Shown: piece by piece, positions 1-64,000 of the stretch
Numbering within the stretch: position 1 is the stretch's first letter
How the letters are laid out: every line of letters starts with the position of its first letter
DNA from: a virus
Taxonomy: Duplodnaviria; Caudoviricetes
Virus record (IMG/VR): IMGVR_UViG_3300032038_000048
Location: 22,360-86,359 of that record
Direction: 5' to 3' (one strand)
Length of the DNA: 64,000 nt
Notes under the pieces: model-generated
Told to the model about the DNA's origin: nothing
Databases searched by the model: none
What the model saw: only the letters and a program-made list of their open reading frames with translations
Made by a program: the position numbers and the translations under genes

Positions 1-3000
1 CTTATTGCCGTTTTCGTCAGTGTAACCAAAGATTTTCTTTCGCAGGTTTTCTATCATTGGTTCGATAAATCCAATTTTCAGGATTTCGCTTACCACACTC
101 TGCATGATGGACTTTGCGGTATCTCCGAAAGCCTTTGCCATATCCTCACCGTTTTCAAACGCGCTGACGAGAGCATCATTTATCTGGTCTGCCCACCCTT
201 TAATGTCTATTGCCCACAACTCCTTTGCAAGATCTTCGGAGAAGAAACGTATCTGGTCGTCAAGTTCGGCTATCTTACTCTTAGTTTCCTCTATGTCTTC
301 GTTGGACTTGTTCTTCATAGACTCCTGTTTATAGAGAATATCCAAATAATCCTGCCTCTCGTTTATCAAATTCTGATATTGTTGAGAGTAGCCGTTTCCC
401 GATGAGTTACGCAAGTAGTAATTCATCATATCTCGCATATCTTTGCTCTGAACCTGTTCGCCAGTCCAAAGGTTTGTTGCGTTCAGTCCTGTATAACCTA
501 GAGCATACGCCCTTCTAAGGTCGCCGCTATCATATCCTAATGTTCTCTCGCGGGATTTCAGGATAAGGGTTGTGTTGGCTTCGATCTTCTGCACATCCTT
601 GCGTAGTTTCTCTATCTCCCTTGCAAGTTGTTTGTCGTGAAGTTGGAATAACCCTGTAGTTAAACCTACTGCCGCTCCTGCCGCCATACCCCAAGGACCA
701 AGGGCGCTTAACGAAGATGCGCCTTGTAATGTGCCACCAAGCAGACCGGCAGCATCGCTCATTGTATTTGCAGCTCCCTCCATACCCATTGATGCAAACA
801 TTTCCGACAACATGCTAAGTCCGCTCTGTAATGTGCTAAAAGCGGTCATAAGGTCTTTTGCTTCATCGGTTAGTTCTACAAGTTGCTTGTTCAACTTTTC
901 GTAATGTTCCGCCTCTTTCTTTGCGTTAGCCTCATCTTCGCTACCCTCTTTGGCGTTCTTTTGTCTTTGTCTTGCTGCTTCCCCACGCGCCTTATAGTAA
1001 TTCATAAGTCCATCATTACCGCCAGCAAGGAACTGACCGAAAGCGCCCCTCTCTCCAAGGAAGCCCGTTGTACTCCACTCCTGACGAGCCTTATTGAGTT
1101 TTTGTTGTTCCTGCACAAATTCATCGGGGCTTATTATGCCTAACTCACGGAGTCTTTTTATTAGTTTTTCAACTGCTTCGGCAGAATTTTCAAATTCTTT
1201 GCGAGACAATGCTATTGCGTTATTATACAAGTTAGCGTAGTCTGCACTCATCTTCATTTTCTGCCAGTCAGCCTGCGTCTGTAGTATATTGTTAGCGTTG
1301 TCAGCCTGCTCTTGTGTAAAGCCGTTTTTACCAACAAGGGCATTATTAGCCTCTTTGTCTTGTCGTAATTTATCGTCTATCTTCTTTATCTCTGCGCTAT
1401 ACGACTTCAACCCTCCGACAACCTTTGCGTAATTTGAAATGTCTGTCTTTAATACGTTTCTTTGTAGGTCGCGCCACTTTTTTAGTGCATCTATAAGACC
1501 TTGCACTTTATCGTGACTTACACCCAATCCGCTTACATACTTCTCTAGTGCTTCATCATCCATATCCATAACCGAAGCAAAGTCTATGTTTGCATCCGAG
1601 AAGGCTTTCGTTAAACTATCGCGTATAGCGTTTGCTGAATTGCGCAAGTCAGGTTCGTTGCCATTCATACCTGCGAGTTGTCCTGCCATAACTTTGTCAC
1701 CAGTACTCTCCCTAACGATGTTATATATCTCCCATCTGCGTATCAGGTCGTCGAGTTGTTTCTTTGTAAACGAGGCAAAGTCCTTCAAGTTCTTCTTTGC
1801 ATCATCGAAGCCAACCTGCGTTATTGCATCTTTCAACTCCTTGATAACATCTAGCATATAACTGTTCTTGTGCCCTTTGGTATTATATAACCCTTCGGCT
1901 TCCGTAAGGAGTCTGCGGAGGCTGGCAGAATACTCTGTTATTCCTTTTTCTGCATCCCATGTAATACCTACCTTTTTTAATATGTCGGCATACTTCTTTT
2001 CAATCTCGGCAAAGGCATCTGCGGGTGAATATTTAAGTTCGTCTTGATATTTCTTGTACCACGAATAAGCATCTTTAACCAGTTTGATTTCTTCACGCAG
2101 TCGCTTTGCTTCCTTGTCTTCGTGAGAGCCCTTACTTCCACTCTTCTTTTTCTTGTCTTTATTGGGGTCTGTTTCGGGATAATTTTCGGCCTTTAGATAC
2201 TTCTCATCCTCCCTCTTAGCATTAAGGCTTTCGTAGAAGGGCATTATTTCGCGTTCAAGAATATTTTGCAGGGTGTTTGCAAAAGAATCGTTTCCTTGCA
2301 CACGCAAGGCAGCAATTCTGTCTTTTATTGTCTTTATTGCACCCTCCATTTGTTTGGCATCCATAATGAACGATGCACTTGCCTTTATGTTAAACTTCAC
2401 CCTAAGCGTCTGCTCTATATGCGATGCTTCAAACTTTAGATACTCTTTCTTTTTCTTTAGATCATCCTGCACAAGTTTTACAAAATCGTGCATGGAGTCT
2501 GTCATTTTTATTTTGGTCTTAACGCTGACATTTGTCTCAAAGATGTCCTTTGCTCGTTTCTGCCAGTCGCTTTTAAGGTCAACCAGGGTCTTACTTGTAT
2601 CAAGACCTTCCTTGAACATTTTCCTCCACGACTCCTTGACAATATCGGGCAGTTTACCACCGAACAGATTTTCTGCCCACGCGATTATGATAGCCGAGTT
2701 TTCTTCAAGTATCTTATTTAATTCATCTCCTGTGGTAGACTCTGTAACCATGCCAGCGGTAAGTGACTGGAATTTCTCTAACGCCATCTTCTTAAACATA
2801 TTCGCTGCTATGTCTGCACCTCCTGAACTCTGCGCTACAACAGAAACGAAATCAAACATTATCTGGTCTATCGTAGCAGGGTCGGAGATTTTTGCCTCTG
2901 AGAAAAACTTCATCATAGCCTCTTGCAGGTAATGTGCCTGCCCGTCGGGGTCATCATTGAAGTAATTAGTAAGCACGCCAATCATTGTCGGGGCAAACTC

Positions 3001-6000
3001 TTCAAAATCTTTGATAAGTTGCTCACGCTGGTCTTTTAGCGATTTTCTAAGAAACTTATTGCTTCTTGTTGCATCGTCGGCGAACTGAACGAACTCTTTG
3101 TTCATATTCTTGCCGAACATCCACCCATCAAGACCATCGATTTTTTTATTTCCACCATCGTCCTTAAAGTACTGCGCGTAAACCCACTCTCTGAACGCAT
3201 CTGCCCTTGAACCGAGATTCAAGCGTTTCTGAATTTCGTCTAGTTCACCACCCAGCTTGCCATTAACATTATCCAGCGTGGAGTCGGTTACTTCCATAAT
3301 GTCAGTACCAAACTGACGGTAACGCTGTGCAAAGTCAGCCATATCTTCTGTAAGATCGTCACTAAACGTACTGCCTATATCTTTTGCTGCATCTGCTATA
3401 ATATTACCTGTTGCAGCCGAAACATCATTGGCATGACGGATGCTCTCAAATTTTTTGATAATAGCCTTGAACTGCTCCACTTGATCCTCCATCTTATAAA
3501 TATCCACCAAGTCACCCTGATAGAATGGAGACATTGCCTGTAGTTTCTCTTGTAACTCCTGGAAAGTATCTAAACTTAGTTCATTGCGTATAGCATCATC
3601 GTCAAAGTCCGTCCTATAGGTTTTGACAAGTCCAGAGCCGGCATACTGTCTTTTATATAACCGCCTATCAAACAGACTGCCTTTTACGCTTTCAATCAGA
3701 TCGTTGGCTTCCTTTTCGTCGTTGTCACCTTCGGTACGCATTTGGTCTGCGATGCGTTCTGCCCTTGAAGCCATTTCTGAATTACGTTGTATAAGATGTG
3801 TGATACCTGCTATAGCGCCCATAAGAAGGGTTACAGGATTGGCGATTGCAGACATCATACCGCCAAACACGCTGCCTATTTTTGCGCCTAAATTACTGAC
3901 GGTATATCCAATACTTCTCAGGCTCCTACCCATGCCTGTCAACTGTGCGTTATATTGTGCCTGTAATTTACTAAGTCCAGCCAGTCTGCCCGCTGCTTCG
4001 CGATATGTCTTCGGTAGGTCTTTATCTACAGACATACTGCGCAAAGCCCGCTTACTTATGTTGCCTTCGCCAAGTGCCTTGTTTGCGGCAGTCATAAACT
4101 GCCTTGTCTCGCGCCAAGATGGAGCAAGCATTGGGTTGCCATATCTGCCAGCAAACCCTTGATCGAAACTACCAAAGAAACCTCCTTTTGCAATCGGCTG
4201 GCGAATGGCATTTTGCGCACGCGCCATATCCTTTAGATTGTTTACAACCACAGCACCCTGCTTTCCTGCCGTAGCGTTCACTGCCAGCATAGCCAGTTTA
4301 AGCATACCAAGGGGAACAAGTATATCTTTGATGATGGTAGCATACTTCTCCCAATTCGCTGTCAGTTCATTCAGAAGTTCCACACCACCCATCAATACAC
4401 CCTTATTATCCTGTCCCATTTCGGACATCATAATGTTGTAGTTATTGCGGAGGTTGCGAAGTTTACCACCAAGAGTATCAAACTGACGCTCCTGCATATT
4501 ATAGAAACGGCCACCAGGCTTATCCAAATCCATGATAACCTTCTCTACATCTTCAAAGGATATATCCTTGTTGCGCATACGCTTAAAGACTTCGCGTCTT
4601 GTTACGGAGGGATCTTGCTGACGATAGTATTTTGCCAGACCGCCAATAAGGTCTACACCTGCTGTCTCAAATTGCCTGTTTTGAATACCAGATAGATAAC
4701 CAAACGAACGAACGTGACCGTATGCAAGAATAAGACGCGACACATCAACCGAAAGGCCGGCACCAATATCCGACAACGCTTTCATTGTACTATACAAATC
4801 TTTCGTCTGTACACCAAACGCAGCCAATTGTCGTGTTGATTTCAGTAAGTCCTGAAATGTGTACGGCGATTGCTGTGAGAGGTCGCGGATAGCACCATAA
4901 AGTTCACCTGCTTTACCTGCGTTGGCGATAATAACCTCCAGTGATTTACGTTGCAGTTCCAGTTCGCCCGTTATCTGCGCCATATTCTTTATGAAAGACT
5001 GCGCCCCCCATACACTAAGGTATTGTGTAGCCATTGTTCGCAAGTCGGAGAGCACCTGAGATTGCTTTTGTGCTTGCGAGTTGGTATTGGCAAAAGCATG
5101 AGCCAACTTCTGCTCTTCTGCTGTCTGCTGTCCTGTGGCAGATGCAGCCCTCATTTTTTCTTCCGCAACCTTTTTCGTCGTTTCGGCTTGTACCCTTGCC
5201 TGTTCTGCTATAGGCTCCGTTCTTGCTTTCTGATAATCTACACCTGACTTAAATGAGGTAATACCATATCCTCCGCTATTTACAATAGCTTCAAGTACTT
5301 TTAGGTATCTTTCCAAGGCTGCAATCTGACTATAAATCTTCGTTGTGTCAACCATTACAGCATCGGCCTTAATAGCGGTTTTTGTAAGACTGGCTATTTG
5401 ACGCAACACAGAAGAATACTCCTTATACGACTCAGCAAGAGAGTTGTCGGGCTTCATTGCTGCCATCATTTCTTTCTTGATTGCAGATGCTGCATCGCTG
5501 ACATTTCTCTTTGCTTGCAGGAAAGCCTCAGATAAAGTGAGGGCTTTTGTGCTCGAAGAGTTGGTTGAGGCTATTTCAGATAGAGCTTGCTGATATTGCC
5601 TTAATTCATTGATAACCGCGCGTAATTGAGTGGTGTCAACACCCACCAAGGCACTCGCCTTGCTTGCAAGGGCTTCTAAGTTTGATATTGTTACAGTCAG
5701 TCTTTCTGCTTCCCTTTCGGCTTGTTTCATGTTTGAAGCCGCGAGAGAAAACTCTTGCGACATATCTTTCAGATTGAATTGTCTGGCTTGTGCGTTAATG
5801 AGAGCAAGCTGCTGTGCAAACTCTTTTACTGCATGAGCATCACCAAAATTACTAAAACCAGACATTAAGCTCTTTAGTCGTTCAAGACTGTCTATGGCTC
5901 CCTTGTGGGCAGACACATCAAGTCCTGCTTTACTTCGTTCGTTAGCAAGGATTTTGATGCGCTCCAACAAAAGCTGTGTCTTTACAAGTGTCAGGTTGTA

Positions 6001-7470
6001 TTGGTGTTCTGCATCCGTTCTAGCATTTATGGCTTTTGTTCGATTTACATCGTCCTTTGCGTCGGGGAAGATTATACGATAATCAGCATCCCTGCGCATT
6101 TCTGCGGGCGACCTATGAGTACCAAGTTCTCCGTTTTTGCTTATAATCTCCTGCAAAATACTCAGATACCTTCGCGCTGATTCAATCGCCTTGTTTAGCT
6201 TTTCATCTTGTTTTACCCCTGCTAATGCGTTTTCGTAGCGATGTAAAGCTTCTTCAAGTTTATGATACATTACGATTGCCTCACGCAGGTTTACTTCGTT
6301 GACCGCCTTTCGTTGCGCTTCTGTCAGTTCTTTAGGGGCAGAACCAATATCGTTTACCTTCTTTGAGAGTTCATCAAATAGTTTTTTTAATCTCTCTACC
6401 TCTTGCTCGTACTGCTTAATCTTTGCAGGGTCGCCAATCTGACTAAGAGCAAGGGAAAGTCGCACCGCAGCCTCCTGTATCTTGTCTGCCGCCACTTTAA
6501 GGTCATTAAAAACACCCGCTTCTTTAGTCAGACTTTGCAGGGCTTTGCTGGTGGCTTCTGCAAGTTGATTTTGCCCACTTGTATTAAGCGTAAGTCCACT
6601 TCCAATAGAGTTAAGTGCTGTGCTTAATTGCTCGCAAGCGGTTTTAAGACCGTTGGTGACGGTTAGCAGATCCTGTACAGCCTTAGCATCTGCCTCTGTT
6701 GCCGCTCTTTTCTGCTCTTGTGCCTGAGCCGACTTCTGAGCCATCTGTGCCGTTTGCCCTTCAATACCAAGGAACTTTTCTATCTGTGCAATTTCTCCCG
6801 AGCGATCAAACGGCGCACCCTTCATTGCTCTTATTTCCTGTAGGCGCTTCCATGCAGATTCCTCTTGTCGTATTTGTTCGATAATCTGCTGTCTTGCGTG
6901 GGAGTTACGAGCCTCTGCTTCCGCTTCTGCACTCATGGCTGTTGCAGCCTTTTGTGTTTCCTGGGTTACGCGCTGTTTGGATGCTGATACTTCATCGGTG
7001 CTCTGCTTTAATGTGTTCATACCAGAGATAGCGGCGCGTATAGTATGCTCATCCATCCCTAATACACGCTCCTGTATGCGCTTTACATCAACGGCACCAT
7101 TAAGTTCTTTTGTAAGACTTTCGTATCTTTTCGGTGCTACATTTTTTGCTGCATCTATCTGCTTTTGGAGTTCAGCAATACGCTCTACTGCGCCTTGCCA
7201 TATTTGTAGTCTGCGCTCAAAAGAAGAACCACCAACCTGAGAGAGTTTTTCGTTCAATTCATCAAACTTACGCATGAGAGGTTCCATTACCTTTCCGTCG
7301 CCAATGGATTTTAGATGCTGGATAAGGTCGTTCACCCCCTCCATTTCTACCTTTATCTTTAGGATGTTACCCATCCTTTTAGACGCATCCTTAAACTCGC
7401 GCTCTATCTCTTTGAGTCTTTTTTCGGCACTCTCAATACCGACCTCAAACATTAAAGTGTCGTTTGCCAT
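1..7470 (-). CDS. Tail tape measure protein (5' part; runs off the left edge, at least 2490 codons)
   Basis: Missing from the ORF track, which fits a stop lying outside the window. ATG at 7470 (MANDTLMFEVGIESAEKRLKEI). The same frame reads as protein at ~4440-5000 (LYGAIRDLSQQSPYTFQDLLKSTRQLAAFG...RQFDTLGGKLRNL, a tape-measure-domain pattern) and at nt 1-60. Helical A/E/K/Q-rich; lies downstream of the tail chaperone genes. Confidence 0.92.
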   Translation of the reverse strand, partial: MANDTLMFEVGIESAEKRLKEIEREFKDASKRMGNILKIKVEMEGVNDLIQHLKSIGDGKVMEPLMRKFDELNEKLSQVGGSSFERRLQIWQGAVERIAELQKQIDAAKNVAPKRYESLTKELNGAVDVKRIQERVLGMDEHTIRAAISGMNTLKQSTDEVSASKQRVTQETQKAATAMSAEAEAEARNSHARQQIIEQIRQEESAWKRLQEIRAMKGAPFDRSGEIAQIEKFLGIEGQTAQMAQKSAQAQEQKRAATEADAKAVQDLLTVTNGLKTACEQLSTALNSIGSGLTLNTSGQNQLAEATSKALQSLTKEAGVFNDLKVAADKIQEAAVRLSLALSQIGDPAKIKQYEQEVERLKKLFDELSKKVNDIGSAPKELTEAQRKAVNEVNLREAIVMYHKLEEALHRYENALAGVKQDEKLNKAIESARRYLSILQEIISKNGELGTHRSPAEMRRDADYRIIFPDAKDDVNRTKAINARTDAEHQYNLTLVKTQLLLERIKILANERSKAGLDVSAHKGAIDSLERLKSLMSGFSNFGDAHAVKEFAQQLALINAQARQFNLKDMSQEFSLAASNMKQAEREAERLTVTISNLEALASKASALVGVDTTQLRAVINELRQYQQALSEIASTNSSSTKALTLSEAFLQAKRNVSDAASAIKKEMMAAMKPDNSLAESYKEYSSVLRQIASLTKTAIKADAVMVDTTKIYSQIAALERYLKVLEAIVNSGGYGITSFKSGVDYQKARTEPIAEQARVQAETTKKVAEEKMRAASATGQQTAEEQKLAHAFANTNSQAQKQSQVLSDLRTMATQYLSVWGAQSFIKNMAQITGELELQRKSLEVIIANAGKAGELYGAIRDLSQQSPYTFQDLLKSTRQLAAFGVQTKDLYSTMKALSDIGAGLSVDVSRLILAYGHVRSFGYLSGIQNRQFETAGVDLIGGLAKYYRQQDPSVTRREVFKRMRNKDISFEDVEKVIMDLDKPGGRFYNMQERQFDTLGGKLRNLRNNYNIMMSEMGQDNKGVLMGGVELLNELTANWEKYATIIKDILVPLGMLKLAMLAVNATAGKQGAVVVNNLKDMARAQNAIRQPIAKGGFFGSFDQGFAGRYGNPMLAPSWRETRQFMTAANKALGEGNISKRALRSMSVDKDLPKTYREAAGRLAGLSKLQAQYNAQLTGMGRSLRSIGYTVSNLGAKIGSVFGGMMSAIANPVTLLMGAIAGITHLIQRNSEMASRAERIADQMRTEGDNDEKEANDLIESVKGSLFDRRLYKRQYAGSGLVKTYRTDFDDDAIRNELSLDTFQELQEKLQAMSPFYQGDLVDIYKMEDQVEQFKAIIKKFESIRHANDVSAATGNIIADAAKDIGSTFSDDLTEDMADFAQRYRQFGTDIMEVTDSTLDNVNGKLGGELDEIQKRLNLGSRADAFREWVYAQYFKDDGGNKKIDGLDGWMFGKNMNKEFVQFADDATRSNKFLRKSLKDQREQLIKDFEEFAPTMIGVLTNYFNDDPDGQAHYLQEAMMKFFSEAKISDPATIDQIMFDFVSVVAQSSGGADIAANMFKKMALEKFQSLTAGMVTESTTGDELNKILEENSAIIIAWAENLFGGKLPDIVKESWRKMFKEGLDTSKTLVDLKSDWQKRAKDIFETNVSVKTKIKMTDSMHDFVKLVQDDLKKKKEYLKFEASHIEQTLRVKFNIKASASFIMDAKQMEGAIKTIKDRIAALRVQGNDSFANTLQNILEREIMPFYESLNAKREDEKYLKAENYPETDPNKDKKKKSGSKGSHEDKEAKRLREEIKLVKDAYSWYKKYQDELKYSPADAFAEIEKKYADILKKVGITWDAEKGITEYSASLRRLLTEAEGLYNTKGHKNSYMLDVIKELKDAITQVGFDDAKKNLKDFASFTKKQLDDLIRRWEIYNIVRESTGDKVMAGQLAGMNGNEPDLRNSANAIRDSLTKAFSDANIDFASVMDMDDEALEKYVSGLGVSHDKVQGLIDALKKWRDLQRNVLKTDISNYAKVVGGLKSYSAEIKKIDDKLRQDKEANNALVGKNGFTQEQADNANNILQTQADWQKMKMSADYANLYNNAIALSRKEFENSAEAVEKLIKRLRELGIISPDEFVQEQQKLNKARQEWSTTGFLGERGAFGQFLAGGNDGLMNYYKARGEAARQRQKNAKEGSEDEANAKKEAEHYEKLNKQLVELTDEAKDLMTAFSTLQSGLSMLSEMFASMGMEGAANTMSDAAGLLGGTLQGASSLSALGPWGMAAGAAVGLTTGLFQLHDKQLAREIEKLRKDVQKIEANTTLILKSRERTLGYDSGDLRRAYALGYTGLNATNLWTGEQVQSKDMRDMMNYYLRNSSGNGYSQQYQNLINERQDYLDILYKQESMKNKSNEDIEETKSKIAELDDQIRFFSEDLAKELWAIDIKGWADQINDALVSAFENGEDMAKAFGDTAKSIMQSVVSEILKIGFIEPMIENLRKKIFGYTDENGNK

Positions 7471-7485
7471 AGTCTGTTATCTGTG

Positions 7486-8055
7486 TTAGTTCTTTCTTTT
7501 AAGCTTCACTAATGATACCGCAGTGTCCTCGGTGTGCTTTAGCATAGCAAAATAGCCCGTTGTGTGTCGCTGAAACTCCACCCACGCCGCATATTCGGAT
7601 GTATATGCCACAACGATAGCGTATTCTGCCTTGACCTTCGGTCTATATCTGGATGCAAAATGCGCAGCGTCAATCTCTCCCCAACTGCCATCGGTGGGCA
7701 CTTCGGGCAGATAAGAAGAGCGGTGGCCCTCCCAGTCGGGTTTAAGGTGTATGCGATACCGTCTCTTTCTACCCTTTGAGTTTAGTGCGCTCATCTCCTT
7801 GCGTATGGCAGGTTTTCGCACAACTGAGTTTGAGAAAAACTCCGCACGCTTATTCCCTTCATAGAGAACAACGACAATGCTGTTTATAAGGTTTCCCGTG
7901 AAGTTGTGTGCATCCTTGGCGCCTCTCCTGTATCGCACCGCTGCATCTATCAGATTTTCACACCAACTGCATAGCCGCTGGTATGTCCTTGGTTTTACGG
8001 TATCTTCGTAGAACCGCTTAAACGCTTCGGATATTACGGTGTTGTTGCCAGTCAT
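7486..8055 (-). CDS. Hypothetical tail/neck-associated protein
   Basis: Track ORF 7486-8082; the 8082 start overlaps a promoter -7 box, so MTGNNTV at 8055 is preferred. Immediately upstream of the tape measure gene. Confidence 0.65.
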   Translation of the reverse strand: MTGNNTVISEAFKRFYEDTVKPRTYQRLCSWCENLIDAAVRYRRGAKDAHNFTGNLINSIVVVLYEGNKRAEFFSNSVVRKPAIRKEMSALNSKGRKRRYRIHLKPDWEGHRSSYLPEVPTDGSWGEIDAAHFASRYRPKVKAEYAIVVAYTSEYAAWVEFQRHTTGYFAMLKHTEDTAVSLVKLKRKN

Positions 8056-8081
8056 TCGTTTTTGTTGTTGTATTGGACGCA

Positions 8082-8112
8082 CAAATATAAAAAATATTTA
8101 CATTTATACAAA
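8082..8112 (-). promoter_or_regulatory. Bacteroidota sigma-A-type promoter, leftward toward the tape measure gene
   Basis: Minus strand TTTG (8109-8112), 19 nt, TATATTTG (8082-8089); matches TTTG-N19-21-TAnnTTTG. Confidence 0.6.
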
Positions 8113-8182
8113 TCATAATGTCAGGAAACAGCACTAAAAGAAAAATGTTTTCTTTCAATGCTGGCAAAGTGTGCATTTTAGG

Positions 8183-8214
8183 TTTGCATTTTTACAGTTA
8201 TTTTTCTATCTTTG
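8183..8214 (+). promoter_or_regulatory. Bacteroidota sigma-A-type promoter for the moron gene
   Basis: TTTG 8183-8186, 20 nt spacer, TATCTTTG 8207-8214. Confidence 0.65.
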
Positions 8215-8235
8215 CGACAATAAACTTATGTGATT

Positions 8236-8577
8236 ATGAAAAACATTCTATTAGCATTATTCCTATGTATTCCACTGTTATGTGGAGCTCAGACAAAAGT
8301 AAAGCAGTATATCCGCGTCTTTATCCCCGATAATGCCACGGGTTCATCTATCTCTGGTGCCGATGCTTACAGTAAGCAGCAATTGGAGCCTATCATGCAA
8401 GGCGAGACAAAACTAAAATTCAAGTCAGATACCGAAGGGATAAATTATCTGGCACTGCACGGATGGGAACTGGTTCCGCTTAATCTCTCCAGTGGCTACC
8501 ATTATTTTGTCAGAGAGGTTGAGTTAACTGATAAAATCATAGTAGAACCGAAAAATTTTGACAAAAAAGAGAAGTAG
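8236..8577 (+). CDS. Secreted/periplasmic small protein (moron, opposite strand to the tail operon)
   Basis: MKNILLALFLCIPLLCGAQ signal-peptide-like N-terminus; own promoter; track start is GTG 8230. Confidence 0.75.
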   Translation: MKNILLALFLCIPLLCGAQTKVKQYIRVFIPDNATGSSISGADAYSKQQLEPIMQGETKLKFKSDTEGINYLALHGWELVPLNLSSGYHYFVREVELTDKIIVEPKNFDKKEK

Positions 8578-8619
8578 TTAACAAAATTCCAAAATGGGCT
8601 ACATTCGCTTTACTATCAT

Positions 8620-8750
8620 CTTGTCACTCACCGACACAAACGCAGAACGCCTCACTACGACGATGTAGGGTATATCCCCCGACCGTCGCTGTGAGGTGTC
8701 GTTTATAATAAGTTGGTGATGCTTCTTGTTATATTGTCGGGGGACTTTTT
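8620..8750 (+). ncRNA. Candidate structured RNA/attenuator with mutually exclusive pairings
   Basis: CCTCACTACGACG pairs with CGTCGCTGTGAGG; CCCCCGAC pairs with GTCGGGGG, which is followed by a T-run. Confidence 0.4.
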
Positions 8751-9043
8751 TATCCTTTGTCAACTCCCTTAAATTCTCCTGTAGACAAAAAGGTGTTCAT
8801 GTCGCACCGCTTCTCTTTCTTTGGTATTATTTTACGCCGTTTGAAGTTCTTCACGAGATTCTTTGCTTCCGATGCACTCATGCCTTTGTAACCTTTCTCT
8901 CCTGGTTTCGTGTGGTTATCATCTTTCTTGTACACGAGTAACGGTTGATCTATTGTTCTTAACTCTACTTGCGCGGCAGTTCTTCCCCATAACCATTCCC
9001 AATCATACACAGTTAAAAGGCCGAAGAAGAAGGATTTGCTCAT
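8750..9043 (-). CDS. C-terminal part of the tail assembly chaperone frameshift product (GT-like)
   Basis: 97-aa ORF in the -1 frame relative to 9046-9582; that frame is open back to the A9 run at 9196-9204. Confidence 0.7.
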   Translation of the reverse strand: MSKSFFFGLLTVYDWEWLWGRTAAQVELRTIDQPLLVYKKDDNHTKPGEKGYKGMSASEAKNLVKNFKRRKIIPKKEKRCDMNTFLSTGEFKGVDKG

Positions 9044-9045
9044 CG

Positions 9046-9582
9046 TCAGGTATTGTCTTGCTTTTCCGTCCCCTCCTGCCGAGCCGTAGCGAGTTCTTGA
9101 AGGATATGTTCTGCTTCTTCCATCCTCATGTTCATCAGAGTAGCCCTTGCCCCTGTCAACGATGTGATAGTCATTAAGAATCCCATGAGCGGAACTTTTT
9201 TTTTACCCTCATCAAGTATTCCCTGCAACTGAATGTTGTCGTATTGACGTATGTAATAAAACCACCTCCAGAGATACCAGTAGCGCAGTTTTAACTTCCA
9301 GTAGCCATCAAGGATGTAGATTGCAGCCGCCTTGCACGCTATTTTCCCGTCAGTTTTAATTGCATCGAGCGGGTTGTCATGCTTACCGTCTTCGTTGTCG
9401 GTCTTACCTTTGCGTATCAACAAGCGCGACAAGCGTTCTATCTGACCGTTTTTCAGCCAGCGTATCTTATACTTCTTCCTTGTCCGTAATATTCGGACGA
9501 CAGTAGGAGTGTTATCCACGATGGATGCGTACTCCCTCTGCGAGCCTACTGAGGGCTGCTCTATTTTCGGTTCTTTTTCCAT
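9046..9582 (-). CDS. Tail assembly chaperone (gpG-like)
   Basis: Located between tail tube and tape measure genes; contains GGT AAA AAA AAA (GKKK) slippery run. Confidence 0.7.
   Translation of the reverse strand: MEKEPKIEQPSVGSQREYASIVDNTPTVVRILRTRKKYKIRWLKNGQIERLSRLLIRKGKTDNEDGKHDNPLDAIKTDGKIACKAAAIYILDGYWKLKLRYWYLWRWFYYIRQYDNIQLQGILDEGKKKVPLMGFLMTITSLTGARATLMNMRMEEAEHILQELATARQEGTEKQDNT
9196..9205 (-). other. Programmed -1 ribosomal frameshift site (T AAA AAA AAA)
   Basis: The -1 frame has TAA at 9205-9203 and is then stop-free from the A-run through 8750. Confidence 0.75.
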
Positions 9583-9594
9583 ATCTTTAACGTG

Positions 9595-10305
9595 TTAGGT
9601 ATATAGTTCTTTGTTCTTTTTCAACCATTCTTCTGCACTTCCATCTATCCATGAGCCATGACCGAGATGTATCATATATGGTGTAATATTAACATTAAGG
9701 TATGGGAGGTTGTGTTGACAGCAGTCTTTGAAAAACCATGCGCCTGTGTCATAGCGGTTGTTCGGTGTCTTGTGGCTTAGTGCCCACATATAATTTGAAT
9801 TAAAGTAGGTTACGCCGTTGACTTTTATCTTAGGTGTATTGATGTAGCAGAGAAAAGGCTCTACACGATATATTTCTAATCCAAATCGCTGACGGGTGTT
9901 GCAGACGATGTGCCCGACAAATGCGTAACGTGGGTTACAAAGTTCAGAAATATCCCGACGGACAAGTATATCCGAATCCATTAAAACAAACGGCTCTTCA
10001 AGATGTTCGATAAGCCACTGCACAGACATACAATGTTTGGCTGAACCGTAATTGGATTTGTTTATTGCTCCCGTTTCTTTGTCAGGGAACTGTGATAAAT
10101 ACACATCAAAGCCTATTATCTGACCTTTGGTATTATCAATTACCTCCACAAACCTATTAAAACCATCTGGTATAATGAATGGTTTTGTGTCACTATTATC
10201 AAACACGACTATCCTGCAATCCTGCGTATGCTTATTAAGCGAGCGTACTGTAGCAGCAGTTAGTTCGGGTGTATTATAATGGACTATACAGACGGTCTTT
10301 TTCAT
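9595..10305 (-). CDS. GT-A fold glycosyltransferase (GT2-like)
   Basis: N-terminal VCIVHYNTPELTAATVRSL, VVFDNS, and DxD motif in FVLMDSDILV. Confidence 0.7.
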   Translation of the reverse strand: MKKTVCIVHYNTPELTAATVRSLNKHTQDCRIVVFDNSDTKPFIIPDGFNRFVEVIDNTKGQIIGFDVYLSQFPDKETGAINKSNYGSAKHCMSVQWLIEHLEEPFVLMDSDILVRRDISELCNPRYAFVGHIVCNTRQRFGLEIYRVEPFLCYINTPKIKVNGVTYFNSNYMWALSHKTPNNRYDTGAWFFKDCCQHNLPYLNVNITPYMIHLGHGSWIDGSAEEWLKKNKELYT

Positions 10306-11051
10306 ACTTGCAGCGTTTTGCGTTGTCTCGCGTTCTCCGTTATTACTCTTTTATAGATCTTAGGATTAGGATATTTTGCCATAATATAAGCACTGATTAT
10401 GCGCTCTCCCAAATGCCCGCCAAGCCTGTATTGATTTTCCAACACAGAACAGTTTCTTTTTGGTCTAAAGTAGACGTTTTGATGGATGATTATGCGTTCG
10501 CGTACATCCCATCCGATTATTTCAAGGTAGTTATCAAGACAATCCCACACAAGATGCATCATTTCCAAAAAGTCCTGCTTTTTCATAATGAACATACTGC
10601 ATGGATATATCCAGTCTTCTCGAAGCATCTTCTCAAAACGCGGCCAAAGCCAATGATGACGATTATAAATAATAGCCATCATTACATCCATATCAACAAA
10701 TGAGAAGCATTTTGCGTACTGATTATAGACGGTGGGTTCTACATGACGAGGTTCTGTCGTGATACACCCATGCTTGTCTACCAATGACTTTATGTCGGGG
10801 ATGTTATCCATAAATTCATAGTATTTCCTATAATGGCAAAAACCCACATATTCAGGCAGCTCATCTGGCCTGTCTGCGAGGTATTTATAGGTCAGTAACT
10901 CTGAATAAAACAACCCGTCAACCCCACTCGGCGACTTATCATCGGGGATTAGTTTCCTAACATCGGCGACCCTATAAACGCTGTTCTTGACGGAGCTCGA
11001 AAAGTCAGCGTGTGTACATATATAGATTACTGCTTTTTCGTTCATTCGCAC
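10302..11051 (-). CDS. DUF4422-family putative glycosyltransferase
   Basis: YSELLTYKYL...EYVGFCHYRKYY, MFIMKKQDF, GHLGERIISAY patterns; overlaps both neighbours. Confidence 0.7.
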   Translation of the reverse strand: MRMNEKAVIYICTHADFSSSVKNSVYRVADVRKLIPDDKSPSGVDGLFYSELLTYKYLADRPDELPEYVGFCHYRKYYEFMDNIPDIKSLVDKHGCITTEPRHVEPTVYNQYAKCFSFVDMDVMMAIIYNRHHWLWPRFEKMLREDWIYPCSMFIMKKQDFLEMMHLVWDCLDNYLEIIGWDVRERIIIHQNVYFRPKRNCSVLENQYRLGGHLGERIISAYIMAKYPNPKIYKRVITENARQRKTLQV

Positions 11052-11926
11052 ATCTTTAGTTTTTCTCCAATCGCCCCTCTTGTCAGACTGGCAAATTCTG
11101 ATATATCCTCCATCGTTTCGTGGTCGTTAACGCAGACGATTCCGCAGTCGGGCTTCTTTATGGTTTCAATCGTTCTTTGTGCTCCAATCTTTACACCTGC
11201 GTAATAATGTTCAGGTGTATGATCTACATACTCGCTTGTAAAATACTGCCACAAGGTATAGATATACTGATTGTAACTTGTCTCGGTGCGATCTGGTGTT
11301 ATTCCGCTTAATATCTCAGCACCAAACCGCCTGTGAACCTCCATACATACACCTTTAAGCAGCGGAGCAAGGCTGTGCCCGTTGCGAAGTAAGGTCTTAC
11401 TGTATTTTTTGCCAAAGTGCGAACCAACCATATTCTGCTGTCTCATGCACTTCTTTTGAAAAATGTTCGGAATTGGTGGAAATTGCGTTTCGTATATATG
11501 TATGCAGGGCTTCCCCTCAATAAAGAAGTCGTTTTCTTTAAGTGGTGACAATGGAAACATATCATCGTTACCGTAAATAAAAGCCTCTGACACATCGCCT
11601 ATGTATGGCAGAAACATTTCGATAGTGCAGCTATTGAATGTTGGCAGATATTTTTCTGGAATAAACTGCTTATGAAAAACAACATTCACCCCCTCTTCCT
11701 TCATCCACGGCTGCACCTGGCTTTCACGCGCAAGCAAGATGTGTATATCTCCCACCCACGGCATGAATTTCTTTATACATTTGATTAGTAGATGCTCGGC
11801 ACCCCATGACCTAAACCTCACGTTGCGCCCAATATTAGAAGGACGTGTTTTTTGAGATGCAAAGTAGTCGTTGCGCCACTTTACATCGCTTTCAAAAACC
11901 ATCGGGACAACGTAGTCTATTTTCAT
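11042..11926 (-). CDS. Stealth-family hexose-1-phosphate transferase (CpsY/SacB/XcbA-like)
   Basis: IDYVVPMV..D..W (CR1-like), RFRSWG...FMPWVGDIHI...FIPEKYLPTFNSCTIEMFL...FIYGNDDMF (CR2), C-terminal IVCVND. Confidence 0.85.
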   Translation of the reverse strand: MKIDYVVPMVFESDVKWRNDYFASQKTRPSNIGRNVRFRSWGAEHLLIKCIKKFMPWVGDIHILLARESQVQPWMKEEGVNVVFHKQFIPEKYLPTFNSCTIEMFLPYIGDVSEAFIYGNDDMFPLSPLKENDFFIEGKPCIHIYETQFPPIPNIFQKKCMRQQNMVGSHFGKKYSKTLLRNGHSLAPLLKGVCMEVHRRFGAEILSGITPDRTETSYNQYIYTLWQYFTSEYVDHTPEHYYAGVKIGAQRTIETIKKPDCGIVCVNDHETMEDISEFASLTRGAIGEKLKMCE

Positions 11927-11936
11927 GGGATATTAT

Positions 11937-11973
11937 AGAAAAGCGGTGTGACGCTTATGCTGCGCCACGCCGC
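11937..11973 (-). terminator. Intrinsic terminator after the tail tube gene
   Basis: Minus: GCGGCGTGGCGC-loop-GCGTCACACCGC followed by TTTTCT. Confidence 0.6.
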
Positions 11974-11993
11974 CGAATGAAAGAAAGCAGATT

Positions 11994-12596
11994 CTAAGAA
12001 CTTGCGGAAGTTTCTTCGAGGAAGCCGATTGCATCGTCTGCACCACCAGCAAGACTTGCACCAGTCATTATCACGCTGACGGGTTTTGCGCTGTCTGCTT
12101 CATCGAAGTTGATGCTAGCCTGAACCTTAACCTTCTTCAGGAACATAACACGATTATCTTCATCGTTGAAGCCGATAAGACCAAGGGTGAGGGCTTTGGG
12201 AGACTCAGAATAAGCCTTTCCAGTGAACGTGCGACCATTGATGGTGCGAGTTACATCGGTAGCCTTAAAACCGCAAAAACTGAGAATTTCGGTCTGATAG
12301 GTAGGAATCTCAATGTTTACCTCAGAATCTCCAGGGGTAATGCGTGCGGTATAGGCACCCATCATTCCATGAATGTTAAAACGCTCAACAGAGGGAGTTC
12401 CACCAGTGTAGGAGAAGCCACCGTCACGACGAACAGGAACCTGTATGCAGTTGCCTGTCACCCAGCCACCTGCGGGCATAGATTCGGTTTCGCTAATAGC
12501 ACCGCTGTCGGGTATTCCACCCAGAACAGCATAAACACCGCTCAGACCGACAAAGGTTTTTTCCTGAGCAGAAGCTTTTGTTATTGTTGCTGCCAT
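11994..12596 (-). CDS. Major tail (tube) protein with C-terminal EETSASS
   Basis: 200 aa, beta-rich, G/T-rich; follows tail terminator-like gene and precedes a terminator and the chaperones. Confidence 0.75.
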   Translation of the reverse strand: MAATITKASAQEKTFVGLSGVYAVLGGIPDSGAISETESMPAGGWVTGNCIQVPVRRDGGFSYTGGTPSVERFNIHGMMGAYTARITPGDSEVNIEIPTYQTEILSFCGFKATDVTRTINGRTFTGKAYSESPKALTLGLIGFNDEDNRVMFLKKVKVQASINFDEADSAKPVSVIMTGASLAGGADDAIGFLEETSASS

Positions 12597-12598
12597 AG

Positions 12599-13045
12599 TT
12601 ATGTGTGATTAGTTAGTTGATTACTGAAAATATTCCACCTGCAACGCAGGTTAAAAGTTATCATTGTCACCTGAAACCCAGTTCCGTCACTCCCCAATAG
12701 CCTCGGTTCGGGATTTGTGCATACGCAATACTCTCCTTTAATTGGGAAAAGGTTTACAACATCATCCACCATTGTACCCATAGGTGTAACATCAAGCGTG
12801 TCGTCTTTCTTACTTTGCACAAAAACGTATATAACACCTTCTGTTTCCAATAATGTTTTATTGTTACCTGCGACATAATCGCGTATGGCTAACGGTAGAT
12901 CTATCACAGCCATCTTCTGTGTCATGGCATCTCCGTTTATCAACTTCGGTCTGTCTTTCAGCCGAATATCCTTAGCGGGCACGACGTTTTTCATCGCGTT
13001 AACCAAGTCACTGTAGATGTTGTATAAAACAGGTTTGTTTGCCAT
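12599..13045 (-). CDS. Tail completion/terminator-like protein
   Basis: Likely start MANKPVLY at 13045 (track start 13105 overlaps the upstream gene); synteny. Confidence 0.6.
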   Translation of the reverse strand: MANKPVLYNIYSDLVNAMKNVVPAKDIRLKDRPKLINGDAMTQKMAVIDLPLAIRDYVAGNNKTLLETEGVIYVFVQSKKDDTLDVTPMGTMVDDVVNLFPIKGEYCVCTNPEPRLLGSDGTGFQVTMITFNLRCRWNIFSNQLTNHT

Positions 13046-13046
13046 G

Positions 13047-13493
13047 TTAGTTCCTTCCGTATTTCCAAACAAGATGTGTTCCTGCGAATTGGGCGGTTGC
13101 AACATTTTTGTCTATTACCCTTCCATATTCCGTAAAAACATCATGCTTTACAATAATCTCATCACCTTCTTCTGGTGCCACTCCTAGCTCTTTCCACCCA
13201 TCCTGATTTAGAGGCAAGGCGAGACCTCTATACGAGGTTATCACTTCTCCCTTGTCCGATGTGGTATTCTTTTCGTAGCTGCGGCACTTACCTTCATAGA
13301 TAACGGTAATGGTTGTACCGTTGTCGGTGACGACATTTGCATCCTCAGTCAAAGGGTCGTAACCTTCACTTGATACCGATGCGCTACCATCACCGGAAAG
13401 AGGGCTGAAATCCTCTTCCTCCTTCATAGGGTCGTCCGTTTGCTTACGGATTATCCTACACCAGTGTGGGTAACGGGGATTTATATCGTCCAT
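13047..13493 (-). CDS. Head closure-like protein
   Basis: Start MDDINPRY at 13493, coupled by TAATG to the upstream stop; synteny. Confidence 0.6.
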   Translation of the reverse strand: MDDINPRYPHWCRIIRKQTDDPMKEEEDFSPLSGDGSASVSSEGYDPLTEDANVVTDNGTTITVIYEGKCRSYEKNTTSDKGEVITSYRGLALPLNQDGWKELGVAPEEGDEIIVKHDVFTEYGRVIDKNVATAQFAGTHLVWKYGRN

Positions 13494-13882
13494 TATCGGC
13501 ATTTTTGAGGGTTGCGAATACCTCGGCCAACCATTCCCCAACGCTCTACACCCACCGTTGGCAGGTCGTATTTAGCGAAGATTTTGTTAGCCATAGCAAG
13601 GTACTGTTTCAGAACATTAGCGGACATTCTCTCTCCACCTGTCGTATGTTCCCAGTCGGCATCCGACTCGCGGATAGTACCAGTCTGAGTAGGACCGCCT
13701 GCCACCCACACATATAGCCATGCGAGAACTAAATCCCGCTGTTTCTGTGTGGCATCCATATATACTGTTTCGGGCGATACCTCTACATCTGCGCATATTG
13801 ACAATATGGCATTGTCAGGAACAGTTATATTCCTGACTTTGCCATTTAAGTAGTCTTTTATAGTGAAGGTTGAATTATCCAT
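13493..13882 (-). CDS. Head-tail adaptor/connector (DUF6706-like)
   Basis: TIKDYL...QKQRDLVLAWLY helical pattern; directly after the capsid gene. Confidence 0.6.
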   Translation of the reverse strand: MDNSTFTIKDYLNGKVRNITVPDNAILSICADVEVSPETVYMDATQKQRDLVLAWLYVWVAGGPTQTGTIRESDADWEHTTGGERMSANVLKQYLAMANKIFAKYDLPTVGVERWGMVGRGIRNPQKCR

Positions 13883-13904
13883 TTCAGGCTATATATGAAG
13901 TTTG

Positions 13905-15080
13905 TTAGCTGCTGGCGCTGCTGCTAGTACCCGAACTTGAACTTGCGGTCTCATCCCATACGGTAACAATACCATACTCATCCAGGTTATTGAACACAGG
14001 ACCCGCGTACAGTTCGCAGTCAACGATATTCATAATAGGACGCTCCTGCCAACTGTTAAGTACGGCGATGCGACCTTCAACGAATGAATAGAGGTCAGAG
14101 GGGTTAAGACCACCCAGCTTCACCCTGTCAGCATAGATTGAGTTCATGCACTTCATCTCAAACGGACGATAAGCTCTGCTTACTGCGGCGATGTTGTGCT
14201 TGTCGAAAGCAGGAGCATCGGCAACAGGCTTGCCATCTTCCTCGTGACGAGACTTGAAGTCAATAACATCAAACGGCCAGATACCCATATCCTGATGCAG
14301 CCATGTGAGAACATCGGTGCGAGCCACCTTTATGTCTGCATTTGTCGGAGCGTAGTAATTCTTCGATTCTTTGTATGCGGCAATCACCTTCGGGTGCTTC
14401 AAAACCTTGTCGAACAGCTCTCTTGACATCTTCCAGTGGTCCACACCAAGCGAAAGGGTGTTAGTGTAGTAGTCCTGGAAGTCGAGCAGATCCTGAACCA
14501 CATCAGCACTTGCATTGGGAGCACCAGTAGCATCAAACCAGTTAGCGGTCGGTCTCAAGAAGTTCTCGTTAGGTATCTGGAAGTCAAAGTCGTAGGTGTA
14601 GCCATCCACTGCTACATCATAGATACGGCCAGTAGACATTGCCTGCAAGGTCATGTATGACAGTTCGTTGTGGATGCCACCGAGCATATTGCTGGAGTTC
14701 TGAATGAAGCTGTCAAGAAGAACCTCGCCAAATGCCTGGTCGTTGATTTTTGACAAGCGACGAAGTTCGAGCAGGTCATCCTGGGTGATATTGAAGCCGT
14801 GACCTATCTTAGGCAGCGTGCCAGCATACAGTTTCCATCCTTCTGTACTGCGCTGCGGCTTCTCAGAGTGTGTACCGAGAACGCTTGCACGAACAAGGAT
14901 AGGAGTTTTCTTAACACCCTGCTTCCAATCGCGATCGTTGGTAGGCTGCCCCCATGTAGCGTATTTGCGCCAGATAGCATTGTTGTACTTGCTATTTACA
15001 CTATCAAGGATAAGCTTAAAGTCTTCTGTACCAAGATAGTTATACAGTCCACCTATGCCATATAAATTCATGTCTCTCAT
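13905..15080 (-). CDS. Major capsid protein with Ser-rich C-terminal tail
   Basis: 391 aa following scaffold and decoration genes; ends WDETASSSSGTSSSASS. Confidence 0.85.
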   Translation of the reverse strand: MRDMNLYGIGGLYNYLGTEDFKLILDSVNSKYNNAIWRKYATWGQPTNDRDWKQGVKKTPILVRASVLGTHSEKPQRSTEGWKLYAGTLPKIGHGFNITQDDLLELRRLSKINDQAFGEVLLDSFIQNSSNMLGGIHNELSYMTLQAMSTGRIYDVAVDGYTYDFDFQIPNENFLRPTANWFDATGAPNASADVVQDLLDFQDYYTNTLSLGVDHWKMSRELFDKVLKHPKVIAAYKESKNYYAPTNADIKVARTDVLTWLHQDMGIWPFDVIDFKSRHEEDGKPVADAPAFDKHNIAAVSRAYRPFEMKCMNSIYADRVKLGGLNPSDLYSFVEGRIAVLNSWQERPIMNIVDCELYAGPVFNNLDEYGIVTVWDETASSSSGTSSSASS

Positions 15081-15096
15081 AATCTAAACTCCTTTC

Positions 15097-15738
15097 TTAT
15101 TTACGGTTAGAGAAACGGAAATAGCACTCGTTGTCACGGAGAGCCTTTTTCAAACTGTCAGTCAGAGGGAGCATACGACGTTCGAGGACAGGCTTGTCAA
15201 TGCAGTTCCAAACGTAGTCTATATCCATAGCGTATGCTTTCTCGTCACGCACATTATCACAGTAGGTCAGACCGTTAGGTATGGCGATGATTTTCTTATC
15301 GTCACCACTAACAGCCAGCACATCGTTGACGGAGATGCCAGTAGTAGCATCTACAGTCAATACATCCACATCATCAGCAGAAGAATCCACACTGGCAACG
15401 GTAGCCTGATTTGCGCTGGCCTGCGAAAGGTCTGCGCCAACAGGGATAAGCTTCATTCCTGCGGAAGCGAGTGTTCCAGTTTCAAACTTCTCAACAGTGA
15501 TGGTTTTTGCACCAGAATCAACGGCAGTCACCTTAAAGGTGTAGATGGGGGTAATTGTACGCGCCTGCTCGTCGGCATACACCAAGGTACCTGCGGGAAC
15601 TGCTGCGTTCAGGGGCAGAAGGTCAATGTCAACCTTAAAGCCACCAACAGCCACAGTAGGCTTTCCTTCGTAGCATTTGCGGACACCACCACATTTTGTA
15701 CTCCAGTCGAAGTAATTGTTGGTTGTTCCTTTTCTCAT
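15097..15738 (-). CDS. Head decoration/cement-like protein
   Basis: 213 aa beta-rich (VPAGTLVY) ORF between scaffold and capsid. Confidence 0.55.
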   Translation of the reverse strand: MRKGTTNNYFDWSTKCGGVRKCYEGKPTVAVGGFKVDIDLLPLNAAVPAGTLVYADEQARTITPIYTFKVTAVDSGAKTITVEKFETGTLASAGMKLIPVGADLSQASANQATVASVDSSADDVDVLTVDATTGISVNDVLAVSGDDKKIIAIPNGLTYCDNVRDEKAYAMDIDYVWNCIDKPVLERRMLPLTDSLKKALRDNECYFRFSNRK

Positions 15739-15783
15739 TTTAGTCTTTGTTTTGGTTGAAAACTCTCTTTTACGTTCGTGTGG

Positions 15784-16599
15784 TTACACAAACGATTTTG
15801 CCAAGTCAGATGAATAGTTCATGTTTTCCGTAGCCTCGGTGCTCAACTTGTCAAGTTTCTCTTTGACAAAAGAAACGCCACCTCCTGTACCACCCGAACT
15901 GTTTCCTCCAAATGGCTGTCCTCCGTCGCCATAAAACCTCTTGTAGTTGCTTTCGTAGTTCTTCTCAGCAAGAACTTTCAGTTCGGCGATATTTGGGGTT
16001 TCTCCGATTTTAATCTGTCCTACAGTAAGGTCAATGACCGCCTCTTTGTCAGCCTTACGGCTTTTCAGATAACTTGTCAGTTCCTTTCGGACATTATTTT
16101 CCACGGAAGCCTTTTCTCTCGCTTTGAAATCTTTTGTAAAATCGGATATTTCCTTCATGCTCTTGCCAATAATACCGTCTTCTTTGGTTAACTGCAAAAT
16201 AGCAGCCTCTACAGCGGCATTTATCTTGCTTTCAATATCATCGGCATTGCGCTCAACGGCCTTATCATCGGGCTTGATGCTCTTTTTGTATTCCTCAATC
16301 GCATCTTCCTTTGCTTTACGAATACGCTCCTCTACATCTTTCTCATGCTCAGAAGTGTAATCTTTCTTGTATTTCTCTGCGAACACCTTGTCATCGTGAC
16401 GCTTCTGGCCTGCATATTCCCTAAGAACAGCAAGAGGTTGCGACCACGTTTCATCGGTAATTGCTTCATCGTTGGCAAACTGGCTCAGATATATGCCAGC
16501 GATACCGTCAAACGTCTTGTTACTAATAACCGATGCTGTGTCTTCTCCCAGCTTCGATTTTAGATTTTCAACGAGAATGTCTTTCTCCATTTGTTTCAA
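15784..16599 (-). CDS. Capsid scaffolding protein
   Basis: K/E-rich coiled coil with GGNSSGGTGGG linker near the C-terminus; first gene of the head operon. Confidence 0.7.
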   Translation of the reverse strand: MKQMEKDILVENLKSKLGEDTASVISNKTFDGIAGIYLSQFANDEAITDETWSQPLAVLREYAGQKRHDDKVFAEKYKKDYTSEHEKDVEERIRKAKEDAIEEYKKSIKPDDKAVERNADDIESKINAAVEAAILQLTKEDGIIGKSMKEISDFTKDFKAREKASVENNVRKELTSYLKSRKADKEAVIDLTVGQIKIGETPNIAELKVLAEKNYESNYKRFYGDGGQPFGGNSSGGTGGGVSFVKEKLDKLSTEATENMNYSSDLAKSFV

Positions 16600-16652
16600 A
16601 GTTTAAGTTAAGACTAATCAGATGTTTTTCATCTGAGTGTAAAGATTTTTCG

Positions 16653-16753
16653 CAAAAATAAGGAAATAGAAATTATTTTTACATAGTTTTATCGGGAAAA
16701 TACGTATTTTCCCTAATTTTTTCCATTTTTACGTTCATAAATATTTACTTTTG
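16653..16753. promoter_or_regulatory. Divergent promoter pair (head/tail leftward, terminase/portal rightward)
   Basis: TATTTTTG on minus (16653-16660) and TACTTTTG on plus (16746-16753). Confidence 0.5.
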
Positions 16754-16775
16754 TCAAAAATCAATGTAAAATATT

Positions 16776-19514
16776 ATGAAAGAAGGCGATTTTGATAGTT
16801 TACTGAGAACAGCTGGAGGGAAACCGATTTTCCCTTATGAGTATGTTGATGAGCTCCGAAAGCGCGAAGAGAAGAAAAACAACTCTAATTTCTTTATCGC
16901 GCAAGAAGGAGCACAGGAGAATGATTTGCATAGTACGGTAGATATTCTTGTAACTGGTGGAAACAGAGGCGGTGGCAAGGCTAATACCTACCAAACACCC
17001 GTAATCACACCATCTGGTGTAAAAAAGATGGGAGAACTGCAAGTTGGTGATTTGATATGTACCCCTTACGAAGGAATACAAAAGGTAAAGGAGATTTTTG
17101 AGCAGGGAGTGCAGACGGCGTACACCTTTCATTTTGACGATGGAACCGTAGTCAGATGCATGGATAATCACCAGTTCTGGGCAAGGGCACACCACGACGA
17201 GCCTTTCATGGTTTGGGATGCAAGAGAGATAATGAACCTATATAAAATAGGCGCACGTTATCCTGGCTCTCTGCGTACAGGTGTAACTGAATATGTTGAA
17301 TTTCCTCTCTGTGGCGAGGTGAAGATGGTGGAAAGCAGGGGCGCGATAGAGTTACCAATAGACCCAGGTATTCTTGGGATGATAAGCCGCACTGGAGTAT
17401 GGGAGTTTGGCGGCAGAGGTATTCGTGCGTGCAAATCAAGTTACCTTGTCAGAATGATGTATATGAAGGGTTATATAGCAAAAAAATGCAAAACCGACAA
17501 TTATTACTACATAAAATCCTTGACAACAGAACAAAGAAGGGCTGTAGGGATGAATTTTGGCACAAGCGCCGCTAAAGTGCCAACTATATATATGACTGCA
17601 TCCGTTGAAGCTCGATGGCAATACCTCAAAGGACTTATGGGCGAAAAACCTCACATGACTAAAAATGTGCCCTATATTATAGTTCACGGAAAGAAGTTTG
17701 CGGAAGACGTAGCGCAACTTGCCCGCTCATTGGGAATATGGGCATATTGCGGGGAAGTAACGGACAGTATAGAGCAAGCGGGATTATGGAGAGTTAACTT
17801 CTTTGCCCCCAACAACAAAAATTTCTTTTATTCAGAACAATACAAGAAAGCAGCAAAAGAAAATGGTGTGGTGGCGAAAAGACCAGATAACCCCGACAAC
17901 CTGACAAAGAAACTTCTATATGTAGCAAGAATGGATGAGAAGGTACCATGCAGATGTATTACTGTAACAGGAAAGGATCACCTTTATCTTACAGACGGGT
18001 TTACAGTCAACCATAATACCGCCCTAATGCTTATGGAAGGTTTGTATGATATAAACAATAAACATTTCCATAGCGTGCTCTTTAGAAAAAACAAGGATGA
18101 CTTTGCCAACATAGAGAACGAGAGCAGACGATGGTTTCGCAACCTCGGCAGATATAACAAGTCAAAGGATGATATGACTTGGAACTTTAAGTCTGGAGCA
18201 AAGATGTCCTTCGACCATTTCGATATGACTCTAAAAGATTTTGAAGATAAATACCGAGGTCAACAGTACGCGTACATTGGCATTGACGAGTTTCCGCAGA
18301 TGCCTTTTGAGTTTATGAAAATTCTCATGGGCTCTAATCGAAATACTATTGGTGTGCGCTCACGCATCCTTGGCACATGTAATCCCGACCCGCTGTCATG
18401 GTTACGCAGATTTATTGACTGGTGGATAGGCAAAGAAGATACTGTCTACTCTGATGGCAAAAAACACCCTGAGAGAAAAGGGCTTCCTATCCCCGAGCGT
18501 GACGGAGTGATACGGTATTGTTTTATGGGTGGAAACTCTGTGGATGATATTGTCTGGGGTGATACTCCACAAGAAGTATATGAACAATGCCGAGAAGAAA
18601 TAGACAGCGCATGGGATGATGATTTTGCTCAGTATGGATGGGATAAAATGACATTTGCTGTCAAGTCCGTCACATTCATAAAGGCATCCATTAAGGAAAA
18701 CAAGGCACTACTTAGGAATGACCCCGGGTATGTCGCATCTATACTAAACAAATCACCAGAGGAAAGGGCGAGAGAGTGGGATGGCAATTGGGATGTAATA
18801 AACATGGGTAACGACACCATACAGCCGTATCACATGGAGCGTATATTCACCAACCCTCAAATGAGGGGAGATAATATTCGCAGGGCATCGTGCGATGTTG
18901 CGGGTACGGGCGGAGATAATTGTGTTACATGGCTGTGGATAGGCTGGCATGTAGCCGATGTGTATGTGTGCAGGCGCGACCCTTACTCTACTGTTTCACT
19001 ATTACAATCCAAACTCAGGGAGTGGGGTGTGCTGGAGCAGAACTTCACATACGACCTCAATGGTATGGGACAGGTCTTAAAAGGAGCGTTCCCGAAAGCA
19101 GTACCGTTTAATAATATGGAGGCTGTTAACCATCGCGATAAAGGGCTTTACGACAACATTAAATCGCAATGTGCCTACCGTTTTGCAGAGAAAACGCAAC
19201 AAGGAGAATGGAGTATAGAACCTACGCTTCTTGACAGAAAATACAAAGTGGGTAGCAATACAAATACATTACGCGACATACTACAACGTGAACGTAAGTG
19301 TATAAAACAGGATATGAGCAGGATGGATAAGGGGTGGTGCTTGATACACAAAGAGCAGATGAAACACAAATCCCTTGTCGGTCACTCTCCTGACTTCTTT
19401 GAAGCCCTGTTCATGCGCGAGGTGTTTGAATTAAAGCACCCTCCCGTGACTATCCCCACGTTCCTAAAAGGACACGTCAGAAGTATGCGTTCTTTTTCTT
19501 TTGTAAAAACATAA
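16776..19514 (+). CDS. terL: Terminase large subunit containing an intein
   Basis: Split Walker A GGNRGGGK|T, Walker B YIGIDE, GTCNP coupling motif, C-terminal nuclease CDVAG...HSPD. Confidence 0.92.
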   Translation: MKEGDFDSLLRTAGGKPIFPYEYVDELRKREEKKNNSNFFIAQEGAQENDLHSTVDILVTGGNRGGGKANTYQTPVITPSGVKKMGELQVGDLICTPYEGIQKVKEIFEQGVQTAYTFHFDDGTVVRCMDNHQFWARAHHDEPFMVWDAREIMNLYKIGARYPGSLRTGVTEYVEFPLCGEVKMVESRGAIELPIDPGILGMISRTGVWEFGGRGIRACKSSYLVRMMYMKGYIAKKCKTDNYYYIKSLTTEQRRAVGMNFGTSAAKVPTIYMTASVEARWQYLKGLMGEKPHMTKNVPYIIVHGKKFAEDVAQLARSLGIWAYCGEVTDSIEQAGLWRVNFFAPNNKNFFYSEQYKKAAKENGVVAKRPDNPDNLTKKLLYVARMDEKVPCRCITVTGKDHLYLTDGFTVNHNTALMLMEGLYDINNKHFHSVLFRKNKDDFANIENESRRWFRNLGRYNKSKDDMTWNFKSGAKMSFDHFDMTLKDFEDKYRGQQYAYIGIDEFPQMPFEFMKILMGSNRNTIGVRSRILGTCNPDPLSWLRRFIDWWIGKEDTVYSDGKKHPERKGLPIPERDGVIRYCFMGGNSVDDIVWGDTPQEVYEQCREEIDSAWDDDFAQYGWDKMTFAVKSVTFIKASIKENKALLRNDPGYVASILNKSPEERAREWDGNWDVINMGNDTIQPYHMERIFTNPQMRGDNIRRASCDVAGTGGDNCVTWLWIGWHVADVYVCRRDPYSTVSLLQSKLREWGVLEQNFTYDLNGMGQVLKGAFPKAVPFNNMEAVNHRDKGLYDNIKSQCAYRFAEKTQQGEWSIEPTLLDRKYKVGSNTNTLRDILQRERKCIKQDMSRMDKGWCLIHKEQMKHKSLVGHSPDFFEALFMREVFELKHPPVTIPTFLKGHVRSMRSFSFVKT
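16980..18017 (+). mobile_element. Intein (346 aa, Ala1, ends His-Asn, +1 Thr) with degenerate LAGLIDADG domain
   Basis: Starts ANTYQTPVITPSG; block B CMDNHQFW; block F/G VPCRCITV...FTVNHN|T; excision restores Walker A GGGKT. Confidence 0.88.
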
Positions 19515-19535
19515 CTAAACTAAACTATTATATCA

Positions 19536-21287
19536 ATGGCAACACAAAACACTTTTCTGCGAGGGCTGCTGACAAAAAGACCGTTCTATCGCATCAGTCC
19601 TGAAAACGCAAAAACTGTCAGATGGACTTTTACTGACAGAATGGAGAGAACGGTGACAAGAGACAAGGTTTTAATGAGAGAAGTCACTCAGGCAGACTTT
19701 ATCAGGGAACTTGATACCGACTCGCACGCTATCAATAGTCAGGAAATCTACAAGACTTACTGGCAGAAAGATGAAGACGGAAAATTCTACGAAGCGGATT
19801 TTCCACGCTACGCATTTCCTTTTCAACAGGAAATACTCGACGACAGACTTGCGCGACTTACGGGCAACGACATTCAGTTTGAATTAGCTGACATAGACAA
19901 CGAACATCGCGGATGGGAAACCTTCAACAGGCATAAGGCGGGATGGGCAGACAAGGGCATGGAGAGGGCATGGCACTACCTTGCAAAGTCCGTGCTCTCC
20001 ACTGGTGACGGTGCTTTTGTCGGCATCCTTGACAACGGCGTATTCAGATGGAAGGTTCTTTCTTTTGCTGCGGGCGATGTCCTATACCCTCACTATGATA
20101 TACGGACAGGACGAATGGATGTATTTGCGCGTACATATACAAATTATGACAACGAAGGTAATACCAGACACTACATTGATGTATGGGATGATGCTTACTA
20201 TTACCGTTTTATAGACAGCATAGAAAACGACAATAAAGACAGCAAAGATAAACTTGATGGTTTTGATACATCGGGCTATACACTTGAAACAAAGGAGAAA
20301 CACGGCTTTAATGAGATACCCGTGTCATATAAACGCTGCGAAACAGGCCCTTGCTGGTCGCCAGTACAAGAACTGATAGAACATTACGAAGCTGCCTTTT
20401 CCAGACTTGCACAGTCAAACCACGAATTTGGCCTGCCTATACTCGGCCTCTATGGTGATGGTCAGGATATGCAGGAACTTGCCACCTCTGATATGTCCTA
20501 TGCATCCAAGATTTTCCTTATACCGTCGGAGGGTAAAGCAGAATTTCTGAACAGACAGGATGCATCGTCGGCCTACAAGACAGAACTCGATGAACTACGC
20601 AAGAAAATCTACGAGGGTGCAATGGTTGTAAAAGCACCAGAACTAAAATCGGGTGACACGCCTGCCGCTGCAATAAAACTACTTTACTCAGACTCTTATA
20701 ACAAGGCACTACTTGAAGCAGAGGAATACGATGAGTGTGTGCAGGAGATGGTACGTATCTTCCGATGGGGTTACGGCATAGAATGTGAACATAGACTGGA
20801 CTTCGCAAACACACGGATAGTATTCTATATCAGACCATTTATCCCTATCAACGACCAGGAAGTAACAAACAACCTTGCTATGGCGGTGCAGAACGGTTTC
20901 TGTTCCAAGCAGACAGCATCAGAGAAATTCTATCACGCAACACCTAACGAATGGCACAGACTATTACAGGAAAAGCATGATGAGCAGATGCATCAGTTAC
21001 TTATCGAAGAACAGCGACTGGAGATACAACAGGAAAACACCATCGAAACACAAGAGCAACTCTCTGAGATACAGACCGAAGCACAGATAGATGTCATTAA
21101 CGCGCAGAATAACGAAGAGGACAAAGAGAGCGGTGATGACGATAATACAAAGAAGGCTCGTTCCCGTAAAGGTTCGGTTGCTACAGGCAGAGGTAGCGGA
21201 AGACCAAACAAATCTGGTCGTACATACGATGATAGCCGAAACTGGGCAGGACGTAATAATTGGGATGAATGGAATCAATCTCACTAA
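19536..21287 (+). CDS. Portal protein (SPP1-like)
   Basis: 583 aa directly after terL; helical; LIEHYEAAFSRLAQSNHEFGLPIL pattern; charged C-terminal tail. Confidence 0.8.
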   Translation: MATQNTFLRGLLTKRPFYRISPENAKTVRWTFTDRMERTVTRDKVLMREVTQADFIRELDTDSHAINSQEIYKTYWQKDEDGKFYEADFPRYAFPFQQEILDDRLARLTGNDIQFELADIDNEHRGWETFNRHKAGWADKGMERAWHYLAKSVLSTGDGAFVGILDNGVFRWKVLSFAAGDVLYPHYDIRTGRMDVFARTYTNYDNEGNTRHYIDVWDDAYYYRFIDSIENDNKDSKDKLDGFDTSGYTLETKEKHGFNEIPVSYKRCETGPCWSPVQELIEHYEAAFSRLAQSNHEFGLPILGLYGDGQDMQELATSDMSYASKIFLIPSEGKAEFLNRQDASSAYKTELDELRKKIYEGAMVVKAPELKSGDTPAAAIKLLYSDSYNKALLEAEEYDECVQEMVRIFRWGYGIECEHRLDFANTRIVFYIRPFIPINDQEVTNNLAMAVQNGFCSKQTASEKFYHATPNEWHRLLQEKHDEQMHQLLIEEQRLEIQQENTIETQEQLSEIQTEAQIDVINAQNNEEDKESGDDDNTKKARSRKGSVATGRGSGRPNKSGRTYDDSRNWAGRNNWDEWNQSH

Positions 21288-21296
21288 TAAGCAGAC

Positions 21297-22184
21297 ATGG
21301 CAGAACCTATAAGAATAAAATTAGACACAACCAAATATAAAACGCCAACCGAAGAGGATGTACGCGCCGCAAAGCAGTACATCCTCCAAAGGGAAGCACA
21401 CGCGGAACTTCTGGCAGGGGAGGTAGATGAATTTCTTGAAGATGCAGCGAGAAGTATAGTTACTATATGCTATAGATACGGCATTGAACCTAGGCAGTTC
21501 GTGATTTCGTCTACCTATAACCGCGACATGATGGATGAGATAGCGTCAGTTATGGATGAGTTGGAAGAAAACATACTCTCTATATTAGAACGTCACGCCA
21601 CCGCGTGTACGGACGATGTAAAAAGGAAGAGGGTGCTATGGGCGTGGGTTCTTCTTCTCGGGAAAAAAGGTAAAGACCTGCGAAACACACTTGAAGGTTA
21701 TTTAAGTAAATTCCTTAAAGACCTTGAAGCCGCACTTGCAGCCATGAGTTATAATGGCAGAAGCCAGACCGAAGCAATCTGGCTTGTAAGAAAGTATCTT
21801 CACGACATTTACGGTATGCCCGATGTTGTTGCTTCTTTTCAGCATAAGGAAGATTTTGCTGCCACATACATCCTTTCGGGCGGCGTACAGAAAGGAGCGG
21901 TAGGTTTATCCAACAATGGCTCCACCAACGTAGTGAATATGAGCAGGATAACCACGCAAATGGCATGGATGAAGGAACAGGGGGAGGATTTTAAGAATCA
22001 GGGAGCTATTGGTTATTATCAGTTACGCGGAAGTGATTTTGACTGTCCTATGTGCGACGACGAGGTGGGATTTTACCCCGACCTTAAAGGTATTTCTGAA
22101 CACCCGTATGTACACCCCCACTGCAAATGTTATAGAATACCGATTTTTAGTAAAGAACAGATAGATGGACTTATCAACAAGTAA
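21297..22184 (+). CDS. Head morphogenesis/minor capsid protein (SPP1 gp7-like)
   Basis: C-terminal CPMCDD...PYVHPHCKC motif; after portal. Confidence 0.7.
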   Translation: MAEPIRIKLDTTKYKTPTEEDVRAAKQYILQREAHAELLAGEVDEFLEDAARSIVTICYRYGIEPRQFVISSTYNRDMMDEIASVMDELEENILSILERHATACTDDVKRKRVLWAWVLLLGKKGKDLRNTLEGYLSKFLKDLEAALAAMSYNGRSQTEAIWLVRKYLHDIYGMPDVVASFQHKEDFAATYILSGGVQKGAVGLSNNGSTNVVNMSRITTQMAWMKEQGEDFKNQGAIGYYQLRGSDFDCPMCDDEVGFYPDLKGISEHPYVHPHCKCYRIPIFSKEQIDGLINK

Positions 22185-22752
22185 AACAGCAGAAGCAAAG
22201 AAACTAAAGACGAGTGTAGAGAACCTTGTCTTTGCCGACCTTCTCTCTATTGGCTATAGTGAGGCGGATGCGTATATTATCTCACACCCAGGCGACTCAC
22301 AAATGAGCACACAGTATAGGGATAGCAATATGCGTAGAATAACAAGGAGCTCCGCTTTTAGAGAACTTTGCGAAGAGAGAAAGCGCAGTAATACCACTCG
22401 GCTGGCATTTTCGGGCAATCTTGAAGATGTTGAACTTATTGATGCAGAGGAAACGGCAAAGGAAATTCTAAAAATAGCAAGAATGATGCCTGAGCACTCC
22501 AAAGAGAGGGGTGAGATGTTTATGAAGTATGCCGATCTGACGCGCAAAAATGACGCAGCAACGGAGGAATCCACAGATGCCATCAACTTCTATTTTCCCA
22601 TCAAATGCGACCAATGCCCGTTACTGACAGCATACAATGATTTCCTTAAGCGAAACAAAACAAAAGAAGTGCGCCCCGTAGAAATGGAGCGTATAATAAG
22701 GCTTTCTCATAGTATCATAAAGAAAGCCATAAAAGAAGAGAGTGAGGATTAA
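22165..22752 (+). CDS. Hypothetical protein, possibly terminase small subunit
   Basis: N-terminal HTH-like LLSIGYSEADAY; last gene of the packaging operon. Confidence 0.5.
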   Translation: MDLSTSKTAEAKKLKTSVENLVFADLLSIGYSEADAYIISHPGDSQMSTQYRDSNMRRITRSSAFRELCEERKRSNTTRLAFSGNLEDVELIDAEETAKEILKIARMMPEHSKERGEMFMKYADLTRKNDAATEESTDAINFYFPIKCDQCPLLTAYNDFLKRNKTKEVRPVEMERIIRLSHSIIKKAIKEESED

Positions 22753-23294
22753 ACCTCACTCTCCTTGCTTTTGTCAATCTCGTCTGAAACCCGTTCGGCA
22801 AGTTCTTCTTTTTCGTCTTGTTCCTCGTCGTAAGAGTCCTCCACATACTCATCATACCCGTTACGCCACTTTATAAATTTCTTTATCAGCGTTTTTGCAT
22901 CTGAGACAAGTCCCTTGCGGTGTTTTTTCTCTAGAAGAGAAGGATGCGCGTATGCAGTGACTATAAGTTCCAGTGCCCGTTGGAAAAAACCATTTCCGAT
23001 GGCTGTGGCGTAATTCATATTACTAAGCAGTGTGCGCAGGACTATCTCTCCCCTTGACTTCACAACCTCGTCATCGGAGGTATAGTCATTATATGTCATA
23101 GTGAGGATGCTAAACATCTCCCATGTGGCAGGTATGCGAACCATCCAACTTCCGTCAAGATTCGAGACATAGATACATTCGATGTTCTCTTTCCTTTTCC
23201 CTTTGCCTGCATCAAGACCGAACCTGCTTCGCCAGATTTTGAAATTACCCACCCTTGCAGGTCTTACAAACGGTATCTTCTGAGTATCATCCAT
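22749..23294 (-). CDS. Hypothetical protein
   Basis: 181 aa with acidic C-terminus; coupled to upstream ORF. Confidence 0.7.
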   Translation of the reverse strand: MDDTQKIPFVRPARVGNFKIWRSRFGLDAGKGKRKENIECIYVSNLDGSWMVRIPATWEMFSILTMTYNDYTSDDEVVKSRGEIVLRTLLSNMNYATAIGNGFFQRALELIVTAYAHPSLLEKKHRKGLVSDAKTLIKKFIKWRNGYDEYVEDSYDEEQDEKEELAERVSDEIDKSKESEV

Positions 23295-23794
23295 TACTGT
23301 ATTCCTTTTTTAAGTTTCTCCAATAGATCTTCGACAGAACTATACATATCGCACTCCCTTAGAATGTCGCCGCACTCGGTCTTATACTGATACCCATCTG
23401 TTAAGGTAAGTTCCACGCCGCTTACCTTTGAATACTTTATTGTATTAAAGTACATATAGTAAACCGTATCGTGTATATGGTATTTGTGTTGTTTATTACG
23501 CTGTTTTCTTACATACTGCACGAGAGTGTCGGTATAGTTACCATCAAGCGACATAGTGTAGGCACACTCACCACGCAACTGTTCTTCGAGCAGGGCAATT
23601 TCCTCTGCTTTCTTTTTGCACGTATAGAACAACTCCATGTCGGTGCTCTCACCATTATCCATCATTTCGACAGGCTCTGTATCTTTGCCACTTAAAACTT
23701 CCTTACATCGCTCCATCTGAGTATATGCACGAAGCAGTTCGCGACGCACATCCTTCTCGCTCAGTGAGAATACAAAATCCCTTATACTACTCAT
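23294..23794 (-). CDS. Hypothetical protein
   Basis: 166 aa; stop/start overlaps at both ends. Confidence 0.7.
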   Translation of the reverse strand: MSSIRDFVFSLSEKDVRRELLRAYTQMERCKEVLSGKDTEPVEMMDNGESTDMELFYTCKKKAEEIALLEEQLRGECAYTMSLDGNYTDTLVQYVRKQRNKQHKYHIHDTVYYMYFNTIKYSKVSGVELTLTDGYQYKTECGDILRECDMYSSVEDLLEKLKKGIQ

Positions 23795-23979
23795 GGCATT
23801 TTCTCGTTTTTAGGTTCATTTTTCTTTGTTTTTGATTTCTTTGCTGTGGGTTTCCGCTTCTTTGGCTTCTCTTCCTTTACCTCGGCAATCTCTGCCACCA
23901 CAACTTCCTTTACTGGTTCTGGTGCAGGTTTATTTTTCTCCTGCACCACAGGCACATTTCTTCCAATTATAATACCCAT
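23791..23979 (-). CDS. Small K/E-rich hypothetical protein
   Basis: 62 aa in a tightly packed operon. Confidence 0.55.
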   Translation of the reverse strand: MGIIIGRNVPVVQEKNKPAPEPVKEVVVAEIAEVKEEKPKKRKPTAKKSKTKKNEPKNEKMP

Positions 23980-23994
23980 ATCTTGCTTCTTTTT

Positions 23995-24339
23995 TTATTT
24001 GTTCATTATCCTCTGCCAGAGAGAGCGCGAACGCAGCATTTCTATCTCTTTAAGGGCGGCGCGATGCATATCCTTATACTCGTCTAGTTCACGCTCCTGC
24101 ATATTACACTTGTGAGTAAGTTCATCGTTGCGCTCTTTTAATAAACGCAAGTCATTCTCTGTAGCCCCCGCGCTATTCATTAGTTCGTGGTACTTATCCC
24201 TCCACGCATCACAGTCACCAACGAGCATCGACGTACCCTCAATCTGACTGCGCAGCTTCTCCTTCAACTTGGCGACCTCACCCTCCAGTGACTTCACCAT
24301 CGCCCATGTCGGGCGCACTCTCTTCTTTTCTTGTTCCAT
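23995..24339 (-). CDS. Coiled-coil hypothetical protein
   Basis: Ends RSRSLWQRIMNK; heptad-like pattern. Confidence 0.7.
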   Translation of the reverse strand: MEQEKKRVRPTWAMVKSLEGEVAKLKEKLRSQIEGTSMLVGDCDAWRDKYHELMNSAGATENDLRLLKERNDELTHKCNMQERELDEYKDMHRAALKEIEMLRSRSLWQRIMNK

Positions 24340-24372
24340 TCTCTGATTATTTATTAAGGTTCGTACATAATT

Positions 24373-24579
24373 CTATCCCAACAACTCCGCCTGCCTGATT
24401 AGGTCGAGTATATCTTCATAGCCCTCGATAACATCTACATTCCTGCCATTAACCCATACGGTGCGGCACTCTGGCTTATGGTGGTCCTCTGCGTTATCCG
24501 ATACACACTCGATGCAGTCCACCCTTATCACCATCTTTCTTTCGTCATAGAGCGACGTTAGTTCTATAAATCCAGTCAT
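24373..24579 (-). CDS. Small hypothetical protein (FlbD-like pattern)
   Basis: FIELT...IRVDCIECV...DVIEGYEDILDLI. Confidence 0.55.
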   Translation of the reverse strand: MTGFIELTSLYDERKMVIRVDCIECVSDNAEDHHKPECRTVWVNGRNVDVIEGYEDILDLIRQAELLG

Positions 24580-24613
24580 GTCTTCTGTTTGAAATTACTA
24601 CAACTCTAAATAG

Positions 24614-24919
24614 TTACTTATTCAACAGTCTATGTAAAAACGGACGGTGTTTTAAGCGAAAAACCTCATCTTCCAACTCTTTGATTTTATCTTCACGCTC
24701 TTTTACGTCACAGTCTCGTGGAAATGCTCTTTTTATGCCGTTATATACCATCTCAACGAGATTATTGGCATCTATGGAGCCTTGCTGCAACAATGCAGGG
24801 TTGTATTTCTCGTCACGAAGCATGACAGAAAAGTTTATCATCGCCTGCTCATACACAACTAAATCGCGCTCCTTCTCTGCAAGCAACGCCAACATTATCT
24901 TTATTTCTTTCCGCGTCAT
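24614..24919 (-). CDS. Hypothetical protein
   Basis: Ends RLKHRPFLHRLLNK, similar to the end of 23995-24339. Confidence 0.65.
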   Translation of the reverse strand: MTRKEIKIMLALLAEKERDLVVYEQAMINFSVMLRDEKYNPALLQQGSIDANNLVEMVYNGIKRAFPRDCDVKEREDKIKELEDEVFRLKHRPFLHRLLNK

Positions 24920-25122
24920 ATCTTTGCTAATTTTGATTTGAAATTACTACAACTCTTTTCTGAAAGTATCACCTTCCTCCTTGTCTGGTAAGGACAGGTG
25001 CCAAGTGTGGGCTTCCCATCCAAGGACAGGAGATTAAACGGCTCCCGCACCTCAGTACAGAAAGCACACTCACGGCAGGAGTGCGCCGCCTGTTTTCTAT
25101 CCTCTTTCTTTTTCTTTGCCAT
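24916..25122 (-). CDS. Small Cys-rich hypothetical protein
   Basis: Likely start MAKKKK at 25122; CRECAFC...CPY...C. Confidence 0.55.
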   Translation of the reverse strand: MAKKKKEDRKQAAHSCRECAFCTEVREPFNLLSLDGKPTLGTCPYQTRRKVILSEKSCSNFKSKLAKI

Positions 25123-25579
25123 AAAGCGCGATAAGAAGGGCATCGGCAGTGGCAAGCGTTATCTTCTTCGCTCTCCACAGTGCGGGAAAACGCTGCTGTG
25201 CCAGTGACTTCAACTTGTTCTTCCACTCTGTTTTCGACGCGTACTTCTTCGCCGTACCTACAGCAAAGTATTTCATCCACTTCTGCGGTGTCACCTCCAC
25301 CGTGGGTATGGAAAGGGCAAGCAGAGCCACTTCTATATGTCCGCAGTGGCGGGCAAAGGTCGCCGTAGCCTTCGACGACTGGCCAGGCATACCTGTACCC
25401 ACCTTCTCCATATAGCAGACGATGCTATCACAGGGCATCGCAGCAATATCACGCAGATAATCGTATAAATCCATTATCGTAGGCGGCATCTTCGTGATGC
25501 ACACCGTATTGCCATCATTGTCTATCACGGCTATGCCACCGCTAAGACCAGGGTCAATTCCTATTATCAACTTCTTCAT
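25097..25579 (-). CDS. RuvC-like Holliday junction resolvase
   Basis: IIGIDPGLSGGIA, YMEKV, VTPQKW, ADALLIA. Confidence 0.85.
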   Translation of the reverse strand: MKKLIIGIDPGLSGGIAVIDNDGNTVCITKMPPTIMDLYDYLRDIAAMPCDSIVCYMEKVGTGMPGQSSKATATFARHCGHIEVALLALSIPTVEVTPQKWMKYFAVGTAKKYASKTEWKNKLKSLAQQRFPALWRAKKITLATADALLIALYGKEKERG

Positions 25580-25585
25580 AACACA

Positions 25586-27007
25586 TTAGATTTTTAATCC
25601 AAATGACAATTTCACTTCACTGAACACCTCGTACACATAGCCAGATGATGTGCGCTTACGAGAGAAACCAAGTCTTACCAGTTCCGAGCCGAATATGCGC
25701 TGGGTAATGGGTTCTATCGCCCATTTATGGCAATATGACACATAATCCTGATACAAGACAGTAGACAAAGCCCATTGGGGTTTCTCTTCCTTGTGCCCCA
25801 CATATCTGTTCGGACGTATGGCAGAACTATTAAGGTAGACCTGCACGCTCTGACCGTTCTCAAGCATATAGTCAGTCATTTCCTCATCGCTGGCATCCAC
25901 CACACCGAAGCGGTAGTTATCCCTCACGAGCATCCTATAGCCCTCCATCATCCAGTTCCTGATACCAGAGAGTTCCGAAAGTAAATCGGCAGCAAGGCCA
26001 CGGTTCATATCCGAGAGTTTTACTGTAGCCTTAAAGTGAACAAACAGTAATCTGCGCAGTAGCGCATGGTCCATAAACCTGTCCTTCGGGCGACGGTTCA
26101 TGTTGAAGATAAGATATGGTATGGCCGTGGCAGTCTCAGGGTTCTGTCCTAATCTGCGCACTGTCTGCGGCTCACCACTGCACAAAGACTTGAATACGTC
26201 ACTATGACGGCTTATATCCTCTGCCTGCACCTCCGAACAGTAATTGAATATCTTACCCACCATGCCACCGATAAAACGCGCACGCACCTCCGTAGAAGGA
26301 CTGAGCAGGGTATCTAAGCCCATGTAGGAGATATTGTTCGCACCATACACCGAACGGACAACATCGAAAACCACGCTCTTGCCATTCGCACCATTGCCAA
26401 TTAACCACAGCGTTTCCTCTATCTTATGTGACATGGATCGTCTATCCACACACCCAAGACCAAGGTACTTCTGCAACGTATGTATTTCTGTCTTACCTAA
26501 CACGCTCTCAAGAAAAGCACACCACGCGGGACAACCTGCGGTAACATCATAGTCATACGGCAACAACTCCAATACTGGCATCCTGTCCGTAAACGGATGG
26601 TATATCGGATTATCCAAGTCGGAGAAATCCCACACGCCATTACGAAAACCTATCACCGACGGAGAAACCAATAGCGGACTCGTCTTCGCCCCATCCTTTA
26701 ACGAGCGAACCAGAGCATAACTGCACTTCACCAAATCCGACTTCGGCACACCACTAGAAGAAAGACTATTCTTCACCGCATACTCCAGAATATAATCTTC
26801 AAGCCTGCACCATACCTTGCCATTATGGTAATACACACCCGCCTCATACCAACGGAATAAACACATACCGGCATGAAACACCACCTCCTGATACCCATAC
26901 AGACGCTCACCATACGCAGCACACTGATACGCCTGCCTCACCTTCCTCCGGTCATACACACCACACAATCCCGAAGCCACAAATCCTATCAACTCATTAT
27001 CCACCAC
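25586..27007 (-). CDS. P4/D5-family SF3 helicase (no recognisable primase domain)
   Basis: IGFRNGVWD (D5_N-like), Walker A GNGANGKS, YCSE, FKSLCSGE, FNMN..P, LLRRL; GTG start. Confidence 0.85.
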   Translation of the reverse strand: MVDNELIGFVASGLCGVYDRRKVRQAYQCAAYGERLYGYQEVVFHAGMCLFRWYEAGVYYHNGKVWCRLEDYILEYAVKNSLSSSGVPKSDLVKCSYALVRSLKDGAKTSPLLVSPSVIGFRNGVWDFSDLDNPIYHPFTDRMPVLELLPYDYDVTAGCPAWCAFLESVLGKTEIHTLQKYLGLGCVDRRSMSHKIEETLWLIGNGANGKSVVFDVVRSVYGANNISYMGLDTLLSPSTEVRARFIGGMVGKIFNYCSEVQAEDISRHSDVFKSLCSGEPQTVRRLGQNPETATAIPYLIFNMNRRPKDRFMDHALLRRLLFVHFKATVKLSDMNRGLAADLLSELSGIRNWMMEGYRMLVRDNYRFGVVDASDEEMTDYMLENGQSVQVYLNSSAIRPNRYVGHKEEKPQWALSTVLYQDYVSYCHKWAIEPITQRIFGSELVRLGFSRKRTSSGYVYEVFSEVKLSFGLKI

Positions 27008-27560
27008 TTCTTTTCTTTCTTTATATATTTCTTTCTTTTCTTAAATATATAACTATACTTATATATACTAACTATAATTATACTATTAAACTATACTTAT
27101 ACTATTAACTATAATTATATATCTAAGTATAATTATATATTATATATATATCGTAAGATATATTTTATATTCATCCCCACAATATAATATTTTTGATTCT
27201 GCTAACCCTCATTTTTGGTACATTTCGTTCATTTGGTACACTCGTTCTAATTCAAGTGCTTATAAACTAACACTTTACAAAAATATATAAAATTCTGCTT
27301 ATCGTACACTAAATTAACAAAAATAACACAAAAATATTAAATTTTCCCTTTTTTACACCTTAACTGAAACCCTAAATTCACAAAATAACTCAAAAATCAT
27401 ACATTTGGTACACTATACTTCACATAAACTTAACACTCGTACCTTAAACCAACTACTCAACTTGTGAAAATTATTAACACTATACCTACATTCTGAAAAA
27501 TTAAAAATAAAAAAAATAAAATTAAAAATTTTATGTGAAAGGTTATATTCGCTTGCGTAA
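27008..27560. repeat. Extremely AT-rich, G-poor intergenic region with TATA/CTATA low-complexity repeats and three TTTGGTACA copies
   Basis: About 27050-27150 is almost only A/T with CTATA/TATACT units; TTTGGTACA at about 27214, 27232 and 27403. Confidence 0.6.
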
Positions 27561-27794
27561 TCTTCCTTTTGGGGGCTTACCTCCCCTGTTTAAGTGGAAA
27601 ATATATGTTATATTATACCTATAATATAACATATTGTGTTTCAGTTCGTTATTTCATTTATCTTTATTTAATTATACCTCTCTATCTCCCTAATAATCAC
27701 TTATATATCCTTATAATTATACTTGTGTTTTCTCTCTTTTTTATGTTACTCTCTTTTTTTGGGTGTTGCTGATGCACCACATTATATATGTGTA

Positions 27795-27802
27795 TATCTT
27801 TG
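27795..27802 (+). promoter_or_regulatory. -7 promoter box
   Basis: TATCTTTG about 45 nt before the ATG at 27848. Confidence 0.5.
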
Positions 27803-27847
27803 CAGTACATTTAATCAATTAGTTTAACTCTAATACACATTACAATT

Positions 27848-28681
27848 ATGAAGGACAAAGTAAAGAACGATAGTGCTAGTCAGATGGGCAGTGCTATAGT
27901 AATGGATGGTGACACCTCTATTACCGAGTTTAGAAGTAAAGTTTTAGCGCACTTCGCTGTGCCTGCGTGGGATGGTGAGAGCCAGTTTATAGAGGTAATG
28001 AAGAGTCTGAACATGAACGAAGAGCAAATAAATGCTGCTGTTGCTGCTGCTCGCAGAAAGAGTGGTTTAGTCGCACCTGACTGCTCATTTGCTATCATGG
28101 CGCAATACATCAGTGAGCACTACGGAGCCGAATTTAATAACCTCGTAGGCACACCAGTAAACGAAGTACCCACACAGCAATTGTGGTCGGTTTCGTTTGA
28201 TAGGGAGTACATTACCAGAGTGGCGGACGACGCTACACCCTCACAGATACTTTCGGCACTCCTTTCGTATAGGTATCACCTTGAGTTGGTGAGAAAACTA
28301 AAGAGAGATGAGATGAAAAGGTATGGCGCATTCTACCAGTCAATTACCACTCTTTGCAATAATGCTCGTTTGCTGGGTGTGGAGTTGGAAAACGTACTTA
28401 GTCGCGTGAAGTCTGCTTATGCCGATGCACTAACAAAGGAGCAACACGACACTGATAACCTGCGTGATAACTTCATGAAGTACCGCACGCGCATGGATGC
28501 CGCCTTATCTGACCTCTCGCGCACTTATCCAGATGCAGTGTGCTGGTGGTCTGGTAGACCTCACCTTGTGACAGATAGATTACCGAAGTCAGCAAGTGCG
28601 AAGGCGCACAAGACGTTTGCAGTTGTTAGGCGCTGCCAGTCTGCTATCACTGACCTTAACAGAGCCTTATTTGGCGTATAA
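27848..28681 (+). CDS. Hypothetical protein
   Basis: 277-aa ORF, ATTATG start. Confidence 0.75.
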   Translation: MKDKVKNDSASQMGSAIVMDGDTSITEFRSKVLAHFAVPAWDGESQFIEVMKSLNMNEEQINAAVAAARRKSGLVAPDCSFAIMAQYISEHYGAEFNNLVGTPVNEVPTQQLWSVSFDREYITRVADDATPSQILSALLSYRYHLELVRKLKRDEMKRYGAFYQSITTLCNNARLLGVELENVLSRVKSAYADALTKEQHDTDNLRDNFMKYRTRMDAALSDLSRTYPDAVCWWSGRPHLVTDRLPKSASAKAHKTFAVVRRCQSAITDLNRALFGV

Positions 28682-29761
28682 TTAGCCTCTGGGCGGGTTC
28701 TTGCCCGCCTCATCCCTACACATATTGTCTACCTTGTCGCGGTTGTGGGGCTTTTCACTAAAGGACAATAACATATATATACGCGTCACTTGTAGCCGCC
28801 TTACACACCTATTCAGGTATGATTAGCCGTTGCAAGTGGGTCCAGAAAAAGGTTACTTCATTCACCTTTATAGACTGCTTTAGGCGTGTCCGGCTGGCTC
28901 CTAGTCGGCTCTTGTTTGCTCAAATAATGGCCTTTTGAGTGGGCACACAGAGAGTAAGTATATTGCGCTGTATGGGGTGTTTATTGACCTCTTTCGCCCT
29001 CCTTTATGGTGGGTGTGGGGGTTATATAAACTGCCTTGCTGGATAATGTGTATAACACGCAAATAGGTGCATTTTGTCACCTCTGCCAGTAGATAGTTAT
29101 CTGGATAGATGGCTTTTTTATTGGTATCAGAGGACAAAGTAACACATCTGTGCAGTGTATCAGGCGGCAATTGCAAGGTTGTTGCTGGTAGTGGTGTAGG
29201 ATGGTGATTTGTTACATCATCTCTCATGAGTTAGTAATAACGAGTGTGCATTATTAACCTTCGACTAGTTTGCTTTTGTCGGTGCTGGTCAATACGCTGC
29301 ATAGATAGGTTATGGCATGGCAAAATGTAGACCACTTGCGGCCTTCGTTTTTCCTTTTGTCGTTCTGGCAAAGGTAATAAAGCGAAGGTAAATTTTCATA
29401 ATTGATTTTTTGAGTGATATAAAATGTTTCTCACTGCGAAGTGCGAAATGTTTATATTTCTTTTCTCGCTGCGAAGCGCGAAAGAAATATTTTTTCTAAA
29501 TGTTTCATAGGTTATTTTTCCGAAAGATTTTTCGCAATAGAATTTTTAAAGCAATGTGAGCGAAAGATAAATCTTTTTTGGAAAATCAAAAATCCCTCGC
29601 GTAATATAGTCGGCAGAGCATTTTTGAAAATAACCTGTGAAACATTTTTTCTTTTTATCACGCTTTTAATTTTGGAAATGATTTTTTGAAGATTTGGAAA
29701 ATTTTCCGTTCGATTCGGAGTTAAGCGGCAATTATTTATTTACTCTAAAAAAATCAAAGTT

Positions 29762-29869
29762 ATGAAAGAAAAAATTGCTGAGATCTACCTCCAAAGCTTT
29801 GGAGTAGAAGAGATGATCGAATTTGTGTGTTCACTAACAGACGAAGAAATATTAAGTCTTAGTTTATGA
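29762..29869 (+). CDS. 35-aa hypothetical protein
   Basis: MKEKIAEIYLQSFGVEEMIEFVCSLTDEEILSLSL; ATGA overlap with next ORF; below track cutoff. Confidence 0.5.
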   Translation: MKEKIAEIYLQSFGVEEMIEFVCSLTDEEILSLSL

Positions 29870-30177
29870 ACACGCAAAATTCAGATCGCTTGGCGCTGGA
29901 TAAAAAAAGGCGCCAGGCACAAAAGTATTTTACAGAGAATTTCTCTCGCGAACAAAGATATTTAATTGTCTTCGAGAGAGATTTTAATGAGTACCTAAGC
30001 GCAGCCGCTTGGCTGCAAACAGAAGAAGCAAAGAACTATCAGAGATATTACGATTTTCTTTGTGACTTCTCTTCTCTAAAAAATAAGATGAAGGAGTTTT
30101 CATGGAGCAAGAAATTTCTGCTAGAAAACGGAATTGACTTTGCTGCTATCAGAAAACTCTATTTTGCAATTGCTTGA
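29866..30177 (+). CDS. Hypothetical protein
   Basis: 103-aa ORF. Confidence 0.65.
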   Translation: MNTQNSDRLALDKKRRQAQKYFTENFSREQRYLIVFERDFNEYLSAAAWLQTEEAKNYQRYYDFLCDFSSLKNKMKEFSWSKKFLLENGIDFAAIRKLYFAIA

Positions 30178-30590
30178 GAGGTGGTTGCAAAAACGTGCAC
30201 AGCGTGACATTTATATTTTCTTTAGAATTTCTCTTGAGGTTCACACGCACACCAAAAATAAAAGAGCTCTGAAAAGAAAGACAGCAGAGAAAACTGCGGA
30301 GTCCATAGGAACCATAAATCAGAAAGGAAAATCTTACACCTTGACTTTTTAGAAATTGTTTTCATAGAGAAAAACAACAAGGTTTTTTAGAAATTGTTTT
30401 CGTAAAAACAACAGACGGAAATCTATAATTCCCGCTGGTGACTGGTCAGGAGCGTAAAAGATGCCAGAGTGCAAGCAACGGCCAACTGAGTAACATCGAG
30501 TAAACGAAGGGAAAAAATCATGAAAGGAGAAACGGAGTGCGGTGCTGAATTAAGTGTCGCACTTCACTTGCTTATTCACTTCAAAAATTT

Positions 30591-30821
30591 ATGATTATGA
30601 AAAAGAATTTTATTATCGGTGTGCTTTTTGTTTTGTTTACGATCGCTTCTGTTCTGTGTATGTGTTACATTCGTCACACAAACAGTTTGCAATATCAGAA
30701 AAAAGTTTTGTGTAAAAACATTTCTGGCTTGCAGAATGAAAACGATTCACTGCGTGCAATTATGAGAAACGCGCAGTGTCCGCACAAGTTAGAACTTGCA
30801 AAACTAAGTACGAAAAACTAA
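30591..30821 (+). CDS. Small membrane-anchored coiled-coil protein
   Basis: N-terminal hydrophobic FIIGVLFVLFTIASVLC. Confidence 0.65.
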   Translation: MIMKKNFIIGVLFVLFTIASVLCMCYIRHTNSLQYQKKVLCKNISGLQNENDSLRAIMRNAQCPHKLELAKLSTKN

Positions 30822-30898
30822 GCACGAGAGAACAACTCCCGAAGTACGAAAATTATTTCGGGAGTACGAAAATTATTCACTCATAAAAAGATATAATT

Positions 30899-31171
30899 AT
30901 GAATATCATTTATCATTACGCATTAAACTCTAGAGATGTTTATTGCAAGGTTGAAGTGTTAATAAATCAGGTTGCAAAACGAATCAGAAAAAATCTGCCA
31001 GTTCTTGAAGATTATTTGGCAAAATGCAGCAGCATGACAAAAATCACGCACGATTGCATAAAGCTTCGCGAGCAATTAGATTTTGAGAGTACGAAAAAGT
31101 TTGAGCGCGATGAAGCCAGACAGATGCTTGCAAGGTATATCATTGATGGCGCAAGGTTTCTTGCTTCGTGA
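30899..31171 (+). CDS. Hypothetical protein
   Basis: 90 aa, ATTATG start after a hairpin element. Confidence 0.65.
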   Translation: MNIIYHYALNSRDVYCKVEVLINQVAKRIRKNLPVLEDYLAKCSSMTKITHDCIKLREQLDFESTKKFERDEARQMLARYIIDGARFLAS

Positions 31172-31241
31172 TTTTCTTTCTCTGCAAAAAATATCATCTG
31201 TTAAGTCAGGTGATATTTACTTTCACCAAACATTTACAGTT

Positions 31242-31454
31242 ATGAAAAATATTTTATTCTATCTATTTGCTTGTTTTCTTTGCGCTCCTTGTCTTATTTT
31301 AGTCTTGTCGGGTGATTTATCATCTGGCCTGCTCGGAACGGCATACGGGGCAATTCTGCGGTTTTTCTTGCCGAAAAGATTTTGGCAAAGATTTATCCGC
31401 TTGTCGGTACGATACACAGACAAGATTTTCGGAACAGAGAAAGCAGCGGGTTAA
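31242..31454 (+). CDS. Small two-TM membrane protein
   Basis: Likely start MKNILFYLFACFLCAP at 31242, within track ORF 31083. Confidence 0.6.
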   Translation: MKNILFYLFACFLCAPCLILVLSGDLSSGLLGTAYGAILRFFLPKRFWQRFIRLSVRYTDKIFGTEKAAG

Positions 31455-31501
31455 TTCTCGCTGCTTTTACTTTTTATCATTAACTCAAAAAACTTTTTAT
31501 T

Positions 31502-31837
31502 ATGGAAATCAAGACAATAAAAAATCGTGGCTGCGAAGTGACTGCAATCTTCACAGGTGGAAAATATTTTTTCCATAACTCTTATTACGGGGTCGTTTGT
31601 ATTGCTGAACGCACCAGCGAAATAGGTGAAATATCCAACGTCAAATTCAATTTGTATGTGGGAAATAACAACTGTGTAGGCTCTTCGTATTTCGACAACG
31701 GCAGCATTATCAAGTGCGCAAAAAGACACATCAGTAAAGAAGAAAACAAGTATGTAAAATGCGATGTTAAATTCAACGTCTGCAAAAAGGATTTAAGTAA
31801 AGGTTATATCGCGGTAAACTTCCATGAGTATGCTTAA
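31502..31837 (+). CDS. Hypothetical protein
   Basis: 111 aa, ATTATG start. Confidence 0.65.
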   Translation: MEIKTIKNRGCEVTAIFTGGKYFFHNSYYGVVCIAERTSEIGEISNVKFNLYVGNNNCVGSSYFDNGSIIKCAKRHISKEENKYVKCDVKFNVCKKDLSKGYIAVNFHEYA

Positions 31838-31899
31838 TTGCGAAATTCCGCAGGGTAGAAATATTCTGCGGAGTACGATAACCAAAAAAATATACAATT

Positions 31900-32106
31900 A
31901 TGAAAACAAAAATCTCAATTTCAGATTTTACTTTTTTATCTTCTGGGTACGGAGCGTATGCGGTTATGTATCGCAGTCCTGTGACGCTCAAATCTTGGAT
32001 GGCCCGAATAACGGATATGCAGTTGATTGACGACACAAAAAACTGCGAAGAACCAAAGAAAAAAGACTTAGAAACACTTCGCAGAATTGTAAAGCGTGGT
32101 GGGTAA
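31900..32106 (+). CDS. Hypothetical protein
   Basis: 68 aa, ATTATG start after a hairpin element. Confidence 0.65.
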   Translation: MKTKISISDFTFLSSGYGAYAVMYRSPVTLKSWMARITDMQLIDDTKNCEEPKKKDLETLRRIVKRGG

Positions 32107-32171
32107 TTTTAGTTCTCCGCTAACGAAAGTTGGTGGAGGATGCGAATTATTTAACTCAAAATCAAATCATT

Positions 32172-33911
32172 ATGGAAAGAAAAATTTATGCTAAGTTAGC
32201 AGAGAAAGCGAAAGAAGTTTTTGACTGCTTGGAGATTCCTTCTGGAGTGTATTCCGCAAAAGACGTGAATAACCTCATTCCGTTTACAACAAAAGGAGTA
32301 GACTCCGAAAAAATATCTACTCCAATTTATGATGGAAGATGGAAGATGGATCCGATGGAAACAATTTCAATTTCCGAAGGGAGTTTCGGCTGCGAATTTA
32401 AGGCGTGGCGTGTGTTCGCTTACATGGCTAAATTTGAGAAACTTGTCCCTGCAAAAGACAGGGTGAAGTTTGAGAAAGTTGCCGAAGAAGGAACGCCAGT
32501 TCTTAATCTGACAGTACCAAAGAACATCGGAAAATTGCCGAAATGCGTTGGCAAAGATGAATTGCGCCCCGTAATGAATTACGTTTGCTATGACGTTGAA
32601 CGTCATGCACTCGTTGCGACTGATGGGCACGTTTTATCTGTCGTTCACTGCGACTGCGAATTGTTGAGCGAAGAACACAAAACTTCGATGATATTGATTG
32701 ACGCGTCTTTAATTAAAAAAGATGCTGAATTATCAATCTCAAAAACGGAGTTTGGGTATTGCACAAACAATATCGTTGTCAGTGAAATTAAATATCCAAA
32801 GTGGTACGCTGTTATTCCGCAATTCCATGAAGACGAAGGAATAAAATTCAGTAAAGAAGCATGGAGAGTGTTGCAAAAGACAGTGAAAGAAATATCAAAA
32901 GCCTGCAAGATGGAATATATTCATTTGTTCGCAGACGAAGGAAATAATTCTATCACTGTCAAAGGAGATAACATTGACTATAATATCACTCAGGAGAAGA
33001 ATATTGAAGTTCCCTGCGTGATAAGGAAATCATTCCATGTCGCGGTAAATGCGAAAAACTTCGCTAAAATAGACGAAGCAGATTCGATGTGGATTCAGGG
33101 CGGTGATTACGCTCTTGGGTTCTCGTCAAACGAAAACACTTCTATTCTTATGCCTTCACTTGCTTCTGGTATTATCGCTGCAGATAAGAGAGAGAGAACG
33201 ATTGATTTGCTAGAACTCTCTGGTATTATCCGCAAGGAAGAAGATGCGATTATTCCCGCTCCGAAAGCGGAAGTAAAAGAAGCGGAAGTGAAGCATCTCC
33301 CTGTGCCAGTTGTAAAATCTTTGCCCATACCAGTGGTGAAGGTAGAAACAATGCCGGTTGCAATTCCTTGCGAGATTACACCTATTGTCGAAAAACAAAT
33401 CGAGGATGCAGAAATCGTGGAGGAAATCAAAAACGAACCGGAGGAAGTTGCAGTTACAGAAAAGAAATCTGTGAACGGAATTTCAGAAGGCGACTTTGTG
33501 TCGCTGAAAATCTTCTCTGGAGAGGAAATAATTGCAAAGGTGCTGACATTTACAGATAATGGGCGCGTGCGCTTATTCGTAAAGTCTTGTACGTTCAATT
33601 TCTCTCTGGACGAGATTAAACCAACTGACGCGAAGAAGAAAACATCTCCTACATGGCTGAAAGCCGGTAAAGCCCTGACAGACGGAAAATTTGTGAGCGA
33701 AATCACGAAAATAAATCGTTCGTCTGTAGAGTTTGCCGATGGCGAAACAAGGAAGTTACTCTATCTGCTAACAAACTGCCGCCCTGCAACTGAGGAAGAA
33801 AAATCTTCTGTTCAGGTCGTGACCGCGAAAGAAGTAGAGATGCAACCGAAGAAAGAACGCTTCTCGTGGATAAAGAAAATCATCCGCAAGGCTGCAATCT
33901 TCTCATTCTAA
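32172..33911 (+). CDS. Multidomain protein with a DNA polymerase III beta-clamp-like domain
   Basis: CVGKDELRPVMNYVCYDVERHALVATDGHVL and KYPKWYAVIP are clamp-like; P/V-rich linker; likely start MERKIY at 32172. Confidence 0.65.
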   Translation: MERKIYAKLAEKAKEVFDCLEIPSGVYSAKDVNNLIPFTTKGVDSEKISTPIYDGRWKMDPMETISISEGSFGCEFKAWRVFAYMAKFEKLVPAKDRVKFEKVAEEGTPVLNLTVPKNIGKLPKCVGKDELRPVMNYVCYDVERHALVATDGHVLSVVHCDCELLSEEHKTSMILIDASLIKKDAELSISKTEFGYCTNNIVVSEIKYPKWYAVIPQFHEDEGIKFSKEAWRVLQKTVKEISKACKMEYIHLFADEGNNSITVKGDNIDYNITQEKNIEVPCVIRKSFHVAVNAKNFAKIDEADSMWIQGGDYALGFSSNENTSILMPSLASGIIAADKRERTIDLLELSGIIRKEEDAIIPAPKAEVKEAEVKHLPVPVVKSLPIPVVKVETMPVAIPCEITPIVEKQIEDAEIVEEIKNEPEEVAVTEKKSVNGISEGDFVSLKIFSGEEIIAKVLTFTDNGRVRLFVKSCTFNFSLDEIKPTDAKKKTSPTWLKAGKALTDGKFVSEITKINRSSVEFADGETRKLLYLLTNCRPATEEEKSSVQVVTAKEVEMQPKKERFSWIKKIIRKAAIFSF

Positions 33912-33987
33912 AAAAAAGTGCTGTGCTGGATAAAACTGGCACGGCATACAAACTCAAGAAATGTTTAACCTCAAAAAAATTACAATT

Positions 33988-34935
33988 ATGTTTGAAATCA
34001 TTAAGAAGAGCGCGGCAATAATGCCGACAGTGAGAGAAACAACAGTAGTGGATGACAACCGATTCTTCGACTGGGAGAAAAACAAAACGCAGGCGATAAC
34101 GCTTGCGCAGTTAGAGCGCACACATCGCGAAACTGACGTGTACGGAAAACCTCTCCGCGAGATTCAGCACTACGAGTTAATAAACAGCGTTGTGAATATG
34201 TGCAACGAAGTGGGTTATAATGTAGAAATCTACGACCTCTTCGCAGCGCAGAACAAAGACCGCACGCAGCCAGGTGTCGTGAAACTTCCGCAGGTTGAAG
34301 CGCAATTCGGAGAAAACGCAATCGAAGCGCATATCTTACGCAGAGTGTACGCGAATATCCGAATTAAAGACTTTGACGATGAAGAAACGACCACAAACCT
34401 CGCAGTGGCCTATCACCAGCGCGGCATCCAGATTGGTTTCGGTCCAAACGTGAAAATATGCCATAACCAATGTATGCTCTCTCCGCAATATTCCGTTTCG
34501 TCATACGGTGAGAAAGGGATGAAGCGCGGTGATGGTATGCCGATTCAAAAAATGCTTATCGCTGTTCGTGAATGGCTTGTGAACGCGAAAAGTATTATTA
34601 CGGCTGACCGCGAGAAGATTGAACGGATGAAAAATACAGAAATCTCCGCTGAACAGATAATCATGATGATTGGTATGCTGACCGCAATGAGAGTGAAAGT
34701 AGATTCATCTAACAAATCTATTCACGAAAACGCTGTCTATCCGATGAGCAACACGCAAATCAATCAGTTTACGGAAGATATGCTTGTCGCATACGCAGAA
34801 CGAAGCCGCATCACAGCATGGGATGTTTATAACGCAGCAACGGAGTTGTACAAGGCCCCGAAGATGGATATTCCGAATATCCTGCCGCAAAATCGTGCTA
34901 TGGTTACGTTTATGAATGACTGGCTCAATCTCTAA
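33988..34935 (+). CDS. DUF932-family protein
   Basis: FFDWEKNKTQAITL...IQHYELI, IQIGFGPNVKICHNQ, ITAWDVYNAATELYK; likely start MFEII at 33988. Confidence 0.7.
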   Translation: MFEIIKKSAAIMPTVRETTVVDDNRFFDWEKNKTQAITLAQLERTHRETDVYGKPLREIQHYELINSVVNMCNEVGYNVEIYDLFAAQNKDRTQPGVVKLPQVEAQFGENAIEAHILRRVYANIRIKDFDDEETTTNLAVAYHQRGIQIGFGPNVKICHNQCMLSPQYSVSSYGEKGMKRGDGMPIQKMLIAVREWLVNAKSIITADREKIERMKNTEISAEQIIMMIGMLTAMRVKVDSSNKSIHENAVYPMSNTQINQFTEDMLVAYAERSRITAWDVYNAATELYKAPKMDIPNILPQNRAMVTFMNDWLNL

Positions 34936-35087
34936 ACTCTCTCGCTAAAGAAATGACTGGTGCTGAAAAGTGTCAGTCATTACAATTAGTTTTTCATGGT
35001 TTGTAATGTGTTTGTTTTTTTTGGTGTGGTCTGTGAGAACAGGCTGCACCTTCAAGAATTATTACTCATCAAAAAATCAAAAACATT

Positions 35088-35564
35088 ATGCACAGTAAAA
35101 TTTTTCAAATCACAAAAGAAAAACTTTCTAAAGAAGAGTATATTACCGAAAACACGTTTTACGACCACCTTCCAGAAGGTGCGGACTATGTTCAAAACCT
35201 CAGTAAAGAGGAAGCGGAAGCGTGTCTTTCATGGGTAGATGAGATGTTGAAAGGAATTTTCACTCGCAAGGGTCGTGAACTAACCTTTATTGGAGTTGAA
35301 ACATTTATTGGGGAGTGGGTAGAAAAAATCAAAGAAAGCGCAAATGCGCTGACTGTTGAAAATATGAAAGATTCGCTTACTCTCTTTCGTCATAAAATGC
35401 TTTGCGAGAGGACACATAAAGATGTTTGGTTCCTCGTTTATCAAGGCGCAGATGGCGAAGAATACGCCGACTTCTTTGCAGACTTTATCTGGTATCTTCA
35501 TGCAACGGAAGTTAAGAAGGGTACGAAGTTTTATATCGGTGGCATCGTTGATTATCACTTCTAA
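35088..35564 (+). CDS. Hypothetical protein
   Basis: 158 aa, ends FYIGGIVDYHF. Confidence 0.7.
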   Translation: MHSKIFQITKEKLSKEEYITENTFYDHLPEGADYVQNLSKEEAEACLSWVDEMLKGIFTRKGRELTFIGVETFIGEWVEKIKESANALTVENMKDSLTLFRHKMLCERTHKDVWFLVYQGADGEEYADFFADFIWYLHATEVKKGTKFYIGGIVDYHF

Positions 35565-35629
35565 AAAAGAACTTCTTGCGGATTGATATTCGCGAGAAGT
35601 ACGATTATTAACCTCAAAATTCAAAAGTT

Positions 35630-35977
35630 ATGGAAATAAAAATCACGAAAAGAAAGTTGTTGTGGCATCAGTCAAACGACATGTGCTGCAACTGGTATTG
35701 GGAAGTTCGCGGTCACATCATCAACGATGCAGGAACACGTTACAAAAAGTTTGGTTTCGTTGTTCACTACGACTACGATGATATTGCAGAATGGTTTGAG
35801 CCAGAGAACGACATTTGTCCGGCTATCACGAAGAAGATGCACCGCGAATATCTTGACGAAATGATTTTCTGCTCTTTCACCGACTACATCAAGTCTTACG
35901 ATGATTGCAAAGTCTTCTATGAGCTTTGCCGTGAAAGTGTCGAGCATTACAGCAATATTTTGGGGCGTTGCGCCTGA
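35630..35977 (+). CDS. Hypothetical protein
   Basis: 115 aa after a hairpin element. Confidence 0.7.
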   Translation: MEIKITKRKLLWHQSNDMCCNWYWEVRGHIINDAGTRYKKFGFVVHYDYDDIAEWFEPENDICPAITKKMHREYLDEMIFCSFTDYIKSYDDCKVFYELCRESVEHYSNILGRCA

Positions 35978-36044
35978 AACTTTCTCACCGTCTGGAAGTA
36001 CGACAACCTCCAGACTGGCTATTATTCACCAAAATTCAATTATT

Positions 36045-36527
36045 ATGAAGACTTTAGAATTGACAAAAGTAGGCGAACATTACATGGATGGTGGTCTCTA
36101 CAAAGACAAAGACGGAAAGTATTACGTTGATTGCCACCGCGAACCAAAAGATGATGGAGTGTCCGATGTTTACACCCTGTCACCATCCAACGAGCCAGAC
36201 GGAGAGCCTGAGCGTTTAATTCATTGCCACATCAAGATTCTCAACCCAATGACGGAGAGCGAGAAAAAGCAGAAACTTTTTCAGTTTGAGTACATGATGC
36301 TTTCCAGACTAAATGACGATGCTGCCGCATACTTTGGTCGTCACGGAAACGAGGAAGAGGACAAATGGGATTGCAGGTATCACAATGAGCATAACATTTG
36401 GGGAAAAGACATTGAGAGTCATATTGCCGAAATGAAAAAACTTTGGCAAAAGATTCCGTCAGACATCAAGCCCGAATGGTGTACCTGGGAGCAGATTTTA
36501 GAGTACGAAAGAAAAATCTCTGCCTAA
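36045..36527 (+). CDS. LPD11-domain protein (large polyvalent protein-associated domain)
   Basis: EYMMLSRLNDD...WGKDIESHIAEMKKLWQKIP..IKPEWCTWEQILEYE; start MKTLEL at 36045. Confidence 0.65.
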   Translation: MKTLELTKVGEHYMDGGLYKDKDGKYYVDCHREPKDDGVSDVYTLSPSNEPDGEPERLIHCHIKILNPMTESEKKQKLFQFEYMMLSRLNDDAAAYFGRHGNEEEDKWDCRYHNEHNIWGKDIESHIAEMKKLWQKIPSDIKPEWCTWEQILEYERKISA

Positions 36528-36583
36528 AACGATGGGGAGCGCAACAACTCCCCATCGTACCAATGAACCAATAAAATCAATTT

Positions 36584-37072
36584 ATGGAAGAAATCAGACT
36601 AACAGCAGAACTGAAAAAGAACTGCGAAACGAACCGAGAGAAACTTTCTAAACTAATGAAAGTGTATGACCTTTGCATACTTGGCTACGACATTCAAGAG
36701 CAAAGATGCAAAGATGTTTACAATAAAGTTTTGTCAGAAAACGAGTTCTACGCAAAACGTGACTGCGGACGTTGTGAAGTCAAAATTGGCGAGAGGATAA
36801 CAGACGAAAAGTTTGACTTCCTCCTTTCTGATGAAGACTTTGACCGTCTGAACGCTCTGGCTATCCCAATCTTTGTAGCCGAAGGCGTAACCGATGAAAA
36901 CGGCTACTTCGTTGAAAACTGGGTGACTAAAAAAGTTCATGCTCGCAAAGAATTGGTAGAGTTTATTATCCAGAACATCGTACCAAACGAAATGCGCGAA
37001 AAGTTCTGGGAAGTAAGACGCAACATTGTGCAAACAGATAAACTTATCTCAATCATGCGCTCAGTCGCTTAA
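36584..37072 (+). CDS. Hypothetical protein
   Basis: 162 aa. Confidence 0.7.
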   Translation: MEEIRLTAELKKNCETNREKLSKLMKVYDLCILGYDIQEQRCKDVYNKVLSENEFYAKRDCGRCEVKIGERITDEKFDFLLSDEDFDRLNALAIPIFVAEGVTDENGYFVENWVTKKVHARKELVEFIIQNIVPNEMREKFWEVRRNIVQTDKLISIMRSVA

Positions 37073-37186
37073 CTGCAAAACTTCTGTGGCCCTTGCCGAC
37101 TACGGAAGTGCGATTATCCATCCCATCTGAAACCGAAACTTTCAGATGGGAACAATGATATTATTCACTCTAAAAATTATGAGACT

Positions 37187-37882
37187 ATGAAAGAAGTAAA
37201 AGTTAAACTCTACAAGTTCGAGGAACTTTCTGATGAAGTCAGGAAGTCAATCATTGACAAAGAGCGTTGGAATGTCGGCTACGGTACTATGGATGGTTAC
37301 GCAAGCGATTACAAAGGTACGCTTAAAAAGTTTTCAGAACTGATGGGTGTCAAAGTCCACTATGAAGTTGACTATTGCGGCTATCATTTCTCTTTCGACT
37401 TTCAAAACGACTACGCCTTCGGAAACTATTGGCTCGACTATTGTATCTCTCACGAAGAATGTACTGGAAAACTTCTCAGGCGTTGGCTGAACAACAACTT
37501 TATGCCGTATGCACTTAACGCAAAGAAGTATTACAAGTACGATGCAGGCTACAACCGCGAGAAACACCGTTGGAACAAACAACGTTTCTCAAAGATTCAG
37601 CGTGAAAGTTGGGACAACTGCCCGCTAACTGGCATGTGTTACGACTATGAAGTAATGCAGCCGATAGTCGAAACTCTGGCGAAACCTATCAGCAAAAGTT
37701 TCTCTCTTAATGATTTGGTTGAAAAATGTCTTAACCAATTCTTCAGTGCATGGCACAAGGAGTATGAATATTGGTGCGACACGGATTCAGCCATCGAGGA
37801 ACAACTCACGGACAAGAACGAGGGAAGCCTTTTTTTCGAGGACGGAACGAAGTTTGACGGTATCTACGAAGATGCAGCCTAA
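37187..37882 (+). CDS. Hypothetical protein of the LYKFEELS family common in mobile elements
   Basis: MKEVKVKLYKFEELSDEVRKSII N-terminus; FFEDG C-terminus. Confidence 0.7.
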   Translation: MKEVKVKLYKFEELSDEVRKSIIDKERWNVGYGTMDGYASDYKGTLKKFSELMGVKVHYEVDYCGYHFSFDFQNDYAFGNYWLDYCISHEECTGKLLRRWLNNNFMPYALNAKKYYKYDAGYNREKHRWNKQRFSKIQRESWDNCPLTGMCYDYEVMQPIVETLAKPISKSFSLNDLVEKCLNQFFSAWHKEYEYWCDTDSAIEEQLTDKNEGSLFFEDGTKFDGIYEDAA

Positions 37883-37958
37883 CTAACTTTTGTGGAGGTG
37901 ACGCTCCACGAAAGTACGACTAATCAATAAATAATCATTTAATCAACAAAAAATCATT

Positions 37959-38525
37959 ATGGCTAAAAAGATTGCAGGTAAGGAAAGACCTTACGATTAC
38001 TATGAGTTTAAGTGCATCGTCGAGAAACTTGCTCGCGAGGCTTGTGTTCCAGCTATTGATGAACTTGATTACTTTGACTCTTGCAGGAATTACAATGCAA
38101 CGGAGTATGGAGTTATCGATCGTGACGATTACGAAATCTTTTCTCAGACACGTTACGGTAACTGTGAGGGCATCTACTCAGACTTTTACCTCAGATACGG
38201 CGACACTGAAAAGAGAGTAATGGTTGCAAAGAACCTTTCTCGTGACGATTTTACATTTGTCAAAATGCACATCTTTGCCGCTCAGATAGTTCTGATTGCA
38301 AACAAGTACATTGAAAAGAATCAGGATGAATTTAACTGGAGAGGTTTTGACATATCTTATCTCAAAGAAAGCGGGAAAATCATACCTTATATGTGGTGCG
38401 GAAAGATTGAGAACACAAATAAGTATGTTCAAGAACTTCTGGCAAAGGACGATGTAGAGAAAGTGTTTATCCGTGACAACGCAACTCGCAAAGTCACGGA
38501 ATGTCCAAAGAATAAGCAATCATAG
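37959..38525 (+). CDS. Hypothetical protein
   Basis: 188 aa after a hairpin element. Confidence 0.7.
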   Translation: MAKKIAGKERPYDYYEFKCIVEKLAREACVPAIDELDYFDSCRNYNATEYGVIDRDDYEIFSQTRYGNCEGIYSDFYLRYGDTEKRVMVAKNLSRDDFTFVKMHIFAAQIVLIANKYIEKNQDEFNWRGFDISYLKESGKIIPYMWCGKIENTNKYVQELLAKDDVEKVFIRDNATRKVTECPKNKQS

Positions 38526-38604
38526 TTTGCTAATTTTAGCGTGTGTTCGGGTGTAGTCATTGAAAGATGACTGCACCTTCTATCTTAACCAAAACTTTTC
38601 AATT

Positions 38605-38940
38605 ATGATTATCACAAGAGAAACAAAAGAGAGATTCGTTAAGATGCTCTCAAAGAAACAGATTGTAGTTGTCTGGCATAGACTTTCATCAAAGTCAAGC
38701 ACCAGGAACTATAAGTTTATCGGTATGCAGAATGGCATGAAGTGGGATTTTACCTACACTATCATTGAAGCTACGGGATGCAAAACAAACGGAGAAAGCG
38801 GTTTTTGTGTCGCTGCAAGAGACTGGAGTTCAGACTATCTCGTTGAGAAGACTTTGAAATCTTTCAAGGAAGAAGGCATCAAGGTTCCTAAAAATGTTTT
38901 CGAGAATGTTGACGATTATCTTGCACACTTCGGAATGTAA
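38605..38940 (+). CDS. Hypothetical protein
   Basis: Likely start MIITRE at 38605, within track ORF 38560. Confidence 0.65.
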   Translation: MIITRETKERFVKMLSKKQIVVVWHRLSSKSSTRNYKFIGMQNGMKWDFTYTIIEATGCKTNGESGFCVAARDWSSDYLVEKTLKSFKEEGIKVPKNVFENVDDYLAHFGM

Positions 38941-39002
38941 CTCTTTCGGTGGTTGTGAACCGAACTTCACAACCACTACGATAACTTTTAATACTTACAA
39001 TT

Positions 39003-39245
39003 ATGGCTATAATAAACAAAGAAATCATCACTAATCAGGTGAAGCGCATCAACGAGAAAGCGAAGACTGATTTGCGGCTCGGAAGAAAGAACGGAACTTG
39101 GTATCTTTACACATCAAGCAACGGAACAGAATTTCCTCCTTATCCTTTTAGTCGAGTGAACACGCACAGAACTTCCGCACAGATGATTGAGTATCTTGCA
39201 GGTTTGGAAGATGCCATCAACTACTTTCATAGGCAGAAGGTGTAA
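39003..39245 (+). CDS. Hypothetical protein
   Basis: 80 aa after a hairpin element. Confidence 0.65.
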   Translation: MAIINKEIITNQVKRINEKAKTDLRLGRKNGTWYLYTSSNGTEFPPYPFSRVNTHRTSAQMIEYLAGLEDAINYFHRQKV

Positions 39246-39284
39246 CAACCTCCTGTCTTTCCAAAACTTTTAATTCAAACAATT

Positions 39285-39402
39285 ATGGAAATTAGGAATT
39301 GATAAGCCAAGAGAATACACATTTGACAAAGAATCTTTCGATGCAGCAAACTCAATTAGCGAGTATGTTGAACTGATAAAGCAAAAAGGTCTATTATTAT
39401 GA
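39285..39402 (+). pseudogene. Possible frameshifted small ORF
   Basis: ATTATG GAA A TTA GGA...: frame 0 stops after 5 codons; the +1 frame reads LGIDKPREY...GLLL and ends in an ATGA overlap with 39399. Confidence 0.35.
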
Positions 39403-39695
39403 GTTGGAAACCATGCAGAGGAAGCGGAATCATGTTTGACGATGCTTTCAATCGGGAAATAAAGTATCGTAGTCTTTTGATTGACTACCAATACAAACCT
39501 GTCGGATTTATGCAACATTCCAAGACATATTATCATTGGCTGGTTGCAGAAAGAGATTTGCAAAAGTTCAACTTCCCAAGTTCAGCAAAGTCTCTTGAAC
39601 AACTCTACGGGCAGATGATACCACCATCTACCCTCAAGAGTCTTGAGCAGCACAAGCATCTTTGCTACAAACCACTGCAAAGACTTATGCCTTAG
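39399..39695 (+). CDS. Hypothetical protein
   Basis: 98 aa. Confidence 0.6.
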   Translation: MSWKPCRGSGIMFDDAFNREIKYRSLLIDYQYKPVGFMQHSKTYYHWLVAERDLQKFNFPSSAKSLEQLYGQMIPPSTLKSLEQHKHLCYKPLQRLMP

Positions 39696-39753
39696 TTCTA
39701 AAGAGTTGGGCTTAACACCCCAATTCTTTCCTATTCACCAAAATTCAATCATT

Positions 39754-40284
39754 ATGGAAAAGTATTTAAAAAGGCTATGCAAAGCAATTCTCGAAGACAG
39801 ATTCAACGACGAGAATTACAGAAGAAGAAATTCGTGGTACGGTCGTGAAATCGAGACACAGCCATTGTTCTGTTCCTATGGAACAACCGGATTCACTGTT
39901 TCGGTCTATGACTTGAACGGAAGTCATTTCTGTGATGTAGAATGGGATGGAGATTTAGGTAAACTCACGATTGATGAAGAACCGTGGAAAGACTACATCA
40001 ATGAACTCTATCTTGAAGACTTTGACATCACATCAAACGGCAACGGAGAACTTGAGTGCTATACTGATGCGGGCGAAGACATGATAATAACGCTTGACAA
40101 AGTACGGAAAAAGAATCTGCAAGAGTACATTGACAACTTCGACATCAACGAAAATGTTCTTATGTGGTGGCAGAACGGACAGCGTGGTAAAGGCGTGCCG
40201 TTCAACAATGTGAAAGAACATTACGAAGACTACGAAGCCTATCTGGAAAAGTTGCAAAAAGCATGTGAAAAAATGCCCTACTAA
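39754..40284 (+). CDS. Acidic hypothetical protein
   Basis: Likely start MEKYLK at 39754. Confidence 0.7.
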   Translation: MEKYLKRLCKAILEDRFNDENYRRRNSWYGREIETQPLFCSYGTTGFTVSVYDLNGSHFCDVEWDGDLGKLTIDEEPWKDYINELYLEDFDITSNGNGELECYTDAGEDMIITLDKVRKKNLQEYIDNFDINENVLMWWQNGQRGKGVPFNNVKEHYEDYEAYLEKLQKACEKMPY

Positions 40285-40345
40285 TCCACCAACTCCTTAC
40301 GCTATGAAAAACGTATGGAGTTCGATTAACTTAACATTTAAATAT

Positions 40346-40597
40346 ATGGGTACAATTCAAGAAACAGCAATGGACTTTATGCACAGAAATGAACATAATT
40401 TCTATGCGATTGGTCTGAAAGTAAGACTACGCATTTTCGGCAACGAAATTGACATTGAAAGCATTTGGTATTCAGACAAGGAAGACAAGATTTACATTCA
40501 CGTCTGCTGCTTTGAATTTGAAGGAGATTTGGATATAGATTCTCTTTCTTGCGAAAACAAATCTATCCTCCAAAAAGCAATGGAGTCAAAGATTTAA
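40346..40597 (+). CDS. Hypothetical protein
   Basis: Likely start MGTIQ at 40346. Confidence 0.6.
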   Translation: MGTIQETAMDFMHRNEHNFYAIGLKVRLRIFGNEIDIESIWYSDKEDKIYIHVCCFEFEGDLDIDSLSCENKSILQKAMESKI

Positions 40598-40664
40598 CCC
40601 AACCCATCAACTCCCTACGTCCTGACCAACGTAGAGAGTACGATAAATTCTAAATCTTACAATT

Positions 40665-40844
40665 ATGAACAACTATCAGAAAAGGAAAGAAACTGCCCGT
40701 CAGAAAGCCATCGACTGGCAGTCAGAAGCAAGCGAACAGAATTTGTCCTACGGAGAACTTGCAGAAATCGGAAACTTCTTCTACAAGCTCGGAAAGCGTT
40801 TCGGACTTCTCAGAGAGTTCCGAGAGAACGCTATTCCCTGCTGA
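40665..40844 (+). CDS. 59-aa hypothetical protein
   Basis: MNNYQKRKETARQKAIDWQ...GKRFGLLREFRENAIPC; ATTATG start; below track cutoff. Confidence 0.7.
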   Translation: MNNYQKRKETARQKAIDWQSEASEQNLSYGELAEIGNFFYKLGKRFGLLREFRENAIPC

Positions 40845-40913
40845 CACTCTCTTGGTAAGTACGATTTATCCCGTACTTGCCTCCATAATGTCTAACTCTA
40901 AAATTCAGTTATT

Positions 40914-41651
40914 ATGGAAAGAAAAGATTATGCAGACAAGTTTCGTGACATCAAGAACGAAATTCTAAACGAAATCCGTGAGCTCGTTCCAAGAGACAGC
41001 GCACACCATTTCAGTGAAAATTTCTACGTCCACTACATTGAGGGCGAAGTTGCGACAACAGAGATTTGTTCAGCCGTTGAAGTATGGAGTGATGGTATGG
41101 TGGCGTTCATCGTACATCGTGACACAACCGCGAAAGATGAAGTCATTGAGGGTGAAACGGTGTTCGGTTACGACTCCGATTCATTCCTTGACATTCTCGA
41201 CCACTTGAAGAAAGACATTCGGGAAAAGAAACTTTCGCACCTGCGAGAAATCGTTAAGAAACATGAAGGGAGTGTCGATTTTGACGGAACTTTCGACTTC
41301 ATCATTCATAATAGTGGTGACGATTATATCTGCCAACTGACTGCGCTCCGAATTGCAAAAGACGGAAAGCTCGAAGTTGACGACATCTGCGATGGCGACA
41401 AGTTCACGAATCCAGAGGAGGAACTTTCTGACAAAGACCTCGACAAACTCATTGCCTATGTTGAAAGTAAGACCAAACGAAAGTTTGTGGTTCGCGTGTC
41501 CGGCTCGTTCTCTCGCACATTCGACATCGAAGCATCCACCTATGAGGAAGCATTGGAGTTTGCAAAAACAGAATGGAAAGAAGATGCACCTCTTTGTCCT
41601 GATGATTCCAACGGTGAAGATTGGGAAGATTACACCTCGGTTGCTCACTAA
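40914..41651 (+). CDS. Acidic hypothetical protein with C-terminal DpnD/PcfM-like segment
   Basis: C-terminal FVVRVSGSFSRTFDIEASTYEEALE. Confidence 0.65.
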   Translation: MERKDYADKFRDIKNEILNEIRELVPRDSAHHFSENFYVHYIEGEVATTEICSAVEVWSDGMVAFIVHRDTTAKDEVIEGETVFGYDSDSFLDILDHLKKDIREKKLSHLREIVKKHEGSVDFDGTFDFIIHNSGDDYICQLTALRIAKDGKLEVDDICDGDKFTNPEEELSDKDLDKLIAYVESKTKRKFVVRVSGSFSRTFDIEASTYEEALEFAKTEWKEDAPLCPDDSNGEDWEDYTSVAH

Positions 41652-41723
41652 ACTCTCACTCAGACCATTTTCGTACAACCACGAAGATGGTCACTATTTT
41701 TTAACCAATAAACATTTTCAATT

Positions 41724-42431
41724 ATGACTATCGCATTTTATAAAGTTGACAACTCGCTCAACTATGAGAGACATGAGTTTGATGCCGACAGACCTGAGAC
41801 CATCATCGAGAAATTGCAGAGACTTCCAGACGAAGAAGTGAAGTTCTACAATGCCGACCGATATAATTGGCGGTCGAAACAACCTACACTTGCTGACTTT
41901 GAGGCAGACTACAATGACGAAGTACTTGACGGAGGTTGGTGGTGTATCATCATCAACGACCAGCCAAAAGAAGAAAAGAAGCAGACTCTCGAAAAAATGG
42001 TTTCCAAACATGCCTACGATGAGATTGTTTCAAAGGTGAAAGTGCAAGTCGGTGAGGAATCTTTCGACTACATCTTCCCTGCTGTAAAGAAAGCCCTCGA
42101 AGAGGGTTCCGGCAAAGTCCGCGAGGAAATCCTTATCAACTGGCTCAACTGCGACTCCATGAGAGTTTGTACATATTGCGGCAAAATCATGGAAGAAGGA
42201 TGGTATCTGAATTGCAACGGCTACGCCTGCTCTGACGAATGTGCTGCTGAAAGCGAGGGTATCACGATGGAACAGTTTAAAAAATGGCGTATCTACAAAG
42301 ATGATATTGTCTCATATCTCGAAGATGAGAACGAAGGTCGAAAGATTGAAGACCTCACAAAAGAAGAATGTGACGAAATCATTGACGAGATTGCCGACGA
42401 TCTCGACTACTATTACACAGAGTGGTACTAA
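41724..42431 (+). CDS. Hypothetical protein with Zn-binding-like motif
   Basis: RVCTYCG...YACSDEC. Confidence 0.7.
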   Translation: MTIAFYKVDNSLNYERHEFDADRPETIIEKLQRLPDEEVKFYNADRYNWRSKQPTLADFEADYNDEVLDGGWWCIIINDQPKEEKKQTLEKMVSKHAYDEIVSKVKVQVGEESFDYIFPAVKKALEEGSGKVREEILINWLNCDSMRVCTYCGKIMEEGWYLNCNGYACSDECAAESEGITMEQFKKWRIYKDDIVSYLEDENEGRKIEDLTKEECDEIIDEIADDLDYYYTEWY

Positions 42432-42503
42432 ACTTTATCTGTGAGCAGTTTTGCGACTGCTTGCAGAACAGTACACCAAATATTAACTCAAAAAACTCAA
42501 ATT

Positions 42504-42650
42504 ATGACTGCTTACACCAAACAAATTGAAGCCTTAAAACAGGCTATTCCCCTTTGCAGAGAGGGAGGACTTGAAAGTGTTATTCCGTACATCACCCATC
42601 AAATAAGATGGATGGTAGAGAATGACTATGAACTCGGACCTATCAAATAA
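42504..42650 (+). CDS. Small hypothetical protein
   Basis: Likely start MTAYTKQ (ATTATG), within track ORF 42441. Confidence 0.5.
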   Translation: MTAYTKQIEALKQAIPLCREGGLESVIPYITHQIRWMVENDYELGPIK

Positions 42651-42733
42651 GATAGAGCCGCAACTCCGCGAATTATGTTACCCTGAATAATATCGAGGTA
42701 GCATACAAATGTTTCACTTAAAATACAATCGTT

Positions 42734-42949
42734 ATGGAAATCAAAACAAAAAGCGGAATTGAAGTAGTCAACAAGAAAACTGCCTACGGAAAGTGGGTAA
42801 TTGGCTACACGCAGACAGATGCGTGGTCTGGGTGGTACACAATATCTCAAATCTGGGATAAATACAAGACCAGAAACCAGATGGATGTTCGTGGAAAGCG
42901 TGGGGAGAAATTTGCGGGAAGTTCTTTCACAAGTAAAAAGGCGGAGTAA
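42734..42949 (+). CDS. Hypothetical protein
   Basis: 71 aa. Confidence 0.6.
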   Translation: MEIKTKSGIEVVNKKTAYGKWVIGYTQTDAWSGWYTISQIWDKYKTRNQMDVRGKRGEKFAGSSFTSKKAE

Positions 42950-43134
42950 AACCCCGCCGTAAATCCTCGCATTGCTGCGACATCTACAAAAGTAGAAATT
43001 GAGCTATTAAGTTCGTTTCAATCCACAAGCCCTTTCGGAACTTGACAGGTGCAAATATAAAGAGAAATCTTCTTTGCACCACAATACTCAATAAAATTAT
43101 AACATTTAATAACAATTTTTTCTTTACAAATTCT

Positions 43135-43350
43135 ATGATAAAACCTTATTATCCGCCCTCATGGTGTAAGCCTGGGGCAAGGTTTATGATTAAAAGTGCC
43201 ATATTTGGCACTATTATCGCAGTGGTGACAGATGTGTCACAGTACGCATTTTCCTACACTCACGAAAACTGCTTTGGAAGGTATTACTGCTCTATACGCA
43301 ACGATACCGCATATAAGTTGGCGTGTTTGGGTGAGATAAGGAAAGTCTGA
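43135..43350 (+). CDS. Hypothetical protein
   Basis: Likely start MIKPYYP at 43135. Confidence 0.5.
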   Translation: MIKPYYPPSWCKPGARFMIKSAIFGTIIAVVTDVSQYAFSYTHENCFGRYYCSIRNDTAYKLACLGEIRKV

Positions 43351-43439
43351 AAATAAATCAGAGCGGGTAGGAATATCGGCTCTGACACACAAAAATCTTA
43401 TTTATTTTACCTAACTTTGTAAACCCAAAATTATGAATT

Positions 43440-43769
43440 ATGAAAAAAGAAGAAGCACTGCTTATTCCTGAACTGTGCATTGACGTTACTCCAGCCGTAG
43501 AGGATGCTTTCTATGCTTTCAGAGAGATAGAAAGCGCAAAACTAGACCAGCGTCTTGCTGAACTGCCAGACGATTATGTGGGGGGCGATGAGGTTGCAGA
43601 CCGGCTTATGAAAGAGTTTGAAAAGAACATCGCTCATGCAGACGCAGCGAGGGAACGGCTAAGAAAACTCCCTGTAAAAGAGCAGCACGAAGCGATGCTA
43701 ACGGCTTTTCAGATGATAGAAAATATCGAAAAGTACGGTGTTCCATGTGTTCAGTGGTGTGATGAATAA
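43440..43769 (+). CDS. Hypothetical protein
   Basis: 109 aa helical. Confidence 0.7.
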   Translation: MKKEEALLIPELCIDVTPAVEDAFYAFREIESAKLDQRLAELPDDYVGGDEVADRLMKEFEKNIAHADAARERLRKLPVKEQHEAMLTAFQMIENIEKYGVPCVQWCDE

Positions 43770-43831
43770 ACACCAGACCTCAAAAGAATGATAGTCTTTT
43801 GGGGTTGCTTTAATCTAAAACTCAAAAAATT

Positions 43832-45079
43832 ATGGAAGAAAGAAGAAGAATTATTGGAAAACTACTGTATTCCTTCGGAATACCTTACGAGGATTTAAGG
43901 GGAATAGAGGGCGCAACCGTTACTCTGTTTAAGTTCAAACCTCGGATAGGGGTGCGTATTTCAAAGATACGCAACCTAAAAGACGAGTTCGCGGTGGCTC
44001 TCGGCTTGCAGTCTGTACGCATTATTGCACCGATGGCAGACGGAAGCGTTGGTATTGAAGTGCCTAACAAAGAAAGGAAAATACTTCATAGTGAAGATGT
44101 GTTTAACTCGTGGGAGTACATCAATACACCTATGAAACTTCCTCTCGCGCTGGGAAAGACTGTAAAAGGAGAGATATTTATGGCTGACCTTACTGAGATG
44201 CCACACCTGCTTGTAGCAGGTGCCACAGGGCAAGGTAAATCAGTTGGTCTGAATGTTATCATTGCATCGCTGCTTAACAAACTTTCTCCAGAGGAAATGA
44301 GACTTGTCCTCATAGACCCGAAGCAGGTTGAATTTGGGGTTTACTCCGAACTAGAACAGTCTTACCTTGTCACACCTGTTATTACGGAAATGGAAGAAGC
44401 CAGTAGGATATTGAAATCACTGTGCGAGTTGATGGAAGAGCGTTACTCTATGCTCCGCGAGAAGTGCGTCAGAAACATTAGCGAATATAATACTTTGCTA
44501 TCCGTTGAGAAGATGCCGTATATCGTCACCGTCATAGATGAGTATGGCGATCTCGTGATGCAGCGTGGAGGGCGCGAAATAGAATATTCTATCTGCCGTA
44601 TCGCACAGAAAGCGCGTGCAGTTGGTATTCACATGGTGATAGCCACTCAGCGACCTGACACAAAGATTATCACCGGCACAATCAAAGCGAACTTTCCTAC
44701 CCGTATTTCTTTCCGTACCACCACAGGTACTGACAGTCGTGTGGTCTTAGACCAGATGGGAGCAGAGAAGCTTACTGGCAAGGGTGATATGCTCTACTTT
44801 TCTGGAGCAGAAACTACTCGTGTACAGTGCGCCTACACCGACATCTCGGAAACAAAAGGACTGTGTGAGCGTATGCGTACAAAGTACCCCTTTGTTGCTA
44901 AACTGGAGTTGCCTCAAACCTCCATACAAATCCCTGTGTCGCGTGGAGGTGTAAGTCAGGAAGAATGGCAATTCCTGCAAGAAGAGCGACTTCGCATCCT
45001 TAAAAGACATGAAGAAGAATGGAAGCCGAAAATCCTTGCTGCCGAAGCCGAAAGGAAGAAAAGGGAAGGTGGCTGTTAA
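43832..45079 (+). CDS. FtsK/SpoIIIE-family DNA translocase, motor domain only
   Basis: PHLLVAGATGQGKS, IDPKQVE, VIDEYGD, ARAVGIHMVIATQRP, GAEKLTGKGDML; no TM region, no obvious gamma domain. Confidence 0.92.
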   Translation: MEERRRIIGKLLYSFGIPYEDLRGIEGATVTLFKFKPRIGVRISKIRNLKDEFAVALGLQSVRIIAPMADGSVGIEVPNKERKILHSEDVFNSWEYINTPMKLPLALGKTVKGEIFMADLTEMPHLLVAGATGQGKSVGLNVIIASLLNKLSPEEMRLVLIDPKQVEFGVYSELEQSYLVTPVITEMEEASRILKSLCELMEERYSMLREKCVRNISEYNTLLSVEKMPYIVTVIDEYGDLVMQRGGREIEYSICRIAQKARAVGIHMVIATQRPDTKIITGTIKANFPTRISFRTTTGTDSRVVLDQMGAEKLTGKGDMLYFSGAETTRVQCAYTDISETKGLCERMRTKYPFVAKLELPQTSIQIPVSRGGVSQEEWQFLQEERLRILKRHEEEWKPKILAAEAERKKREGGC

Positions 45080-45122
45080 TTCAGTCACCTTCTTCATTTA
45101 ATAACCAAAAAAAACATCAATT

Positions 45123-45974
45123 ATGACAGAAGTATTATCATTTGAACAAGAGTTTACACGCCGTCAGCCTGGACGCGTACAAATCATACGTTTTATGCGA
45201 GAGGCGATTGGTGTGAATGAAGTAGAGTGGTCTGATCTTACGCGTATCAATTTGATAAGCGTAGCAGACTATATTAAAGACCGTGTGTCGGCAAACACAG
45301 CGGTTGTATATTTTGCTGTTCTAAAGGCGTTTCTCGGCACTTTTACGGATGAAGGTATAATCCCTTGCTCCGACCCGAAAAACGCGCTTAAAGCGAAAAA
45401 AGCACCACAACAAAACGTAGCCTTGACCGAAGATGAAATGAACCGTATCGTAGAGTACTACAAAAAAGAATACCGCAATGCCAGTACAGCAGAAAGGAAT
45501 GTGCTGACACTGTTCCTTATTGAGTGTTTCTGCGGTGCGCGTTCATGTGACGTGGAAGTAATTACACCTGCGAACATTACAGGCGGAAGACTGATATATG
45601 TATCAAAAAAGACAAAGGTTCTGGCGCAGGTGCCAGCACACAAAATGCTACCGATGCTCTTAAAAAGGAAACCTCACTGTGAGTATTCAACAATGACAAA
45701 AAACCGCATAATCAAAAGCGTGGCAAAGAAATGTGGAATAACCACACCAATCACGATATATTATCGCGGAAAAATGCAGACAAGGCCGAAGTACGAATAC
45801 TTAGGTACACACACTGCAAGAAGAACCTTTGCAAGCATACTGGCCGCAAAAGGTGTTCCTATAATGGAAATATCACAATATATGGGACATACAAATATTT
45901 CCATGACCGAGCATTACATCAAAGTAGATACCCAGAACGCTTCACCAGAAGCAATGAAGTTTTTTGGAAGATAA
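45123..45974 (+). CDS. Tyrosine recombinase without arm-binding domain (Xer/Cre-like)
   Basis: Full catalytic set: CGARSCD (R), SKKT (K), THTARR (HxxR), MGHTN, EHY. Confidence 0.88.
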   Translation: MTEVLSFEQEFTRRQPGRVQIIRFMREAIGVNEVEWSDLTRINLISVADYIKDRVSANTAVVYFAVLKAFLGTFTDEGIIPCSDPKNALKAKKAPQQNVALTEDEMNRIVEYYKKEYRNASTAERNVLTLFLIECFCGARSCDVEVITPANITGGRLIYVSKKTKVLAQVPAHKMLPMLLKRKPHCEYSTMTKNRIIKSVAKKCGITTPITIYYRGKMQTRPKYEYLGTHTARRTFASILAAKGVPIMEISQYMGHTNISMTEHYIKVDTQNASPEAMKFFGR

Positions 45975-45981
45975 CCAGAAG

Positions 45982-46009
45982 GTGCCACTTTGTTAACTCA
46001 GAGTGACAC
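45982..46009. terminator. Hairpin between convergent operons
   Basis: GTGCCACTTTG-TTAACT-CAGAGTGACAC. Confidence 0.4.
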
Positions 46010-46899
46010 TACATTTTTATCGGTGGAATAATCACGCGCCACTGATTAGGATGCCTTCTATAACCATTAGTGTACCAGTTGTTGTATATTGTAGCCATCC
46101 TATTACATCCTTTTGGATTTATTCTTGCCATTTGCTGCCACCCTAACGCAGCGTAGAATAAATCACAATCCCTCTTAAATCCAAACAAACTCACAGCCTT
46201 ATCCGTATCTTTTAGCCTCTTGTAATCGGGGAACCAGACCCTTAGAAACCTGCAAACCTCCTTAATCAAGGGACAACGAAGGGTCGATGGTTCGCAATCC
46301 CAGACCTTCCGACCGATGCCACCCGACGTACACAGAGCCATCATTAAAAACCTGAAACGCTCATCATTATCATTTATATCAAGCAAATAGCAAAATCTCT
46401 CGTGGCCAAGAGCCTTGTATTTCTCGCAAAGTGTATAAAATCGCGTGCCACCCTTTGTCAGGTTGTAAATCTTGTCGTATAATTGTGATATTTTCAGGTA
46501 GGTGCATTTGCTATAGCCTACAAGCGTATTATCCTGCTCTCTGCCGACCGAGAGGTACGTGAACATTCTGTCTTTTAACCACTGCGCAGGATGCTCGCCG
46601 ATGATAGAACGCATATCCTGCACTTGCTCATATACATTATTGTCTGCGCTCATTAGTAAGGTGCTGAAAAGCGCAAGTTCTCTATCGTGCGGGTCCTGAT
46701 AATAATCTCCTATCATCAAAGGCAGCAGAGGTATTTCTCCAACTATCTTGAATTGTTCGGCTATCTTATGTAGCCACGGAAGAAGATGTTTCTCTGCATA
46801 AAAAGTGAAATAACGGGAGATCGTCTTGACCTTCTGTATCGCCCTCTTTTGCTTTAAGATAGCCCCTTCTAAACTCTCCTTGTCAATCATATCGCTCAA
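46009..46899 (-). CDS. Hypothetical protein, possibly a distant DUF2400/HhH-like homologue
   Basis: YQDPHDRELALF and LRCPLIKEVCRF loosely resemble that family. Confidence 0.5.
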   Translation of the reverse strand: MSDMIDKESLEGAILKQKRAIQKVKTISRYFTFYAEKHLLPWLHKIAEQFKIVGEIPLLPLMIGDYYQDPHDRELALFSTLLMSADNNVYEQVQDMRSIIGEHPAQWLKDRMFTYLSVGREQDNTLVGYSKCTYLKISQLYDKIYNLTKGGTRFYTLCEKYKALGHERFCYLLDINDNDERFRFLMMALCTSGGIGRKVWDCEPSTLRCPLIKEVCRFLRVWFPDYKRLKDTDKAVSLFGFKRDCDLFYAALGWQQMARINPKGCNRMATIYNNWYTNGYRRHPNQWRVIIPPIKM

Positions 46900-47261
46900 A
46901 CCAGTTCTATGTATGATAAATTATATCCTCTTACAGCCCTGCCTTTCTTTATTGCTGTATAAGCTGCTTTGTATGGTATCGAAAGCACCTTACAACACTG
47001 GTGAAGGCTGCTAAAGACCTCACCAGTCTCAGCAACCTTCACCCTTCTTAACGATTTCTTTTTGTTTTGTTTTTTGAGCGCAGGTTTTATCAATATCTCT
47101 TTTGAAACTTCATGGTAGTCCGACAAGCGGTACACTTCGACCTCGCACCCTTTATATATCGCCTTTATATACGGTATTTCCGCAATGTCGTTAGAGTAGT
47201 GTGTACCTACACACTTACCACCAATAAAGCAATATACAACATATCTGTTACTCTTACTCAT
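46896..47261 (-). CDS. Protein with C-terminal NUMOD1-like DNA-binding motif
   Basis: RRVKVAETGEVFSSLHQCCKVLSI. Confidence 0.6.
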   Translation of the reverse strand: MSKSNRYVVYCFIGGKCVGTHYSNDIAEIPYIKAIYKGCEVEVYRLSDYHEVSKEILIKPALKKQNKKKSLRRVKVAETGEVFSSLHQCCKVLSIPYKAAYTAIKKGRAVRGYNLSYIELV

Positions 47262-47289
47262 CCCAAAAGAGTTATTGATTTACTACATT

Positions 47290-47697
47290 CTACAACACCT
47301 CCACAAAAGATGTCTTTTTTATACCCTCACACTCCATGTCTTGCAAACCTTGTTTCATGTATTCCTGAGTCGCTTTTTCTGCGCCCGAAACATCATTTGC
47401 GTAAACTCCTATCTTATACTTTGTCTTTTTCTCTGTTCCGTTTTCATTGATGAAAATATCGGCAAGCGTGGCAAGGTATATCGCCTCTCCATCTACACCT
47501 TTTGGCTCATTTGCAAACTCGCGTATCTGACTGCGCTTCACAGCCACGACATCGCACTCTCCGTTAAACAACTCCATTCCCTTCTGTTCGGCCTCGGCAA
47601 ACAGTTCGCAGTCTTTTACAATGTAGTTGTCTGCCACTTCCTTGTCATTCCCCTTCGCATCCTGGATGGTATGCTTCACTTTAACTTCGTAATACAT
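47290..47697 (-). CDS. DUF4494-family protein
   Basis: YYEVKVKH...YIVKDCELFAEAE...IKKTSFVEV. Confidence 0.8.
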   Translation of the reverse strand: MYYEVKVKHTIQDAKGNDKEVADNYIVKDCELFAEAEQKGMELFNGECDVVAVKRSQIREFANEPKGVDGEAIYLATLADIFINENGTEKKTKYKIGVYANDVSGAEKATQEYMKQGLQDMECEGIKKTSFVEVL

Positions 47698-47730
47698 AAC
47701 TTGTTGGTTTTTAGTTGATTAAAATTTATA

Positions 47731-48414
47731 TTATTTTACACTCCAGTCTTGTGTCGGAAACTCTAGTTCCGCCTGCTCGCATTTCTTATTCTTGTCGGAT
47801 GTATAATAAATCCAGTCTAACACAGTCTTACCTTTATATCCCTTCTCCCAAACGAACCACGCATAGCTCACCGCACTGCTTGTATGTTCTTCAAAATTAC
47901 CGTTCTTACTACATATCAGCCTGCGCACGAACTGTAGGACAAATTTAGGTGGATTGATAGAATATATATCGTTATATCTACCCTGTCCTTCCGCAAATGT
48001 AGTCTTTACAAACATACACACATAGTCACCTTTCTTTAGTAATTTTAGTGCGTGTACGATATATTCCGCAGCATACTTGTATGGTGGGTTGGTAAGTATG
48101 CAATGCACCTCCGATGGCACTTCTGTCTGCTCAAAGAAGTTTACCCCGCCGACACCATAACCACGCTCTACAAGGTCGGATGATATGACATTATATCCAC
48201 GTTCCTCCAGTCGTTTTGATAAGTGCCCTTCACCGCAACTCGGTTCCCATATAATACCAGGCAATTCCATATAGTCCAGAAGTGCATCTATCGCTTTGGG
48301 GTCGGTGGCATAGAAATCATGCTGCTCCCTCTCACCTTCTGTATGGTTACTCGCACCGATCATCTTAAACCATGAGTACCACTTGTCAGTCCAGTCTTTA
48401 TCGTTTTGTTTCAT
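47731..48414 (-). CDS. Orphan amino-methyltransferase (NPPY), probably DNA N6-adenine
   Basis: DFYATDP, WEPSCGEGHL (SAM-binding), ILTNPPY. Confidence 0.8.
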   Translation of the reverse strand: MKQNDKDWTDKWYSWFKMIGASNHTEGEREQHDFYATDPKAIDALLDYMELPGIIWEPSCGEGHLSKRLEERGYNVISSDLVERGYGVGGVNFFEQTEVPSEVHCILTNPPYKYAAEYIVHALKLLKKGDYVCMFVKTTFAEGQGRYNDIYSINPPKFVLQFVRRLICSKNGNFEEHTSSAVSYAWFVWEKGYKGKTVLDWIYYTSDKNKKCEQAELEFPTQDWSVK

Positions 48415-48418
48415 GTAT

Positions 48419-48825
48419 GCTGTATATCACCCTTAGTTTTTTATCACCCCACCACCATAAGGGTAATGGGGCAATACTTATGCTCACACTCCCTTAATCA
48501 ACGCAGTCAAAGTAAGATGCAGGTTACGGTTCGTTTGCTTTAACGCTGCGACCTTTACTTGTGCCTCCGCGATGCTCAACTCCTTTTTGTCTATCTGACC
48601 GAGGAAATCACTTAAATACACATGGGCTGGTTTGCCCTGAATCCTGTTAAAATCTGAAAATTTGCTCATCTGTATATCAACTTATTTATAGGTAATTAAC
48701 ATCAGTACTGGCTTGGCGTGTAGTGGCAACCGGCTGTATATCACTCTTATTTGTAATACCATGTGCCCTGCTGCACCGGAAATACTTTGGCTGTATATCA
48801 CCCTTATTTGTAGATGATTAACACC
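48419..48825 (-). CRISPR. Degenerate CRISPR-like array downstream of the dead Cas12f/TnpB-like gene
   Basis: Plus-strand repeat GCTGTATATCACCCTTATTTGTAGATGATTAACACC at 48790-48825; 24-nt partial copy at 48733; degenerate copy at 48669-48703; short partial copy at 48419; intervening uniques of 33 and 29 nt. Confidence 0.7.
48484..48669 (-). CDS. 61-aa hypothetical protein lying between two repeat copies
   Basis: ATG directly abuts the repeat 3' end (GATATACAG ATG). Confidence 0.5.
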   Translation of the reverse strand: MSKFSDFNRIQGKPAHVYLSDFLGQIDKKELSIAEAQVKVAALKQTNRNLHLTLTALIKGV

Positions 48826-48924
48826 AAATTCCGTATAATCGCCTGCGTCATAAATATTTAGGTGATTTATGGAGTGATAAAATCCTCCATTTAAGGCACT
48901 ACAGCGTACCCGTTTATATTGTTT
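48826..48924 (-). ncRNA. Candidate tracrRNA/omegaRNA-like scaffold
   Basis: Between the effector stop and first repeat; GCTGTA..CCTTA and TATCACTC are complementary to the repeat 3' half; internal ATGGAG/CTCCAT hairpin. Confidence 0.5.
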
Positions 48925-50061
48925 TTATTCTTTGTCTACAACAAGTTTAACACCTGCCATCTTACACTTGTAGGCTATCTTCTCCTTAAACCCATAGTAA
49001 CTCCAGTTGCGCAGGACAAACGGCTCGCCGTTCTGGTTGTCTTCTTTGGCTTTGTCTTCACGCCTTGTCTGGTCTAATAGCATCAGTTTGCCACATTTGT
49101 GCTTCACAGCTAAATTTACCAGCATACGACTATAGGTGTGGAGTTTTGTGTCTACATAATTATTCTCCTTGTTGTGCCAGCGTTCTATTGCCTTGCACTT
49201 CGCTTTTCTTCCTTTGCCACCCACCGAATAACGGTTGTTTATCTGGCACCTTCGCACTGCTTCCTGTATCTGACGACGACGGTAGTTAAATTCTTCTTTT
49301 GTGCCGATCTCAAAAACTTTTGGACCACTGTCATACTCTCGCGCCGTTTTTACATCGCAGGTACATACTACTGGGTTCATTACGCCTAAGTAAGCGTAAA
49401 GCGTTTTATCTTCGTTGAGTTTGTTTTCTTGTTTTGGTATATCCACGCAAAGTAGAAAGTATATCTTTTTCCCATCCACCTGAATACTGGAGGTACACAT
49501 TTTATATTCACCACTTACCACTCGCTCAACTATCAGCCGATTGCCGCTCCTATCCCTGCCGAAGCGCATTTGAAAGGGTATATTCATCACCTCAAAGAAA
49601 CAACCTGTGCGCTGCTCCCCATCACCGCCTGTATATTCGGCGAAGCGCAGATTTTTATAAAGCGAAGCCTTGAGAGGTATCGGCATATTGCTTTTGTATG
49701 AGCGTAATGACTTATTCCACATACCTTTTTTACGGTCATCTGCATACATTTTTTGTACGTTTTGCAGAACACTGGGTATCATACCCATATAAGCATTACC
49801 TTTAAAAGCCTCGCTTGCTGCTACATACGGAGCGTTCTGTTTAGTCGCTTTCTGGCCTTTACAGCCAAGGTATTCTATTTTCTCCTTATCTTCGGCACTA
49901 AGGTATGGCATTGTGTTATCTAAGGCAAACAAATGACTAACCGCCATGTTTGCCACTTTTACTGCCACATCTCTATTAGCATAAAGTCTGTCATAGTATG
50001 CCCTACGTTGGTCTTTATCATTCTCACAGATAAAAACCTCAATTTTGCGTGTTATTACCAT
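48925..50061 (-). CDS. Nuclease-dead Cas12f/TnpB-like RNA-guided DNA-binding protein (378 aa)
   Basis: ITRKIEV start, FGRDRSGNR, SSIQVDGKKIYFLLCVDIP, bridge-helix region HTYSRMLVNLA, LRNWSYYGFKEKIAYKC..AG. RuvC-I reads AYLG instead of xDLG, RuvC-II reads LLDQ instead of xEDL, and the protein ends before the Zn ribbon and RuvC-III. Confidence 0.8.
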   Translation of the reverse strand: MVITRKIEVFICENDKDQRRAYYDRLYANRDVAVKVANMAVSHLFALDNTMPYLSAEDKEKIEYLGCKGQKATKQNAPYVAASEAFKGNAYMGMIPSVLQNVQKMYADDRKKGMWNKSLRSYKSNMPIPLKASLYKNLRFAEYTGGDGEQRTGCFFEVMNIPFQMRFGRDRSGNRLIVERVVSGEYKMCTSSIQVDGKKIYFLLCVDIPKQENKLNEDKTLYAYLGVMNPVVCTCDVKTAREYDSGPKVFEIGTKEEFNYRRRQIQEAVRRCQINNRYSVGGKGRKAKCKAIERWHNKENNYVDTKLHTYSRMLVNLAVKHKCGKLMLLDQTRREDKAKEDNQNGEPFVLRNWSYYGFKEKIAYKCKMAGVKLVVDKE

Positions 50062-50094
50062 CGTTATATTTGTTTTTTGTACTACATAAACCCT

Positions 50095-50196
50095 GCTGCA
50101 TACACCCCCAACACTCGTATTATCTACAGGTGCTCAATGGCATACTGCTTGCGGAGCTCGGCTGCATACACCCCCAACACTCGTATTATCTACAGG
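50095..50196 (-). CRISPR. Mini CRISPR array: two identical 36-nt repeats, one 30-nt spacer
   Basis: GCTGCATACACCCCCAACACTCGTATTATCTACAGG at 50095-50130 and 50161-50196; spacer TGCTCAATGGCATACTGCTTGCGGAGCTCG (plus strand). Confidence 0.85.
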
Positions 50197-50276
50197 AGGT
50201 ATTTCATAAGTAGTTGATACTCTTATGTTAAGGCGGTGCAGCCCGCCCGAAAAGTTATATCGTTTCCTTCCATCCT

Positions 50277-50924
50277 TTATTCTCTCCCCCTTAAATCGTC
50301 ACCCTGAAAGCAAATGTCCTTTGTCAGAACACGCAATCTGCTGACGGTGCGTATATCGTATCTCGCTTCAAGTGAAGGTATGTCTGGTATAACATTGCCC
50401 GCTGCATCCCTGGCTATAGTCTTGCGCAGGTTAGTTGTCAGAACAAGCAGTTTATTATGCCGTTCCGCTTCATCCACAAGCTCAGAAAAGTACTTATGTG
50501 TGGTACCATATACCTTTACATTGTCCTCCTGCCCTACATCATCAATAGACAAGAGTTTATATTGACTGATCTCACTGTATTTCTCATTCAATTCGCGAGA
50601 GGTAAAACATGGTATTATTTTCCGAAGGTAATACTCAAAGATTACAGGTATTATCTTCTGCGCAATCAAAGTCTTACCTCTTCCACAACTCCCATACAAA
50701 AGCAAACCTTTACCTTTGTTATCCGAGAGCCACTCTACAACCTCTTCATACTCTGGCTGCCATACGGCACGCTCACCGAGAAAATGATACAAACCGCGCA
50801 TAAGAAGATTTCGGGCATCGGGTATCTTAAAATGTACCGTGCTTTCTCCTGTCGCCCTGCCATCAAATATTCTTTGATGTTCTGTCTGTGCCAGTTCCGT
50901 TAAATTCTTTATCTTTCTTACCAT
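50277..50924 (-). CDS. DnaC/IstB-like AAA+ helicase loader
   Basis: GLLLYGSCGRGKT, LLSIDDVGQE, VLTTNL. Confidence 0.85.
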   Translation of the reverse strand: MVRKIKNLTELAQTEHQRIFDGRATGESTVHFKIPDARNLLMRGLYHFLGERAVWQPEYEEVVEWLSDNKGKGLLLYGSCGRGKTLIAQKIIPVIFEYYLRKIIPCFTSRELNEKYSEISQYKLLSIDDVGQEDNVKVYGTTHKYFSELVDEAERHNKLLVLTTNLRKTIARDAAGNVIPDIPSLEARYDIRTVSRLRVLTKDICFQGDDLRGRE

Positions 50925-51658
50925 TTGTCGTTGTCGTACATATTTGGTTTGTGTTGTAGGTTCATCGCACTCTCGATATTAGAAGTAATACCTTTGCTTT
51001 GCTGACCTCTATCCATGTTATTATTCGCCCATCTTGCCAGTCTGAGATTTGTGTCCCATGTGCGCTGTTGTTCAAAACGCATCCTTGTGTGTGACTTGTT
51101 CGGCTCAGTCCAGTAGTCAAAAAACTCTCTCACCATCGCCTTGCCATACTTATTAACGTATGGAACAAGGGAATTATAGAAACGCTGCTTCCGACCTTTA
51201 ATATCCGCATTACCTGTGCTAGGTGTGTCGCAGGGTGTGTCGGTAGGTGTGTCGCAGGGTGTGTCGGTAGGTGTGTCGCAGACCCCCTCTAACTTATTGT
51301 CACCTTGCAAGTTAGGTGTGTCGCAGGGTGTGTCGCAGGGTGTGTCGGTAGGTGTGTCGGTAGGTGTGTCGGTAGGTGTGTCGGTAGGTGTGTCGGTAGG
51401 TGTGTCGCTAATGGTTGTTTCGTTATTCTCCGACCTCCCTATATACAACCCTTGACCGTCTATCTTTTTTAAGAAACGCCTGACTTTAGATACAGTCCAG
51501 TTCAACTCCAGTGCAAGTGTACGAAGTGTTATTATCGCACTGCGCTGTTTATTATCAGCAAGCATTAAAAGATATAACAATGCACCACGCTCATCGTTGC
51601 TCTTACATACTCTGAGTAGCGTTCTTGGCACTTGTATATATCCTTTTAATGTTGCCAT
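50918..51658 (-). CDS. Replication initiator (lambda O/DnaD-like layout) with internal tandem repeats
   Basis: N-terminal wHTH (LRTLALELNWTVSKVRRFLKK), DTP[T/C] repeats, C-terminal EFFDYWTE...QQRTWD...RLARW; upstream of the loader. Confidence 0.8.
   Translation of the reverse strand: MATLKGYIQVPRTLLRVCKSNDERGALLYLLMLADNKQRSAIITLRTLALELNWTVSKVRRFLKKIDGQGLYIGRSENNETTISDTPTDTPTDTPTDTPTDTPTDTPCDTPCDTPNLQGDNKLEGVCDTPTDTPCDTPTDTPCDTPSTGNADIKGRKQRFYNSLVPYVNKYGKAMVREFFDYWTEPNKSHTRMRFEQQRTWDTNLRLARWANNNMDRGQQSKGITSNIESAMNLQHKPNMYDNDKW
51222..51410 (+). repeat. 12-bp tandem repeats GGTGTGTCG(CAG/GTA), 5 + 8 copies; iteron-like
   Basis: 51222-51281 (5 units) and 51315-51410 (8 units). Confidence 0.9.
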
Positions 51659-51670
51659 GCGTATCGCTTT

Positions 51671-51982
51671 TTAGAACGGCAGATCGCTCTCGTTCTCTAT
51701 TGTATTTTTTGTCGTAGCTTGTGACTGTTCCTTTCCGAAAGACTTCGGCTTGAAGCGCGAACCGATATAATAGCTCAATCCTTCTTTGCGGTCGGCCTTC
51801 TTACAGTCGGCTTGCAGATAATGAGTGTTGCCGTGGTCGTCTGGCTCCTTGCGTTCGTGCAGGGTGACATAAATAAGTGCGTGCTGACCGTCCTTGAAGT
51901 CGGCCATGTTAAATAACTCCCTGTGCTGCTTCCATAAGCGGCACAGAATAGTAAAATCTATTGCTCCTGAATAAGTTGCCAT
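51671..51982 (-). CDS. Probable single-stranded DNA-binding protein
   Basis: Adjacent to exonuclease/RecT; ends ESDLPF. Confidence 0.55.
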   Translation of the reverse strand: MATYSGAIDFTILCRLWKQHRELFNMADFKDGQHALIYVTLHERKEPDDHGNTHYLQADCKKADRKEGLSYYIGSRFKPKSFGKEQSQATTKNTIENESDLPF

Positions 51983-51989
51983 TGTTTTG

Positions 51990-52757
51990 TTATTTGATTA
52001 TTGCCTGAGTTTCGTTAAGAGTGCCCAACTGTATCTTGATATAGTTTACTGCGAGAGTGATACGCTCTTTGAGGAACTTCACATCATCCTCGTTACGATG
52101 TATGCGCAGCACCTTTAACTGCTTGCTCGGTGACACATACGGGCAGTATGAAATGAAGTCGCAGAAGTCGGTTTCAGTGACAATCATATTATTTACACAC
52201 TGCCAGTAGTATTGCTCATCATTCTCCTTTATATCCTCTGCCGTGGTGTAAAGGAAGTGCTGGAGGTGCTTTTCAAGCGTGTACGGGCACTTTATCTCAA
52301 TGCAGCCAGGCTCATCCACGATAATACCGTCGGGCGAACCTCCGCAGAGGTTAGGGTATCTGTCGTAAGGAATAAACCCTGCCTCGCATACCTCGTAGCC
52401 CATCGTCTCTGCATATCGCTCGCGTGCCACTGGCTCCATATCAACGCCCCACTGCGTAGCGCGAGTGCTGTAATTGCGCAGTTCGATGTATTCTTCAATT
52501 ATATTCTGCGAGAGCACATCATCGGACCATAACGGCATACAGTTCTCCATCACCTTACGATTGAGGTAGGAGAAGGTGGTGTCGGAGAATGGCACCACCT
52601 TTGTAGTGACGCGGGACTTAGGGTTGGCGGCTTTGTGTTCCGCCAACTCCTCGTCAGTCATGGGCACCTTCCTGTCCTTTGTCAGGACGTATATCTCACT
52701 GGAGGTAATCTTGCCCAGCCGGGCAGCGTACCAGTCCTTGGTTCTCTGCTCCATCAT
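51990..52757 (-). CDS. YqaJ/lambda-exonuclease-family protein
   Basis: QRTKDWYAARLGKITSS, WGVDMEPVAR, GSPDG, IEIKCP, YYWQC. Confidence 0.9.
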   Translation of the reverse strand: MMEQRTKDWYAARLGKITSSEIYVLTKDRKVPMTDEELAEHKAANPKSRVTTKVVPFSDTTFSYLNRKVMENCMPLWSDDVLSQNIIEEYIELRNYSTRATQWGVDMEPVARERYAETMGYEVCEAGFIPYDRYPNLCGGSPDGIIVDEPGCIEIKCPYTLEKHLQHFLYTTAEDIKENDEQYYWQCVNNMIVTETDFCDFISYCPYVSPSKQLKVLRIHRNEDDVKFLKERITLAVNYIKIQLGTLNETQAIIK

Positions 52758-53587
52758 TTTTTACCTTTCTTTTCGGGCTCTGCACCGAAGAGGTTGTCAG
52801 GTTGTTTGACTTCCTCGGCCACCGCCTCCTGCACATTGTTATTGTCGGCATAGTCGGGCTCAAAGGTGTCAATCTGCAAGTCCTCGTCGCTGATGCTCTC
52901 TGGCTTGACTACCGCCTGGTCGAACCTCACCGCCTGCTGGATAGCCACAGATTTAGGAGCATACTTAGAAAACAGGGCTTTCAGCACCGTTTTGCGTGCC
53001 ATTGCGTCAAAGTCGGATTTCCACGGTGACAAAGTGCTTCCGCGATATGCCTGCGAGAACCGCTTTGCATGGGCCTCCACTTCATCCTTAGACCAGTAGA
53101 TGGTCTTGGAGAAACCATTTACAAGGTCTATGCGGGCCATATAGCCGATAACCTTATCACTCTTCTTAGCATCCTCGTCAAACTCATACTCACCAGTGAA
53201 CTTGTTCTTCTTGGTGAGCTGGCCTTCATACACCACCTCGTCTATAATGTTCTTAAACTGGCCGCTGCGCTCTGCAAGTTCAATTAAACCCTTATACCCC
53301 AACTGAAATTGCGCCTGACCTTTGTAGGGTACTATATAGGCCAGTCCGAGAGTAGGGATAACAGGAAGGTCGAGTGTTGCCGCCACCATTGCCGAGCCGA
53401 GGATAGTCATAGGGTTGGCCTGTCGCAGCATAGAGTTGCCGTTAGCCACACTGATAACACTTGACACGAACGATGCCGCTTTCTTTTCCGAGCCGAGCAC
53501 GTCGTTCAGTTTCTTCATCACTGCTCCGCTGTTCATAAGCTGCTGGAGCGTCTGCGGCTGTCTGGCCGCTGTCATTTCATTTGCCAT
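52754..53587 (-). CDS. recT: RecT-family single-strand annealing protein
   Basis: LGLAYIVPYKGQAQFQLGYKGLIELAERSG, PWKSDFDAMARKTVLK. Confidence 0.92.
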   Translation of the reverse strand: MANEMTAARQPQTLQQLMNSGAVMKKLNDVLGSEKKAASFVSSVISVANGNSMLRQANPMTILGSAMVAATLDLPVIPTLGLAYIVPYKGQAQFQLGYKGLIELAERSGQFKNIIDEVVYEGQLTKKNKFTGEYEFDEDAKKSDKVIGYMARIDLVNGFSKTIYWSKDEVEAHAKRFSQAYRGSTLSPWKSDFDAMARKTVLKALFSKYAPKSVAIQQAVRFDQAVVKPESISDEDLQIDTFEPDYADNNNVQEAVAEEVKQPDNLFGAEPEKKGKK

Positions 53588-53744
53588 ATTCGTTATTCTT
53601 GATAAGTTTGTTTCTTATCAGCCACAACCGACGGGCGACATTATACTCCTTTGTAGATGGGTTGTGTGCCTTGATAATATCTATGGCTTTCCCTGTAAGC
53701 GAACACAGAGTATGCCAGTCGGTCTTGCTGATATTGATTTTCAT
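53577..53744 (-). CDS. Small hypothetical protein
   Basis: Likely start MKINISK at 53744. Confidence 0.55.
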   Translation of the reverse strand: MKINISKTDWHTLCSLTGKAIDIIKAHNPSTKEYNVARRLWLIRNKLIKNNEYGK

Positions 53745-53746
53745 AA

Positions 53747-53833
53747 TTATCCGATTATTGCCCCCAGGCAGAAGCATATATATCCTGCTGCGATGATAAC
53801 TACTGCCACGAGAAAGTCCTTAATTGTATTCAT
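53747..53833 (-). CDS. 28-aa single-TM peptide
   Basis: MNTIKDFLVAVVIIAAGYICFCLGAIIG; fills the gap between neighbours. Confidence 0.5.
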   Translation of the reverse strand: MNTIKDFLVAVVIIAAGYICFCLGAIIG

Positions 53834-53849
53834 AATATATCTGATTGGT

Positions 53850-54143
53850 TTATTGTGCTTTTCTTATTACTTTAAGAGAAGTTACCTTATTTTGCTTTCT
53901 CTCAATATATTGCACGAGCGACCTGTCTTTGAATACAAGCCTTTTACCCACCTTTGAGTGAGGTATCTCATCAATTTTTGCGTAGATCGTCTGAACTGGC
54001 ACACGAAGGAATTGTGCAGCCTCCTCCACATTAAGATATTTGGGAGGGAACATTAAGTCCAATAGTTCTTCATCGGACTTTAATCTCTCAGCAAGATACT
54101 GAGCCTGTCTTTTAGCCAGTTTATCGATCTCGTAGTCAGTCAT
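53850..54143 (-). CDS. Excisionase-like HTH_17 protein
   Basis: YLNVEEAAQFLRVPVQTIY...IPHSKVGKRLVF. Confidence 0.8.
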   Translation of the reverse strand: MTDYEIDKLAKRQAQYLAERLKSDEELLDLMFPPKYLNVEEAAQFLRVPVQTIYAKIDEIPHSKVGKRLVFKDRSLVQYIERKQNKVTSLKVIRKAQ

Positions 54144-54172
54144 TGCTCAGGATTTTCTGCTGTTCTAATCGT

Positions 54173-54409
54173 TTACCTGATTTTTCTAATATCGTCCTCT
54201 GGCTTCACAACTTTAATGGTGATTGTGAAGGTGTCGCGGTTTACACAACACGCGTATGTCATACCATCCTCTCGTGGGTACATATTTTTTGTGTATGTCA
54301 CAAGACTTTTCGCTGACATACACGCTTTGTAATCAGGGAGCGTAACTTCCATTGTTCCGCCCACCCCCATCGAACGAATGTCATTTGTCGTTATTTTATC
54401 CGCCTTCAT
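54173..54409 (-). CDS. Small protein divergent from CI (Cro position)
   Basis: 78 aa; first gene of the leftward operon. Confidence 0.6.
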   Translation of the reverse strand: MKADKITTNDIRSMGVGGTMEVTLPDYKACMSAKSLVTYTKNMYPREDGMTYACCVNRDTFTITIKVVKPEDDIRKIR

Positions 54410-54464
54410 TGTTAATTTTGTTTAATTATACTGCAAAAACAAGCCTATATATCGCTTATTTATT

Positions 54465-54537
54465 TATATTTGCAGTCCTACAACTTTATTTAACTCAGTT
54501 ATATTTATTTATTTTACTAAAAACACTTGCAAATATA
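54465..54537. promoter_or_regulatory. Face-to-face promoters of the lysis/lysogeny switch
   Basis: TATATTTG on plus at 54465-54472 and on minus at 54530-54537. Confidence 0.55.
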
Positions 54538-54622
54538 AACATATCTATTTAATACCGCACAAATCTGTGTGTATATTTAACAATGCTTAACATATAGGTT
54601 TGATATTAAACACAGCTCTACT

Positions 54623-55264
54623 ATGCAAAAATCTACCAATACAAGAATTGATACACTGCTGGATATTCTAAATATCAGTCAGTTAGAGTTCGCAAGGCAG
54701 TTAGGTGTCACAAGCGGAGCGATAGGTAACTGGAAGAGACGTGACTTAGGGATAAATGTAATCAACAAAATAGTTGCAGCATATCCACAGGTTAACATAA
54801 ACTGGTTAACAAAAGGTGAAGGTGATGTATTAAAGCCGATACAAGAGCTTACAAAACCAAAATCACATAAGAACGACCGAAAAGAAACAAAACCTCGTCT
54901 ACCTATACTTGCCGCTGCGGGCAGCCTGTCTGAATATATCTCAGGCGTAAAGTTGCAAGACTGTGAACAAGTGCCTATAGTATCACGCTTCCCATCTTAC
55001 GACTTTACTATGTATATAAAAGGTGACAGTATGGAGCCGAAGTTTGAAGGCGGTGATGAGATAGCCTGTAAGAGGGTGTACGATGTGATCGAGTGGGGAA
55101 AGACATACGTCCTCGACACAAACGATGGTGCTGTGATAAAACGGATATATGATGATGGCGACAATATCCGCTGCGTGTCCTATAATAAAGAATATCCCGA
55201 TTTTACAGTCAGAAAAGATTGTATAAACGGTATCTTTCGTGTCGTTGGACTAATAAGAATATAA
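54623..55264 (+). CDS. CI-like repressor (HTH plus S24 peptidase)
   Basis: ISQLEFARQLGVTSGAIGNW; AAG cleavage-site-like motif; KGDSMEP; VIKR. Confidence 0.9.
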   Translation: MQKSTNTRIDTLLDILNISQLEFARQLGVTSGAIGNWKRRDLGINVINKIVAAYPQVNINWLTKGEGDVLKPIQELTKPKSHKNDRKETKPRLPILAAAGSLSEYISGVKLQDCEQVPIVSRFPSYDFTMYIKGDSMEPKFEGGDEIACKRVYDVIEWGKTYVLDTNDGAVIKRIYDDGDNIRCVSYNKEYPDFTVRKDCINGIFRVVGLIRI

Positions 55265-55274
55265 GGATGATTTT

Positions 55275-55572
55275 TTCTACCTACATTCTACCTTAAACTA
55301 AAAAATATGAGTTAACTATCAGATAATCAATAATGTAGCTTAATCCCAACGGAATCACATGATTGGGTACTACAATAAGTACCCTTTTTTGTTGAAAATC
55401 AACAACTTAGATAGGTTTGAAAACTGTTTCGGAATTAAGACTGGTAGAATAAAAATGGCTGATTTTAGTGGTTATTTTCGGTTATTTTCGGTTATTTTTG
55501 AAAAAATATTCTACCGCGCTTCTACCGATGTATTCTACCATTTTCAAGTAAAATAAGTACCAAAATTCTACC
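55275..55572 (+). other. attP-like site: tRNA 3'-end core with arm-type repeats
   Basis: AATCCCAACGGAATCAC (55342-55358) looks like a tRNA T-arm/acceptor 3' end; TTCTACC at 55275, 55286, 55509, 55520, 55533, 55566. Confidence 0.7.
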
Positions 55573-55634
55573 AAAAACAAAAATCTTCATAAAAATCCAT
55601 AAATCCAAGAGTTAAAACCTAAAACCCCAAAAAT

Positions 55635-56846
55635 ATGAAATACCCTACAACAAGGTTTGTCTTCGACCGAAAGAAGACTGCAACAAAGAATAAAGATGCC
55701 CTTATTCAAGTAGAAATCCTGTTCGGAAACAAAAAGAAATATATTTCCACTGGCGTAAGGGTGTACAAGGAGCAGTGGAGCGACAAAAACCACATTATCA
55801 AGAGAAATGATATGCTCTCTCTGAATGACAGAATTGAAAGCGTAAAGAAAAACATTGATGGCTACATAAATGGTCTAATAGAAAATTCTACCGCTTTCGA
55901 GTGGGTAGAATTTCAGCGGTTTATTGCCCTCCAGAACAATAAAAGAGAAGAAGAAACATTTCTGGAGTATATGGAGCGCAGAATTGAAGAAAGAAAAGAT
56001 ATATCCATTGGAACAAAACGCAACCACGTTAAAGTACTTAACATTCTAAAACTCTATAACGGCATCGTAACCTTCAAAGAACTAACAAAGCAGAATATCC
56101 TCTCGTTTTACGAATGGTTACAAAAAAGAAAAGTAACAAAGATAGCATCCGATGGTACGCAGATAAAACAACCGATGGCACAGCAAACTATATCAAGTTA
56201 TATTAAGTGCCTGAATGTCTATATTCACGATGCTCTCTCTCATGAGATAATCAGCAACAACCCAACCGTCAATCTGAAAATAAAGCGCGGAGAAAGCGAA
56301 CCAGACAGATGGCTATCAGAAGAAGATGTCGCCAAAATAATCAACAAACCAATGCCCACAGGCAGCCTCCAAAGGGTGAAGGACAGATTTTTAATACAAG
56401 TCTACACTGGCTTGTCATTCGTTGACCTAATGGATCTTAACATAAGTAAGATAGAAACAACCAGCACTGGCTCAGTTATCGTTGGGAATAGGATAAAAAC
56501 AAAAGAGCCTTACGTTATCGCAGTCCTGCCTGAGATAGAAGAAATACTAAAGAAATACGATTATAAGCTGCCGCCAATCAGTAATGAACAGTATAATATC
56601 CGTCTAAAAGTGATGGCTGAGATATGCGGTATCAAGAAAAGACTCGCATCTCATTGGGCGCGTCGTACCTTTGCTTGTCTAATGATTAACAGAGGTGTAA
56701 GGGCAGAAACCCTTGCTCAAATAATGGGACACTCGGACACCAGGACAACACTGGAGTTCTATGCGAAGATGAAAAAAGAAACCGTTGTATCTGAAATGAC
56801 TACTGCGATGAAGAAGAAAGTCCGCAAGAAGAAAGTGCGCAAATAA
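55635..56846 (+). CDS. int: Phage integrase (Bacteroidota IntDOT-like tyrosine recombinase)
   Basis: N-terminal arm-binding region (FVFDRKK...YISTGVRV), YTGLSFVD with Ser at the first catalytic Arg position, SHWARRTF, MGHSD, EFY. Confidence 0.9.
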   Translation: MKYPTTRFVFDRKKTATKNKDALIQVEILFGNKKKYISTGVRVYKEQWSDKNHIIKRNDMLSLNDRIESVKKNIDGYINGLIENSTAFEWVEFQRFIALQNNKREEETFLEYMERRIEERKDISIGTKRNHVKVLNILKLYNGIVTFKELTKQNILSFYEWLQKRKVTKIASDGTQIKQPMAQQTISSYIKCLNVYIHDALSHEIISNNPTVNLKIKRGESEPDRWLSEEDVAKIINKPMPTGSLQRVKDRFLIQVYTGLSFVDLMDLNISKIETTSTGSVIVGNRIKTKEPYVIAVLPEIEEILKKYDYKLPPISNEQYNIRLKVMAEICGIKKRLASHWARRTFACLMINRGVRAETLAQIMGHSDTRTTLEFYAKMKKETVVSEMTTAMKKKVRKKKVRK

Positions 56847-57356
56847 TCAACGTATTGCTTTTTGTACAATCTCCATTGTCCTGTCAATCTCAAACGTACA
56901 TACACCAACGGTCTTATACTTACGCAAAAACCACATCTCACGGTCTGTTTTGGAATGACATGGCATACCTATGGTTTCTTTGTTGTTTAACAATAGGACT
57001 ACCAGTTTCTCCGATGGAATAAACACATCGGCAAACTTCCACTTACCTTCAATCTCAATAGGATATTTTACATAGAACTTGATATTGGAGTCTTTCAGGT
57101 GCTGACACATCACACGAAAAGGCTTTATAATATGACTGAGTATGGTTTCGCGGTATTCGTAAATCCACCCGGGAAACGTCTTTTGAAGCGAGAAAAGGTC
57201 GATTTCATCGGCGAACTCAACAAAAAAGGCTTCTCTTTCAGTTATTCTTCTCCTAAAGTGATACAGTTTTCTTTTATCCTGCTCTTTCTCTCTCACGCGC
57301 ACACGCTCGCAGAAGATATTATCTTTCTTGTTGTTATAATAATTAAGCTCTTTCAT
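56847..57356 (-). CDS. Putative PD-(D/E)XK (DUF559-like) nuclease-domain protein
   Basis: FYVKYPIEIEGKWKFADVFIPSEKLVV. Confidence 0.5.
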   Translation of the reverse strand: MKELNYYNNKKDNIFCERVRVREKEQDKRKLYHFRRRITEREAFFVEFADEIDLFSLQKTFPGWIYEYRETILSHIIKPFRVMCQHLKDSNIKFYVKYPIEIEGKWKFADVFIPSEKLVVLLLNNKETIGMPCHSKTDREMWFLRKYKTVGVCTFEIDRTMEIVQKAIR

Positions 57357-57390
57357 TGACTTTTATTATTACGTTCTTTTTTAGGTTCAA

Positions 57391-58182
57391 TCAATTACCA
57401 TGATGTGAGAGATTGATATTTCTCCCCGTGTAAGAGTAGACGTTTGAAAAACGCAAATACGCAAACTTGTATCGCAGAGAGAAAACAACATTAGAGTAAA
57501 GTTCTTCAAAAACCTTCTTCGTAAGAGAACAGAAATCATCTGCTTCAATGTTCAGGGTGAGCTCTCGTGTTTTTTTTGAAAGAAGTCCCTTTTTTATTGC
57601 TGACTTAACCGTTTTTACAGCCTTACCATGTTTACGCGCAATTAACTGCTGAATACGAATATTTGAAAGACCTGTAAACTTGTCACAGAAATCTTTTTGT
57701 AGCATACGACTTTCCCTCCGTTTTGCTGAACGCAATTCTGCAACACAGCTGGGAGAGGTCGCTCTTTTGTGCGTATCTTTGCAATCATTCTGCATCTTCA
57801 CTTGGTTCACAACAATCATAGTCTCAATTATTGCGCGAACATCGGTAAGTGTAAGACGGTTTTTCTTATTGTTTTTCTTTGCTTCTATAAACCATTCCCG
57901 TTTTAAGATGGCGGAAAAGAACTTATTTTCGTGAAGCTTGCAGGCGATAAGACTATCCCCATCATAGCGCAGGAAACCGTATTGTAAACCATCTTTAAGG
58001 ACTTTGCGCAGTTTGTCCGATCCTATCGCAAACAACTCTTTAAGTCTTCTCTGTGTCGGGTTGGTTATCAAGGAATTTATGCGCTCCTGTTTGATGAGTA
58101 TGGCGAAAGCGAGGGCATCAATCATGTCCTTATTTCCTGCCACCATCCGCAAGACTTCTGTTCCTACTCTCAGTTTGCGCAT
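57391..58182 (-). CDS. Rep-like/HTH DNA-binding protein
   Basis: Likely start MRKLRVG at 58182 (track 58335 runs through the promoter and leader); two HTH-like segments. Confidence 0.55.
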   Translation of the reverse strand: MRKLRVGTEVLRMVAGNKDMIDALAFAILIKQERINSLITNPTQRRLKELFAIGSDKLRKVLKDGLQYGFLRYDGDSLIACKLHENKFFSAILKREWFIEAKKNNKKNRLTLTDVRAIIETMIVVNQVKMQNDCKDTHKRATSPSCVAELRSAKRRESRMLQKDFCDKFTGLSNIRIQQLIARKHGKAVKTVKSAIKKGLLSKKTRELTLNIEADDFCSLTKKVFEELYSNVVFSLRYKFAYLRFSNVYSYTGRNINLSHHGN

Positions 58183-58183
58183 A

Positions 58184-58312
58184 ATAAAAAAATAACCCCG
58201 CGACCAGAGACTGATGATCGTGGGGTATTTGTTGTTTATATAGATAGAGGTGTTAACCTCCGAACAACCGTAAATCTTTTGCAATTCAGTCTCATATCGC
58301 AGTGCAAAAATA
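58184..58312 (-). promoter_or_regulatory. Promoter plus attenuator-like 5' leader
   Basis: TATTTTTG (58305-58312); terminator-like CCCCACGATC...GTCGCGGGG-TTATTTTTTT just before the ATG; GAGACTGA upstream is complementary to TCAGTCTC in the terminator loop. Confidence 0.55.
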
Positions 58313-58371
58313 GCATCAATTATTTTTACACGCAAGTAATTAACCCAAATTAACTAAAAATAGAATTACTG

Positions 58372-58502
58372 CAAATAACCACAAATAACCACAATAATAA
58401 CTGTTAACTAAAATCGCTTGTATGATAGGGGTTTATGGTTTTGATAAATATTACAATAAATGTTAAAATTGTAAATAACCACAAATAACTACAAATAACC
58501 GT
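58372..58502 (+). repeat. Two clusters of 10-bp AAATAAC(C/T)AC direct repeats
   Basis: Copies at 58373, 58383 and 58473, 58483, 58493. Confidence 0.75.
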
Positions 58503-58679
58503 AAAAATAAACGTTAATACGAAATTATGTTACACTAACAATAAAATAATCATTGTAAATTTGCAGAAGAAAGGTCTGTTGGTGGAACTCCAGATATAAT
58601 AGAAATATAACGAGAGCATTAGGTAAGGGTGACGAGTTCCACAAGAGCATCCGAGCCTTTTGCTCTTAGTTTTTTTAAT

Positions 58680-58943
58680 ATGAGAATAAGACAAACAGAG
58701 TATTATACCATCCAACTTGAACAGGATGAAAAGAAATACCGCATAGAGATTGTAGATGCGTCCTTCTGGGATCTTGTCGACTTACTAAAACAAACAGTTT
58801 CGGCATGTGGGCATAGTGAAGACAAAACAAATATCTTAATCGAATATGTTTCAGGTGAGTGTACGCCTGTAACTAATGGTGACTGCAAGGTGGATATTGA
58901 TGAGTTGCATCACAGGTTGTTATTATCTTTAAGACAAGTGTAA
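58680..58943 (+). CDS. Hypothetical protein
   Basis: Likely start MRIRQ at 58680; TAAATTTG promoter box at 58556. Confidence 0.6.
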   Translation: MRIRQTEYYTIQLEQDEKKYRIEIVDASFWDLVDLLKQTVSACGHSEDKTNILIEYVSGECTPVTNGDCKVDIDELHHRLLLSLRQV

Positions 58944-58945
58944 AC

Positions 58946-59287
58946 ATGAAAAAGATAATCAACCATATCGTCACCAACCTACTGGCAGACCTGTCCCCGA
59001 TAAGGGATATGTACCTTGAAGACGGAGAGACCTGTCACTTCTGCGCAGGCATAAGAAGCGATTATTTTACAGAGGTCTATATCGGGATTGACAAGATGGT
59101 ATTTGTTAAAACCTACGGCCCTGCGGATCGCGAGCACTACCTGTTGGATAAAGAAGTAGAGCGTGTACTTAAAGAGCGCATCGACTTCAAAAAAATCCAA
59201 CGTGAGGCAGAGGCAGTAAAGATGCGTGCTAAAATACTTGAAAGGAATGATCCTGTATTGTTCAACTATATCAAAGAAATATTATGA
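58946..59287 (+). CDS. Hypothetical protein
   Basis: 113 aa, coupled to neighbours. Confidence 0.7.
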   Translation: MKKIINHIVTNLLADLSPIRDMYLEDGETCHFCAGIRSDYFTEVYIGIDKMVFVKTYGPADREHYLLDKEVERVLKERIDFKKIQREAEAVKMRAKILERNDPVLFNYIKEIL

Positions 59288-59688
59288 GAGAAAGCGGATA
59301 TTATGCTCCAGGCACGGAGTTCGACCCACACGCGCCCTGGAACGAGAAGGAGATAGAGCCGGTGACTGAGCGTATAGAGTATTCTATCGCCCTGCGTAAG
59401 GTGGCAGATGTTGAGACCACCAACTACGAGCCCGGCATCGTGGAGCAGGACGAGGACGGCTACATGGTGCGCGACGATGATGATTTCTCCGCCACCGACT
59501 GGGCCGAAGAATTTCGTGGGCAATACAAGACACCCATGCAGCTGATAGAGATACTGCAAGACACAGCCAAACTTCTCAAAGAGGGAATTGTGCCTAATAA
59601 GAGCAAGTCCTACTGGCAGAACGTACTTGAGCAGTGCAAGGGCTGGGAGGCCGACACTGATAACGAATACGCGGAGGAGGCACGATGA
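59284..59688 (+). CDS. Acidic hypothetical protein
   Basis: GYYAPG..DP.APWN; ATGA overlaps. Confidence 0.7.
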   Translation: MRESGYYAPGTEFDPHAPWNEKEIEPVTERIEYSIALRKVADVETTNYEPGIVEQDEDGYMVRDDDDFSATDWAEEFRGQYKTPMQLIEILQDTAKLLKEGIVPNKSKSYWQNVLEQCKGWEADTDNEYAEEAR

Positions 59689-60041
59689 AACACCTCATCA
59701 TTATCATCCTCTTCACCCTGCCCCTCACCATGACCGCCCAGACAAAAGACGAGGTGCTGGCGGAACTAAAAAGACAGGGGGTGCCGCACGCTGGGATAGT
59801 GCTTGCTCAGGTACGGCTGGAGACTGGTAACTTCAAGTCTGCCTTATGCCGCAAGCATCACAACCTCTTCGGCATAAAGCGCGGCAGAAGTTATGCTCAC
59901 TACACCACATGGCAGCAGTCGGTGGCGGACTACAAGAGGCGAATATCCTCCCGCTACAAGGGCGGTGACTACTACGCTTTTCTCAGAAAGATAGGATATG
60001 CCGAGGCAAAGGACTATATTCAGAAACTAAAGCGGTTTTAG
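59685..60041 (+). CDS. Glucosaminidase (GH73-like) cell-wall hydrolase with signal peptide
   Basis: IVLAQVRLETG, HNLFGIK, GYAEAKDY; hydrophobic N-terminus ending TMTAQ. Confidence 0.8.
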   Translation: MKHLIIIILFTLPLTMTAQTKDEVLAELKRQGVPHAGIVLAQVRLETGNFKSALCRKHHNLFGIKRGRSYAHYTTWQQSVADYKRRISSRYKGGDYYAFLRKIGYAEAKDYIQKLKRF

Positions 60042-60308
60042 ATGGGAACGCGCCACATCTGCTATAGTTGTCACCTTGTAAGGTGCTGCGGGGGATGCTG
60101 CCATACTTGCAAGCATCCATGCGGTATGATGCACGACTGCGCGATACACGACAACAGTATGAGCGAACTGGAAGGCTGGGAGTGGTTTTACAACGTGACG
60201 CGTGTCATCAGCGCGGAAAAGGTTTTAGAGTTAGACAAGACTGCCATCCCGCTGAGATTGCAACGGTGGGCAAAGCAACTGAAAAGCGTACAACTAAAAT
60301 TATTTTAA
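60042..60308 (+). CDS. Cys/His-rich small protein
   Basis: Starts immediately after the upstream stop; 9 Cys in the first 33 aa. Confidence 0.55.
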   Translation: MGTRHICYSCHLVRCCGGCCHTCKHPCGMMHDCAIHDNSMSELEGWEWFYNVTRVISAEKVLELDKTAIPLRLQRWAKQLKSVQLKLF

Positions 60309-60329
60309 TAAAAATAAAGTCAACGACCT

Positions 60330-60515
60330 ATGAGAATAAGACTCTACCGAAAAGCGTGGTGCGAGGGCGGTTTTTTCTATGCCCGAAAAGAAACGTGCTC
60401 ATGTAGTGGTGGCGGTTGTAAAAAGCCGCACACGGAAGGCTTTTCTATAAGCGTAGGACGGACAGTGTTACGCCTGTCTTTTAATAAACCTAAATGGTGC
60501 AAAGCACCATTCTAA
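60330..60515 (+). CDS. Small hypothetical protein
   Basis: 61 aa in operon. Confidence 0.45.
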   Translation: MRIRLYRKAWCEGGFFYARKETCSCSGGGCKKPHTEGFSISVGRTVLRLSFNKPKWCKAPF

Positions 60516-60535
60516 AAATTATAAACTTAAAACCT

Positions 60536-60748
60536 ATGACAGACTATAAAATCACAGTACGACGCTGCCATGAATTAGGCGGGATAATGGTTAAGGTAGG
60601 AAAAGAGGATATGTACAACAGTATTTGTTTTGAAAGCGTTGCCGACCTTGACCACTTTATCTATCAGTTAAAGCAGGCTTCATTTGAGTATCAGGTGGGG
60701 CTGGCACACACTAAAGAAATCGAACCTCTGGAGGGGGTTGAGTTATGA
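60536..60748 (+). CDS. Small hypothetical protein
   Basis: Likely start MTDYK at 60536, within track ORF 60494. Confidence 0.55.
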   Translation: MTDYKITVRRCHELGGIMVKVGKEDMYNSICFESVADLDHFIYQLKQASFEYQVGLAHTKEIEPLEGVEL

Positions 60749-60784
60749 ACGGAAACGACACCGAATGGTGGGATTGGGGGTAAT

Positions 60785-61132
60785 ATGAACCACGATATGA
60801 AAGCATACAATGAACTTGTAGGTAAGATAAAGCAGGCTTACTTGAACGCACAAACTAACAGCACAAAGGCTGTGCTGGAAGATATTCTGCCCGAACTCAA
60901 AGAGAGTGCGGATGATAAGATAAGAAAAGGTATAAAAAGTGTTTTAAAACACTATAAAGAAAGTGGAGAAGTTGTTTGTCCTTACCCATTTGTTTCAATA
61001 GATGATGCGCTTGCTTGGCTTGAAAAGCAAGGTGAATCTGATGAAACAAAGGCAAAGATGTTTCTTATGAATAAAGGTTATCCGATTGACGCAAATGGTA
61101 CATTTCCAACATACGATGAGATATATTTCTAA
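60785..61132 (+). CDS. Hypothetical protein
   Basis: ILPELKESADDKIRK...ALAWLEKQGE. Confidence 0.7.
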   Translation: MNHDMKAYNELVGKIKQAYLNAQTNSTKAVLEDILPELKESADDKIRKGIKSVLKHYKESGEVVCPYPFVSIDDALAWLEKQGESDETKAKMFLMNKGYPIDANGTFPTYDEIYF

Positions 61133-61147
61133 TGGAAGAATAAAGTT

Positions 61148-61438
61148 ATGAAACAATACATAGACAAAAATGCTTTAGTGGCAGAGATTAGAAAACGCTT
61201 ACTGCCAGTAATTAGAGATAAGCATTATGATGAATGGGAAGAAGGACAAGATAGCGAATGTATAGCAATACTTAACATCATTGACACCCTTGAGGTGAAA
61301 GAGGTGGATTTGAACAAGGAAATATCTCAGTTTATAGACACTAATTTTGAAAAAGCAACAATAGGTCACAAACTAAGTTTAAAACGTACTGCAAAACATT
61401 TCTATGAACTTGGGTTAAAAACGCAGAAAGGAGAATAA
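61148..61438 (+). CDS. Hypothetical protein
   Basis: MKQYIDKNALVAEI...AKHFYELG. Confidence 0.7.
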   Translation: MKQYIDKNALVAEIRKRLLPVIRDKHYDEWEEGQDSECIAILNIIDTLEVKEVDLNKEISQFIDTNFEKATIGHKLSLKRTAKHFYELGLKTQKGE

Positions 61439-61472
61439 GACATGAAATGGAAAAACAATGGAGGAATAAACT

Positions 61473-61694
61473 ATGAGTTGGATAAGTGAAAGTAATAGAT
61501 GGAAGCATTTTCTATATGCTATACCATGTGGATTAGTGTTTACAATACTGTTTGTCTTAGGACTTGCAGCAGGCATGGAATTTAAGGACGTATGTTATGG
61601 GAATCACTGGGACAATCTTGATTTCCTCGCCACCGTTTTAGGTGGGCTTGTGGGGCAGGCTATTCAGATTGGAATTTTATTGATAATACTATGA
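61473..61694 (+). CDS. Small membrane protein
   Basis: Two hydrophobic segments; KHFLYA...GMEFKD...DFLATVLGG. Confidence 0.7.
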   Translation: MSWISESNRWKHFLYAIPCGLVFTILFVLGLAAGMEFKDVCYGNHWDNLDFLATVLGGLVGQAIQIGILLIIL

Positions 61695-61885
61695 GCATAA
61701 TTGACGACAAGTCGAAGGGGTGCCGCAAATGGATAAAAGACCCTGTGCATCTTAACGAAATAGAGGATGCTTATCACGCTGGCATGACCGACATACTCGA
61801 AGAACTTGCCGACCGCATCGAAAAGGCGGAAATCGTGAATACAAAGCAGGTGCTGGAGTGGATCGAAGAACAAACAAAGGAATAA
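61691..61885 (+). CDS. Small hypothetical protein
   Basis: ATGA overlap with upstream gene. Confidence 0.6.
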   Translation: MSIIDDKSKGCRKWIKDPVHLNEIEDAYHAGMTDILEELADRIEKAEIVNTKQVLEWIEEQTKE

Positions 61886-61889
61886 GGTT

Positions 61890-62450
61890 ATGATACAATT
61901 AAATTTAGACTGGCACGAAGCTTTGTGGTACCTGCAAGGTGCCATGAGCGGCAGTCACCTCAGATGGAGCGTTTACAAGGATATGGTCAACAAGGTCTGG
62001 CCGCAATGCTCAGAGGGTGAGCGGAAGAACATCTTCACCATCATGCGGCGCGAACTCGGCTACTGGTGGAGACCAGACGGATGGAGAGCAGAACAGGACA
62101 CCGACAAAGAAGGTGCGTGGAAAAGCGAAAGCGACATATTCGACAAGACACCGTGGATGTACTTCCGTCAGGTGCTGGCGAGATATAACCCCGACTGCCA
62201 GTTTGCCGTTACTCTGCCAGTGAAGACCAGTGCGGAGTTAGACAACATGCTAAAACTCACGCCTCCTGCCACCATCATCAGCGTACCAAGAACACCACGC
62301 ACGGCAAAGGCATACGACGAGTGGAAGAGCGACACGGCCACAATCACCGTCCGCGCATACAAGTGGCAGGGTGAGTATTACATAGACTGGACTCGCCGAT
62401 GTGCAGAGGATAGGATTGTAAAAGTGGAAAAGTTATTTAATAGTATTTAA
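61890..62450 (+). CDS. Hypothetical protein
   Basis: 186 aa, Trp-rich. Confidence 0.7.
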   Translation: MIQLNLDWHEALWYLQGAMSGSHLRWSVYKDMVNKVWPQCSEGERKNIFTIMRRELGYWWRPDGWRAEQDTDKEGAWKSESDIFDKTPWMYFRQVLARYNPDCQFAVTLPVKTSAELDNMLKLTPPATIISVPRTPRTAKAYDEWKSDTATITVRAYKWQGEYYIDWTRRCAEDRIVKVEKLFNSI

Positions 62451-62559
62451 TAGTTTGTAGTTTGGTAAATTGAAAAGACAGCCGTACAGCGGTGCGGCAC
62501 AGTTGACATTTTTGCAAGTGAACTGAAAGTTTGTAAAATGTTACTTTTTATCTTGTTTT

Positions 62560-62845
62560 TAAGCCCGTGAGGGTGACTGACATAAGTTTATATTTTGTGC
62601 ATATACGTTATTTAATTCAAAATTAGATTTTTTCTGACCTGCCTGTGAAGGTCGGTCAGGCTTTAAAAAGGCTATTTTTTGGTTTTATGTTTTTATGATT
62701 TTTCCGCCCGCGAGGGTTTTTCTTACACCTACCATTAGGTATTAAACAAAGTTGAATTAAGGTCACAGCGGTGGCTGACATATATCGTAATTTATTGTAA
62801 TCATTTTGATAATTTCTCACTGCCTCCTGTGAAGGCCGCAGTGTT
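62560..62845 (+). ncRNA. Candidate structured RNA with four GYGA-loop hairpins
   Basis: CCCGTGAGGG (~62567), CCTGTGAAGG (~62642, ~62827), CCCGCGAGGG (~62708) in an ORF-poor gap. Confidence 0.35.
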
Positions 62846-63011
62846 TTATCGGTCAGAAAAGCGGCAATACAACGGAGCAAGGCCGCAAGGGAAGAAATAC
62901 GTATCAGGGCGCATAGCTACAAGTCTCGTTTACTCTGGTATGCCTCGCATTACCCTCCTAAGATGAGCAGCGTGTTCGACTCACGCCTGACCGACTTAAA
63001 ACATAATACAA

Positions 63012-63788
63012 ATGATTGACATTGACAAGATTTACAACGAGGACTGCCTCGAAGGGATGAAGCGCATCGCTGACGGAGCGGTGGACTGCATCATCACCGA
63101 TTTGCCGTATGGCGTGCTCAACGAGCAGAGCGAGGGCGGTTCGTGGGACAGCATCATCCCGCTGGAGCCGATGTGGGAGCAGTTCAAGCGAGTGACCAAG
63201 CCCAATGCGGCCATCGTGCTGTTCTGCCAAGGCATGTTCACGGCAAAGCTGATGATGTCGCAGCCGAAGATGTGGCGATATAATCTGATATGGGATAAAG
63301 ACCGAAAGAGCGGATTCCTTAATGCAAACAGGATGCCGTTACGTCGCCACGAGGACATCGCCGTGTTCTATCAAGAACTTCCGACGTACAATCCGCAAAT
63401 GGAGAAAGTTGCACCACATCGCCGTAATCATACGAGGGGCGATATGAAAGGGCAGTTGAAGAATCGTTGCTATGGTGGTTTTGTTGCAACACCGACAATT
63501 ATCAGTGACGAGAAATATCCGACCAGCATCATCTACATTCAGCGAGAGCACGATGTAAAGCAGTTCTTTCACCCCACCCAGAAGCCCGTTGACCTCTTGC
63601 GCTACCTTATCCTGACCTACTCGAACGAGGGCGACACCATCCTCGACGCAACGATTGGCAGCGGCACGACGGCTGTGGCGGCACTGATGGAGAAGCGCCA
63701 CTTCATAGGCTTCGAGACCAACAAGGAGTATTTCGACATCGCGCAGGGCCGCATCGACCAAGTGCTGCGCAATCCGACGCTCTTCTAA
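63012..63788 (+). CDS. Orphan DNA methyltransferase (N6/N4, beta class)
   Basis: DCLEGM, TDLPYG, HPTQKPVDL, ILDATIGSGTT, FIGFE. Confidence 0.92.
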   Translation: MIDIDKIYNEDCLEGMKRIADGAVDCIITDLPYGVLNEQSEGGSWDSIIPLEPMWEQFKRVTKPNAAIVLFCQGMFTAKLMMSQPKMWRYNLIWDKDRKSGFLNANRMPLRRHEDIAVFYQELPTYNPQMEKVAPHRRNHTRGDMKGQLKNRCYGGFVATPTIISDEKYPTSIIYIQREHDVKQFFHPTQKPVDLLRYLILTYSNEGDTILDATIGSGTTAVAALMEKRHFIGFETNKEYFDIAQGRIDQVLRNPTLF

Positions 63789-64000
63789 TCCGCTCAATCT
63801 CCGTCATCCGTGGTCGAAAAGAATAATCCGTGGTCAGCCATCACCCCTCAGACATCAGCCGTCTGAAAAAGTCTGTCCCATTCCTGTCAGCGCGATGTAT
63901 TAACTTCGTAGCAGCACGAAACAATGTCCGCAAGGACTCAGGCAAAAGCAGTACCTTAGCAGACGAAAACGGAAAAGCCCCCGAAACGGAGAAGTATACT

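Follow-up and report, generated by a model that had tools for sequence, protein, structure and literature searches.

Organization of the dCas12f locus

We analysed a 64-kb stretch of DNA (hereafter the window) from an 86-kb virus record, the source of which is a Prevotella phage of the cattle gut that is probably temperate. On the minus strand of the window lies a gene whose 378-aa product, judged by its sequence, is a full-length nuclease-dead Cas12f homolog (dCas12f), and the gene is flanked by two guide modules, each consisting of a structured scaffold of ~55 nt followed by CRISPR-like repeats. Listed in the direction of transcription, the features are:

50197 to 50249, minus strand: upstream guide scaffold, tracr-like, with a P1 hairpin (loop GCTGCA), a P2 hairpin and the tail ATACCTCC, located by regular-expression scan
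50161 to 50196, minus strand: upstream repeat 1, 36 nt, perfect, family D3 at 100% identity in the repeat search
50131 to 50160, minus strand: spacer U1, 30 nt, with a 29/30 match in a phage-like metagenome contig
50095 to 50130, minus strand: upstream repeat 2, 36 nt, perfect
48925 to 50061, minus strand: dCas12f gene, 378 aa, predicted to be RuvC-dead, C-terminally truncated
48853 to 48912, minus strand: downstream guide scaffold, with P1 (loop GCTGTA), P2 and the tail ATCACC, scoring 65.7 bits with covariance model R1
48790 to 48823, minus strand: downstream repeat A, 34 nt long and containing a hairpin of its own
48757 to 48789, minus strand: spacer D_A, 33 nt
48733 to 48756, minus strand: downstream repeat B, conserved as a 24-nt 3' core only
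48704 to 48732, minus strand: spacer D_B, 29 nt
48670 to 48703, minus strand: downstream repeat C, a degenerate terminal repeat of 34 nt that ends 1 base ahead of the ATG of the next ORF
48484 to 48669, minus strand: 61-aa companion ORF, a homolog of which adjoins dCas12f in all 7 of the 7 loci with flanks
48418 to 48441, minus strand: remnant of a fourth repeat, immediately ahead of the start of a DNA methyltransferase gene

When PDB chains were searched with the 378-aa protein using phmmer, the best match was 9n9c_A, 'Nuclease-deactivated Cas12f', which aligned over residues 4-375 (E 5.1e-57); the homology covers REC, WED and RuvC. Active Cas12f chains gave E values of 1e-35 or weaker and aligned from about residue 74 onward only, and TnpB chains gave 1e-13 or weaker. 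In alignments to active Cas12f proteins the RuvC-I Asp is replaced by Tyr (AYLG) and the RuvC-II Glu by Leu (MLLDQ), and the C-terminus falls ~90 residues short of the Zn-ribbon/RuvC-III Asp of a full-size relative from another Bacteroidota genome (locus L044), which has a Cas12f1-like TNB domain; all three RuvC elements are thus gone from the phage protein. These results bear out the preliminary description of a phage-borne, nuclease-dead Cas12f/TnpB-like effector. Its proposed fold was likewise supported by the AlphaFold2 model (pLDDT 81.5), for which the best Foldseek matches were 9n9c and 9n9m (E 5e-27, TM 0.60-0.64) and matches to Cas12m were weak. By analogy with the solved relative, the phage dCas12f is probably a dimer. 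We identified 835 homologs at E<=1e-5; the best 120 of these share at least 76% identity with it and are 371-419 aa long, nearly all of them 376-394 aa. No close homolog was detected in GenBank phages, where the best match had 27% identity.

The neighbours of dCas12f encode RecT, YqaJ, DnaD-like and DnaC-like proteins, a methyltransferase and a DUF4494 protein. This set had been described as a lytic-cycle operon, a label we do not retain, since two tyrosine recombinases are encoded in the 86-kb record and the phage is therefore probably temperate rather than purely lytic. The reported lack of a nearby sigma factor or cas1 gene could be extended to the whole 86-kb record, in which neither Sigma70_r2, Sigma70_r4_2 nor Cas1 was found. 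Sigma70_r2 and Cas1 were also undetected in the complete relative G405 and in G404; the host MAG G003 has two copies of Cas1. Flanking genes vary among relatives (RusA and a helicase in locus L031, methyltransferases elsewhere), such that no nuclease or helicase is consistently adjacent to dCas12f. The companion ORF returned no Pfam, PHROG or PDB match above noise, sigmaE chains included.

Guide modules and scaffold-repeat pairing

In the upstream module the scaffold scored 63.3 bits with R1, this copy being a training member of that model. Its tail pairs with GGGGGTGTAT of the repeat in the predicted fold, and all six bases of its P1 loop GCTGCA are complementary to the repeat end TGCAGC. Since this scaffold abuts the first repeat directly, the first unit would constitute a natural single guide of ~89 nt plus spacer. 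The downstream scaffold begins past the dCas12f stop codon; its P1 loop GCTGTA complements the repeat end TACAGC at 6/6 positions, and its tail ATCACC pairs with GGGTGAT of the repeat (duplex energy -10.1 kcal/mol). The tracr-like segment previously placed after the effector gene was thus located at 48912-48853, and it is one of two, the second scaffold lying at 50249-50197. Arrays with unique spacers on both sides of the gene were also recovered as proposed (U1 of 30 nt upstream, spacers of 33 and 29 nt downstream). The 36-nt repeat length given earlier applies to the upstream array alone (50196-50161 and 50130-50095), where perfect repeats form a 36+30+36 arrangement, and not to the downstream array, with its 34-nt repeat, 24-nt core and degenerate 34-nt repeat.

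In all of the 64 kb there are just three copies of the 12-mer GTGATATACAGC, which fall inside the same 400 nt, and the architecture of the locus was seen again in every relative examined; together these observations exclude a chance origin of the repeats. Because the 12-mer is confined to this 400-nt stretch, we also reject the idea that the repeat is a promoter or regulatory motif used throughout the phage. No Rfam family matched the 64-kb window at gathering score. We noted that one sequence matched by repeat A (locus L014 in G222) is a 73-nt tandem repeat and not an array.

The P1 loop and the tail of the scaffold are complementary to the 3' end of the repeat and co-vary with it. Across 16 modules, 11 of the 14 scaffold base pairs show compensatory changes, and among 49 distinct R1 matches 97.8% of cells are paired, with double changes in 13 of the 14 pairs. 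The covariation score was 0.688, as compared with 0.161 for shuffled sequences (0/500) and 0.05-0.10 with slid partners. Four P1 loop variants occur (GCTGTA, GCTGCA, GTTGCA and GTTGTA), two of them in the window, and each time the cognate repeat end is the exact complement. The tail:repeat duplex energy was -7.2 kcal/mol for cognate and -4.5 kcal/mol for non-cognate pairs. What is encoded beside dCas12f is a predicted structured guide RNA, with the guide at its 3' end. An RNA-seq run contained a 219-nt contig identical to 48665-48883, which spans the scaffold end and the array only and is weak evidence of expression. We set aside two further RNA runs (X18 and X20), which cover the gene alone and are probably DNA.

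A dead effector, the lack of adaptation genes and the degenerate, partly truncated downstream repeats are features that a functionless, decaying remnant of a captured CRISPR-Cas12f locus would also display. Such a remnant is, in our judgement, extremely improbable, given hundreds of conserved full-length homologs, strong compensatory co-variation of scaffold with repeats inside single loci, spacers that vary between strains and an upstream array that is perfect.

Spacer targets and predicted mode of action

We found eight protospacers, one for a spacer of the window and seven for spacers of relatives, and all of them lie in mobile elements or phage-like contigs. The protospacer of U1 (29/30) is located in L024/L025, inside a 105-aa ORF and in the same sense. 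Two PHROG families are represented on the L025 contig, which also has a gene with 59% identity to the window ORF at 60785-61132; a 250-aa protein of L025 has no close homolog in GenBank phages. The context of this protospacer was also present, along with relatives of this phage, in DNA run X1. U1 gave no exact match in viral_contigs. We also noticed a 22-nt stretch in common with U1 in L022/L023, in another gene context, which we regard as uncertain.

Spacers of close relatives in Prevotellaceae MAGs matched the same genomes in which they reside, in small integrated elements and a Mu-like prophage: 34/34, 31/31 and 28/29 for locus L008, 28/29 and 27/28 for L007, and 29/30 for L031. MAG bins may mix contigs, and two of these targets adjoin housekeeping genes. 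A spacer of L050 matched the related phage locus L053 (27/30). The integrated targets are islands of ~5.5 kb adjoining suf or RNR/FeoB genes, which encode an integrase and HTH_17 together with either Phage_CRI Rep or a primase-helicase; two of the target elements (L009 and L010) are relatives found in different MAGs, and a further target is a Mu A/B module. Matches of 18 nt between the guides of L006 and their MAG had E values of ~0.5 and were not counted.

A target was found for only one of the three window spacers, U1. For D_A and D_B, 400 sampled host-family genomes yielded no match (E>0.001 for the best, repeat-like hits), viral_contigs contained no exact 20-22-mer of either spacer, and GenBank phages gave chance-level hits only. 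Most protospacers are inside ORFs and five of the eight are antisense to the target gene; both orientations occur, with no strand preference. The motif TCN adjoins four of the eight and is absent from those with seed mismatches. Of the anticipated spacer targets with a shared flank, one was recovered for U1 and none for D_A and D_B, and no consistent TAM emerged. Self-regulation of the phage by its guides was ruled out, because neither the spacers nor the terminal guides match elsewhere in the 86-kb record and the five guides of a CheckV-complete 73-kb relative have no match in its own genome.

The preliminary description had offered host defence or receptor genes, or competing elements, as targets for silencing. 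The latter are supported by the eight protospacers; no host defence or receptor gene was matched among the spacers searched. As the spacers match rival mobile elements, silencing of competitors is most likely the role of the system, more so than regulation of host genes. Reprogramming of host genes (receptors, defence, metabolism) in infection or lysogeny, with mobile-element matches a minority, would leave room for the two window spacers lacking a target, and both TldR and the rpoE-less dCas12f cluster of PMC13472631 have been proposed as host-gene repressors. We hold this very unlikely in view of the uniform placement of the protospacers and of the downstream-array spacers, unmatched in the sampled host-family genomes.

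We consider it somewhat probable that the locus is a sigma-independent, phage-borne dCas12f guide-RNA system which would bind and silence rival mobile elements. The steps that we infer, from the loading of guide RNAs through DNA binding and repression to their timing and the uptake of spacers in trans, are as follows. An early replication and recombination operon, from RecT to the methyltransferase on the minus strand, would be transcribed through both guide modules, each yielding a structured scaffold whose P1 loop and 3' tail would clamp the last ~14 nt of every repeat, so that the first unit would give a fused single guide and later units a tracr:crRNA pair. The 378-aa dCas12f would load these guides and form R-loops on matching DNA and, bound without cutting at regulatory, replication or early genes, may block transcription or replication of small integrated elements, Mu-like prophages and related phages of the same Prevotella host. 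The phage would in this way avoid being parasitised or excluded, with the host chromosome left unbroken. New spacers might be taken up in trans by adaptation genes of host Cas12f-type systems. Effectors of mobile elements aimed at rivals are known, some of which silence without cleavage and borrow host adaptation genes.

The geometry of the protospacers weakens the silencing reading, since by analogy with dCas12a antisense and mostly intra-ORF protospacers are not the best arrangement for an elongation block by Cas12. Protospacers inside ORFs and without strand preference are, in turn, what is seen in ordinary DNA-targeting immunity, and the dead effector may be a targeting module only, with a nuclease, helicase or recombination factor acting in trans to destroy or recombine the targets. 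Cas12k and type IV systems provide precedent for recruitment by nuclease-less effectors, and candidate partners would be the conserved companion, the RecT and YqaJ exonuclease of the operon, or a host protein. We nevertheless regard recruitment as unlikely, as the flanking genes differ between loci, with no consistently adjacent nuclease or helicase, and destruction of integrated elements would break the chromosome of the lysogen.

Relation to known dCas12f and CRISPR systems

The closest described relatives are the RNA-guided transcription systems that Bacteroidota build from dCas12f and sigmaE (Hoffmann et al., Nature 2026, PMC13472631; structures 9n9c/9n9m, bioRxiv 10.1101/2025.06.10.658880), which have in their operon an rpoE gene for a C-terminally extended ECF sigma, use one fixed single guide of 14-16 nt for which no tracrRNA was found, and target promoter-like positions upstream of host susCD, two-component or their own loci (PMC13472631). 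They provide the best full-length sequence and fold match to the phage protein, with the same RuvC loss and C-terminal truncation, and have a homologous guide scaffold with the guide at its 3' end, R1 matching downstream of sigmaE-type genes. They differ in that dCas12f is phage-encoded here, with rpoE absent from operon and phage, and in that multi-spacer arrays with unique spacers of 29-33 nt and one tracr-like scaffold per array are found, the first upstream unit being nonetheless a fused single guide. The targets here are mobile elements, mostly intra-ORF and on both strands, rather than susCD or two-component promoters.

A small tree of 21 sequences places the phage proteins as the sister clade of the published sigmaE-dCas12f (100/100 support). 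This relationship, the C-terminal truncation in common and the R1 matches immediately downstream of sigmaE-type dcas12f, where the guide is located (37.7 bits in L043, 29.9 bits in L045), would agree with RNA-guided activation as in dCas12f-sigmaE, in which a host sigma or the conserved companion serves as adaptor and transcripts, such as antisense RNAs running across rival elements, start ~46 bp downstream of the bound site. The sigmaE CTD of the published structure makes up for the truncation of the RuvC domain (bioRxiv 10.1101/2025.06.10.658880), and a partner is therefore possibly needed here as well. As a positive control, an ECF sigma was found directly upstream of four of the five chromosomal 364-365-aa homologs (L041, L042, L043 and L045). 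Neither the record nor the complete relative encodes a sigma domain, and a search of four host MAGs for the dCas12f-linked, CTD-type sigma returned no intact or full-length match, the sole hit, in G030, being weak and partial (E 8e-5, residues 30-229 of the 271 in the query) with four in-frame stops, whereas both copies were recovered from the control genome. No PDB chain was detectably similar to the companion, the spacers are variable and of ~30 nt instead of fixed 14-16-nt guides, and the targets are mostly within ORFs of mobile elements in both orientations, not upstream of operons. Activation thus appears quite unlikely.

An rpoE-less, CRISPR-array-associated dCas12f cluster has also been reported, in which a putative gRNA that covaries lies upstream of the array and a role in repression is proposed (PMC13472631, Extended Data Fig. 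1a,b); in the example, from a MAG of Chitinophagaceae, the target is at the promoter of an RND efflux system (PMC13472631). This cluster, which we compared by its description only, resembles the phage locus in having a dead Cas12f beside CRISPR arrays; phage carriage and mobile-element targets go unmentioned in PMC13472631, where the word 'phage' appears in the reference list only. TldR proteins are TnpB-derived and use a single omega-RNA with one fixed host target, and fliC-TldR is prophage-encoded (bioRxiv 10.1101/2023.11.30.569447). They too use a guide RNA together with a miniature protein whose RuvC is dead, serve in repression and are in some cases carried on prophages; the phage system differs in being Cas12f-derived, array-fed and multi-target, with a scaffold lying past the stop codon and not overlapping the 3' end of the gene.

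The array and tracr-like scaffold pairing with the repeat recall type V-F CRISPR-Cas, from which the locus is set apart by a catalytically dead Cas12f and the absence of cas1. In active type V-F-like Cas12f loci of Prevotellaceae (L032-L038) the same scaffold RNA directly precedes the array (R1 31-48 bits), in which 36-nt repeats with related 3' halves alternate with ~30-nt spacers. The effectors of these loci are host-encoded, 461-496 aa in length and share 30-36% identity with the phage protein. Interference between mobile elements by binding-only or nuclease-less CRISPR systems is known for type IV-A, Cas12m and Cas12c, and phage ICP1 directs a CRISPR system against the integrated PLE satellite, whose DNA is cut; the proteins of all these systems are unrelated or only distantly related to the phage dCas12f, which, if a weapon, would be a non-cutting counterpart of that of ICP1.

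A broader reading, which we advance tentatively and as short of probable, is that Prevotella-phage dCas12f is a sigma-independent CRISPR-interference weapon against satellite-like elements, prophages and related phages and, at the same time, a living intermediate between active Cas12f and the sigmaE activators, in which the companion (61-84 aa) replaces the sigmaE CTD on the truncated RuvC lobe. The silencing of rivals, if true, would join repression of host genes by TldR and sigma-coupled activation as a third role for dead Cas12f-type proteins, and would amount to warfare between mobile elements free of DNA breaks, borne by abundant Prevotella phages of the rumen and gut. The same scaffold RNA in active Cas12f, phage dCas12f and sigmaE-dCas12f loci forms a concrete bridge in evolution. 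DNA binding by the 378-aa protein with its natural tracr/crRNA pair and multiplexed arrays, any need for a TAM, and policing of satellite-like elements by phages in Bacteroidota become open to test, and a very compact, naturally multiplexed DNA-binding module, as predicted here, may be of practical interest. The conserved companion ORF, whose atlas neighbours are viral hypothetical proteins, also hints at a partner activity outside the silencing model.

The dCas12f protein and its guide modules

The preliminary description, which is confirmed overall, read the 378-aa protein as a nuclease-dead Cas12f-like effector. In a phmmer search of PDB sequences it matched 9n9c_A, "Nuclease-deactivated Cas12f" (365 aa), with E 5.1e-57 over residues 4-375, and active Cas12f chains ranked below this (1e-35 and weaker). 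Alignments with active relatives showed RuvC-I Asp replaced by Tyr (AYLG) and RuvC-II Glu by Leu; the reported loss of the C-terminal end is borne out by a chain that stops ∼90 residues short of where a full-size homolog (L044) has its Zn-ribbon and RuvC-III Asp. The Foldseek comparison points the same way, since the best matches of an AlphaFold2 model (pLDDT 81.5) were 9n9c/9n9m (E 5e-27, TM 0.60-0.64), followed by Cas12f nucleases and then, far behind, by TnpB, Cas12k and Cas12m. There were 835 homologs at E<=1e-5, the best 120 of which are at least 76% identical and span 371-419 aa (almost all 376-394). The closest GenBank phage protein is only 27% identical.

The gene sits within a minus-strand operon of replication, recombination and methyltransferase genes, on a linear 86,359-bp IMG/VR virus record of 82% completeness (CheckV; the window is bases 22360-86359), and is flanked by two guide modules, one downstream of its stop codon and one upstream.

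Operon members and guide modules, in minus-strand order
53587-52754, minus: RecT
minus, after RecT: YqaJ exonuclease
minus, between YqaJ and the DnaD-like gene: 103-aa ORF
50918-51658, minus: DnaD-like replication protein
50924-50277, minus: DnaC-like loader
50249-50197, minus: upstream scaffold, running straight into the first upstream repeat
50196-50161 and 50130-50095, minus: two perfect 36-nt upstream repeats
between these repeats, minus: spacer U1, 30 nt
50061-48925, minus: dCas12f, 378 aa
48912-48853, minus: downstream scaffold, tracr-like
48823-48790, minus: repeat A, downstream array
48789-48757, minus: spacer D_A
48756-48733, minus: repeat B, 24-nt core
48732-48704, minus: spacer D_B
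48703-48670, minus: repeat C, degenerate, ending 1 base before the ATG of the companion ORF
48669-48484, minus: companion ORF, 61 aa
48441-48418, minus: fourth repeat remnant, just before the methyltransferase start
48414-47731, minus: DNA methyltransferase
minus, after the methyltransferase: DUF4494

The second array ahead of the gene was correctly recognized, as were the positions of D_A and D_B, but the downstream repeats are not 36 nt, A and the degenerate C having 34 nt and B being a 24-nt core. In DNA sequencing run X1, contigs join repeat copies across differing 30-34-nt inserts at 48435-48825; related strains therefore hold other spacers at the downstream array. We also noted that terminal or degenerate repeats abut the start codon of whichever gene follows (companion ORF or methyltransferase; 48670/48669 and 48418-48441), an arrangement that recurs in two MAG relatives (L007, about 8470-8590; L008, about 7400) and may mark an RNA processing site freeing the downstream mRNA.

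Two tyrosine recombinase/integrase genes flank the operon (45123-45974, 283 aa; 55635-56846, 403 aa), and because of these the phage is probably temperate and not purely lytic. Its close relatives are contigs binned into uncultured Prevotella/Prevotellaceae MAGs, and 11 studies of the bovine gut have metagenomes that contain near-identical DNA. Within the DnaD-like gene, a 12-nt tandem unit forms two clusters in 13 registers (51196-51432); these resemble iterons and would place an origin within the gene for the initiator, the arrangement of lambda O. A very long minus-strand ORF (at least 2490 aa) occupies 1-7470 and runs off the window start.

The guide scaffold and its pairing with the repeat

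The tracr-like segment proposed earlier holds up as a scaffold of two co-varying hairpins, present in two modules rather than one. Compensatory changes occur in 11 of 14 pairs among 16 modules from eight loci, and the covariance model built from these modules recovered a scaffold in each phage-type viral locus on which it was run; a regex scan found at least one scaffold in 32/32 such loci. In 49 distinct model hits, whose alignment was fitted to the model and is thus biased towards the structure, 97.8% of cells pair, double changes occur in 13 of 14 pairs, and the covariation score is 0.688 versus 0.161 when shuffled (0/500) and 0.05-0.10 with slid partners. A remnant without function is, beside this, very improbable.

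Hairpin 1 has a six-base loop that is perfectly complementary to the terminal hexamer of the cognate repeat, and the two co-vary in four versions (GCTGTA/TACAGC, GCTGCA/TGCAGC, GTTGCA/TGCAAC and GTTGTA/TACAAC), of which the window holds the first downstream and the second upstream. The ATACCT-like tail of the scaffold pairs with an AGGTAT-like repeat segment immediately 5' of this hexamer, at a mean duplex energy of -7.2 kcal/mol for cognate versus -4.5 for non-cognate partners. From this loop and tail complementarity, the scaffold would hold each repeat in a tracr-like clamp, and a scaffold that abuts the first repeat is predicted to serve with it as a natural single guide, about 89 nt in length without the spacer. 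One bovine gut RNA-seq run contains a 219-nt contig identical to 48665-48883, covering only the scaffold end and array, which is only a hint that the downstream module is expressed.

Relation to sigmaE-linked and active Cas12f systems

The nearest described system is dCas12f-sigmaE RNA-guided transcription, in which a 365-aa dCas12f gene is placed after rpoE, one 85-105-nt guide carries a fixed 14-16-nt target sequence with no tracrRNA found, and the recruited sigma factor complements the truncated RuvC lobe through its C-terminal domain (PMC13472631; 10.1101/2025.06.10.658880). As first described, no such sigma factor is seen: sigma region 2 is absent from the 86-kb record, a complete relative and a third relative, and region 4_2 from the 86-kb record. 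Of five chromosomal 364-365-aa homologs in other Bacteroidota, the same approach showed four to be immediately preceded by an ECF sigma gene (201-271 aa). No intact or full-length match to the dCas12f-linked sigma was found in four host MAGs, the sole match (G030) being weak and partial (E 8e-5) with four in-frame stops, while both copies were recovered from a control genome. Sigma-type activation, which here would have to proceed through an unknown partner, is therefore considered unlikely. Four of the genomes of other Bacteroidota (L041, L042, L043 and L045) provide further examples of the published type.

In a midpoint-rooted 21-sequence tree with long branches and small sampling, the phage (8 rows), sigmaE-linked (5) and full-size Cas12f (8) clades are each monophyletic, and the first two, both truncated, are sisters (100/100). 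The scaffold model matches just downstream of sigmaE-type genes (L043, 37.7 bits; L045, 29.9 bits; L042 and L041 weakly) and immediately before the CRISPR arrays of full-size Prevotellaceae Cas12f loci (31-48 bits), which have 36-nt repeats, with 3' halves resembling the phage repeats, and ∼30-nt spacers. In the latter genomes (L032-L038), 461-496-aa Cas12f homologs adjoin ordinary CRISPR arrays; such loci are a likely source of the phage modules. The phage system shares its array and tracr-like layout with active Cas12f systems and its dead, truncated protein with sigmaE systems. A dCas12f cluster that lacks rpoE, is associated with arrays and has one proposed target at an efflux promoter has been mentioned, in a paper that says nothing on phages (PMC13472631). 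In the literature searched, no phage-borne version was described. The system should be well worth the attention of both CRISPR and phage biologists.

Spacer targets and possible function

No guide matched elsewhere in its own 86-kb record, and a CheckV-complete relative of 73 kb likewise has no match in its own genome to any of its five guides. U1 matches two metagenome contigs from JGI (L024/L025) at 29/30, in sense orientation within a 105-aa ORF; D_A and D_B had no target among sampled host-family genomes, viral contigs and GenBank phages. Two PHROG families are represented on the U1-target contig, as is a gene with 59% identity to the window ORF 60785-61132, and the protospacer context also occurs in run X1, which likewise contains the phage's relatives. 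Spacers of phage-type loci in MAGs match their own MAG: three of L008 (34/34, 31/31, 28/29), two of L007 (28/29, 27/28) and one of L031 (29/30). At viral locus L050, one spacer has a 27/30 match in a gene of a related phage locus (L053).

Targets of the MAG relatives' spacers
∼5.5-kb island beside the suf operon: integrase, HTH_17 excisionase-like gene, 171-aa gene, Phage_CRI Rep; protospacer abuts the ATG of the HTH_17 gene
Element related to the suf-side island: HTH_17, AAA_25/DnaB-like primase-helicase, DUF6371
∼5.5-kb island between RNR and FeoB: integrase, HTH_17, DUF6291, DnaC-like loader (42% identity to that of the phage); protospacer 35 nt into DUF6291
Mu-like transposable prophage: B ATPase

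The suggestion that competing elements are targeted is thus supported by matches to islands, a Mu-like prophage and phage-like contigs, beside which control of mainly host genes appears quite unlikely. Of the eight protospacers, five lie antisense to the gene targeted. No flanking motif is common to all eight: the 5' flanks of the four best-matching protospacers are TTCC, ATCC, TTCC and TTCA, and those of the four with mismatches near the repeat-proximal (seed) end are unrelated. The array's own flank is CAGC, unlike the TCN of the best matches, which would spare the array itself.

We lean towards a sigma-independent mechanism in which dCas12f would bind DNA via its RNA guides and, once bound, silence or block rival mobile elements sharing the host. 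That the bound protein instead recruits a nuclease or recombination factor seems rather unlikely. The first reading also noted that cas1 is missing; we found none in the phage records, and because host MAG G003 has two, adaptation genes of the host's Cas12f-type systems probably take up the spacers in trans. In 7/7 loci with flanks, the dCas12f gene has a companion ORF of 61-84 aa beside it, for which no relatives of known function were detected.

Integrated elements of ∼5.5-6.5 kb in Prevotellaceae genomes form a family (L009, 3369-8807; L039, 3410-about 9000; L010). Its members have an integrase, HTH_17 and a gene of about 250 aa, and differ in their replication module, which is a Phage_CRI Rep, a primase-helicase or a DnaC-like loader. 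No recognizable capsid or relaxase gene was seen in them, and they could be satellites or mobilizable elements.

Follow-up and report, generated by a model that had tools for sequence, protein, structure and literature searches.

A one-spacer mini-array and its covarying scaffold RNA beside the gene of a phage nuclease-dead Cas12f

Described systems related to the locus

The closest solved relative of the effector at this locus is the protein of PDB entry 9n9c, the nuclease-deactivated Cas12f (dCas12f) of Hoffmann, Wiegand et al. (Nature 2026, PMC13472631), which uses a single guide RNA with a 14-16-nt guide at its 3' end and recruits sigma-E to start transcription. In such dCas12f-sigma-E systems, rpoE lies in the same operon and its product has a special C-terminal domain, the single guide is fixed and 14 nt long, and susCD-type genes are activated (PMC13472631); for the subtype as a whole, a fixed guide of 14-16 nt, a 5'-G TAM and a target upstream of the regulated gene were reported (Hoffmann et al. 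2026). A separate dCas12f cluster adjoins CRISPR arrays, is found without rpoE and may act by repression (PMC13472631, Extended Data Fig. 1a,b). In huge phages, a "dCas14" was described as a single case of a type V-F effector that misses a catalytic residue, the associated spacer being directed at the gene for a host tRNA synthetase (Al-Shayeb et al., Nature 2020, PMC7162821), and the lack of adaptation genes is common for phage-borne arrays (PMC7162821).

The locus considered here belongs to a phage of Bacteroidota-type bacteria and lies in a stretch of 64,000 nucleotides (the window), which is contained in an IMG/VR phage record of 86,359 nt. What it contains is a genuine guide array of a phage dCas12f, with one spacer and a recent change, a kind of system that has already been described. 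Weighing the comparisons below, it is best placed with the cluster of dCas12f that Hoffmann et al. describe beside arrays, with which it shares a dead and truncated Cas12f, arrays, a covarying noncoding RNA upstream of the array, the absence of a sigma-E gene and a proposed role in repression (PMC13472631). The example of that cluster comes from a Chitinophagaceae MAG, with guides sometimes at efflux-pump promoters, whereas the present locus is carried by a phage (PMC13472631); unlike the cluster, it also has at least two flanking modules with matched scaffold/repeat pairs, a companion protein of 61-92 aa and a rapid turnover of its spacers.

The dCas12f-sigma-E systems provide the closest solved protein (E 5e-57, full length), with the same dead active site (PMC13472631; 10.1101/2025.06.10.658880), and in their guide RNA, too, the guide lies 3' of a compact scaffold of several stems. 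Here, in contrast, no sigma factor is adjacent, the guide is part of a repeat-spacer-repeat array, and the 30-nt spacers are variable. The "dCas14" and other compact loci of huge phages resemble the present one in the type V-F effector without a catalytic residue, in the compact arrays, in the absence of Cas1, Cas2 and Cas4 from the phage and in the suggested repression of the target (PMC7162821), but differ from the case at hand, in which the record spans 86 kb, at least 120 protein clusters share 76% identity or more, and the scaffold architecture is defined. In the literature searched, no paper was found on this phage family, its paired scaffold/array modules or the companion gene.

In the tracrRNA:crRNA of Cas12f1 and in the omega-RNA of TnpB, a portion of the scaffold is paired to the tag that derives from the repeat and lies just 5' of the guide, and this pairing includes a pseudoknot-type contact. 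The RNA described below likewise has a scaffold-tag pairing just 5' of the guide and serves an effector of the same lineage; unlike those RNAs, its anti-repeat is 6-9 nt long and is complemented by a 6-nt loop contact, scaffold and first repeat are joined in cis, and the effector cannot cut. A path from single guide to dual guide and back has been proposed for these systems (PMC13472631). RNA-guided DNA binders that block transcription instead of cutting are also found in Cas12m (type V-M; PMC10442227) and in TldR, a group of TnpB-like nuclease-dead repressors, some of them phage-encoded, that have one fixed omega-RNA guide and no array. Both Cas12m and TldR belong to protein clades different from that of the present effector.

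The mini-array

A repeat search of the window returned two copies of the 36-nt repeat GCTGCATACACCCCCAACACTCGTATTATCTACAGG, at positions 50095-50130 and 50161-50196, that are 100% identical and whose starts are 66 nt apart; just these two copies are present in the whole phage record. They enclose the 30-nt spacer CGAGCTCCGCAAGCAGTATGCCATTGAGCA (50131-50160), which occurs once in the window at up to three mismatches (0 chance matches expected) and once in the whole 86-kb record, so that the arrangement given in the preliminary description, two identical repeats around a 30-nt spacer, is confirmed. Like all the genes in this part of the window, the array reads on the minus strand, in the order repeat copy 1 (50196 to 50161), spacer (50160 to 50131) and terminal repeat copy 2 (50130 to 50095), followed by 33 nt and by the ATG of the neighbouring gene at 50061. 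This 33-nt gap (50062-50094) is most likely an mRNA leader. Its reading as a conserved fixed guide was dropped, as the stretch is unconserved in other members of the family and has no second site.

The repeat unit measures 65-67 nt in 47 of the 68 intervals found in relatives, and 36 plus 30 nt is the canonical unit of the family. This family-wide spacing, together with the exact identity over 36 nt and the conserved context, excludes a chance origin. The locus thus shows what is usually asked of a CRISPR array, namely at least two near-identical repeats of 23-55 nt around a unique spacer of similar length (here 2 x 36 nt and 30 nt), an adjoining cognate cas effector gene, which starts 33 nt past repeat 2, and a polarised variation of the spacers among close relatives; the adaptation genes cas1 and cas2 are absent from the locus.

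The mini-array was initially presented as the second of two arrays, each with its own repeat family, and this distinction is genuine. Compared with the first downstream repeat (48790-48825), the identity is 18/36, exactly the figure given earlier, and the last 15 bases agree at 10 positions. The shared 3' end noted at the outset is real as well and is the part of the repeat that pairs with the scaffold. The 3' 20-mer of the repeat had no other occurrence in IMG/VR or in the JGI metagenomes. Between array and gene, a sigma-70-type scan, by which Bacteroidota promoters are not modelled, detected neither promoter nor terminator.

The effector gene

The gene that follows the array (48925-50061, minus strand) encodes a protein of 378 aa whose full-length alignment to PDB 9n9c, annotated as "Nuclease-deactivated Cas12f", has an E value of 5.1e-57; alignments to active Cas12f and TnpB chains are weaker. 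Alignment to active Cas12f places Tyr224 at the RuvC-I Asp and Leu328 at the RuvC-II Glu, and among 13 homologs Leu225 and Leu328, both residues of the substituting regions, are invariant. The protein ends at residue 378, ahead of the part of active Cas12f that contains the Zn-ribbon and RuvC-III, while the aligned active chains of 506-508 aa run about 90 residues further. Both marks of dCas12f given by Hoffmann et al. (2026) are present, that is, an inactivated RuvC combined with a C-terminal truncation, and a structured scaffold RNA with a 3' guide encoded beside the gene. Profile searches gave no Pfam match for the 378-aa ORF and a score below the cut-off for NCBIfam guided_TnpB.

The effector is therefore a dead Cas12f of the type V-F lineage, and the likeness to type VI-B or II-C arrays that had been drawn from the geometry of the repeats did not hold, since a neighbouring cas13b or cas9 gene, the feature expected of such arrays, is absent. 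No other ORF longer than 415 aa lies within 6 kb of the array, which leaves dCas12f as the sole neighbouring effector.

The scaffold RNA

Directly 5' of repeat copy 1 is a scaffold element, scaffold A (50249 to 50197, minus strand), which recurs right after the stop codon of dcas12f (48912 to 48856) and was present beside every homologous gene fetched. Its first hairpin, P1 (50232-50247), consists of GGCGG, the loop GCUGCA and CCGCC, and is supported by covariation across 32 scaffolds. The second, P2 (CAUAAGAG ... CU.CUUAUG, with a bulged A; 50205-50227), is supported by both covariation and the fold of the single sequence, and seven of its eight pairs have changed on both sides. An anti-repeat tail, ATACCTCC (50195-50202), comes next, and its final two bases are the first two of repeat copy 1.

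Alignment of 32 scaffold copies supported the two hairpins, with 98.6% of the cells paired and 11 of 13 pairs changed on both sides; the covariation score was 0.73, compared with 0.17 after shuffling and no more than 0.09 in slid controls. The covariance model built from this alignment detected exactly two copies in the 64-kb window, scaffold A being matched at 50192-50249 with an E value of 3e-17, and, over all the sequences searched, 72 copies, many of which had not been used in building the model. All 72 stand beside dcas12f and on its strand. Rfam yielded no match, either at the gathering threshold for the whole window or at E<=1 for the locus.

Pairing between scaffold and repeat

Two contacts connect the scaffold to the repeat. 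In the first, the 6-9 nt past hairpin P2 are complementary to repeat bases that end 7 nt before the guide. Over 38 non-redundant modules, the anchored tail helix has a mean length of 5.4 bp when a module's own repeat is used and of 2.0 bp when repeats are taken from other modules (permutation p<1e-4), and inside one locus the values are 5.5 bp for the own repeat versus 2.7 bp for that of the other module. In module A, as the scaffold and mini-array described here will be called, ATACCTCC forms 8 bp with GGGGGTGT at 50168-50175 (scored on L008_1003, whose tail and handle are identical); in module B, the second scaffold and its array, ATCACCT forms 7 bp with GGGTGAT.

In the second contact, the loop of hairpin P1, GCUGYA, is complementary to the final six bases of the repeat, URCAGC, and the pairing is 6/6 in all 28 modules tabulated. 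The variable position is C:G or T:A, sometimes a T:G wobble and never C:A, and compensatory cases exist in which GTTGCA faces TGCAAC and GTTGTA faces TACAAC. The loop of module A, GCUGCA (50237-50242), is complementary to the last six nucleotides of each repeat copy and pairs with UGCAGC (50161-50166 in copy 1), and that of module B, GCUGUA, pairs with UACAGC. Every base required for the tail helix and the pseudoknot is intact in module A. Further support for the two contacts was provided by the energy fold of window positions 50145-50249, which recovers hairpin P2, the tail helix (positions 48-55 paired with 75-82 in the minimum-free-energy structure) and the loop-repeat pairing.

On account of these two contacts, scaffold and repeat copy 1 are predicted to form a guide-RNA handle of about 89 nt before the spacer, which would amount to a natural single guide RNA. 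Its size is similar to that of the published dCas12f guide RNA, in which the 14-nt guide begins near residue 76 (PMC13472631). The same contacts explain why the two repeat families are alike only at their 3' ends, because that end is where the repeat meets the scaffold, of which each family has a matching copy.

Relatives of the locus and turnover of the spacers

The dCas12f family comprises 830 proteins at E<=1e-20, and identity is 76% or higher in each of its best 120 clusters. Logan and ENA assemblies are the source of most members, two of the fetched loci are labelled gut metagenome, and GenBank phages contained no close homolog. The usual layout is scaffold and array, dcas12f, scaffold and array, sometimes with more modules. 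In one relative, L013, at least six consecutive scaffold-array modules are located around and after dcas12f (L013:3340-6024), each with its own match of tail, loop and repeat.

The preliminary description had read a recent event into the identity of the two repeats, and held that the absence of repeat relatives from CRISPR loci, or of spacer variation among related phages, would speak against its interpretation. As it turned out, relatives of the repeat sit in CRISPR-like arrays, the spacers do vary, and a recent event is borne out by a near-identical phage that differs by exactly one repeat and one spacer. In the loci L008 and L009, dCas12f is 99% identical and the flanks are 95-100% identical to the window, the 33-nt gap of L008 being identical, and both have exactly one repeat and one spacer (66 nt) fewer. 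Their single repeat, the counterpart of repeat copy 2, departs from that of the window at 3 of 36 positions, none of which takes part in the pairing. In the downstream array B, the two loci have kept the repeats and replaced both spacers. The spacer of the window has recently been gained at the scaffold-proximal end, unless the sister phage has lost it.

The same polarity is evident elsewhere. Among a group of gut phages that are 99.4-100% identical over 1.45 kb of the locus, the spacer positions hold 13 distinct sequences, one of which is the constant stretch past the last repeat; a distal spacer is common to most of these phages, and the variable spacers are scaffold-proximal. Scaffold-proximal variation with the same polarity was found in L033-L036. 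This is the pattern of leader-end acquisition, although the phages are without Cas1: a Cas1 domain was found in none of six phage records, namely that of the window and those of five relatives, three of which are at least 90% complete.

Some units of the relatives (L013:4764-4799, L013:4966-5001 and L005:4412-4444) keep only the docking end of the repeat, about 13 nt, and have spacers of 14-17 nt. There is a hint here of agreement with the short effective guides reported for dCas12f.

Search for targets

A protospacer was looked for, as the preliminary description had proposed, and none was found in the collections searched. The phage's own 86-kb record was scanned with the full-length spacer and with 16-mers and 20-mers allowing mismatches, IMG/VR with an exact 20-mer as well as with a pattern in which the third base of each codon was left open, GenBank phages by blastn, and the JGI metagenomes and PLSDB plasmids were covered too, all with negative results. 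The single match among GTDB species genomes, in a Pseudomonadota MAG, is at chance level, with agreement at three of nine free positions.

The arrays of the relatives gave a similar outcome. Against GenBank phages, their only match (28 nt, E 0.1, in a Paenibacillus phage) was discarded, and two spacers of the gut group matched only their own arrays in IMG/VR. Successive sets of 77, 96 and 106 guide candidates were compared with the genomes of six phages of the family, up to 535 kb in all, and even the largest gave no excess over shuffled spacers. The fixed guide of L005 and L006 has no second site in a complete 73-kb genome. Two individual matches are within chance expectation: the first spacer of array B in the window agrees with G001 at 15 of 16 seed-anchored positions, and the first guide of module A in L012 agrees at 14 of 14 positions, from its first base, with window positions 1032-1045, within an ORF of 2490 aa, a match for which about 0.1 is expected by chance, though it stands at the position expected of a real seed. 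The target of the spacer may be a host or an element missing from these collections, or only the first 14-16 nt may matter.

Proposed function and alternative explanations

The reading that we regard as quite probable is that the mini-array is the guide-RNA module of the phage-encoded nuclease-dead Cas12f and that it serves for DNA binding without cutting. Module A would be read on the minus strand, and its transcript would probably include dcas12f, which begins 33 nt later; co-transcription is proposed because the gene upstream stops 27 nt short of the scaffold and no terminator separates array and gene. The 55-nt scaffold, made of two hairpins and the 8-nt tail, would be fused to repeat copy 1; the tail would pair with GGGGGUGU in the repeat, and the loop of the first hairpin with UGCAGC, forming a pseudoknot. 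By docking onto the repeat end in cis, the scaffold would complete the handle, from which the 30-nt spacer guide would extend. Repeat copy 2 would be the terminal repeat that closes the unit; it has no scaffold of its own, and the sequence after it may be no guide. For the later repeats of longer arrays, the scaffold would fold back onto them or act in trans.

A dimer of dCas12f would then bind the guide RNA, and the complex would bind matching DNA, leave it uncut and block its transcription, the most likely outcome being the silencing of a gene that belongs to the host or to a competing mobile element. Repression is proposed over activation for one reason, namely that no sigma factor is linked. 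A further-reaching proposal, which we put forward tentatively and hold to be rather doubtful, is that of a nuclease-free adaptive CRISPR, in which phages devoid of Cas1 and Cas2 would gain scaffold-proximal spacers through a host integrase or another route, use private pairing codes, and silence host defence or rival integrated elements by means of dCas12f and the 61-92-aa companion, with the host left alive.

Of the alternatives, the one that survives best is an RNA-guided transcription activator, in which the loaded dCas12f would recruit a host ECF sigma factor and RNA polymerase and so switch its target on. The closest solved relative, 9n9c, is indeed the activator dCas12f of Flagellimonas (PMC13472631; 10.1101/2025.06.10.658880), and Bacteroidota hosts encode many ECF sigma factors (PMC13472631). 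However, the operonic rpoE that marks the dCas12f-sigma-E subtype is missing here: no sigma factor lies beside dcas12f, the phage record of the window contains no Sigma70_r2 or Sigma70_r4_2 domain, and among five related records a sigma r4 match exceeds the cut-off in just one, at a distance of about 68 kb from dcas12f. Moreover, the guides of such systems are fixed and conserved, whereas the spacers here turn over among loci that are 99.4-100% identical, and repression is the role proposed for the published cluster that adjoins arrays and lacks rpoE (PMC13472631). We therefore consider activation unlikely.

Less probable still is that the unit is a decaying or neutral relic, a by-product of recombination between arrays whose spacer has no function at present. 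The failure to find a target would agree with this, as would the visible degeneration of array B in the same locus and the 3/36 differences between the repeat and that of L008, against 0-5% in the flanks, which would fit an import by recombination. Against it, the two repeats are identical, none of the bases of the tail helix and pseudoknot has been lost, and the three differences from the L008 repeat spare the paired part; in addition, the 36 + 30 geometry is the canonical one, and the effector is highly conserved, with a mean column identity of 83% among 13 homologs.

Loading by the phage effector was one of three options raised in the preliminary description and stands as the most likely, while the other two, in which phage repeats would mimic a host repeat and soak up or re-program a host effector in the manner of Racr RNAs and viral sgRNAs, are very unlikely, for even though phages are documented to carry solitary repeats, and viruses to carry sgRNAs, by which host Cas proteins are subverted (10.64898/2026.06.01.729453), a decoy would be expected in a phage without a cognate effector, and here the effector gene is 33 nt from the array, each repeat family is compensatorily matched to the phage scaffold next to it, with a second, differently matched pair across the same gene, and the repeat 3' 20-mer occurs nowhere else in the IMG/VR and JGI metagenome collections.

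If the reading as a guide-RNA module of dCas12f holds, ordinary-sized Bacteroidota phages of the gut and rumen carry a non-cutting, programmable DNA-binding system and keep re-programming it, the guides differing among phages that are 99.4-100% identical over the locus despite the absence of a spacer-integration gene from the phage. The value of the locus lies in a clean gain/loss pair for one spacer unit (window versus L008) and in the pairing code. This code, in which a tail helix of 8 bp is combined with a loop contact of 6 bp, explains how one protein can serve several repeat families per locus, and tools based on dCas12f could draw on it when very small, orthogonal guide RNAs are designed. 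The targets would reveal whether the phages silence host defences, resident rivals or host metabolism.

The second module, the companion gene and the neighbourhood

Scaffold B (48856-48912, minus strand), the second two-hairpin copy, has the tail/repeat pair ATCACCT/GGGTGAT and the loop/repeat pair GCUGUA/UACAGC and would serve the downstream repeat family. This family makes up array B (48670-48825, minus strand), which consists of three degenerate repeats ending in GTGATATACAG(C) and of two spacers. The third repeat ends with GATATACAG (48670-48682, minus strand) and is followed immediately by the ATG of a 61-aa gene, so that the final "spacer position" of the array is a protein-coding gene.

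The 61-aa product (48484-48669, minus strand) is a conserved companion protein with homologs in 37 of 42 dcas12f loci; the family ranges from 61 to 92 aa and has the motif LKQMNNRSRL..DAAK.ELK. In relatives, the gene is directly 5' of a scaffold, whereas in the window it is followed by an orphan handle. Searches of Pfam, PHROG and PDB gave no match for the protein, which is probably part of the system as a third component.

The orphan handle (48419-48454, minus strand) is a fourth repeat-like element, ending in TAAGGGTGATATACAGC, which has a local complementary stretch and no preceding scaffold and stands 4 nt ahead of the ATG of a DNA methyltransferase gene that matches phrog_799. In L008, a gene for a 229-aa T5orf172/MUG113 protein, absent from the window, is inserted exactly at the orphan handle (L008:2758-3447); it is possibly a homing endonuclease.

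The other neighbours are phage replication and recombination genes, which code for RecT, a YqaJ exonuclease, DnaD-like and DnaC-like loaders and a DUF4494 protein, in addition to the methyltransferase. Just past this replication module, genes for an FtsK/SpoIIIE-family translocase and a tyrosine recombinase occupy window positions 43832-45974 on the plus strand, which suggests a temperate or integrative lifestyle. Finally, a 12-nt unit (GGTGTGTCG followed by CAG or GTA, plus strand) is repeated in tandem at least 13 times at window positions 51198-51431, within the 246-aa DnaD-like ORF (50918-51658, minus strand), implying a repeated tetrapeptide or iteron-like sites.
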